Source: Carcharhinus amblyrhynchos
Lineage: Eukaryota
DNA length: 64,000 bases
Reading direction: 5' to 3'
Assembly: GCA_965287045.1 (NCBI GenBank)
Contig: OZ336888.1
Location: 26,722,001 to 26,786,000 of the forward strand
Each line of letters opens with the position of its first letter. Within the stretch, counting starts at the first letter, position 1. Made by a program: the position numbers and the translations under genes. Shown in pieces: positions 1 through 64,000 of this stretch. A model generated the notes under the pieces. It saw only the letters and a program-made list of their open reading frames with translations. It had not been told where the DNA came from and ran no database searches.

Positions 1-487
1 GCAGAATTTCCTCTTTTTACAGCTGGCCGTCACAGTGAATCATCTGCTGGTTGATTTCCAAAAATCCAGCTTATTGGAATAATGTTAATGGACTTCTACT
101 GGGTTCCTGCCCTGTCAGAAAACTCACTTCAGTGGCGATATTGGTTGGGAGAAAGTGGAGTCTGGGAAAGAAAGGAAATTGTAAAGGCAGGATTCTGGGG
201 TAGCTGAAACCACCAATAATGTTAACTGAAGTCACAGGTTATGATCGATTGCACTTCCTGGAGATGTTAAAATTGAAATAGCCATTCCCTCATCATAGCA
301 GCTGCGTGTGCCAGGAAAACATGACTACTGTCTTGGACAGTGTTGTGAAGGCATTCATATTGACAACTAAATCAGATGGTTTTTTCTTATCGTCTGCTTT
401 TAATTTGATTACAGCATCTAAATTTGGGTATTACCAAATACCCAATCGCACATCTGGTAGGAAATCACAGAAGTGGCACTGGATATT

Positions 488-814
488 GGGGAGACAGTGG
501 CGCAGTGATATTCTCACTGGACCAGTAATCCAGCTACCCATGCCCTGGGGACCTGGTTTCAAATCCTGCCATGGCAGATGGTAAAATTTGAATTCAATAA
601 AAACCTGAAATTAAAAGTCTGATGACCATGAAAGTATTGTTGATCTGTCGTTAAAAACCCATCTAGTTTACTAATGTCCTTTGGGGAAGGAAATTTGCAC
701 TCCTTAACTCGTCTGGCCTACATGTGACTCCAGTGTGGTTGACTCACAAATGCTCTCTGAAAGAAGACTTAGACAATAAATGCTAGGCCAGCCAGCATAA
801 AGGGAATAAAAAAA
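488..814 (+). mobile_element. tRNA-headed SINE (called family B here), near full length
   Basis: A-box-like gtggcgcagtg and B-box-like ggtttcaaatcc. Tail caataaatgctaggccagccagc...aataaaaaaa. Related copies at 8097, 36150 and 54058. Confidence 0.75.
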
Positions 815-2149
815 GAGACTGGAGAGTCAGTCAATTATCTCCCCATCTAATTTTCCTTTCCCACCTGCCCTGTCCTGACTCACATGGGGGCAGGATGTGG
901 ATCAAAATCTTTTTATTTCTTATGAACCACCCAGTGGACAATTTGCATTATGACTTTTCCTTGTTAACATGGGGTTGATAGACTGTGGAGAGACCTCCCC
1001 ATTTCAGATTGCCCTAGCCCCAACACCTGCTTCTCCTGGCCCTCAGAGATAACTTACTTTGGGTGGGCTTTTCAAACTCCATGGCTGATATGTTCAGTTA
1101 GAGTGAAGGCAGAACATGTCCTGACCCGAGCTGTGGATAAAAAAAATAGGAAGTTCTAGGCCCAGTTTTTCACATTAAAAGAGCATACCACTTAAGGCTG
1201 ACAGGGACATTAGGCCCTCAACAGTAGGCCCATTGCAAAATGCAACCTGTCTCACTCTGTCACTGGCTGTGAGGTATTAAGGATACTCATCTCATTTTGA
1301 GGCCATAACCACCCCAGTCTAGGCGACAGAAGTGAACACTGATCCCAAAATTATTCCGGGGGAATATGAATACCTTGGTATGGGATTAAGAAGGGTGAGA
1401 GCTAGAAGTTTCCAGTGGGAGTGGAATAGATAAAATGAGTTGCGAATATAGACATGATAACTTAGTACTGTGTAACATTTTGAAGTAGCCTGTGCATTTA
1501 ATGAAAGCTCAAATGGCCAGGAACAATGGATTTAAAGGAAAGATCCTTCGACCTGATTTATACATGAAGCTCTGTTTAACTTACTCACAAAGCATCATGA
1601 TATAACAACGAGTGCAGTTTTGGAGAATAATATCATCTTGTGCTTTATTTTCTTTCCCTGGCTCTGTAACCTACTTTGATTCGCTAAAGCTTAACGATGC
1701 TTCCTGACAATTCCTGCAGGATTTGCCAATATTTTTGTGATTAACCGCAGTTCTGACAAACAGCGCGGCATACAGCATTTTATGGAGCTGCTTCTTTTCT
1801 GATCAGTGCTTGTTCCTAAGCCAGGTTTCTAAATTAGATATAGATATCCAGTACCAATTGCCTGACTGTGTTCGCAGACGTTAACAGACCAGAGAGGTAG
1901 GGTGGTGTGAGAACGGGTGCAAGAGCTGTCAAGACAGACTAAGTAGCTAGGGTTGCACAAAAAATGGTTCATAAATTTTGCAGTTTGCTAATTCAATACC
2001 GATTGAACTATAATGCTGATAAATGCAAGGTACAATATGCTAACAGGAAACATTAATCTGACCCGGATACTGTGGATGGTGCCCAAACAAGTAGAATCTG
2101 AAGCGATCCGAGTGTTTTACAAGATTCAGCAATTAGGAAATATAAAGCA

Positions 2150-2450
2150 TTTACATTTATATAGCGCCTTTCATGACCTTAGTATGTCACAAATCACTTC
2201 ACAGCCAATAAAATAATGTTTGTTTTAAGGTAGGGAATTGTGGGGTGCATAAAGGACCATTTGTTAATTTTCTAGTGGCGGCTGTTGAATAAATGTGGAC
2301 CAGGATACCGAGAGAACTCCTCCTGTCTTTGAACACTGCCATGTAACCTTTGACATCTACCTAAATGTGCCAATACAGTGTCTCTTTAGCATTTCAACTG
2401 AAATTTTATCTTTGCTACATCGTTGAGTTAGCCTTTAGGATATGGCTTGA
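2150..2450 (-). mobile_element. Deu-domain SINE remnant (SacSINE1/AmnSINE-like)
   Basis: atttatatagcgcctttca is the reverse complement of the TGAAAGGCGCTATATAAAT tail. Deu-core-like ccaggataccgagagaactcctcctgtctttgaa...gccatg is present. Confidence 0.65.
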
Positions 2451-3119
2451 GTTTTTTCACTGACGGGAATCAGTCTGTGCAGAAATGCCAATCCCTGAAG
2501 TGTTGCCCCCCTCCCCACCCCCACTTTGGATATGCAGTCCTGGGGCACTTTTGGGAAAGGTACATGCCTCTTTTTGGGAAGCACGGCATCTTTTGTGAGA
2601 GATAAGACACCCTTTGTGAGAGGTCAGGTGCCCTTTGGGATTGTTAAACGTTTCTAAAAGTAGACATGATTGTGCTTAAGAAGTACGTAAATTTATTGAA
2701 ACTGTCAAACTAACAAAGATCTATCAGGACTCCTTAGACGTGTCAAAGCTCTCAAGGCTTTGATGCGTTTGAAAAAAAACAGTGCCTGCTATTTTATCCT
2801 GTCTAATGACATAAGTCTGAGAGTTGTCATAATAGAATTTGTGCTGAATGAATGATTTTACAACCTGACATTATCACAGTGGGGTGCTCGTTAATGAGCA
2901 ATTTGATTGACAGCTCCACCTCATCATAGAATAGTGATGTTTGTTTTCAAAATAAATTAAGTACATAAGTGAATTGTTTATTTTTATAGCAGATTGGTTG
3001 AATGAGTTTCAACGAATTAAACGTTTATTTTTATCACTGAAATTGTTTCTAACATTCTGATGTCACCTATAGGCATGTTATTTTACGTCAGCATGGCTCC
3101 TGCTGTTTGCTCACGGTGC

Positions 3120-3450
3120 TTACTTGGTGAAGTGACAGGGAAGGGGGTAAGGGACAAAGGTGGTGGGTTGAGGATGCGGATTGGAATAAGTTGGCATTGG
3201 GGTTAGAGAGGATTATGGGGATGGCTAAGGGCATGGGTTGGCATTGAGGGCTTGAGGGGCCATGGGGTGTAGGTAGAAGGGCATAGATTGGCATTGGGGA
3301 AATGAAAGGCCATGGCATAGGTGGATGGATGGGGCATAGGCTGACATGGTTGGCATGGGGGGCATGGAAGCAGGAAGAGCAGCGTGACTTTGCATAGATT
3401 GGCATGGATGAAGAATGCATGGGAAGTGAGGGGGTTGAAGGCTGAGGGCT
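3120..3450. repeat. G-rich low-complexity tract of degenerate ggcatgg/ggcatag units
   Basis: Repeated GGCAT(G/A)G and ttggcat motifs; a similar tract lies at 41840-42060. Confidence 0.6.
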
Positions 3451-3977
3451 GGTTTTTGTTTCAATTTTTTTTTAATCACTTCAACAAAGTGCCTTCTGCC
3501 CAGCCTGCCTCTGTATCTGGCAGCCTCTGAACTTTTTATGGGTGGGCAGGCCCAACTTCTCATCCAATCTGTCCTCCTGGAATGAAAATCCAACCTCCTT
3601 TGTCTCTTGATCCTGGCTGCAGTTGGCAGAGCTGGCAAATATCCCACCTCTGCCCTGGTGACCTGGGAGTGAAAATCCTGGCCCGTGTTCATGTCTCTGG
3701 GGTATGAATGGAGAGGTCAAAGTTATATGGAGCAACAATAAACAAAGCTTAATATTACCGTCTGACCTGCCAGGTATCTGTTTTTACTTCATATTTCCAA
3801 CATCTGCAGTATTTTGCTCCTGGATTAGAAACGGTCGTTGGGGCAATAGGGGCCCTTCATTCCAGGTGGATGAGCAGGTGTTGGTTGAATGATCCTTTGC
3901 ATTTGCATCAATCTTGTGACTATAATTTACAGGAGAAAAAAATGTTGTTTTTATCAGTAGGATTCTTTTATTGATAA

Positions 3978-4108
3978 AAGCTCTGAAGAAGAATCATGCT
4001 GGATTTAAAACGTCAACTCTCTCCACAATTGCTGCCAGACCTGTTGAGGCTTTCCGGCATTTTCTGTCTTGATTTCAGATTTCCAACATCCGCAGTATTT
4101 TCCCTTGA
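3978..4108 (+). mobile_element. Penelope-like element terminal fragment with a degenerate hammerhead core
   Basis: CTGAAGA-agaatcatgctggattt-aaaa-cgtcaactct, followed by ctccaca..gctgccagacctg..ttttctg..tttcagatttccaacatccgcagtattt. Same family as 23310-23447; GAAA is mutated. Confidence 0.6.
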
Positions 4109-4511
4109 TTTCTATTTATATCTCTTCTAATAATTTCTACTTTTTCAGGCACATTTTCGATCATTATCTGCATTTTGAGTCATTAGCTATTTTTGGGATT
4201 TTTGATTCATATATGGAGATGAGTGAACCATCTGGTCTCACCCAGCAGGATTGCAGACCCTGGGATGAGGAGAAAAGAATTGAGATTGGAATGCAAATCA
4301 ATGCAATTCCAAGTGTGTTGATGGCTGTCAGTGTGCAGGCTGCCAGATGCTTAATTGGTGGGAGGGGAGAGGGACCTTGACTCTGCATACATTTATTTTA
4401 GCAAATGTTCTAATTGTAATTAAGAGTTCCCCTTGCTATAGACGGGACTTCATTAGGATGCACAGGGACAGACGTGCCAGATGTAAGGGGTCAAATCAGT
4501 GACAGCCACAA

Positions 4512-4598
4512 CTTTTTAAAATTATTCATTCATGAGGAATGGGTGTCGTTGGCTATTGTCCATTCTAACTGCCCTTGAGGAGGTGGTGGTGAGTTGCC
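4512..4598 (-). mobile_element. 3' tail fragment of a CR1/L2-group LINE (same family as 24060-24378)
   Basis: Reverse complement matches caccaccaccttctcaagggcaactagg...gaatgaataatttaaaaaa. Confidence 0.6.
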
Positions 4599-4674
4599 CT
4601 GTTGTCTTGGCTCTTTTGGTGATAGTATTGGTGAGTGGAAAAATAGTAGCAATTGAATGCAGACTTAGAATAAG

Positions 4675-4988
4675 ATCATAGAATTCCTGCAGTGCAAAAG
4701 ACGGCCATTCAGTCCATCGAGAATGCACCATCAACAATCCCAACCAGGCCCTGTCCCTGTAATCCCGTGTATTTACCCTGGCTAGTCCCCCTGACACTAA
4801 GGTGCTATTTAACATGGCCCGTCAACCCAACCTTATCTTTGGAGTGTGGGAAGAAAATGGAGCACCTGGAGAAAACCCATGCAGACATGGGGAGAACATG
4901 CAAACTCCACACAGTCACCCGAGGCCGGAACTGAATCCAGGTCCCTGGCGCTGTGAGGCAGCATTGCTAACCACTGTGCCACCGTGCC
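4675..4988 (-). mobile_element. HE1-type V-SINE, full length
   Basis: The reverse strand begins ggcacggtggcacagtggttagcaatgctgcctcacagcgccagggacc (tRNA head), has the V-domain core and ends gcactgcaggaattctatgat. Confidence 0.9.
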
Positions 4989-6059
4989 AACTGGTACAAA
5001 TAAAAACCCAACCTGTTGTGAACACCATTTCTATCTGAGTCTGAATGGCTGCTCCCCACTGTTGACAATGAGTTTGACTCAGTGGTGGCGTCTTGGGGAC
5101 ATGAGTTGGTGGCACTAATGGATTTACTGCGGTTTCCAGGTACTTTACCACTGGCTTCCAAAAACCACCAGGAAGGATGTCATGCCATTGATACTTCTTT
5201 CAAAGAAATCTAGTTTTAATTGCAAGATAAAATAATTTGGGAGGAAGCTTTGAATATAGCATTGAGCAGATGGAAAATCCTATCACTTTAAAATGCAGCA
5301 CAAACAGGAGGCAGTAGTCATAATTCCGTGGCTGTGATGCGTGCACAATAGGATTGACAAGGCTGTGCTATATCAGTTGGGGCCACTTGTGTGAATGTGG
5401 CATAATATCAGTCAATGTTTCTTTCATGGAATGAAAATACGCAAAGATATCAAGATATTAGCCTTTTTACAGAAGGCAGTTGCTTTTTCAGAAGTTCCAT
5501 TGTGTCGTTTGTCAGAGATAAGGCAGCACCCAAGAGGGTCCAGCATGGGGATTGACATGTGGGGTGTTGAAGAGTAACTGGTTTTGTGAGATAGAGTTTT
5601 GCTTCGGGCCACTTTCATTGTGTTGGTTCATTCGTGGCAGGAGTAGATAACTGACTGTATTCTGTATTGATAAACAGCTGCTGGTAGAAAGGCCAGTAAG
5701 ATTAAAACCTATGAGGCAATGTCTGATTTAGGTGCCTTACCTTTGATCGCCACATGTTTTTTATTGCAACAGGATAACGTTTGCATCACTGAAATTGTGG
5801 GGAATAAATGCCATGATGCTTTTGATGTCCACCATTGATCATGCTAATGTTGAAAAGGTTGTAGGTAGATCCCACAATTTGAAAGATATTAATGCACTGG
5901 CAGGGCACCAACATTGACCCATGACCCGGACACGCCAGTAGGTCTGACATTGACGAAGGGAGCATCAAGCCTTTACTCCAAAGGAGGGTGGTGGATTTCC
6001 TCAAGGCCTCCAAAGTACTGAAATTATTTTGGAAATTGACTTCTTTTGTCTGTCATGAT

Positions 6060-6359
6060 TTGGGGGCATAGCCTCAAAATAAGGGGGAGCAGATTTAGGA
6101 CTCAGTGGAGGAGGAACTTCTTCACATAAAGGGTTGTGAACCAGTGGAATTCCCAGCCCAGTTGAGGCCAATTCATTGAATGTTTTTAAGGCAAGGATAG
6201 ATACATTTTTGAACAGTAAAGGAATTAAGTATTATGGTAAGTGGACAGGTAGTGGAGCTGAGTCCAGAAAAGATCAGCCAAGATCATATTGAATGGCGGA
6301 GCAGGCTCGAGGGGCCAGATGGCCTACTCCTGCTCCTAGTTCTTACGTTCTTATGTTCT
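6060..6359 (+). mobile_element. CR1 LINE 3' end
   Basis: GHSLKIRG...RRNFF...RVV..WNS motif; 3' UTR gatcagcca...ggcctactcctgctcct with (ttctta) tail. Confidence 0.85.
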
Positions 6360-6381
6360 ACTTTGGACATGATCCCTACCC

Positions 6382-6554
6382 AGAAGGTGCACGGTTAGGT
6401 TGATTGGCTATGCTATGTTGCCTCATAGTGTCGGGGGATTAGCAGGATAAATACATGGGTTTACGGGGATCGGGCTTGGGTAGGATTGTTGTCAGTACAG
6501 GCATGATGGGCTGAATGGCCTCCTCCTGCACTGCAAGGATTCTATGATTCTATA
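6382..6554 (+). mobile_element. HE1-type SINE 3' half
   Basis: ggttaggttgattggctatgcta...ctgcactgcaaggattctatgattctat. Confidence 0.85.
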
Positions 6555-7362
6555 GTTTAGGTGGAGCACAGTTTCATCACTTGTCCACGCAGTATTTCTG
6601 GCTTAGGTTAACATTGATGACTGTAATATAACCCCTTAGCAGGCCAGGCTCTAGTGTTTGGAATCTGCATTAGTGTCAGTATTCAGTTATCCTGACTCTC
6701 TGCCAAGATACCCAGTATCTGGGGAGTGAAGCCTTTGTTTCTCCCTGACAAGATATTATTATAAGTTGGCAACAGCAGAAAGGAGAACTTACAACAGTGG
6801 ATAGATCTGGCTTACTTAAGGAAGTGCCACATTACAGCTACCGTTGGTGAAAGAGGCCAAGAATAATATGTGACTAATTAGTGAATGGACAGCCATTTCC
6901 CGTTCCTGACAGAAGGTGTCAAATGAACCCTGTTCTGTAGAATTGAAAAGAAATAATGCGCTTTGTAGAAATCTAGATATATGTTTACCAAAAGGCACTT
7001 TGTTTACACAAAGGTTTGATGATTCGAATGCTGCAGTTAGATAATTCAATGCTCTGCATTATTTAGGACAACTGTTTTTTCCCCAAGGAAAGATTCTTTA
7101 TTTTTAGCACTGACTTTTTTTCTCTTGGATTAGCAAATTAAAGCTATCCATGTCTGCATTTTCTGGTGTTAGAGAACTGTGGGTTGTCATGTACATTCAT
7201 TTTGCTCAGCAATATTTTTAACACGCCTGTATTATTTAGCTATTTATTTAGATGGAGAAGGCAGGATTTCTTGACCTACTTAATCTAATAATGAGTTTCC
7301 GTGTTCATCTTCCAGATGAAATAAGTAGAATGCTTGGTGTCTTAAAGAGGCAATGTCACAGC

Positions 7363-7676
7363 ATCATAGAATCCCTGCAGTACAGAAGGAGACCATTTGG
7401 CCCATCGAATCTGTACTGACCACAATCCTAACCAGGTCCTATTCCTGTAATCCCATACATTTATCCTGCTAATCTCCCTGACACTGAGACCAATTTAGCA
7501 TGGCCAATCAACCTAACCCGCACATCTCTGGAGTGTGGGAAGAATTCGGAGCACCCGGAGGAAAACCACACAGACACGGAGAAAATGCAAACTCCACACA
7601 GACAGTGACCCAAGCCTGGAATTGAACCCAGGTCCTTGGCACTGTGAGGCAGCAATGCTAACCAGTGTGCCACTGT
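7363..7676 (-). mobile_element. HE1-type V-SINE, full length
   Basis: Colinear with 4675-4988. Confidence 0.9.
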
Positions 7677-8029
7677 ATTATTAGGCTAACAAAAATTGTA
7701 CATTGGACCTTCTTTTGATTAGTAAAGTGAGGACAGTGACATGACATGATTAGTGCCACAACATTATTTCATCGTAATTGCAAATTGCATTACCTCTTTT
7801 TAAAAAAATTTGGACAGTAAAGCAAAAGCATTTTTAATTCTGGAAGCTCTTTGCTGTAGCCTTGGCAAACTTTTCCCAGGAGCTGATGTGATAATGTTAC
7901 TCTAGTCATTTCAGAGCAAGCTGATTAGGGTGATACCCACCCCATGTGACCATTTGAATCTTGAGTGTGTGTTTGTTCCCATCATTAATTACACGCACAA
8001 AAAATCACAGGAGTGTGCTGTGTGTGTGG

Positions 8030-8090
8030 TAACATAAGAACTAGTAGCAGGAGTAGGCCATCTGGCCCCTTGAGCCTGCTATGCCATTCG
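8030..8090 (-). mobile_element. CR1 3' tail fragment
   Basis: aacataagaactagtagcaggagtaggccatctggcccc is the reverse complement of the tail at 6300-6359. Confidence 0.75.
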
Positions 8091-8096
8091 TAAATA

Positions 8097-8275
8097 TGGG
8101 TTTTTCTGACAATGGACAAGATTTTCATGGTAATCAGTAGATTTTAAATCAAGATTTTTTTTGATTGAATTCAAATTCCACCATCTGTCATGGTGGGATT
8201 TGAACCTGGGTCCCCAGCGCATTAGCCGAGTTTCTGGATTAATAATCTAACGATAATATCAATAGGCTATTGGCT
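8097..8275 (-). mobile_element. tRNA-headed SINE family B, 5' half
   Basis: ttgaattcaaattccaccatctgtcatggtgggatttgaacctgggtcccc is antiparallel to 545-600. Confidence 0.75.
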
Positions 8276-8482
8276 TTGCAATGATTTAATACTCTGATAC
8301 AAGTCTTCTCATGTTCTTCCAGTGCAATTGCTTTATGAGGAGGTTCTATAGTCTATTCCTCCAACTGTTATGCTCTGTCATGGTCATATTTCATGTCTCG
8401 TAAATTATATTTTTAAGCCACTTACTAGGAAAGGATTAGTTAGGTGATTTTTTTTGCCTTCCTCATGATTTTAACTTTCACG

Positions 8483-8700
8483 GAGTCCTTACAATGCAGA
8501 AGGAAGCCATTTGGCCCATCGAGCCTGCACTGACAAGAATCTCACCCAAGCCTTATTAACGTAACCACACATATTTACCCTGCTAGTCCCCCTAACACCA
8601 AGGGATAATTTAGCATGGCCAGTCAGCCTAACCAACACATCTTTGGATGTGGGAGGAAACTGGAGCACCCAGAGGAAACCCCCACAGACACGGGGAGAAT
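8483..8700 (-). mobile_element. HE1-type SINE, 5'-truncated
   Basis: Tail and V-core are present; the tRNA head is missing. Confidence 0.85.
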
Positions 8701-9425
8701 ACTGTGGTACTTTGGAGTACCCTTTTCTTAGCTGAGTTGCAATCAAGGCTGAAGAGCTCCACCTTGCATTTACAATATGTACCTTGTTTGATGCAAGTAC
8801 CCACACTGGATTCACTGTCCTAGTACAGAGATGCATTTTAGCTTCCACTAGACAAAGCTCCTTGGGATGGAACCCAAATCCAATGCATTTGCACAAAATT
8901 ATTTTTGATTCTCTAGTCTTATCAGTGAAGACTCCTTAGTGGAGCAGGTCCAACCTCTGTCAATATCTTGAATAATAGGCTTTAAGTCCTTCATTAATAA
9001 CTATTATGTTTGATGTAATGTCCCTTTAAGGGGTTGTTCTTTTGATTTGTCCCTTAGTTTGTTTAATTTTGTTTAACTGTGTCAACCTAAAATACTATTA
9101 ACAGTTATTATCCCCTGTCACTATTCTCGTCACCGTTTGCTGGGGCTGTCAGGAGCAAGGTTCAAACTCTTCACTTTCAAAGGCAAGAATTCTCTCAAAA
9201 ACATTCTCTCAAAACTTACATAATACTGAGGGGCCTAGATAGAGTGGACATGGAGAAGATATTTCCAATAGTGGGAGAAGCTAGAAAAAGTTGGGTTCTC
9301 ACTAACCGTCATTGACATGATTAAGTCAAGCAGAGGTTTCTGTGAGGATATGTCAGTTATTATGTATATTTATGACAATTAGTGACAAAAGCCATTGATC
9401 TAATCGGGTGTCTTTCATCTTGCAG

Positions 9426-9507
9426 TATACGGTCATGGGCAGAGAAAATGAAGGAAGACCTTGTAACGTTGGTACGTACCTCTAGTGGAGTGGATCAGAT
9501 GCAACAG
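9426..9507 (+). CDS. CACNA2D1: Internal coding exon (equivalent to exon 2) of a voltage-gated calcium channel alpha2-delta subunit, CACNA2D1-like
   Basis: Acceptor tctttcatcttgcag| and donor CAG|gtaaga; 82 nt. After 1 leading nt it reads IRSWAEKMKEDLVTLVRTSSGVDQMQQ, matching recalled human CACNA2D1 [27 protein letters not shown]. Length agrees with the recalled human exon 2. Paralogue identity is not fully certain. Confidence 0.9.
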
Positions 9508-9699
9508 GTAAGAACAACTGACTTTCGCAGCTACCAGGTCCTTCAAAATTCTGTTCTTCCTCGCTAGAGTTTTAGATTATCTGTCCATGCAGCAAGTTAG
9601 GGCTGAAGTCCCTTCTGATGACAGCTTTACCATTCATGACCACCCCCTCTTGCCCCCATCCCCCCCACCTCAGGTTTCATGGGCACAATGTCCATCAAA

Positions 9700-9880
9700 A
9701 GACATTCTTTCTGGATCCTTCACAACACTTGCTTCCTTAATCAGCCTATTTGGTCTCCTTTGCCAGCTGTGCTGCAGGTTTCCACTTTAGTGGTCCACCA
9801 CTCACTGCTTTAACACCACTATCCTGTTACCACAACAAGCAGAAAGCCAACCTCCCAATTAGTTTCCATTTCCCTAACAA
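9700..9880 (+). pseudogene. Highly decayed Penelope-like GIY-YIG endonuclease remnant
   Basis: Fragments GSFTT...LLCQLC and KANLPISFHF resemble the FTC..NLVYCI.C..C...LPVA.HF signature of PLE endonucleases; the sequence is frameshifted. Confidence 0.4.
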
Positions 9881-11249
9881 CCAAAAGCACATGTTGGTTA
9901 TTTTCATTTACCCCTTTCCAGAAACTTAAGGATTAATTTTACTTTCATGAGGGAATGTTACAGAACTGCAAGCATCAAAACCATTTCATCATGCTTATGC
10001 CATTAGTACCATCTATGGAATACAGAAAAGTAAGGTGAAATAAATAGGGTTGGGTATGAGGATACCGATTTCTTCTTAGCTAGCTTCGACCCATCCAGTA
10101 ACCATGGCCCTTCTCCTAATGCAACGATGCTAATAGTGAGAGTGAGTTGAAGAATGTGAATGCTAAATATGAGTCCTGACAGTTACAGATTGTTGATAGA
10201 TGAGTGATAGAATGTGATGGATTGAGAAGTTGCTGATGCAAGTGGTACAGATGGTGGAATATGGCATTTGTATTTCAGGTGTGGTCAATAAACTTCTTTC
10301 TTGCAACCAAACTCATAACATCGACTATCTTATGCCATTACTTGCTGAACACACATCACTGGCCCCCACAAAGTATATAGGACTACCTCTTCTGTACTCC
10401 ACCTTTCTCACTAAGATTTCCAAGGTAACATCTGAAAGTCTTGGTACATTGTATCTACCATGGTCAGATATTTTTGATTGTTGCACAGCACTATTCCCAA
10501 TGATCTCAGCATCTCCATTAGCCTTACTTTTAAGAGATACAAGCTAGCTTTAAGTAATACTTGCAAGTAACCATGTTGCTATGTATGCAGCCAATGAACA
10601 GTGCAGATGGCTACATGCAGAAATGATTACAATGCTGCCTGTATTAGACTGAATGGGTCGATTGAATTACAATCTCCTTGCTTATTTTTGGGGACTAGCT
10701 GATTTAACCTCCACATGTTTTCAATTTGTTCTATTGTCTGTTAATGTTCTCTATGAATCTTTCAATGTTCAACTCCAATTATAAGTAAGGTGTTGTCATT
10801 ATTTGATGGGGGGTTGAGATGGAGAGGAGAAATTTATCTGGGCTCTGCCCCTTTAAGAAATTCATATCGTAAATGGTCAGGTGACCTGTCCTCCAATCAA
10901 ATGGGAGTGCCTCCTTTTTAACTCAGTTGAAGCCAGGCAATCTGTTTCATCTCCACATCAGTTACAACCACTCTTATTGAGTTCTGGGTGGATTTGGCAT
11001 AAAGAAATTGGGGACACCAACCTTTTCTGTGCTTTAAGAATAGTATTCACTATCTGTGTTGGTTTAAAGTTATCTAATTTATTGTGCCAAAGAACCAGGA
11101 TGTGGTTTTGTGTCCACGCTTTATCAACTACTTCCTGCATCAGTTGTGTACTGTGACTGTGGTGTGGACTAACTACAGGATGCATTGCAGCTTCTCATGA
11201 AGGTTTTTACACCATCTCGTCTCAAACCAAGGACCCTCAACGTTTGGTT

Positions 11250-11363
11250 ATGGTAAATGCACGGGGTTATGGGAATAGGGTGGGGAGGGTTGGGTTGGGG
11301 TGGGCCTGGGTAAGATGCTGTTTTGGAGAAGCGATGCAGATGCAATGGCCTGAATTCTATGAT
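11250..11363 (+). mobile_element. HE1-related SINE 3' fragment containing a G-tract expansion
   Basis: ggtaaatgcacggggttatgggaataggg...gggcctgggt...aatggcctgaattctatgat. Confidence 0.65.
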
Positions 11364-11585
11364 ATTAAGACAGAGATGACCAAAACCTTGGTCAGAGGAG
11401 CAGGCTTAAAGGGAGAAAAAGAGGAAGAGAGCTGATGTGGTTTAAGGAGCGAAATCCAGAGAGTAGGACCCTAGCAGTTGAAGGCATGAACATCAATGTT
11501 TAACAATTAAAATTGGAGATGGTCAGGAGGCCAGAATGTGATTGGCACAGATATTCCAGAGGTTTGCTGGGCTGGAGGAGAGAGA
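11361..11585 (-). mobile_element. L2 LINE 3' region fragment
   Basis: gaccaaaaccttggtcagaggagcaggcttaaag...tttaaggagcgaaatccagagagtagg; antiparallel relative of 20845-21050. Confidence 0.55.
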
Positions 11586-11956
11586 GTGAAATGCAAAATT
11601 CAGCCCCTCCCTTCTATTTTTTCTCTTGGCCTAGTGACCAACTGGACCAGGAATATTTGGAGCTTCATGACACTCCACCCCTCCCCTGCCCACTCCACCC
11701 CTCCCTTGAAATATCAAATTCAAACATGTTGGCCAAAATTCTCCCATCTTGCCCACCGTGGGAATCATAGCTGGCAAGACAGAAAATTCGGCAGACCATT
11801 CAAAAGTCAGTTGAGCTCAGGTAACAATTTATGGTTTTGGGGCGTGTGTGGCCAGGGAATATTGCCTGTTGTAAGTTGTATGAAGATGTAAGCTCAGGGA
11901 CATGTTTACACATTGTATAAATAATAAAATAAATCTCTTCACCATATATCATACCT

Positions 11957-12235
11957 AATCATAGAATCACTACAGTGCAGAAAGAAGCCATTCGGACCAC
12001 TGAGACTGCAGTGATTCTCTGAAAAAGCATCTAATCCAGGGCCTTCACTCTACTCCTCCACACTATCTCCATAGCCCCCCTGCATTTACCAGTGGCTAAT
12101 CCAACCTATGCATCTTTGGACTGTGGGAGAAAACCACGCAGACACGGAGTGAACGTGCAAACTTCACATGGTCACCCAAGACTAGAATTGATTCTGGATC
12201 CTTGGTGCTGTGAGGCAGCGGCGCTAACCATTGTT
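11957..12235 (-). mobile_element. HE1-related SINE
   Basis: atcatagaatcactacagtgcag tail through gctgtgaggcagcggcgctaacca head. Confidence 0.8.
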
Positions 12236-12429
12236 AGCACTGCTGGTGGAGACCCCATCTTTGGGTGGGCTCCTCGTGTTTAACCTTAAGCTCCAAAGGT
12301 TTAAAAGGTGTTAACTCATTCCTCTAAGTCCTCCTGACTTAGGGTGTGTTTCTATGTCTCTGTATGAATGCAGTTTCTTGCACCCTAAAGATAGTTGCAT
12401 CAAATGGTTTTCACCATTTTGTTTTGCAG

Positions 12430-24686: not shown

Positions 24687-24821
24687 GGTGCGATCTTACC
24701 TGCTGTTCACGCCACATTCCTGCTGCAGCAAAGTCAGAGAATTTGGCAGTTAGCTATATCTCTGTTCACTGTGGTAGGATGGGAAAATCCTGCCAGCGTG
24801 AACAGTGGTAAGATTCCGGCC
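24687..24821. mobile_element. MITE-like element of about 135 bp with terminal inverted repeats
   Basis: atcttacctgctgttcacgc ... gcgtgaacagtggtaagat; a second copy lies at 34527-34655. Confidence 0.7.
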
Positions 24822-25282
24822 TTTGTGTATGTTTGTGTATTAATGTGGCCATTTTGTCTATATATTATTTAATTGACGTTCTTGATCAGAAACACATGAA
24901 CTGTGCGTCTGTGTGGATGTAATACAAATTGATAATATGTAGATATACCTGTTACATTGTGACTGCCATGTTTTTAAACCATTTATACGCTATAAATGGC
25001 CAAATATTTAAGAACCAGAAGAGCTCAGCTGTAGTGCCTGGAATTACCCCTCAGCAGCCACTATTGCTGGAAGTCGCACATACATGGATATTGCCTAATA
25101 GTTTCAGCTTTCAACCATACAACTGCCAGGTAATGGCCACCTCCAGCAAGACAGAGTCTAATCATCTCCCTGTGACATTCAGTGATTACCATCAAAGAAT
25201 CCCCCACTGTCAACATCCTGCTGTCACCATTTACTGGAAACTTAACTGAGCCAGCCACACACATACTGTGGCTACAAAGCAG

Positions 25283-25549
25283 TCATGATGTGGAGTTTGT
25301 GTCTTTGTGCCCTGTTTGTGATCAGAACACAGTAAAAAGTCTGACAACACCAGGTTTAAGTCCAACCGATTTAACTTAAACCTGGTGTTGTCAGACTCTT
25401 TACTGTGTTTACCCCAGTCCAACGCCAGCACATCCACATTGTGATCAGAACTTCCACCCTTCTGACAAAGGAATGGCCAGTTCTGAAAGCTAGTGGCGTT
25501 TGCTACAAATAAACCTGTTGGACTTTAACCTGGTGTTGTGAGACTTCTT
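25283..25549 (+). mobile_element. Penelope-like pseudo-LTR remnant (outer element) with a decayed hammerhead
   Basis: CTGACAA-aggaatggccagttct-GAAAGCTA-gtgg...aaataaacctgttggactttaacctggtgttgtgagact. Confidence 0.7.
25329..25438 (+). mobile_element. Mini fold-back Penelope-terminus insertion with a 13-bp TSD
   Basis: 35-bp inverted arms at 25327-25361 and 25374-25408; ttgtgatcagaac at 25316-25328 and 25439-25451. Confidence 0.85.
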
Positions 25550-26193
25550 GCTATAAAGCAGGTCAGAGGCTGGGAATTTTGTGGCAAGGCACTCACCACC
25601 TGACTCCCCAGAGCCTGTCCATCAAGCCAGCAGTGTGCTGGAATGCTCTCCACTGGCCTGGATAACTGCAGCACTCAAGAAGCTCAACACAATCTAGGAC
25701 TAATCAGCTTGATGGATTGGCATCCCATCACCATCTTAAACATTCACGTCCTCCATTCCTGGCACACTGGCTGCAGCGTGTACCATCCCTGATATGCATA
25801 GCAGCGACTCACCAATTAAAGGTTTCTTCAACAACACTGTTCCATGACCTGTGCTGTCTAGACAGACACAGGCAGCAGGTGCATAGGAAAACTCCAATTC
25901 CCTTCTAAATCGCACATCATACTGACTCGGAAATGCATCACTGTGACTTTGACGAGTTGAAATCCTGGAACTCCCTACCTAACTGCAATGTGAGAGTACC
26001 TTCAAATGGAAAGCAGTGGTTAAAAGCAGCGGCTAATCATCACCAGAGAGTTAATTAGAGATGGGCCGCCTCACCTGTGATGCCCACCTACCATCCTCAA
26101 ATAATAAACAACTGTGTGGATCCTTATGGATAGCTAACTGTAAATCCTTCTGAAGCTCATACATGAAGGATGACCACTGGATTAAAGTGCAGG

Positions 26194-26385
26194 AAAAAGT
26201 CTGACAACACCAAGTTTAAATCCAACCGATTTATTTGATAGTAAACTCACTAGCTTTCGAGGTTTCCCTCTTCTTCAAACCTCAAACTAGTGAGTTCACT
26301 ATCAAATAAATCGGTTAGACTTAAACCTGGTGTTGTCAGACTTTTTACTGTGTTTACCCCAGTCCAACGCCGGCATATCCACGTC
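26194..26385 (+). mobile_element. Fold-back Penelope-terminus insertion with a 13-bp TSD and a hammerhead core on the - strand
   Basis: Inverted arms of about 60 bp; attaaagtgcagg at 26181-26193 and 26386-26398; same 3' extension accccagtccaacgcc as the 25329 element. Confidence 0.88.
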
Positions 26386-27291
26386 ATTAAAGTGCAGGGC
26401 CATGCATTAAGTTCATATTCCAGCCTATATTTTCAGTAGTTTGTGGTTATGGCCTTTGGTCCAATAATCCAGCCTTGTCTGAGGGTAATGTTCATGGTTC
26501 ACCTCATCTATAACATTTTGAAGTGTTTGAAAAAGGCCAGGAGACTCCATTTTTTTTAATACCTGCCATCAAAAAGGTTATCTCTGCTCACTGCCCATAT
26601 TGTCAACTGGATAGCTAGTCAATGTTTCATTCTGCAAGCTCAGTTCTCTGTTGTAAATTTATTATTCCATTTTGTGGAATTGACTAACTCGCACTTTATC
26701 TTTCCCCCTCATTATTTCAAAAACCATTTGCTGAACAGTGTCATTATAGGTTTCTTAGTTCTGCCTCTTCAAGCCGAAAGATTAAAGTGTGATAAAAGAG
26801 CTCTGAGGCGATTGTCCTTTGATAATTTTTGCAAGGCTACAGTTGGAGATAATGTTTCAAATGCACTTTGATGCATAAAAGTATTTGGAAGAAGCGAAAG
26901 AATGTTCTTCTTGTGATAAAATATGTGAAAGTTGCAGAATGATCCAAAGTCCTCTCAGGGTAAGGTCAATTAAAAATGTATTAATTTCGGAACATTCACA
27001 AAGAATGGGCTTAATAAATGTTTGATGAGAGTAGTAATTAGTGGTGATCAGCTTAACTATAGAATGTGGAGTTTTAAGTCTTTTGGCTGTTTTCACTTTG
27101 ATCAATGAGTCTGACCTTTGATTAAATGGAAACTAATTGTTAAACTTTTTAAATGTCACAGCTGTTATCCTAGAGTTGCTGTCATTACAATCTGATTTTT
27201 TTTAAACTGTGCATCATCTTATCAGTAACTTTGGTTATGTAGGGATTCATTTAAATGTGACCTGAATGGACATAATGCAACAGGTCCTGGA

Positions 27292-27705
27292 GTGGCACAG
27301 TGGCACAATTTTTAAGCACTGCTGCCTCACAGCTCCAGAACATCCAGAGGAAACCCACGCAGACACGGGAGAATGTGCAGCCTCTGCACACAGTGTTTGA
27401 AGCCAGGAATCGACCTGGGTTTGATTCCTGGCTTCAGTTATTGTGTGCAGAATCTGCACATTCTCCCCATGTCTGTGTGGGTTTCCTCTGGGGGCTCTGG
27501 TCTCCTCCCACAGTCCAAAAGACGTGCTAGTTAGGTGTATTGGCCATGCTAAATTGCCCCTTAGTGTCCCTGGATGTGTAGATTAAAGGGATTAGTGGGG
27601 TAAATATGTGGGGTTACAGGGATAGGGCTAGATGGATTTGTTATCGGTGCAGACTCAATGGGCCAAATAGTCGTCTCCTGCACTGTAGAGATTCTGTGAT
27701 ATGAT
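27292..27705 (+). mobile_element. HE1-type SINE with an internal inverted duplication
   Basis: Head, then an inverted V-core segment, then the normal body and tail. Confidence 0.85.
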
Positions 27706-28142
27706 AGATCTTGTCTACTTGTCACAAAGGAAGGGGAAGACTGGAACACTCCCCCCAACTTGATAATGTTGTTTAATAAAGGATGAGAAGAGACAAATTA
27801 AAACAGAATGTGCCGGATGTTTTTGACCAGCTGTGTGTGTTTCCAACATTTGCTGCTGTTTATTGTTTCAGACTTCCAGTTCTAACATTTTATATTTTAC
27901 TTACCAGTACACTTATACTTACCATAGTTCCAAGTCCCTTAAAAGGATATGAGAGCAAAACTTCGCACGTTTGTGATAAATGTAGACAAATGTAGTTGCA
28001 TAAGACTCTCTTTAAAAATGAAGAAGGTTGAGGGGTGACTGAGACGCCAGTATTTAACATTGAGCAAGTTTTGCTGGAGTGGATAGGGAGAGAATGATTC
28101 CTCTTGTGGGGAAGAGCATCACTAGAGACCATCAATATTAGA

Positions 28143-28455
28143 GCAGCATTGTGGGACAATGGTTAGCAGTGTTGCCTCATGGCACCAGGGACCCGGGTTC
28201 AATTCTGGCCTCGGCTGACTGTATGGAATTTGTGTTCTCCCCATTTCTGCATGGGTTTCCTTTGAGTGCTCTGTTTTCCTCCCACAGTCCAAAGATGTGC
28301 AGGTTAGGTTGATTGGCCATGCTAAATTGCCCCTTAATGTCAGGGAGACTAGCAGTGCAAATTTGTGGGTTTACAGGGATCGGGCCTGAGTGGGATTTTG
28401 TCGATGCAGGCTCGATGGGCTGAATGGCCTCCTTCCACACTGTAGGGATTCTATG
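28143..28455 (+). mobile_element. HE1-type V-SINE, full length
   Basis: Head, V-core and gggattctatga tail are all present. Confidence 0.9.
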
Positions 28456-28664
28456 AAAATAAGGTAGTCGCTAAGAAGTCCCATCAACATCCAGAAAAAA
28501 CATCTTTACCTAAAAAGTGGTAAGAATGTGGAATTTGTTAGCATGGGGAGTGGTTGAAGTAAATAGTGTATAGATACATTTAAGGATAAGTTAGGTAAGC
28601 ATATGAAGGAGAAGTGAATAGAGGTTACAATGATAGAGTTAAATAAGGAAAAATAGGAGGTGGC

Positions 28665-29116
28665 ATTTACAAAGATGTTGCCTGGATTGGGAGGCATGCC
28701 TTATGAAGATAGGTTGAGGGAGCTAGGTCTCCTCTCCCTGGAGAGATGAAGGTTGAGACGCGACCTGATAGAGGTTTATAAAATGTTGAGAGGGATAGGT
28801 AAGGTGGATTCTCGGAGGCTATTTCGCAGGGCTGAAATGGTCGCTATGAGGGGACACAGGTTTAAGTTGCTGGGAAGCAAGTACAGAGGAGATGTTAGGG
28901 GAAAGTTTTTCACTGAGGGTGGTGAGTGAGTGGAATAGTCTGCCGTAGGTGGTGGTAGAGGCACACTCACTGGGGTCTTTTAAAAGACTTCTGGATGAGT
29001 ATATGGGATCTAATGGCATTGGGAGCTACAGATAGTTCTATGGCTTGGTAGGTATAGATGTGATCGGCGCAACTTGTGGGCCGAAGGGCCTGTTTGTGCT
29101 GTGGTGTTCTATGTTC
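28665..29116 (+). mobile_element. CR1 LINE 3' end
   Basis: FTKMLPGLGGMPYEDRLRELGL.SLER.RLRRDLIEVYKML; tail gggccgaagggcctgtttgtgctgtggtgttctatgttc. Confidence 0.85.
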
Positions 29117-29220
29117 ATTAAGACTGGCATAGAGTGGTTGAGCCGAATGGCCTGTTTCTGCACCATATATCCTATGTGAACACTTTAAATTAAATCACTA
29201 TCTTTGTTTAAAAAGGGCTG

Positions 29221-30478
29221 CATTGTTGTTCCTTTGTTTAAAAAGGGCCACAGGGAAAAGCCTGGGAACTACAGGCCAGTGAGCCCCTCATCTGTGATAG
29301 GTAAATTGTTGGAAGTATTTTGAGAGACAGGATCTACAGGCATTTAGAGACACAAGGATTGATTAGGGAAAGTCAGCATGGTAGGTTGTTGCATAAGGTT
29401 AAATCTCATGGGATCCAGGAAGAGGTATCTAAATGGAGGGTGGTTGTAGAGAGTTGTTTTTCAAACTGGACGCCTGTGACCAGCGGTGTGCCTCAGGGAT
29501 CAGCGCTGAGTCCGTTATTATTTGTCCTCTATATTAATGATTTGGATGAGAATATAGGAAGTATGGGTAGTAAGTTTGCAGATGACGCTAAGGTTGGTGG
29601 CTTTGGGACAGCGAAGAAAGTTATCTCAATTGCAACGGGATCTTGAGCAATTGGCCAATGAGCTGATGAATGACAGATGGAGTTTAATTTATACAAATGC
29701 AAGGTGATGCATTTGGTAGATTGAACCAGGGCAGGTCATACTCAGTTAATGGTAGGGTTTGGGGAGTGTTGCAGAACAAAGAGACCTAGGGGTACATGTT
29801 CATAGCTCCTTGAAAATGGAGTCACAGGTGAACAGAGTGGTGAAGAAGGCATTTGGCATGCTTGGTTTCATCAGTCAACATTGAATACAGGAATTGGAAT
29901 GTCTTGTTGAAGTTGTACAAGACACTAAGGCCAATATCACTTAAAATACTGTGTGCAGTTCTGGTCACCCTATTATAGAAAGAATATTATTAAACTAGAA
30001 AGAAAAGATTTACTAGGATGCTCCTGGGACTTGATGGATTGAGTTATGAGGTGAGGTTGGATAGACTGGGACTTTTTTCTCTGGAGCATAGGAGGCTGAG
30101 GGATGATCTTATAAAGGTCTATAAAATAATGAGGGGCTCAGATCAGTTAGATAGTCAATATCTTTTCCCAAAGGTAAGGGAGTCTAAAACTAGAGGACAT
30201 AGGGTTAAGGTGAGAGGGGAGACATACAAAAGTGTTCAGAGGGGCAATTTTTCAGAGGGTGGTGAGTGTCGGGAACAAGCTGCCAGAGGTGGTAGTAGAG
30301 GTGGGTGCAATTTTATCTTTTAAGAAGCATTTAAGTAGTTACATGGGTATGACAGGTATAGAGGGATATGGGCCAAATGCGGGCAATTGGGATTAGCTTA
30401 TGTGGTTTTAAAAAAAAGGGTGGCATGGACAAATTGGGCAGAAGGGGCTGTTTCCATGCTGTAAACTCTGACTCTATA
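29221..30478 (+). mobile_element. 5'-truncated CR1 LINE with RT remnants
   Basis: [61 protein letters not shown]; contains stops and frameshifts. Confidence 0.92.
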
Positions 30479-31794
30479 ATAAATATTCTTCATTCATTGT
30501 TCATACAACAATATGGATTGTTTCTTCACTGGGTTGTGCATTGTTCCTCATATAAAACCCCCCAAAAAACCACACATGCCACTATGAACCGGCGTTCCAA
30601 GTTGTCCTTCTGGGTTGTAGGATTCCCTCGCATTTAATATCAACTTGGTTTGTAACACCGCTAATAAGAAAAAGTATCCAGAGAAACTCGAATTGTTACA
30701 TCCATATCAGAGAAAATAATCTTGTCACTCTATTAGACAGAACTCTAAATCATGCTTATGCACTATAGCTTTTCCCTTGTTAATCTTGAGTGGATCATGC
30801 TCTAAAACTACAAGGTGCATTTTATAACATTATATCATTCTGGACACCATTACCACCCAGTCATTTGTATCTGAAAATGCTGGGACTAATCTATAACCCT
30901 TCATTTAATAAAGTAAAATCTATTTACTTGATGAGATATATCAGTGAAATACTCCATAAATCATTCTGAAATTATCTTTCCATTGAAAACGAGAGTTAAT
31001 TCCACCTGATGCCTTGCAAGGCAGCTCTTAAATTTCACTATTGAAGTTGTGTTTCTGTCTCTTACTCGCTAGTTGGTTGATTCTGAATTGATGAAATTGA
31101 TCTGAGTATAATCAGGTGCTTCCACCAAAGTCAATTACTGCATCTTGAAATTAATCTAAATCCGTTTACGCTGCAGCACCATCAGTGCATTACTGTCAAG
31201 TACAAAAATTCATCTCATTCTCCAAACTTCTGGCTTTTTCCAAGATGCCGACTTAGTTCAGCATGGTTTTGTTCCTTCAAGAAACTATCTTGCAGATGGG
31301 AGTTGAGACAGTGAGTGTTGGGAATGAGCCTCAGGTTTTTGGGCTAATTGTGGTGTTTCTTATTCTGCACCGGCTGAAATCAGACAGATTAACCAATGCT
31401 TCCTTTTATCATGATGAAGAGGCCAGCTTTTCACAACCAAGGTGGTGTTCTATATATATGGTGTCTGTCACTTTTTAAGATGGTACAGCAGAAGTGTGTT
31501 ACCTGACTTGAGACACCAATGGAAACTGACATGATCACATCAGAGGGTGGAGTCCTCTCTCAGAAGAATCTTCTGGAACATTGGCCTCAACGTGTAGAAC
31601 TAGGAATTTGCCCCAGGGCAACCTTTGTGCTGCATGAACCTCCTGTACCTAAGTTTCCCCATTCAATAAATACCCTCCTTGTTCCAAACAAGGTCAGAAA
31701 CCCCTCATAATTCCAGATGTCAGCCACACAAAATATATAACAGGAGGCCACTGGATAATGGAAAGGTGGCTCCTTGAAAGGGAGCAAAGACTAG

Positions 31795-32078
31795 TTAAAC
31801 TTTTTAAGTTTATTTATTAGTGTTACAAGCAGGCTTATATTAACACTGCAAAGAAGTTACTGTGAAAATCCCCTAGCTGTCATACTCCGGCACTTGTTCA
31901 GATGCACTGAAGGAGAATTTAACATGGGCATTGCACCTCATCAGCCTGTCTTTTGGGCTGTAGGAGGAAACTGGAGCACTGGAGATAATCCACAGAGACT
32001 GTACAGATAGTGATCCAAGCCAAGAATCGAACCCGGGTCCCTAGCACTTAAGGCAGCAGTGCCAACCACTGTGCCACT
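31795..32078 (-). mobile_element. V-SINE with an HE1-like head and an alternative 3' tail
   Basis: The reverse strand has head gtggcacagtggttggcactgctgcc and tail gcagtgttaatataagcctgcttgtaacactaataaataaactt; same family as 55767. Confidence 0.8.
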
Positions 32079-33532
32079 GAGGTAGTTTTTTAATTCTTCT
32101 GCAGATACCTGCAGTATTTTGATACAATATACATTCTCTGCAATATGAGGCATTTTGTAGGAGTCAGAAATTTTCCAGCGTAGTTTTATAACCTGTTTTG
32201 CATGAATAAAAACACATCCAAATCCCCACATGTACTGAAGAATGCACAGTTTCCAGGGCGCTGATTCTTCCAGCACCCAACCACAGTGTTGTAGAGGACA
32301 CCCAGGGCACATTTAGTCCAGGTTTCATTTTGTTAAGAGCTGTGCTCCATCGCGACTGAATGCAGTGTCAGACCTGGGAGTCTCTGGCATCTGTGGCAGC
32401 AGCTAGTTTAATGTTTGTTGTAGCTCTGACACCGTGAAACAAAATCACATAATCGTTAGCCGCGGGCTATAGGTTCGGCCACGGTCATTAGCGTGTCCTG
32501 GACGGTGCTTCTGTTCTCACAATGAATGTAGCTTACCCCACTGCTAACGACTGTGAGGCCTTTGTGTAGATGCACACTGCATTTTACTACAACCTCTGAC
32601 TGACCTAGACATGCTTGGTAATCTGTGAAGCAAAATTGTTGCCCAAGCTGCAAAATTATAGGTTCTTGATTCAAATCAAAATGGGGCACACGCTCAATGG
32701 TACTTACTGTAATGAAGTGTATTGAACAGCCGTAGCCTAGCTTTCAAACAGTATGCAGATTCCTCCTTCCTGCCTGGGCTAATGATACAGCTGTGTACAG
32801 AGCTGACAGGCCTAGATGACTTCTCTGCAGGGGTGCGGCATTCACCTGGTGATAGCAACTGTGACATTTATTTGCTGCAAGTATCAAATGAAGACGAAAA
32901 AGGGAGCACGACGTGACTTAAAAAAAATCCAATTGAGTAATCAAAGGTTACACAGACTGTAAATTATTAAATGGTACATTAAGTCCTTTATTGCAGTTGG
33001 CTGAGAAGTGTGGTATTTGCTGAGTGACACGGACCACTTCTGTCACAAAGGGCCAGGATTCACTGTCAGAATAATGGCTGGGCTAATGGTGCAATTTAGG
33101 CACAAACCACAGCTCAACTTCATATGAGGGGAAGATGCATAGCTGAAGATGAAAAAATAGCAGTTCCTGTCCACTGTGTGATGCTCCACCGTTAGCGTTG
33201 CATAAGTGACATCTCATTGTCTGCCTTACTATTGACATGCATTATGGCGTGAAGTTCCTGTAATTTGCAAAGTGGATATGAGCTAAATCTGCCATTGAGG
33301 CGCTCCTCCATTTGTCTAACTACCTTTTTCAACTGTGTGACTGGTCTAAATTACTGTCAGTCAACAACTCTAGCACTAAAAATTGCTCTTTACAAGTGTG
33401 GTGTCTTATTCCTTCAGATTTTAATTGATGGTTTCAAAATAAAAATCTGCCTGTCATCTCTCTCGAGGCAATTTTTTTTCCCTGATCCCAGTCCCATAAT
33501 GTAATCATGTGTTACAAGAAAACTTTGGGCAG

Positions 33533-34142
33533 AATAACAAACGACCAGCACAGGAACAGGCCCTTCGGCCCTCCAAGCCCATGCTGGTCATGATGCTCTA
33601 ACTAAATTTAAGAAAAACATTCCGTCCATAGTTGGTCTGCATCACTCTATCCCCTCCCTATTCATGTACCCATCCAGATGCCTGTTAAATGTTGCTAATA
33701 TGCCTGATACCACCACCACCACCACCTCTGGCAGAGCGTTCCAGGCATCCATCATTCTCGGTGTGAAAAAGTGCCCCTGCACATCTCCCTTAAACTTTCC
33801 CCCTGTCACCATGAACCTGTGTCCCCTTGTAATTGTCATTCTGGAAAAAAAAGCCTCTGACTATCCACCCTATCTATGCCCCTCTTAATTTTCTACAACT
33901 CTATCAGATCTCCCCTCAGTCTCCATCTTTCCGGTGAAAACAATCTTGATTTATTCAACCTGTCCTCATAATCAATACCCTCAAAACAAGTCTATATCTT
34001 GGTGAACCTTCTTTACACTTTCTCGAAAGCTTCCACATCTTTCTGGTAGTATGACGACCAAAACGGCATGCAGTACTCCAAATGCGGCCTAACCAAGGTT
34101 TTACATGCCTGCAACATGATTTCCCAACTCTTGCACTCAATG
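33533..34142 (-). mobile_element. CR1 LINE 3' portion
   Basis: LVRPHLEYCMPFWS, TRGHRFMVTGGKFKGDVQGHFFT...AWNALP. Confidence 0.9.
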
Positions 34143-34526
34143 GAATCTTGTTGGAGAACTGATGGGAGATCCGTATTGCTGCCCCTTGTGAATGCCTGCT
34201 GATTCACATGGTAATCAGGCAGTGGCAAGGTCAGCGGTGGGTATTGCCCCGGAACCCAAACCTCTGGGATAGAAGTCTCACCTGCCTAGAGTTGACAGCC
34301 AGTCAGAAGCCAGCAGCCCTTGTACTCAGCAGTGCTACTGAGGAAGCTGTGGGTGCTTCTGGAATGGCAGGGATCCCAGTATGGTGGAGCAGCCCAGGCC
34401 ACAGATAAATAATGTGGTGAGGCGTTTCACAGAGTTGGGGAGTGTGGTGTTGGCTGGTCAGCAGTGATCAGCCCTCAGCAGGCATCCTGCATTTCCTGAT
34501 GTTCAGTCTCTCGATCAGAGACTGAA

Positions 34527-34655
34527 GGTGTAATCTTGCCTGCTGTTGATAACACTCCCGCTGCGGCGAGATCAGAGAATTTGGTGGTCAGCCAAATCTG
34601 CGTTCACTGCAGCAGGATGGGAAAATCCTGCCAGAGTGGTGATAAGATTCTGGCC
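34527..34655. mobile_element. MITE-like element (second copy of the 24687 family)
   Basis: Shared internal agagaatttgg...gttcactg...ggatgggaaaatcctgccag and termini atctt..ctgctgtt / taagattc.ggcc. Confidence 0.7.
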
Positions 34656-34827
34656 TGAATGTCTTTGAGGGACAACCTCCTTGGTGGCAAACCTGGCTGC
34701 ACGGTTTTCCATGTTGTGTGGGTGCCTGATAGGCTTGCCAGCAGCTGGATGATGGGATGACGGCCTTAAATAATCAATAATTGGCCATTTAAGAGTGTCA
34801 ATTTGCATTAGAGCTGGACTTGTAAAC

Positions 34828-34952
34828 ATAAGATCGCTACAGTGCAGAAGGGGGCCATTTGGCCCATCAAGTCTGGACTGTCGACAATCCCACACAGGCC
34901 CTATCCCCATAATCCCATGTATTAGCCCTGCTAATCTCCCTGACACTATGCC
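34828..34952 (-). mobile_element. HE1-type SINE 3' fragment
   Basis: ctacagtgcagaagggggccatttggcccatc...ccctgacacta. Confidence 0.8.
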
Positions 34953-35689
34953 AATTAAGGTCCACCATGAATCGTCCCACTCAAAACTTCTGATGGTCGG
35001 GTTCCTGTGTGTCACTCTTCTGCATCAGTGTCCTTCCAGCCTCCCAATTCGCTACCAGCCCGAGCACAAGATTACAGCCATAAAATACTGCGTAGCAAAG
35101 TTGATGAACACACGGGTCATTAGTTGTTGACTCATTCTCTTTCCCAACAGTAACCTCCAACATGTTTTTGGATCCTCATCATGGCAGAGACACAGGTGTA
35201 CTGACGTATTTTGGTTTTTATTTCAGACTGTCTCTGGAGATGATAGATTTGGCATGTGTATATTATTAATCGGAGCTCAGTTGGAAACGTGTTTTCAGCG
35301 AACTCTATGATTTCTCTTTACTTATCTCCCAGTTGTACCAGAGGGGTGAATTTCTTCAAAAGAATTTCACCACTCTTCTGACAATTCATCTTACAAAACA
35401 GCGATTTGCATTTATTTAACTTGTTAATGTGGATAAAGATTCGAAAGTGTTTCTCTGAAGGATAATCAGAAAGAAAAGGCTGCTGAGTCAAAGATGGAAA
35501 TGTTAGGCGGTGACCTAAAGTTTGCACTGTAGGTCACCTAAAGTGGTGATTTAAGGGCCTAAAATGAGATGTGGAAAGGTTTATGGAGAGAATTAGAGAC
35601 CAGGGCCTCCAGTGGACTGAAGGCTGAGCATCAATAGTAGAATAAAGGAAAGTGGATTTGGAGAATTTGAGTGGGATTGTAGGTTTGTA

Positions 35690-35858
35690 GTCCAAAGATG
35701 TGTGGGTTGATGGATAAGCTATGCTAAAATTGCCCCTTAGTGTCAGGGGGACTAGCTAGGGTGAATGTTTGTGGATTGTGGGGATAGTGCCTGGGTGGGA
35801 TTGTGGACTTGATGGGCCAAATGGCTTCCTGCACTGTAGGATTCTATAATTCTATGAT
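35690..35858 (+). mobile_element. HE1-type SINE 3' half, within an old L2-like remnant (about 35505-36100, - strand)
   Basis: gtccaaagatgtgtgggtt...gcactgtaggattctataattctatgatt. Confidence 0.8.
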
Positions 35859-36149
35859 TGAAAGAGGCTACGTGGATAGGGAGGGGTGTGTCCGTGAAGG
35901 AATTTTAAACAGCTGCATAAGAATCTCCCATTTTGAGTTGAAGGGGAACTGAAAACTAATGTATCAGTAAGGTAGAGCAGATGGATGAAATGAAGGTGGT
36001 GTGGGCTAAGATATTAATTGAATTTGAATGCGCTGAAGTTTAGAGAATGAAGGATGGTGCCTCGCCAGGATAATATTGAACAGTGGAGTCTGGAGGTTAC
36101 AACAGGTGGTATTTAACATTCCACACGTCAGGAGTTATTCCAAAAAATG

Positions 36150-36452
36150 TTTTATTCCTTTGTGGGACGCGGGTGTCGTTTGCTGGACACCATTTATTGC
36201 CCATCCCTAGTTGCCCTTGGAGTGCAATTCAGAGTCAACCACATTGCTGTGGCTCTGGAGTCACGTGTAATCTAGACCAAGTAAGGATAGCAGATTTTCT
36301 TCGTCGGGTTTTTCTGACGATCGGGAATGGCTTCATGGTCATCAGTAAACCCTTAATTCCAGATTTTTTTATTGAATTCAAATTCCACCACTTGCCAGGG
36401 CGGTATTCGAACTCAGGTCCCCAGACCTTCAGCTGCGTTTCTGGATTAATCG
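36150..36452 (-). mobile_element. tRNA-headed SINE family B
   Basis: catttattgcccatccctagttgcccttg tail; gagtcaaccacattgctgtggctctggagtcacgtg; ttgaattcaaattccacc. Confidence 0.8.
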
Positions 36453-37400
36453 TATTGATATTTTATACATTTGGGGAAGTACCCCTCTTGATGGAAATAG
36501 GTTCTCTTTTCTTTCCCTTTTTTCTTGTCTTTATGATTGTCAAAATTGCCCTGGCATTGGTGCATCCAGGAAGCTGATCCAATTACATTGATTTCGCTGG
36601 TAAGTCTCAGCAAGCAATTTGAATATTGTGTGTGTCGGCATTATTACAGCTGCACACATTCTTGTCCTCACTTGACGTCCTCAGCAAGCAAACACCGATC
36701 CAGAGGAGAGAGATCATTAGCTCATGTTAATGTGTGTGAAGCCTGGCTGATATACATGTACACACGTATCTCTGGGTAGGGGGGAGCTTTGTATCTAATT
36801 ACAGTGCATCAGCTATTACCCTAACTCAGTTCAGAATAGATCAGTGATTTAAATCTGGGATCTTGCTGCCCTGTGTGACTGAGTACTGGACTATGTGGTG
36901 CAGTGTATAATCAAGTAGGCAATAATATATATCCTCTAAAAAATCTGATCCAAGTTCCCTGTTTGTTGTCACAGGCCCCTTAGAATATTTTACTTGGACT
37001 TGAACTGCTGCCAGTTTAGGTGCGCTTCAGATGGGAAAATGTTATCTTAAAATGTTTAAATCAAATGGACCAAGGAGCCTTTTCATTTGAACCTGATTTT
37101 GTAAACAGTGCAATTGACTCTCAGATCAAACATATAATGGTGATGTAAGTTCACAGTTGTGAATATAATGCATTTGTGCGGTGTTGCACTGTTATTTTTA
37201 CATCAAAACAAAATCTTAAAAGCAATTCCAGCCAATTTTTTTCTGTTTTACTAGGCACTGTAGCATTTGGACATGCGTAACTATTTGAAATTTGGGTCAG
37301 TACTATATATTCTTCTGGGTTCACTGACATTGGCCACTCCCAAAAGTGGATCCCATGTTCTGAGGAACAAGTGTTAAACTTTCCTAAACTTGTCCAGGAA

Positions 37401-37682
37401 TGGCACTGTGGAACAGTGGATAACACTGTTGCCTCGAAGCAACAGAGACCCGGGTTCAGTTCCAGTCTGTGTGTAGTTTACATGTTCTCCCCATGTCTGA
37501 GAGTTTCCTCCAGTCCAAAGATCTGCGGGTTAGGTTGATTGGCCATGCTAAATTGCCCATTAGTGTCAGGGGGATTAGAGGGTAAACACATGGGGATAGG
37601 GCCTGGGTGGGATTTTTGTTGGAGCAGGCTCAATGTGCTGAATGGCCTCTGTCTGTATTATAGGGGTTCTGTGATTCTATAA
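37401..37682 (+). mobile_element. HE1-type V-SINE
   Basis: Head gacccgggttcagttcc through tail gttctgtgattctat. Confidence 0.85.
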
Positions 37683-38679
37683 TGCTTCACAGTGTGCGAA
37701 CTGGATATCGTAATCTCTTATATGCCCCCATGTGTGTTTCACCATTTTTTTCAGGAAGCGGATTAATAAGCATACTAGTAAAGCAAGACCACTTCTAAGT
37801 TAGCAAGGTGATTTACTTTAGATCCGGAAATGTACTGTGTAACATTTATAGTGAATTGCATTGGGCTATCAAAGTTAAATATCTTAATTGGAGACCACAT
37901 TGTAAAGGTAATTCTTCACGATAATTTCTTCCATCTTTCTGATTGCTACAGTAAGGTAGAATTTATAGCAGACTATAAAGAAAAGATGGGAAGCTGTTCT
38001 GAATTGACGTGTATTAGACCAACTTGTTCTAATTCGTGTACACTGAGTTTGCAGAATTTTGGATTGTGGCTGACTTGGGGACACACCTCCCGCTTCTGAA
38101 AGCATTGACGTACAAGAGTACAGTTCCACCAGCTTCATCAGCCCTCCAGTGCCTCCTCCGTTCTTTATCAATGAATCTGGAAAGTTGTGTCACTAACCAG
38201 TCCACTGCGTAGGCCACCACTGATGCATCTGATCTTGTCCTCAAGGGAGAGGTTGCTGGACAGCAGGCAGGGGTGGCAACCCTACTGAACCTATTCCAGA
38301 CACCCTTGAAGGTACTGAGGTCAACTGTTGGGTAGCCCTTTCTTCAATTCACTTGAGTAACTGAAAATCAAATGTTGGATCAATGCTTTGCGACTCAATT
38401 CCACCATTGGAAATACATTGACCCACTGAACTCCTGAAGAAAGCTGGTTTGACTTTGGGGGGCTGTGGGAAATGTGTACAGAAGTGAGGAAGTACATAAG
38501 AAATAGTACTAATGCAAACAGTACAACAGCCCCCACTTTCTCATCCCATCAGTTTTGTTATTACAACAACAGTATTTGATGTTCAGATGCTTGCCTTTGT
38601 TTGGCATTGATTTCCATTGATTACTGCATGGCTGCTGGAGCAAAATGTGAGTTCTGCTCCTATGTGGCCAGGCCACTTA

Positions 38680-39400
38680 TACAGAGTCGTAGCACAGAAA
38701 CAGGCCCTTTGGCCCAACATGTTCATGCCAACCAGATTTCCTAAACTGAACTAGTTCCTATTGCCTGTGTTTGGCCCATATCCCTCTAAACCACTCCTAT
38801 TCATTTACTTGTCCAAATGTCTTTTAAATGTTGTAATTGTACCTGCCTCTACCACCTGGCAGCTCATTCCATAGATGCAGCACCCTCTTTGTGAAAAAGT
38901 TGTCCCTCAGGCGTCTTTTAAATCTTCCCCTCACACCTTAAACTAATGCCCTCTAATTTTGGGCTCCCCTACCCTGGAGAAGAGACCTTGGTTATTTGCC
39001 TTATCTATGCCCCTCATGATTTTATAAACTTCTAAGATCACCCCTCATCCTCCTATGCTCCAGGGAAAAAAAAAATCCCACTCTATCCAGATTCTCATAA
39101 TTCAAACCTTCCAGTCCCGGTAACATTGTAAATCTTTTTTACATCCTTTCCAGTTTAATAACGCTCTTCCTATAGCAGGGCGACCAGCAGTGTACGTAGT
39201 GCTCCAAATGTGGCTTTACTAAGGTCTTGTACAGTTGTAACATAACATGCTGCCCCAACTCCTGTACCCAGTGCTCTGAACGATGGAGACAAGTGCCAAA
39301 TGCCTTGTTCACCGTCTACTTGTGACACCATTTTCAGGGAACTATGTACCTGCACCCTTGGGTCTCTCTGACAACGGACCCCAGGGCCCTCCTGTGAACA
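38680..39400 (-). mobile_element. CR1 LINE 3' portion
   Basis: Tail agcacagaaacaggccctttggccc; reverse-strand QLYKTLVKPHLE and RDPRVQVHSSLKM. Confidence 0.88.
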
Positions 39401-40288
39401 GTGACAGAGCAAAGATTATCAATTAACCAATTAATTGACTAATATTATTTCAGTAACACTGCTCATCCTTAAAGAATGCATTTGCTTTTAGAATGATTCT
39501 TCTTTCTCAAATGAAGATTTGAATTTGGTTAAGTGGCCATTGAAACATGTCAGTCATAAATCCAGTTGGAATGTTGCTTGACCATTGTGCATTTTTAAAT
39601 GGGATGGTTCACCATCTTGGAGCATGTGGAAAAATGACATCTGAAGACGCCAAAGCACAGCAACATTTACATTGTAGCATCAAAATGTTTCACTGGTTCC
39701 TATTGTCTAATAATAGGCTGGCACACTGTGCCAACTTTCATCAGTTATTTATTCATTTTAAGTAGGTGAAAGCACCACTGACTTTGTACCCTTGAATTAT
39801 TAATGCTGTTTGTTGTAAGACATGTTGTACAAAACAGGATTACCTTTCAGAGAGGCATGCTGGCTTATTCGGCCTTGGGCTGGGTGCAGTGTGTATGTGA
39901 CAATTTGTGACAGAGTGGGAGATCAGAGAGCCGTGACTCATTGCATTGAGTCAGTACAGTCAAAATCCGGGAATCAAAAGCATCATTTTCACTTAGTTAC
40001 ATAAACAGTGCTCAGTAATAGTGCAGTCATTGTACAATGAATAATACATGGGGGAGCTGTTTGCCAACTGACCCAGTGGCCCAGAATTTCCTGGACTCAG
40101 GTGGTACTATGATGGTGCATCTTCACAGTTCAGCTCATTTTCTAGTGCAAACACATCAGGAAATAATGATGCGAGTGAGTTTGGACCATCGTCCACGTTG
40201 ATTATCTGGGAATTTTGTTCTGCTCTATGGATATCCTCACCAAAATCATAGCAACTCCACCACTGCCTCTCCACCCATCAAGCCCAGT

Positions 40289-41432
40289 TAAGGTACCTCA
40301 CAAGAGGCTATTGCAGAAGGTCAGGGGGCATGGAGTTGGGGGTAGGGTGTTAGCATGGATAGAGGATTGGTTGTCAAATAGGAGACAGAGTGGGGGTTAA
40401 TGGGTGCTATTCGGATTGGCGGTTGGTGACTAGTGGAGTGCCCCAGGGGTCGGTGCTGGGGCCTCAGCTATTTACCATTTATATAGATGATCTGGAGGAG
40501 GGAACCGAGTGTATGGTGTCGAAATTTGCTGATGACACCAAGATTGGTGGAAAGGCAAATTGTGCGGAGGGTGTGGAGAGTCTGCAGAAGGATCTAGATA
40601 GGCTGGGCGAATGGGCCAGGAACTGGCAAATGGAATTCAATGTTGGCAAGTGCGAGGTGGTCCACTTTGGTAGGAAGGACTATTACTTACGTGGCGAAAA
40701 ACTGCAGCAGGCGATGGTGCAGAGGGACCTCGGGGTCCTTGTGCATGAGTCGCAAAAACCCAGCCCGCAGGTGCAGCAGGTGGTCAGGAAGGCTAATGGG
40801 ATGTTGGCCTTCATGGCGAGGGGGATTGAATATAAAAGTAGGGAGGTCTTGCTGCAGCTGTATAGGGCATTGGTGAGGCCGCAGCTGGAGTACTGTGTGC
40901 AGTTTTGGTCGCCGCACTTAGACAAGGATATTTTGGCCTTAGAGGGAGTGCAGAGGAGGTTTACTAGGCTGATACCGGAGTTGAGGGGGTTGAGCTATGA
41001 GGAGAGGCTGAATAAACTAGGCTTGTACTCGTTAGAGTTTAGAAGAATGAGGGGAGATCTCATTGAGACGTATAAGATGATGAATAGGATGGATAGGATA
41101 GAGGTGGAGAGGCTCTTCCCGCTCAAAGGACAGTAGGACAAGGGGGCACAGCCTCAAGATAAAGGGGGGGTGGTTTAGAACGGAGTTGAGGAGGAACTTC
41201 TTCACTCAAAGGGTGGTGAATCTCTGGAATTCTCTGCCCGTTGAAGTGGTGGAGGCTGCCTCGCTAAATATTTTTAAGACGCGGGTTGATGGGTTTTTGA
41301 TAAGCGAGGGGATTAAGGGTTATGGGGAGAGGGTGGGAATGTGGAACTGAGCCACGACAGATCAGCCATGATCTTATTGAATGGCGGGGCAGGCTCGAGG
41401 GGCTAGATGGCCTACTCCTAATTCTTGTGTTA
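40289..41432 (+). mobile_element. Young 5'-truncated CR1 LINE retaining an open RT frame (40390-41136)
   Basis: [55 protein letters not shown]; intact 3' UTR. Confidence 0.95.
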
Positions 41433-42664
41433 AATGCCAATTGTAAACTTTCTGGATTTATGTCTGTTTTCTCCACCAGTTTGACTGAAAAGTAAGAAAA
41501 TAGGTGAACATATTTAAATAGCTGGGAAGTGGTGTGCGGTGCCCCCAGGTTGTCAGTGTGCCATGAGGCACTACTAAGGGATGTTGGGGGAAGCGTGATG
41601 CTAGTTATTGAGAGAGGTCTTCAGCTTTGCTTGGAGATCAGAGTGCCCCAATTTGTTGCCAGCATCTTTAGGTCCCACACACCTATTTCCCTATGGGAAT
41701 CAGCCCAAGCTCCAAAAGAGTGACGAATTGTGGGTTGATTGTGATCTGGGTCATGCCTACTCACCCAGCAGGAATCGCACCACTTTTCCCACCGGGTAGG
41801 AAGTTTTTGGGAGAATTGTGCACATTGTTAGTATGGGTTTCTTTGGTTCTGTACAGAGTGCAAATGGGGGGAATAGATATGGAAGTGCTATTTGGCATGA
41901 GGGTATCAGAGGATGTTGGAAAGCATTGGTTGTCATGGATATGAGGAGTCACTGGGGAAGGTAGAGGAGCATGTTTTGGCATGGATTGGGCATGTGTTGG
42001 CATGGATGGGGCAAGGGGAGTGGCTGGGGATGAGGGAATGTGAAGAGTGAGAGCGAGAGGGCCTAATGTTGAACAAAACAACTGGGCTGAATTTCCAGAG
42101 AACTGCAGAAGACCTTTTAACCTGTCTGCCTTGGTATTCTGCAGACATTTGTAGCTGCTTGGACTGTTTCTGGGGGTGGTGAACCTGACTCCAGCATGCT
42201 CCCGGAATGATCATTGCATCTTTTCAGGCACTTTTTCCTCAATTCAGGTGAGCCAGGGCATTTCCCAACTCCTATCACCCAACTATTAAATGAAAGTCCA
42301 TTAAATCAGAAGGTACACTGTTCAGTACAGTATTGTGAACAATCCAGCTTCTGAGGAGGATTTGTATTTAATGTGGCCAGAAGGTTTCACTGCTGCCAGC
42401 CAGCTGGGTCGGCATTGCCACCGGCAATGGATTCTTGGAAATTCTTTGCTTCACATCAGCTGAAAGGAGCATTTGGTGAATGATTTTCTCTTTTTTAACA
42501 TGTACTTTCAAGACTTTTGAAACCTGGTGGATGGGGATCTTTATCTGTACTGAGCTATTTTAATGGTGCAGAACAATTTATTTTAGAATATTTAGGGATT
42601 TCATTATTTTGTGATAACCTTAAACTTTCAGTGATTACATGACAATCTTTAATTCTTTGTGGGT

Positions 42665-45017
42665 GTCATCACAGATTGGTTGTATCAGGGAGGAACCTAC
42701 GAGGGAGTGAGCTATCTTAGATCTGGAACAATTAGGGATCTTATTGTGAGGGATCCTCTTGGGACGAGCGATCATTGTATGGTTGAGTTTTTGATGCAGA
42801 TGGAAGATGAGAAAGTAGGGTCCTGAACCTGTGATAGGATGAGAGGAATTGGCAAATGTAGATTGGGGGCACAGATTGGTTGGTAGGATGGCTGAGGAAC
42901 AGTGGAGGATTTTTAAGGACATCTTTTTCAGTGCTCAGCAGAAATACCTTCCGATGGTAAAGAAGGAATGTAGGCGAAGGGATAACCAGCCGTGGTTATC
43001 AAAGGAAATAAAAGAGAGTATTAAATTAAAAGCTGATGTGTTCAGAGTGGCTAAAAGTAGTGGGCGATTAGAAGATTGGGAAAGGTTAAAAATCAACAAA
43101 GAATGACTAAGAAGTTGATAAAGAAAGGAAGGATAGACTATGAAGCTAAACTAGCACTAAATATAAAAAAAGGACAGTAAGAGTTTTTACAAATATATAA
43201 AGAGGAGGAGGCTGGCTAGAGTGAATGTTGGACCCTTAAAGGATGAGAGGGGATTTAGTGGTGGGAGATGAGGAAATGGCTGAGGCCTTAAATAAGTTTT
43301 TTGCCTCGGTCTTCATGGAGGAGGACACGAATAGTTTACTGGATATTAAAGATAGAAGGATGGTAGGAGTTGAGGGCCTGAATGCGATTACTGTCACTAG
43401 AGAGGTAGTGCTTGATAGACTAATGGGACTGAAGGGTGGACAAGTCCCCAGGACCGGATGGAATGCATCCCAGGGTTCTGAAGGAAATGGCAGAGGTGAT
43501 AGTAGATGCCTTAGTGATTATTTACCAAAATTCACTGGATTCCGGGGAAGTGCCGGAAGATTGGAAAACGGCTAATGTTACGCCGCTGTTTAAAAGTAGC
43601 AGACAAAAGGCAGGGAATTATAGGCCGGTTAGTTTAATGTCTGTAGTTGGAAAAATGCTTGAATCCGTCATCAAAGAAGAAATAGCGAAGCACCTAGAAG
43701 AGAATGGTTTGATAGAGCAGATGCAGCACGGATTCGTTAAGGGGAAGTCGTGTTTGACGAATTTGTTGGATTTCTATGAGGATGTGACTAGTGCGGTAGA
43801 TAGAGGGGAACCGGTGGATGTGTTTCTAGATTTTCAAAAGGCGTTTGATAAGGTGCTTCAGAAAAGGTTGCTACAGAAGGTTAGGGTGCACGGATTTGGG
43901 GGTAAGGTGTTAGCGTGGATAGAGGATTGGTTGTCTAATAGGAAGCAGAGAGTTGGTATCAGTGAGTGCTATTCTGATTGGCGGTTGGTGACTAGTGGAG
44001 TGCCGCAGGGATCGGTGCTGGGGCCTCAGCTATTTAGCATTTATATAGATGATCTGGAAGATGGGGACTGAGTGTAGGGTGACGAAATTTGCTGATGATG
44101 TGAAGATGAGTGGTAAATCAAATTGTGCGGAGGGTGTGGAAGGTCTGCAGAGGGATCTGGATAGGCTGAGCGAGTGGGCGAGGACCTGGCAGATGGAGTA
44201 TAATGTTAGCAAGTGTGAGGTTATCCACTTTGGCAGAAATAATAGTAGGAGGGATTATTATTTAAAAGGTGAAAAGCTGCAGCATGCTACGGTGCAGAGG
44301 GACCTGGGGGTCCTTGTGCACGAGTCGCAAAAACGCAGTCTGCAGGTGCAGCAGGTGATCAAGAAGGCGAATGGAATGCTGGCCTTTATAGCGAGGGGGA
44401 TAGAATACAAAAGCAGGAAGGTCTTGCTGCAACTGTACACGGCACTGGTGAGGCTGCAGCTGGAGTAATGTGTGCAGTTTTGGTCGCCACACTTGCGCAA
44501 GGATATTTTGGCCTTGGAGGGAGTGCAGAGGAGGTTCACTAGGCTGATACCGGAGATGAGGGGGTTAGACTATGAAGAGAGACTAAATAGACTGGGCCTG
44601 TACTCGTTGGAGTTTAGAAGGATGAGGGGGGATCTTATAGAGACGTATAACATAATGAAAGGGATGGATAGGGTAGAGGTAGAGAGATTCTTCCCGCTTA
44701 GAAAGGATAGCAGGACGAGAGGGCACAGCCTCAAGATAAGGGGGGGGGGGACAGTTTAGATCGGAGTTGAGGAGGAACTTCTTCACTCAAAGGGTGGTGA
44801 ATCTCTGGAATTCTCTGCCCGTTGGTGGTGGAGGATACCTTGCTAAATATATTTAAGTCACGGGTAGATAGGTTTTTGATAGACAAGAGAATTAAGGGTT
44901 ATGGGGAGAAAGTGGGAAAGTGGAACTGATCCACTTCAGATCAGCCATGATCTTATTGAATGGCAGGGCAGGCTCGAAGGGCTAGATGGCCTACTTCTCC
45001 TATTTCTTATGTTGTAT
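42665..45017 (+). mobile_element. CR1 LINE of about 2.3 kb, same family as 40289-41432
   Basis: [63 protein letters not shown]; a few frameshifts. Confidence 0.95.
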
Positions 45018-45736
45018 GAAGGGTGCTATTCATGAATGGTGACCAGCAGGAGCATTTGTAGCAATAAAAAGAAGACATTTTGGAGTGTTGTCAAAGCAAT
45101 AAACTTGTCTTGGGATTGATTTGAGATGACGTTTATAGTGGATAAAATGGTACCACCTGATAAGTATCATATTTGCTATCTAGATGTCTAGATTCAAACA
45201 TGAGCCTAATACTCACTCAAACAATTTCAATATGCTTTTACTCCCAGAAACTGGCACTTTTTGATCATACTTGACTTACTGATGTTAAAGAATTGGATCT
45301 CTGTGGAATACAGAGTCAATTTGGCAAGCATGTGCTACTGGCAGAGATTCTTGCCCACAAGTTGCAAATATTTGGGATGCTGACATGTTACCAGCAATTT
45401 TCCACCTGTTGATGTTAATGGGTGCAAAATTGAGAGTAGCACATCTGGTGTCTCTCGAAGTGTCTGTTAGCCGAAGGTCCCAGCTGCAAAACGGACACTG
45501 ATATCTCTGCTGATGAATAGTTGCCGGTCTGACAATTCACTCACTACTGCAATAACAACACTGCATACAAACATATTTTATTGTATTAACAATAGATAGA
45601 AAAGGATATTAAAAATGAATTAAAATGAATTATGATATTAAAATGAATCATAAATCTTGATAACGCTGACTGATGACCTTTTAAAAACTGTATCAGACGT
45701 CATGTTTCCTGGGCATGCAAGATTTCTCACCCTGCA

Positions 45737-47030
45737 ATCATACCGTATTGGAACAGAGGCAGACAATTCGGCCCCTCGTGCCTGCTCTGCCATTCAAAGA
45801 ACAAAGAAAATTACAGCACAGGAACAGGCCCTTTGGCCCTCCAAGCTTGCACCGACCATGTTGCCAGACTGAACTAAAACCCTGTACCTTCCAGGGACTG
45901 TATACCTCTATTCCCATCCTATTCGTGTATTTGTCAAGACTCCCCTTGAAAGTCACTGTCGTATCTGCTTTCACTACCTCCCACGGCAGAGTTTTCCAGG
46001 CACCCACCACCCTCTGTTTAAAAAAAACTTGTCTTGTACATCTCCTTTAAACCTTGCCCCTCACACCTTAAACCAATTTCCCCTATTAATTGACTCTTGC
46101 ACACTGGGGAAAAAGCTTCTGACTGTCTGCTCTATCCATGCCCCTCATAATCTTGTAGGCTTCGATAAGTCTCCTCTCAACCTCCATCGCTCCAGTGAGA
46201 ACAAACCAAGTTTCTCCAACCTCTCCTCACAGCTAATGCCCTCCATACCAGGCAACATCCTGGTAAATCTTTTCTGCACCCTCTCCAAAGCCTCCACATC
46301 CTTCTGGTAGTGTGGCAACCAGAATTGAACACTATATTCCAAGTGTTGCCTGATTAAAATTCTGTAAAACTGCAACATGGTTTACTAATTTTTAGACTCA
46401 ATGCTCTGGATGATGAAGCAAGCATATGATGAATTCAGCATTCCACCTAGCCCATTGACTTTTGATTTCCTTACCTAACAACAAGCTATCCACCATTGCC
46501 TTAAAAAAAAATTCAATGACCCTACCTTCACTGCATCTGAGGCAGAGTGTTCCAAACTCGCACAACCCTCTGAGAGGAAACATTTCTTATCTCTATCCTA
46601 AAGGATAACTCCTCGTTTAAAAACAGTGCTCTCTTGATCTGGACTCGCCCACAAGAAGAAACATCCTTTCCATGTCCACCTTGTCAATATCTTATGAAGT
46701 CGAGTGAGAACAAGTCCAGTCTAACTAGGCTTTCTTCCTAACACAATCCCCTCATTCCAGGTATCAATCTCGTGAATCTCCTCTGAGCCACTTCCAAAAC
46801 ATTACAACCTTAAATAAGGAAACCAAAACTGTGCACATTATTCAAGATGTGGTTTTGCCAATGCCCTGTATAACTGAAGCACAATATTGTTACTTCTGTG
46901 TTCAATTCCTCTCAAACTAAAGGATAGCATTCCATTAGTCTTAATTACCGGCTGTACCTGTAAATTGCTGTAATTTATACTCTTGAGCACCTAGATCCTT
47001 CCACACCACGTAATTCTGTAGCTGTTTTCT
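45737..47030 (-). mobile_element. Older CR1 3' portion split by a nested CR1
   Basis: The tail at 45737-45797 resumes at about 46427 with attccacc...caatgaccctaccttcactgc...ttccaaactc. Confidence 0.75.
45797..46426 (-). mobile_element. Nested younger CR1 3' portion
   Basis: HLEYSVQFWLPHYQKDVEALERVQKRFTRMLPG; (aaagaac) tail. Confidence 0.9.
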
Positions 47031-47228
47031 ATTTACTCCGGGGACAAATTTACTAAAAAAAATTCAAAATGCCGAACAAGCATGAAAACTGGAGAGAACT
47101 GCACATGTTTCTTCGGCAAGAGAAAAAAATCAAATCTTATCACGCTTTTAAAAAAAAAATGAGGCAATGTGTGATTCTCGCAAGTAGGAGGAGCGAACAG
47201 TCTATTCATGCTGGGAAGCCAGCTGATG

Positions 47229-47245
47229 AATGCTAGAGGGCGCTG
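47229..47245 (+). promoter_or_regulatory. Candidate CTCF motif
   Basis: GCTAGAGGGCGCTG matches the 3' part of the CTCF core; the leading CC is absent. Confidence 0.3.
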
Positions 47246-47950
47246 TTGCACATGCACTGCCAAGAGTACACGGTGCATTGGGAGATTGTTTCCCCCTCAC
47301 CCACAATCGCTGCTCCCATTCGTTCCTTCCAGGACGCAAGACTAAATACACAGGCAACTCACTGCCGTTATCATCCTGAGAGGTGAGAATCTGAGCGTGA
47401 CCATGGTTGATCAGCATGGCGAGGCAGTAAGATTGTACCCTCTGCCACCCTAGTCTTTAAGATTGAAAATAAATGTTGCAGGTAAATGTATTTCAAAGCG
47501 CAAGATAGTTGATTAAAGTGTTTAAAGTCTCTAATTTCAAAATAAATGTAATGCTGCTCAAAACTCTCCTTTGAAAGTGTGCGTGAGGGGCAGCAGATGA
47601 ACAATGTTAGGCACTGAAGTGCCTTTGCATCCTATTGATGAAAATAAGAATAGAGGTGAAAATTGTACCGCTGTCTGAGTGGGTGTCAATGGCTACTCAG
47701 TGACAAAGAGAAATAATGTTTCTAGTCACTTTTACCACGAGTAGCAGTTTTGCACACGGGGATCGTGATGGATGTATCAAGCAGGTTTGTCTGGCCCGCC
47801 GAGGTTGGGAACAGAGGCAGACACGATCCAGAAATACTGGTGCCAGCCAGTTTCCCAACACTGCTCTTGCTGTCTGCCATGTTGGGGTCTGGCAAAGCTC
47901 CCTCGCCCCACAAGGCGGGTAGCCAATTAGGCTCATTAAGAGCTTTGCAA

Positions 47951-48112
47951 ATCACAGAATCCCTACAGTGCAGAAGGAGGCCGTTTGGCCTATCGTGTCT
48001 GCACCGACCACAATCCCACCCAGGCCCTATTCCCGTAGCCCACACGTTTACCCGGCTAATGCACCTGAGTCAATTTAGCATGGCCAATCAACCTAACCCA
48101 CACACCTTTGGA
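47951..48112 (-). mobile_element. HE1-type SINE 3' half
   Basis: agaatccctacagtgcagaaggaggcc...aatttagcatggccaatcaacctaacc. Confidence 0.85.
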
Positions 48113-49287
48113 CTTGGACCCCGAAAGGCGGCTGACTGGGACTGGGCTGCCAGTTGCCTGATGTGACGAGGGAAAGCGGGCTGGGATGCTCATGCTGCCA
48201 GCAGGCCCGCAGGCTCTCCCTGCCTGCTCTGGTGCAGTTGCAGTCAAATGCCATCCCGAATAGGGATCCTTCACCCCATAATCTCCCATCTTCTTCCAGA
48301 GTGGTGCCCTGGCTGAATTTTTGAAGAAAGTGTTGGGGGGAGTTATTCACCTTTTATTGTGGTTCTTTGCTCCACTGAAGCTAAAAAGCCTCTAGCCCTT
48401 TATCCTCATGAGCCCACCGACTGCTGCCTTTATTAAGAACCTGTCTGCAAACTGATTAAGGGGTTGCCACGATCTCAAGTCCCGAGAGTGGCCAATTCCA
48501 CCCTAAAGAGTGAATTCAGGACCTGGAAACAGTCCTGATACCATTAAAAACGCAACCTGTTTTCTGTGTGCAGGTTCAGAATTATAAATTTGCATCTGAT
48601 CATTTTCGGGCATGGCCAGTGTTTTATGTTTCCGAATTATTTTCCAGATGAGTTCTAAGGTAGGTATTGGAATTAGGAAGCCACCAGTTTTAAGTTATTT
48701 CTATGCAGGGGCTGCCAGTGATCACCACCCACTAAGATGGTGAAATCAAACCTCTGTCCCTTTGCTGTTGATGTAGAAAGTATGTGCCAAGTACAAGAAT
48801 TTGTTGTACGGTCTTTATAAAAAGAGATGTGCAAGAACATTGCATCTGTCTCTTTCTATACTGACATAGAACTGGCATCATCCTGCAAAGGGCTGCTGGG
48901 GAATTCTGATCTATCTCTTTCCTTCTTTCCCTCATCTTCCCCAGGCATTACTTAAATTACATGATGCTTTCTTGAGATTACCATGTTTTTGATTCAAAGT
49001 ATAGCTGCTATTTCATTAGGATTAAATGAGCTGATATTTAAGAAGTCCTTGACACAGAAAAGTGACATTATTAACTGAATTAATGAATTCTTAATTATTG
49101 AGCTAATTAATCTGTCCCCAAAATGTTTTTACAGTCCTTTCTCAGAAAGAATTTTAAATTTTATTTAGGATACAGTGTTGGGAACAGGGAAAGATCAGGT
49201 ATAAGAACATAATGCAAATTTGTTTCTGTTTACCTTAAGATATAAGTGTGAAAGATCAGGGTGCAATTTTGTAAACTGATCAAGGAA

Positions 49288-49580
49288 GGCAGCACACTGA
49301 TTAGTAATGCTGCCTCACAGCATCAAGGACCTAGGTTTGATTCTGGCCTTGCATGACTGTGTGGTGTTTGCACATTCTCTTGCTGTCCACATGGGTTTCC
49401 TCCAGGTGCTCTGGTTTCTTCCCACACTCCAAAGATTGTGTGGGATAGGTTGCAAAATTACCACTTAGTGTCAAGGGGACTAGCAGGTTCCATATGGGGA
49501 GTTGCAGGGGTAGGCTGGGATTGTTGTCGGTGCAGACTTGGTGGGCTGAATGGCCTCCTGCACTGCAGGGATTCTATGCT
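49288..49580 (+). mobile_element. HE1-type V-SINE
   Basis: Degenerate head, V-core and gcactgcagggattctatg tail. Confidence 0.85.
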
Positions 49581-50370
49581 TCTATCTCTAGAAAACTATC
49601 CCTATTCCTTTAGAGTGTAAAAAAAATCAATTGAAAACATTATTTGATTACAATTTTCAACATTGTGCATAAGAATTTAACTTTTAATTTTGCTGCACTG
49701 TCCAAAATGGTGATCATTTTTCTTGAAGTAACTGTGGAACACAAGGCTAGAGTTCCCTCTCCAGTTAGCATTCATTCATTGGAAGCATTGTCTATGCTCA
49801 AAATATAGTAAACATCACTGCAGGCAGAGCTGCTCATGTTTGCCTTGCAAATCTGTCTGGAGGATTCTTCTGACTGTCAGAGCTTCAATGGAAGACCAGC
49901 GTGGCTTCTGACGGTATCCATTGTTTGCACCAAAGCCACAGTGGCCAATTGAGGCCCTCCATGTTCCCCCACATTTCACCACATGAGTAGCTTTGGTTTA
50001 CTGGTGTCAACTTTTGCTCACCTTCACAACTGCCCTTTTTAGGTTGTTTTCTACTCCACCAGAAGAGTAATTTGCGTCTAGAGGCTGCTGTTGACAATCT
50101 TAGTGAATGGACACTTATAAATGTAATTTAAGTGACTTGTTTCGGAGGAAATAGCAGCCTTAGTATATATGAAAGAGAAACAAGCCATTCTGCCTTATGC
50201 CAGTATTTGTGCTTCACTCAAACTTCCTCCCGTCTTTCATATCTAGGTCTATCATAACCCTGTATTCCCCTCCTGCTTGAAAATAAGCTGGTTCACACCG
50301 GTGCATAATGTCACATGACAGCTAAAGTTGACAACCATCATCGGTAGGCCTTGATATCACAATGGAGTAT

Positions 50371-50825
50371 TTTGATTTGATTTATTATTGTTACATACAT
50401 TGGGATACAGTGAAAAGTATTGGTTCTTGTGCGCTATACAGATGATACATACTGTTCATAGAGTGCATGGGGAGAAGGAAAGGTGAGGGTGCAGAATATA
50501 GTGTTGCTGTTACAAGTAGGGTGTAGACAAAGATCAGTTTAATATAAGGTAAGTCCATTCAAAAGTCTGATGGCAACAGGCAGGAAGTTATTCTTGAGTT
50601 GATTGGTTCGCGTTCTCAGACTTTTGGATCTTTTTCCAACTGAAGAAGATGGAAGAGAGTACGGCTGGGCTGTGTGGGGTCCTTGATTATGATGGCTGCT
50701 TTCCCAAAGCAGCAGGAACTATAGACAGACAATGGATAGGGTGCTGATTTGCATGATGGACGGGGCTACATTCAAAACCCTTTATAGTTTCTTGCAGTCT
50801 TGGTCAGAACAGGAGCTGTACCAAG
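50371..50825 (-). mobile_element. Rex1/Babar-like LINE 3' end
   Basis: tttgatttgatttattattg tail; colinear with the 14085 and 22215 copies. Confidence 0.8.
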
Positions 50826-53074
50826 ATATAAGCACACGTAACTCGTGGATTGGTGATGCAAACTTCTAAACTAGCTTTCAATTCAAAAGCGCTGATGTTA
50901 TTTTCTGTTGCGTGCAAGACTTTAGCAGTAGTTTACATGCAAGATGTACATTTTAGTTTAGCGGGGTGAGGGTAATTGGCAGGGGTATGAGGCTAATTGG
51001 ATTGCATATTCAAAGATTGCAATGGGCCAAATGACCTCCTCTTTTGCTTGCGTCTTTCTATGGTATGAATAGAAATCAGTTGACCTGGCGTGACTTGTAA
51101 CTACTTTCCTCCCTGGGTGACAAGCTTGTCGCATAATTAAAAATTGAATTATTTATAAAGATCCATTAAAGTGGGTGACAGAAAGATTTGCCAAAGGCAG
51201 CTGTTGTGCAAGAATGGACTGAGTTATATTCTGTGTGACCAGGAATAATGTTCCAAATGATCAGCAGCAAAGGGATTAATTGAATTTGGGGAACATTTTG
51301 TACAGCAGACGTATGCAAATTTGACTTTTACTACTTCATGAGTTTTGTGTAAGCTGTCTTCAAGTATGAATGATAAATGAACAGTTAGACCAAGGCTCAT
51401 AAGTTTGCAACATGCTGTAGACAGTATTTAATAACTTGGGGTTTAGAAATACCATTACGGTGTAATGTACGAGTGCAATTGAATTTTGTGCTTTGCCCAA
51501 GAGGTAGATTTCAGAATAGTCCTGATAAACCCCTAATGCTCTCACTTTCAGTTTTATGGCAAAAAAATTTCAATATAACTCAAATGTAATTCTTCAAGCT
51601 AATTTTGCGGTATGGCATTGTCTGCTAGCGCTAATGACCTCGGATTTGCAAGCAATTTAGACACAGGAGATGGTGCGTGATAGAAGTCTCTATTAGGCCT
51701 TTAAGGCAAGGGACTGATGCTTTTGAATTTGCTCTTTTCTGCTTTATTTTCCCTGAGCCCTGAATTTTATATCATCAGTGGCTTATGAAGCCATTTACAT
51801 AAGATGTGCAATTTCATTATGAAAAGTTACAGCAAACTTTAGAAGCAGCAATATCTTTACAGAACTGTGTGCTCATGAGGTGCCACGAATACAGTGGCCA
51901 ATTAAAGTCATATAGTTGATGTGGTGGATTTTCAGAGGATTTTTTTACTGTTGAGATTCATACAAGTATGATATTTTGGGACTGTATCTTTAAGTTTTTT
52001 GGTAAGTAAAGGAAGTCACCTGACCTGTTTTGCGGTCCGTATGATAGTAAGCCTGGTTTGAGAGATTGTTAGAGGTCGAAGGAAGGCTCATTGTTTAAGG
52101 ACGTACACAATGAGGATAATGGCAATGGACTTGACAATGAGTAGTCTCTGAATCTCTCAAAGTCCTAGAAAGATGAGGTTGGTATCAGTTGTGCTGAAAA
52201 CTGCCCATTTACTTGAAGGTGGAATGGAGTTGGGATCAAGAATAGATTGGCATTTCTATCTGGATGCAAGATTAATATGCTTCATTTTGCATGGGGGATA
52301 GGGCAGAGGAAACCATCTTTTAGATCAGGTTATAGATGTCCATACAAATCTTAATATTGCAGACAGGCAACAGAGGTTGATAGTCAGCAGATAACACAAA
52401 GACAAGCAGCCTTTTTTATCATAAGTGGATTCTGGAGAGAGGTGGTCTTGAGACTGAGATGTATCTTACAGCCACATGAGGATTCTAAGGGGGAAGAAGA
52501 ATCATGGAAACAGAATTCGCTGTTGGTGGTGGATATAAGAAATCTGAGGAACGCACCAGGAGAAAGTCACACACAGTTGCTACTTGGCAAAATGGGAATA
52601 TGAGAGCTCACCGGAAGCTGGGAGCAACTGTTTGCTTTAAGGTCTGTGATTGCACGGAGAGCGTAACGTTATAAAAAGGGAAATGCCACTTTCCGTAGTT
52701 CAAAGTTTAAATTGTTGCAAAAAAGAAAATAGTGTTTAGTTAATAGTGTTGTTTCAGTCATTTGTTACAGTAAAAGATTTGAAGCATACAATCTTGACTT
52801 GTCACACTTTCATTTATTAAATGAAAGTTTGAGTTATTTTTAAAGTTATTGTTCAAAGTTATTTTCAAATTTGCCATCTCTTCCTTTAACCTATATTCTG
52901 CTGAGGGCTTTTTCAGATCTCCCCAGCTTGCAACCCTTGTGCTGTTTTGCAATTAGCATATCACTTTTGATGCCAAAGTCCAAATGATCAGTTTAACAAT
53001 TTAATTACATGTCTGACTGAAGCTTTATTATTAAATCTTTAGACTTGCATTTAATAAAAGGAAACATGGGTAGA

Positions 53075-53530
53075 AAATTGGTTCATGGCAAGAAATGAAG
53101 TGTTTGTGTTAATGGTGTGTTCAGATAAGAGTTGGGATTGGTGAACCTAAAAGACTTATGCTCAGGTTCGCAGATAATTTGTACTTTGGCGCAGGAAGTG
53201 ATATGCTGATGGCACAAAATGGAAGGTTTTTCAGGCTAGAGAGGCCTAAAAAAAAACGTCAGAAGAATATAGGTTAATAGGAAAGACAGATGGAAAATGC
53301 AGTTTAATGTGGAGAAATACGAAGCGGTATATTTTAGAAAGCAAAACGAGGAATGAGGATATGTACTTAATAGAAAGTTACTAAAGCAGGTTCAAATACA
53401 TAATTCACGCAAAACCTGAATATGGATGGGTAAAAATCAATTGGGTTTCATAAATGGGCTTAAAGCTTATGCAAGTAAAAGAGTACAAAACATTGGTTTG
53501 GCTGCATTGTACTGTGTGCAGTATTAGGTC
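53075..53530 (+). mobile_element. Ancient CR1 RT fragment
   Basis: WKMQFNVEKYEAVYF and YKTLV...YCVQY-like motifs. Confidence 0.55.
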
Positions 53531-53896
53531 CTTCAAAGAATTAAAGCTTTTGGTTTCTTTTTACTTTTAGATAGCTTGTGGATTTTTTTTTACTGTTGGA
53601 AATATGAAATGGCTAAAAGTTGTTTATTCCTAGGGTTGGAAGTGTCAAGGTATATTTTAGCTGGCCATGCTTTCACTCTTTGCCAAATGTGTGATTAATG
53701 CCTGTTGATTTATTTTTGTTTCACACTGAAACAAGATAGCCAAGCTAGTCTCAACGTAAAATGCAAGGCTGTGGAACTGAGTAATCTTTCCTTAACAAGT
53801 AAGAGAATCAGGATTGAGAAAGTTTACCTCTCTACCTAGGGGAACATTGGGTAGTATTGTTATTTCTCTGCATGTCTACTGTTCAAAGACAATTTT

Positions 53897-54052
53897 GTGT
53901 GGGTTAGGTTGATTGGCTATGCTAAATTGCCCCTTAGTGTCAGGAGGATTAACAAGGTAAATACATGGGGATAGGACCTGGGTGGGATTGTTGTCAGTGT
54001 CAGCGTGATGGGCCAAATGGCTGCGTCTTGCACTGTAGGGATTCCATGATTC
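53897..54052 (+). mobile_element. HE1-type SINE 3' half
   Basis: gggttaggttgattggctatgctaaattgcccc...gcactgtagggattccatgatt. Confidence 0.85.
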
Positions 54053-54057
54053 GATGA

Positions 54058-54272
54058 CTGATTTCCTTCCCTAAAGGAAATTAGTGAACTAGAATAGTTT
54101 TTTTGACAATTGACAATCATTTCATGGTCATCATTAGGTTTTTAATTCCAGATTTTTATTGAATTCAAATTTCATCATCTGCAATGTTAGGATTTGAACC
54201 CGGGTCCTCAGATATTATCCTGAATCTCGAGATTACTAGTCAGGTGACAATACCACTACACCACTGCTTCCC
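54058..54272 (-). mobile_element. tRNA-headed SINE family B, 5' two-thirds
   Basis: atttccttccctaaagg.aattagtgaac...ttgaattcaaatttc...ggatttgaacccgggtcc...ccactacaccactgcttccc. Confidence 0.8.
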
Positions 54273-55766
54273 CAGTTGGTTAAGAAGGTATGTAGTTACT
54301 GGCCCATTTACATAGATGTCCAACAGAAGATGTCAGTCTGTTTCCATCGCCCACTATAGCAACTTAGTGCAAAATATCAGAGAAATTAAATGGGAAAGGC
54401 ACATTTATCCCACGGGCAGGTGATATTCGCTCATCAGTTATAATCAATTTTGGATGGTCTTTTTACAGGGGATGTATGATGATGTCATTCATAACTCAGA
54501 AATCTCCAGTAATTTGGAGCAAGTCAGCCTTGTCTGCTAGTACTGAAAGTTCACTGCACTTGCAAGTTTCTGCCATCTCCCCCCACTGTAGTCAGACCAT
54601 TGCATCCCAGTAGAAGAATAAATCTTCCTGATTCTGTTACTGAAACTGATGTGGAAAAATAGAACAACCGGGAGGCACAGAAAAGCTCCTCAACAACCTT
54701 AAATATAAAATTGCATTTGTTGAATGATGTTTGCAAACTTGTCTGTCAGTTCCTCTCCATCCAAAAAGCTTCAGAGATCATTGTGACCAACTTTCTTTTG
54801 GGTAAATCAATTGAGCTAAATGAAAACAAACAAAGGACAAAACAAGAAGAGAACCGCCCGAAAGAAAAACAAAGCAGAAAGGAACCTTAAAACATGAAAT
54901 CAAAATGTGATCGAAGAGGTCGTGATACACACTTAATTGCTGCGGTGCCCAAAGGGCACGGAAAACCTTGATGGTGCCCTTGGGAATCGCATGCCCTCGC
55001 TCCAGGGATACCGGCTGGGAATATAACCATAGTAGAGGGGCAGACAGTTGGGCTGACGACGCTTGCTTCCTGGACTTTTCTGATTATGATTCTAGATGCT
55101 TGTAATTGACTAATTAGAAGTGAATGTCTTAAACATCATTGTAATTGACATGTAATGGGTCAGCCGTCGAATTGGTTATCATTTGTGAAGGAAGTTCAAT
55201 AAAACGGTCACCTCCACCCCGCAATGTATGATGTGCAACTAATTTGATACACTGTGCATTTTAATTTCTTCACAAATGGAGAACTTTAATAAGCGCATTC
55301 TTTGCTAAGGCACGTTCTGTATGCCTCCTTAGAACCTGTGATAAATGGGTTCATGATTGTTCCACTGTTTCAGTCATATGCACCATCTTCAATCTTACTA
55401 ATGAATTATATCTTGTAAATTCCAATGCAGTGAATGCTTTCTGAATAAGTTATACCTTGTTCTCAGCCCTGTTTACACGGCCACTGTCTGCTATTGTGAT
55501 TAGCACAATGAGGATTGATTGTACTTTTCACTGCATTCCAGGATTTTAAGCATGAGAGAACTCTTTGCAAGCCGAGGTAGTGCTGCTGAAGAGCTTTTCT
55601 CTTGCATGCTTGTTAGACATAAGTGGAGCTGTAGCATCACTGAAGTACTTGTTGGGTTGTTTGGGTGTCAGGAAGCCGAAACAGCTCTATCTTTACCTAG
55701 CAGCTGTTGGGAAGGGAGGGGAGGCCGGAAACTCATCACTGTCTCACAAATCCTGCACGCTGTGGC

Positions 55767-56068
55767 AGGTTGGCACAGTGGTTAGTACTGCTGCCTCAGT
55801 GCCAGGGATCCAGGTTCGATTCAAGGCATGGGTCACTGCCTGTGTGGTGTCTGCATGTTCTCCCTGTGTCTGCGTGAGTTTCTTCTGGGTGCTCTGGTTT
55901 TTCCCCCCTCAGTCCGTAAGACATGCTGGTTAGGTGCATTGGCCATGCTAAATTCTCTTAGTGTACCCGAACAGGTGCTGGAATGTGGTGACTGGGAGAT
56001 TTTCATAGTAATTGCAGTATTAATGTAAGCCTACTTGTGAAACTAATAATTAAACTTAAACACTAAAA
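55767..56068 (+). mobile_element. V-SINE with an HE1-like head and core and an alternative 3' tail
   Basis: Head and V-core run to ggccatgctaaatt, then gtgtacccgaacaggtgctggaatgtggtgact...gtaagcctacttgtgaaactaataattaaactt. Confidence 0.85.
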
Positions 56069-57029
56069 TTATTGTGGAATCAGGAATGTATAACAGTTTA
56101 GGTGCTGTGTGCTATTGCAATTAATGGGATATTTTCCTAAACTAACAGCCATCACACCCCAAAAAACACTGTATACATCATTCATTACAAAACCCTTCTG
56201 ATGAGTAAATACGATTGCTGTGTTATTAATGTTATTGATGTGTAAGGGGCTTATTAACTGCACAATCAACAATAGATGCTTTGCACATAAATTAGGATTT
56301 TTTTAGGATGGTCGGGGAACATGATCTGCAGCGACCCCAACATGACTCTGCAAATGAATACAAGAGTTCTTAATTTGAGTGTTGAACATTCACACTCCAA
56401 TGGAATAGGTCTTTTCAAAGGAAAGCTTTCTCTCTGGTGCAGCATAACAACTAATTTACATTTATTGCAGCTGTTCCTTACTGCTTCCAAGTTATTTCAC
56501 CCAGTCACTTCACTCACATGAAGTGTTAATTAAGTAATTTATACCTTTTTATAGCCAGCCATTGGATCAGTTTTGCTGGTTGTTTAATTAGAAGCTTCAA
56601 GACATGGAACAATGGATCCTCAGAGTGACTATCAGGACACGATCTGATTGGGGTTTTGGATGATTTCATGGACTCTGAGATTGAAATCACAAAATGAGAG
56701 CAGTGAGTTGTCACATTTGGGTTATATTTCACATTTAGAATTGTAATGGGGTTGTTTTATTCACTTTTATTTCCTTTGAATTGATGATTTTTACGATTAG
56801 GGTATCCCATTATCATTGGAGTGGAAGGTAATATAAAAGCTGTCACTCAGGGATTAATTATTTTGATATCATAAGTTTCTTTCGAAATTATTAGCAATTG
56901 GCTTCAACGTAAACTCCTTTTTGAATTCACGATTTAGATTCGAGATGCCACCAGAGAGTGGCGACTTCCTGTGAGCTGTACCAGTATACCCTCAATTCTA
57001 TCTTTTACACTCGTTCTATGCCACTAAAA

Positions 57030-57175
57030 CTCTCTCTACGCCCTAGCTATGATTGTAACATAGCATTCTGCACCTTCTTTCCTTCTCTGTATGATGTGCT
57101 TTGTCCGTATGGCGTGCAAGAAACATACTTTTCACTGCATAATAATCCATGTGACAATAGTAAATCAAATCAAAT
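57030..57175 (+). mobile_element. Rex1/Babar-like 3' UTR
   Basis: ccctagctatgattgtaaca...caagaaacatacttttcactg...aaatcaaatcaaat. Confidence 0.75.
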
Positions 57176-57389
57176 GAAAGATGAATCAGGCTCTTATGAT
57201 GCAGATCTTGTCAGTGAAACCCAACAATCTCTCTCTCCACCTATTAAAGAATATACATTTATGTAGTCCTTTAACAACCTCACAATGGGTTCCAGAGCTA
57301 ATGGAGCATTTTGAAGTATCGTCAGTGTTGAGATCCAGAAAACAGCTGCTTTGCATTGAAGCAATCCAATAAACAACAATGAGATTATC

Positions 57390-57625
57390 GATTTTAATGA
57401 TGTTGGATAAGTATTAGTCAGGTTGTTGGGGAGCCCTGCTCATGCTCCGCTTTCTTTCACATCCGCCCTAGGCCATTGGACTTCAATTTATTGTACTCTG
57501 GTGGCAGTGCAGCACTCCTTCAGTATTCCACTGAAATGGCAACTTCTGTACTCAAGTCTCTGAAATTGGAATTGAACCAATAAAATTTTGATTGAGGGGT
57601 GTGCTACCACTGAGCCAAGGCTAAT
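57390..57625 (-). mobile_element. Deu-domain tRNA SINE (SacSINE1-like), 5' part
   Basis: Reverse strand reads ccttggctcagtggtagcac...ggttcaattcc...gagacttgag...tactgaaggagtgctgcactg. Confidence 0.7.
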
Positions 57626-57689
57626 ACAAATCAAATTGCCACTAAACTCTTGGCTACCTGATGTTTGCCACTCCCTCCCCAACCCCAGT

Positions 57690-57835
57690 TCACAGGTATT
57701 CCAAATGGTTCCTTTCCCTTGAGTACTGTTCCTCCTCCTTTCAAGTCTGGAATCATCAACCCCTCCTCAAAAACTCTGCACGGGACTCCTATCATTACAA
57801 ACCACTGCTTTGTCTCCAACCTCCCTTTTTATGTG
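57690..57835 (+). mobile_element. Ancient L2 RT fragment
   Basis: TVPPPFKSGIINP...NHCFVSNLPF resembles the L2 motif VP..FK.A.ITP...NYRPISNLPF. Confidence 0.55.
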
Positions 57836-58373
57836 AACTGCAAACACTTGCCCATCTTTCCAACAACTCCATTCCTGAACCATCCCAGTGAGGCTTGCCG
57901 TCTTTCCAAATAATAAATGTTGACTGGGAGTCCTCCCCTGCTTGGATAATGCTGCCGGATTGTTAGTTCCACCAGAACCATCGGATAAGGAAGAAATTTC
58001 TGTCTGAAGAATGGACTGCCTGACATTGTAGCATTCTTCAAGAGTATCACTGCAGTGCCCTCAGAGATTACATACAATAATTATAAATGTGAAATTTTTT
58101 ATAAGATTGTTTTAAATCGTCTCTTTAAGGAATGATTAAGGAATTAAGAGAGTCATGTAAGGCAAAACACGTCACAACAAGTTGGTGGTTACCATGGGGA
58201 GGGGATGGGAGGGTGGCAGGGTTGCTGCTCAGGTTGAGATTTATTAGGAGCAAGGTGCAAAATGTTCACATCTGAAAATGAAGGCAAACACAGCTGGTTT
58301 GGTTATATGCAGACTTTCTATATTGGAAGGGAGGAGAGAGAGGTCTAACAGACAGACGGATGAGGCTGATTTA

Positions 58374-58388
58374 GCCAGCAGGTGGCCG
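58374..58388 (+). promoter_or_regulatory. Candidate CTCF motif
   Basis: GCCAGCAGGTGGCCG closely matches CCASYAGRKGGCRS. Confidence 0.35.
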
Positions 58389-58768
58389 TGAATCCTTGAG
58401 CTGTTAGGTAGAATGCAGGAGGGAGAAAGGTCTCTGGTCAGGGAGGGTGCATTCCCTCTAAAGACTCTGGAAGATTTGCCCCAGCAAAGTCAGGAGGAGG
58501 AATCACTGGAGTGGCCTGACTTCTGGCGGTCGGTTTGGAAATTCATTGATAAATGAAGGGAGGGATTTTCAGTGGTCACTTGACGCTACAACTTGGCGAA
58601 ACCCATTGAAAACTGGGAGTAGTTGTGGGTTATTTTCTATAAAGGCCATAATCCTGTGGAGATTGTGCTGTAATTTACACATTGTGGTGTGGGGTTAGTA
58701 GTTGTATTAGAACATGATTAAGGGTTACCTTGTATGTATTTCAGAGTATTTGTTGCCTACTAAGTAAT

Positions 58769-59049
58769 AATCATAGAATCCCTACAATGCAGAAAGAGGC
58801 CACTCGGCCCATCGAGGCCCTGTCCCCGTAACACCACATATTTACCCTGCAAAGGACAATTTACTATGGCCAATCCACCTAACCTGCACGCCTTTGCACT
58901 GGGGAAGGAATCCAAAGCACCTGGAGGAAACCCATGCAGACGTGGGGTAAACTTGCAAATTCCATGCAGATGGTGACCCGGGGCTGGAATTGAACCTGGG
59001 TCCCTGGTTCTGAGAGGCAGCAGTGCTAACCACTGTGCCACTATGCCAC
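58769..59049 (-). mobile_element. HE1-type V-SINE
   Basis: atcatagaatccctacaatgcag tail through gcagcagtgctaaccactgtgcca head. Confidence 0.9.
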
Positions 59050-60054
59050 ACTGTGACCAGCTGAGTTAATCCAGAATTTCCTGTTTTATTTTCAGATTCC
59101 TAGCATCCAGTATTTGGCTTTTATTTGAACGTCAAATCAATCTTGCGTTTAGTTCGTTTGTTACATTATAAGTCTTGAAATCTTATTGCGTGATTCCTTT
59201 GTCGGTTACTGAGTATTTAAATATCTTGTTAAAAGATACCGGTGTCTCAGGGGATTGTAACATAAACCTCGAGTGAGTTGTGCTGCTACCACTAAGGGGC
59301 TGTATCTGACAGTAGGAGATGTCTGTCTGCACATATAGGAGAGTGTAGCGACACCAACACCATCAGGTAATTGAATTCCCAAATGTATCTGTTAGCGCAG
59401 ATATTTTTCCATTTTACTTTTAAATTAAAACATAAGGAGTGCGGTGGAAAGGCTTACATGGCCATAACTCCAACTGAGCTGGAAAATGTGCCACAGCATT
59501 TAACAGCCCAGCTGCAAAGGCAGAGTTTTCATAGCAGCTTCTTGCATTCAGACTCCTGAAAACCAGCCATGGAGTTTGCCTAATTCAGCCAATACACCTT
59601 TCTTCATAAGCAACAAGGGCAACAGCTTCACAAGCTGGTCGCATTAATTTAAACTTGCATCCAGTGACTTTCTAACTTGATGTCCCAGGCTTCTGGTTTG
59701 TACAGTAAACAGATGGCAGACATTCTGAGACTGCCTAATTTTAGAAGCAAATAGCACAACCATATTTTACCGTGATATGTAATGTCAGCATTTATCTTGC
59801 ACCTGCTTTCCAGTGCTGTATCAGGGTTTCATCTCCCTTACACTCACAGCTATAACCTCTTGGAAAATGTCTTTCAAGTCAGTGGCGTGCTGTATCAGTA
59901 ATAGCTGCCAGTCAGTGGGACGTGTGCGAATGAAATGTTACCACAGTTGGCAAATTAAAGGAAATTAATCCATTCTATCAGCAAATCGCCAGTGTGGCAT
60001 ATGCCGTTCGTTGGATGTGTTCTTGCCTGTGTAGTTTCTCAATTTGTTTAAGAG

Positions 60055-60996
60055 CAAAGTAGTACAGCACAGGAATGGGCCCTTTGGCCTTCCAAGCCTT
60101 AACTAAATTTTAAAAAACCTGCTCTTACTTGGTCAGTATCTCTCCATTCCCTCCCTATTCGTCTGCCCATCCAGATGCCTCTTAACTGTTGCTAATATGC
60201 CTGCTTCCACCTCCTCCTCTGGCAATGCATTCCAAGCACCCATCACATCTCCCTTAAACTTCCCCCTCTCACCTTGAACCTGTGCCCCCTTGCAATTGAT
60301 ACTTGCATCCTGGGAAGAGCCTCTAACTATCCGACCTGCCTATGCCTCTCATAGTTTTGTAGACATCCTAACAGGCCCCCCTTTAGCCTCTGCCTTTCCA
60401 GTGAAAACAATTCTCCTTTATTCAGCCGCTCCTCATAGCTAATACCCTCGAGACCAGGCAACATCCTGGTGAACCACCTTTGCACTCTCTCCAAAGCTTC
60501 CACATCCTTCTGGTAGTAGGGTGACCAGAACTGCACGCAATACTCCAAATGTAGCCGAACCACAATTTTACATAGCTGCATCATGGTCTCCCAATTCCTG
60601 TACTCAGTGCCCTGATTGATGAAGTCAAGCATGTCATATGCCTTCTTAATCACCTCAGCTACCACTTTTGGGGACCTGTGGACCTGCACATCCAGATCCC
60701 CTCAGTATGTTAATGTTCCTAAGGGTTCTGCCATTTACACTATAATTCACATCTAAATTTGATCCTCCAAAATGTATCACCTTGCATTTGTTCGGATTAA
60801 ACTCCATCTGCCATTTCAGTGCCCAAGCCTCCAATCTATCCATATCCTGTTGTATCCTCTGACAATCTTTGGCACTATCAGTGACTCTACCAATTCTCAT
60901 GTCATCCACAAACTTATTAATCAGACCACCCACATTTCCTTCCCGATCATTTATGTGAATCACGAAGAACAGAAATCCCGGCACTGATCCCTGCGG
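60055..60996 (-). mobile_element. CR1 LINE, 5'-truncated
   Basis: PQGSV, INKFVDD, WQMEFNPNKCKVIHFG, LHLEYCVQFWSPYYQKDVEALERVQR. Confidence 0.92.
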
Positions 60997-62182
60997 ATTG
61001 ACAAATGTAAGTAGTGAGAAAAAATGCTAAAACCAAAAGAAGAAATCATACAGCACTGTCTGTTTAAAAAAGCAGATCTCTTTATGCGTGGGTTTTAAAT
61101 TGCCGAGTGCAGGCTGCAGAAGCAGGCTTTGGCCGAGTAGTCGGTGTTCCAACCTAACCAAAACAGGCTTTTGAATTGGACCAATGAGTTTAAAGCAAGC
61201 AGGCTTCTTGTGTTAAAGTGAGCATGCAGAGACACAATCAATGGAATTCAAATGTGAGGATTGTTGACAGCCTCAAGCCACTCAGATTGCAGGAATACTG
61301 AGGCAATTCCAGGTATATAAACCCAGATAAGGGGGGGGGAGGGTAACTGCCAGAGTATGCTTGCCACATCTTGAGTTGCAATGAAGGATAGCGAGGCTCA
61401 CTTGTAAATCCTGCAGTTTCATGTATATCTTCATAAAACCACTATCTAAATAGAGAGCAATATCAACTCAGTGTTTCAGATGACAGCATCACCAGAGAAA
61501 GTTCATATTTCCAAGAGACGCCTGTTTGTATATTAGTTGAGAGTGACTGAATTCTGTAATGATTTATTTTATTATTCCTGAAGGTGCCTTGTAATATTTG
61601 AATGGCATTCTGTTGCGATTTTATTCAGTTTGCTAATTGTTTAAATAAGGTTGTCACCAGCTTACAAAATAAATACCTGTTAATTGTTCATGATGAAGAG
61701 TGTAAGATCCTGCTTTTATTTACCAAAGCCAATAACTTCCTACCACTCCCCTCTCTTGTACAAGATTGGGGTATATCCCTTTGGTTGGTTCCAAAATCGA
61801 GCGGAGGGAAAAGTCACCACTGTGTCATTACAAGTATTAAATAGTGGCTAGATGGAAAACTCTTTAACCTCAGTTATCTCTGTGCCAGAATTAGGCAGAC
61901 CACCATTGATATACATGATCCACAGCTTGCCAATGACTACAGTGTTGTTTCCCACTCTACACCAGGCTATCAAGCCATTCTAATCTCTTCAAATTTGTAT
62001 ATTAGATATTTGGCCCAAGCTCTAATGTTGCCAGAGCCAAATGAGTTCCACTTCCTATTCATGTTGGAGAGACTTTGAAATATGTTAGGAACTACTCCAT
62101 ACCTTGACAGACACTTCTCTTAAAAGGCCACCATTGATGAGGGAATCCAGTACCAGATCAGCTACACCAGCTGAGCTTTACA

Positions 62183-62660
62183 CATAGAAACATAGAAGAT
62201 AGGGGCAGGACCAAGCCATTTGGCCCATCGAGTCTGCTCCGTCATTCTTCATGATCATGGCTGACTGTCCAACTCAATAGCCTAATCCTGCTTTCTGCCT
62301 ATAACTTTTGATCCTATTTGCCCCAAGTGCTATATCTGGCCTACTCTTGAAAACATTCAATGTTTTGGCATCATCTACTTCCTATGGTAATGAATTCCAC
62401 AGGCTCACCACTCTTTGGGTGAAGAAATGGCTCCTCACCTCCGTCCTAAATGTCCTACCCTGAATCCTCAAACTGTGACCCCTAGTTCTGGATTCCCCCA
62501 CCATTGGGAACATCCTCCCTGCGTCTACCCTGTCTAGTCCTGTTAGAATTTTATAGATCTGTGATGCCCCCTCATTTGTCTGAACTCCAGCGAAAACAAG
62601 TCTGACCTAGTCAATTTCTCCTCAGATATCAGTCCCGCTACCCCCGGAATCAGCCTTCTA
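62183..62660 (-). mobile_element. CR1 LINE 3' end
   Basis: (catagaaa) tail, gatcatggctga, gaattccacaggctcaccactctttgggtgaagaaa. Confidence 0.85.
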
Positions 62661-62664
62661 CAAA

Positions 62665-62970
62665 CTACATCAGTGAGTGGACAACAACAACAACCTCTGA
62701 GTCAACAAGCTTCCTGGCGTACAGAGTAGTTGTCCCCACGCTCTTGTACCACAGTGAGACCCGGAGTGTGTATCAGCGGCACATAAAGACACTAGTGAAA
62801 TTCCATCAGCAATGCATCTGCTTCCTGCCAATTCAATGGGAGGATCAACAAACAAGCATCAGTATCTATCTTGAAGCCAGCTCCAGAAGCATTCAGTTAA
62901 AAACCTTTGTAAAATTAACTTTAGGCAGGACACGATGTTGGATGGCTGAAAAACATCTTCCCACCAGCTT
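62665..62970 (+). mobile_element. RTE-clade LINE fragment
   Basis: KLPGVQ/VVVPTLLYHSETRSVYQRHIKTLVKFHQQC...IQWED...SI...MAEKHLP matches the RTE motif LLYGSETWT.Y.RH...LE.FHQRCLR.IL.I.W.D. Confidence 0.7.
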
Positions 62971-64000
62971 CTACCCCCAAAAATCTGGAAAAAAATGCCC
63001 CAAATTGAGATTCCTTTGCAACTAAAACTCTGCTAATTTGTAGAGGTGAATATTGGGCCAATCAAAAATGTTTCTAGTGTAATTACGCTCCATTAAAGAG
63101 AGGGATTTTTCTGTGATTTTGCCTAATTGTGTTGCATGAGCGAACAGATTCTTGAAATGACCTTTTTGAGCTGTATAATCCTCGCAGGACTGAAGTTAAC
63201 TCAAGTTCTTAGAACTTTCTCTTTTATCCCTCAACTTTAAAACTGGTGCGATTAATCTGTATCAGGGGACTACAAAACATAATTTCTGAGAGAAAAGTGA
63301 GGTGAATAGGAAAATAATCCTTTGAAAGGTGGCTACACAAAAAAGTGTTTGGAAACCTTTGGTCTATGCAATCTAAATGCAAATTCCTAGTCAGGAGAAT
63401 GAACGAGTATCTTTAGTCCTTGGAGCACTTGTTATGAAGGTCAATTGATAACAAACAAAATGTTTGCAATCTACTGATAGAAACACTTAGCTTGGAAGGA
63501 AGTTCCTGCACTTGACTATACAAAACCATACCATAATGTGATATGGTTCTCAGGTACTTAAATGACTTTTTACTCCTAATAACAAATGTATTTTCAAAGT
63601 CATGTTCAGACAGGAATGTTGTTCTGAGTACAATCTTCTCTGTGCCTGATATCCTGTTAAGGGTGCTTTATTGTACTGTGTCTTATTCCGTTGCGTTTTA
63701 TCATTGGATGCATTTGTTGTGGCACGAATGTAGCAGATTGATGGCACTAATCAAAATACTCCATGCTTCAAAAGTGGGTACCTAATCCTGTTTTGTTTCT
63801 TTTTCCTGGTATAAAGAATCTCTTGAACCAGTCTGATTTAATTACATTTCAGAAGCTTGATTGCAACTTGCCAACTACACACTATAATTAATTAGTACTT
63901 CTCGATGAGTAGCATAAAGATGACTGGTGTTGGAATTGAAAATGCCACATTGGACTAGTGGGGATTGTTATTTGTGGAAGTTTGGAATAAGCCACGGTGT

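What the first reader, a model, noticed from the sequence alone, without database searches (positions are those of the whole stretch)
26181..26398. Fold-back Penelope-type mini-insertion (about 190 bp) with an exact 13-bp TSD and a hammerhead core beside the hairpin apex
Seen: attaaagtgcagg flanks both sides (26181-93 and 26386-98). Between them are inverted arms of about 60 bp and a 3' extension (actgtgtttaccccagtccaacgccggcatatccacgtc). The minus strand of 26249-26277 reads tTGAAGA-A-GAGG-GAAA-CCTC-GAAA-GC-TA-G. That is a CUGANGA/stem II/GAAA/UH layout with a perfect GAAA-capped stem II and a palindromic AGCT in place of stem III. Established: PLE pseudo-LTRs carry minimal type I hammerheads thought to act as dimers, and PLE insertions often have an inverted 5' partial LTR. 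Inference: this is an ORF-less product of PLE retrotransposition whose inversion junction falls at the ribozyme, removing core C3 and the 5' strand of stem I. This copy should be inactive but points to an intact ribozyme in the master element.
Basis: partly seen in the sequence, partly recalled or inferred. Interest (0 to 1): 0.7.

Follow-up and report, generated by a model that had tools for sequence, protein, structure and literature searches.

The report
Fold-back stump of Penelope retrotransposon
This 192-base mirror-image insert is the leftover end of a very common Penelope-type jumping gene, written in twice back to back in a layout already described for that class; its self-cutting RNA motif is cut short and predicted to be inactive, so the copy itself is ordinary.

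Summary
Confirmed, and a known kind. The 13-bp duplication, 67-nt arms and 39-nt tail are real. The insert is two separately 5'-truncated copies of the pseudo-LTR of a Penelope-like element (PLE), joined head to head. The family has at least 17,109 tail matches, 2,583 exact intact hammerhead cores, and intact 893-aa RT + GIY-YIG ORFs with a Neptune-type zinc finger. Three more distant relatives carry the empty site; closer ones carry the insert. Fold-backs are the family norm (122 of 192 sampled), almost all with different junctions, so this is no self-copying mini-element. Family data favour priming from both nicked strands on one RNA lineage. Arms share ribozyme haplotype (39 of 40 young), either arm can be longer, and both stop about three times more often across the ribozyme, but never at its cleavage site (0 of 192). 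The scan reported this same family several times on other DNA of this genome. Inverted pLTR, tail and minimal hammerheads are all in print.

The parts
26181..26193 (+). Target-site duplication, left copy (13 bp)
   Evidence: single copy in the empty site of three more distant organisms
26194..26277 (-). Inverted, tail-less pLTR arm; starts about 38-42 nt before the ORF start codon and stops at U4 of the hammerhead core (27 nt upstream of the cleavage site)
   Evidence: 86% to the pLTR of intact unit L111
26246..26277 (-). Truncated minimal type I hammerhead: UGAAGA, extra A, stem II GAGG/CCUC, GAAA, GC-UA, 3' strand of stem I; C3 and 5' strand of stem I missing; predicted cleavage site between 26251 and 26250
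26277..26346 (+). Direct pLTR arm, starting in loop II of the ribozyme (15 nt upstream of the cleavage site); A26277 is shared with the inverted arm
26347..26385 (+). 39-nt PLE tail, ending at the position of the ORF start codon in intact copies
26386..26398 (+). Target-site duplication, right copy
25329..25438 (.). Second, independent 110-bp fold-back insertion of the same family with its own 13-bp TSD (25316-25328, 25439-25451); no ribozyme left

Best explanation
The insert is a 192-bp remnant of one insertion of an endonuclease-bearing, Neptune-type Penelope-like element: two 5'-truncated copies of its ribozyme-bearing end lie head to head between a target-site duplication, and they were likely made by reverse transcription primed from both nicked target strands. 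Shown: the anatomy, the link to RT + GIY-YIG ORFs, the empty site in relatives, and the family statistics. Inferred: the element's protein cuts the target with a stagger of about 12 nt; one nick primes at the tail end next to the start codon, the other about 38 nt upstream; both copy the same RNA or transcripts of the same source; both tend to stop in the structured ribozyme region; repair joins the two cDNA ends, here on one shared base. The copy is predicted to be inert, because C3 and half of stem I are gone and any transcript would fold into the long hairpin. The intact motif in full pLTRs is likely a real, weak, dimer- or protein-assisted ribozyme, by analogy to published PLEs.
For: pLTR-ORF tandems with intact 893-aa ORFs, tail ending at the ATG; RVT_1 E 9.7e-10 and GIY-YIG E 8.2e-5, both above Pfam cut-offs. 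Of 192 tail-anchored insertions, 122 are adjacent fold-backs, 36 simple, 29 complex, 5 censored; the outer end of the inverted arm lies 33-40 nt before the ATG in 104 of 122. Exact TSD of 10 nt or more in 129 of 192, 12-14 nt in 100 of them. 120 distinct junction pairs among 122. The inverted arm reaches further 5' than the direct arm by more than 10 nt in 53 of 122 and by more than 50 nt in 20, which a cDNA folding back on itself cannot template without resection. Arms share stem II haplotype within one mismatch in 39 of 40 young and 14 of 19 older pairs; shuffles gave means 8.3 and 2.5, maxima 18 and 9. Ends per base at risk are 3.4 and 2.6 times higher across the ribozyme than downstream and upstream. 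Arms stop at similar positions (median offset 9 nt), not similar lengths (38-nt offset rejected, p 6e-8). Stem II covaries (A-U 12, G-C 10 of 23). In vitro the anole PLE protein cuts and extends both strands and starts at two sites that bracket the tail (PMC11167929, parts 1-2 read).
Against: No biochemistry or RNA data for this family. Arm lengths are correlated (Spearman 0.70), which coupled models such as antisense self-priming with trimming also predict. Five of 19 older pairs differ by more than one letter in stem II, and two young pairs (L279, L286) differ at two linked markers, so two templates may sometimes be used. The sample comes from one contig and needed an exact tail anchor; the bins for the ribozyme test were fixed after seeing the histogram. 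The empty-site joint skips 202 rather than the expected 205 bases. Rfam models do not recognise the motif. Covariation counts include shared ancestry.
Confidence: 0.72

Rival explanations
1. Self-priming: one cDNA, or an antisense template as Arkhipova and colleagues proposed, folds back at a palindrome (here the ribozyme stems) and is copied back, giving the head-to-head layout from one priming event.
For: Proposed for head-to-head PLE junctions in PMC3846280 (passages read). Arms share haplotype, lengths correlate, 46 of 122 pairs end within 10 nt of each other, and junction overlaps of 1-8 nt are common.
Against: The inverted arm is longer by more than 50 nt in 20 of 122 and the direct arm in 14. 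The outer end of the inverted arm is fixed near 38 nt before the ATG. Simple insertions without inversion also stop more often in the ribozyme (12 ends over 919 bases against 6 over 1250 and 6 over 1240).
Confidence: 0.17
2. The 190-bp fold-back is a non-autonomous mini-element (MITE-, SINE- or retrozyme-like) that spreads as a unit, possibly through a hairpin or circular RNA.
For: The 40 best genome hits are all similar-sized fold-backs; 50 of 122 fall at an estimated 150-250 bp. PLE-derived retrozymes are reported in vertebrates (bioRxiv 10.64898/2026.07.22.740005, part 1 and passages read).
Against: selected for likeness to the query. Junctions are nearly all unique (120 of 122); sizes run continuously up to several kb; the layout is head to head, not a tandem of monomers.
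Confidence: 0.04
3. Short arms end where the template RNA ends: either at the ribozyme cut or at a transcription start inside the pLTR just upstream of stem I.
For: Ends are enriched from +5 to -49 around the cleavage site. A TATA-like word lies about 30 nt upstream of stem I in intact pLTRs (reading by eye). pLTR promoters are suggested in PMC3846280.
Against: 0 of 192 direct arms and 0 of 122 inverted arms end exactly at the cleavage site; 8 of 192 lie within 2 nt. No sharp peak at the putative start either. PMC11167929 found no RNA ends at the cleavage site in the anole.
Confidence: 0.07

Closest known systems
Complex insertions of canonical EN+ PLEs: inverted 5'-truncated copy plus 30-40-bp tail (Craig et al. 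2021, PMC8557442, passages; Arkhipova et al. 2013, PMC3846280, passages)
   Same: Head-to-head pLTR arms, tail on one end only (39 nt), TSD, 5' truncation, tandem pLTR-ORF masters.
   Different: Both arms are cut inside the pLTR, leaving no coding sequence; TSD mode is 12 nt against 8-10 in the rotifer examples; fold-backs are the majority of sampled copies.
[quoted passage not shown]
   Same: CUGANGA, an extra base before stem II, G10.1-C11.1, GAAA, palindromic AGCU without helix III, many covarying variants in one genome, opposite-strand pairs 100-700 bp apart.
   Different: Stem II is short (3-5 bp) against 7-8 bp in Schistosoma; this copy lacks C3 and half of stem I; sharks are not named in the parts I read.
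Poseidon of Anolis carolinensis, PAc (Frangieh et al. 2024, PMC11167929, parts 1-2 of 4 read)
   Same: Two start sites that bracket the tail; both strands cut and extended; ribozyme just upstream; no sign of ends at the cleavage site.
   Different: PAc's ORF starts at stem II, here about 100 nt downstream of the cleavage site; this family has the Neptune/Nematis zinc-finger linker; no AT-rich target bias is evident (TSD GC 43% against 42% in the window).
Non-LTR retrozymes (bioRxiv 10.64898/2026.07.22.740005, part 1 and passages read)
   Same: Short, ORF-less, PLE-derived, hammerhead-bearing.
   Different: Retrozymes are tandem units that amplify as units; this is a head-to-head pair made anew at each insertion.

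Membership tests
Canonical EN+ Penelope-like element | Single ORF with RT and C-terminal GIY-YIG, linked to this repeat | tested here: met
   893-aa ORFs between pLTRs in L111, L112; RVT_1 and GIY-YIG above cut-off. GIY-YIG was just under cut-off for L057 and not found for L048.
Canonical EN+ Penelope-like element | CCHH motif with two cysteines between the GIY and YIG words | tested here: met
   VY-LIR-C-KKG-C-PEAW-YIG followed by histidines, read; definition from PMC8557442
Canonical EN+ Penelope-like element | pLTRs from tandem arrangement, inverted 5'-truncated copy, 30-40-bp tail, TSD | tested here: met
Canonical EN+ Penelope-like element | Insertion into a previously empty site | tested here: met
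   Contigs of X13, X15, X18 bridge the site, net skip 202 bases; X21 gave no cover
Neptune clade | CX2-5CxxC zinc-finger linker before the endonuclease | tested here: met
   C-X4-C-X2-C; shared by Neptune and Nematis
Neptune clade | RT phylogeny places it in Neptune rather than Nematis | not tested
   no reference set fetched, no tree built
Minimal type I hammerhead (family pLTR) | Conserved core, extra base before stem II, G10.1-C11.1, palindromic 15.2-16.2, covarying stems | tested here: met
   no Rfam match
Minimal type I hammerhead (this copy) | C3 and both strands of stem I present | tested here: not met
   junction at U4; stem II pair probability 0.0007 in the insert
Minimal type I hammerhead (family pLTR) | Self-cleavage as dimer or with protein help | not testable with these tools
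   a two-copy fold swapped the stem strands and did not give the double-hammerhead form as its lowest-energy fold
Retrozyme or MITE-like mini-element | A fixed unit that recurs at many loci, or tandem monomers | tested here: not met
   120 distinct junction pairs in 122

The most novel reading that the evidence does not exclude
The thousands of fold-back stumps are a natural read-out of PLE integration: one RNA is reverse-transcribed twice from the two nicks of a 12-nt staggered cut, and the hammerhead acts as a folded roadblock that stops both enzymes rather than as a cutter that sets the RNA end. That would explain the head-to-head layout and give the ribozyme region a non-catalytic effect.
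Probability: 0.35. Interest if true: 0.55.

Novelty: new member of a known kind. Interest (0 to 1): 0.25.

Why it matters
The copy itself matters little: it is one of at least 17,000 and predicted inert. The family matters as test material. How PLEs make inverted ends and what their hammerheads do are left open in PMC3846280, PMC8557442 and PMC11167929. Here many ribozyme haplotypes act as barcodes that show which template each arm came from, and intact ORFs exist for biochemistry.

Tried and rejected
Rfam: no hammerhead hit on the window stretch (only sub-threshold microRNA hairpins) or on an intact copy. Solved structures: only a weak group II-like RT match, E 0.28. Sequencing runs: no RNA holder listed, so expression is untested. 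The first empty-site test in four closer organisms found the insert present instead; X21 did not cover the flanks. The first breakpoint mapping was discarded because some reference copies held inverted arms; it was redone with a clean panel. BLAST breakpoints against one young copy gave a false cluster near -91 to -96. A pile-up of ends at the cleavage site was sought and not found. A mini-element spreading as a unit was rejected. Rows dropped before counts: of 220 loci, 3 segmental duplicates, 5 already held, 10 of a sister family (picked by eye), 4 internal tandem pLTRs and 6 flank duplicates (one of these, L085, may not be a true duplicate) left 192. Literature searches that found no paper on shark PLE hammerheads or on two-nick priming in PLEs: (listings only; open-access library; bioRxiv supplements closed and PMC supplements not opened, so shark motifs may be in the supplements of PMC4209133 or the retrozyme preprint).

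Full report
Observation. The sequence shows an exact 13-bp repeat at 26181-26193 and 26386-26398 around 192 bases. Inverted arms of 67 nt are 91% complementary and the minus strand folds with z -17.6 against 200 shuffles. The minus strand carries UGAAGA, an extra A, GAGG-GAAA-CCUC, GAAA and GC-UA-GUGAG between 26277 and 26246. The base at the C3 position belongs to the other arm.

Family. The window lies in a 2.9-Gb genome. The insert drew 2,462 first-look candidates, of which 40 were scored. Copies that reach further upstream run into a GIY-YIG frame. A protein search found long open frames, and L111 and L112 hold tandem pLTR-ORF units with intact 893-aa ORFs whose ATG follows the tail directly. 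Pfam gives RVT_1 at E 9.7e-10 and GIY-YIG at E 8.2e-5. The CCHH cysteines and a C-X4-C-X2-C linker are present, the latter marking Neptune or Nematis by PMC8557442. Both window arms match this pLTR at 86-88%, and the window's own ribozyme variant continues into the ORF 3' end in L118. Two disjoint tail anchors match 7,454 and 9,655 places exactly, a lower bound of 17,109 that includes internal tandem pLTRs.

Ribozyme. One 34-nt form with stem I, CTGANGA and stem II occurs 2,583 times, control 0. Natural variants differ mainly in stem II and its loop. On 23 variants, 93.8% of cells pair, 14 cells change on both sides, and slid controls reach at most 51%; shared ancestry inflates such counts. 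The features that Cervera and De la Pena list for minimal PLE hammerheads are all present (PMC4209133). An intact copy forms stems I and II in its pLTR context with probabilities of 0.95 or more; in the window insert stem II has 0.0007. One young copy folded otherwise in a longer context (L111). Rfam found no hammerhead. Cleavage was not tested.

Empty site and age. In three closer organisms single contigs run from both unique flanks into the element, and in a fourth from the right flank. In three more distant organisms one contig bridges the site: joint 26193 to 26396 in X15 and X18, and the same net 202 bases in X13. The expected skip is 205, so three bases beside the target differ. The window's arms differ at 6 of 68 columns, like the older group (176 of 3,282) and unlike the young group (35 of 3,628).

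How fold-backs arise. I sampled tail-anchored copies in genomic order on contig C1: the first 100, 90 of the first 100, and 30; 192 remained after the exclusions listed under Tried and rejected. Of these, 122 have an adjacent inverted arm whose outer end is 25-47 nt before the ATG, 104 of them at 33-40. Exact TSDs of 10 nt or more were found in 129, with 48 of 12 nt, 30 of 13 and 22 of 14. Junctions are almost all unique, so each fold-back is made at insertion. Either arm may be longer (53 inverted, 23 direct, 46 within 10 nt). Both arms usually carry the same ribozyme haplotype (39 of 40 young, 14 of 19 older; the one young miss is a truncated arm misread by the pattern). Together with the two start sites and two-strand activity of the anole protein (PMC11167929), this fits priming from both nicks on one RNA lineage better than a cDNA folding back on itself. 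That step is inference. Self-priming on an antisense template (PMC3846280) is weakened, not excluded.

Junction at the ribozyme. Direct arms end 67 times over 5,553 bases at risk inside the ribozyme, against 25 over 7,093 downstream and 40 over 8,523 upstream. Inverted arms and simple insertions show the same rise. The two arms stop at similar positions, median offset 9 nt, and a 38-nt offset expected from equal lengths is rejected. At least one arm ends in the ribozyme in 63 of 122 fold-backs, both in 29; the window copy (-15 and -27) is one of this kind. No arm ends exactly at the cleavage site, so cleavage does not appear to set these ends. Stalling at the folded RNA, end joining at its palindromes, or a nearby transcription start could each contribute. 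The bins were set after viewing the data and the sample is from one contig.

Comparison and verdict. Inverted 5'-truncated copies, the one-sided tail, TSDs and pLTR hammerheads, including opposite-strand pairs, are all described. Eight earlier notes of this scan on other DNA of this genome reach the same class and, in several, the same two-ended model; they are not independent support, and my reading was set before I saw them. The insert is a new member of a known kind and predicted inert. Interest 0.25, resting on the family's value as a test of PLE integration.

Noticed in passing
window 25271-25561: An older insertion of a sister PLE family: 12-bp TSD with one mismatch (25271-25282, 25550-25561), an inverted tail stub of about 14 nt and a long tail-less arm with a decayed hammerhead near 25462-25495. 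The 110-bp fold-back at 25329-25438 inserted into it (read by eye). A 14-nt tail arm cannot template the long arm.
   Followed up: partly
window 27354-27481: Another hairpin, apparently an inverted pair of a SINE or LINE tail (label from recall).
   Followed up: no
window 40363-41136 and 43433-44468: Reverse-transcriptase fragments (RVT_1) that do not match this PLE at DNA level.
   Followed up: partly
L111, L112: Intact tandem pLTR-ORF units with inverted partners; a young subfamily with about 1% arm divergence suggests recent activity.
   Followed up: partly
L062-L314, stem II: Stem II and its loop vary far more than neighbouring pLTR sequence, with at least 11 haplotypes among 40 young insertions; PMC4209133 notes the same unexplained variability.
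   Followed up: partly
L091, L135, L140, L185, L279, L286: Insertions whose two arms differ at linked subfamily markers, possible cases of two different templates in one event.
   Followed up: partly
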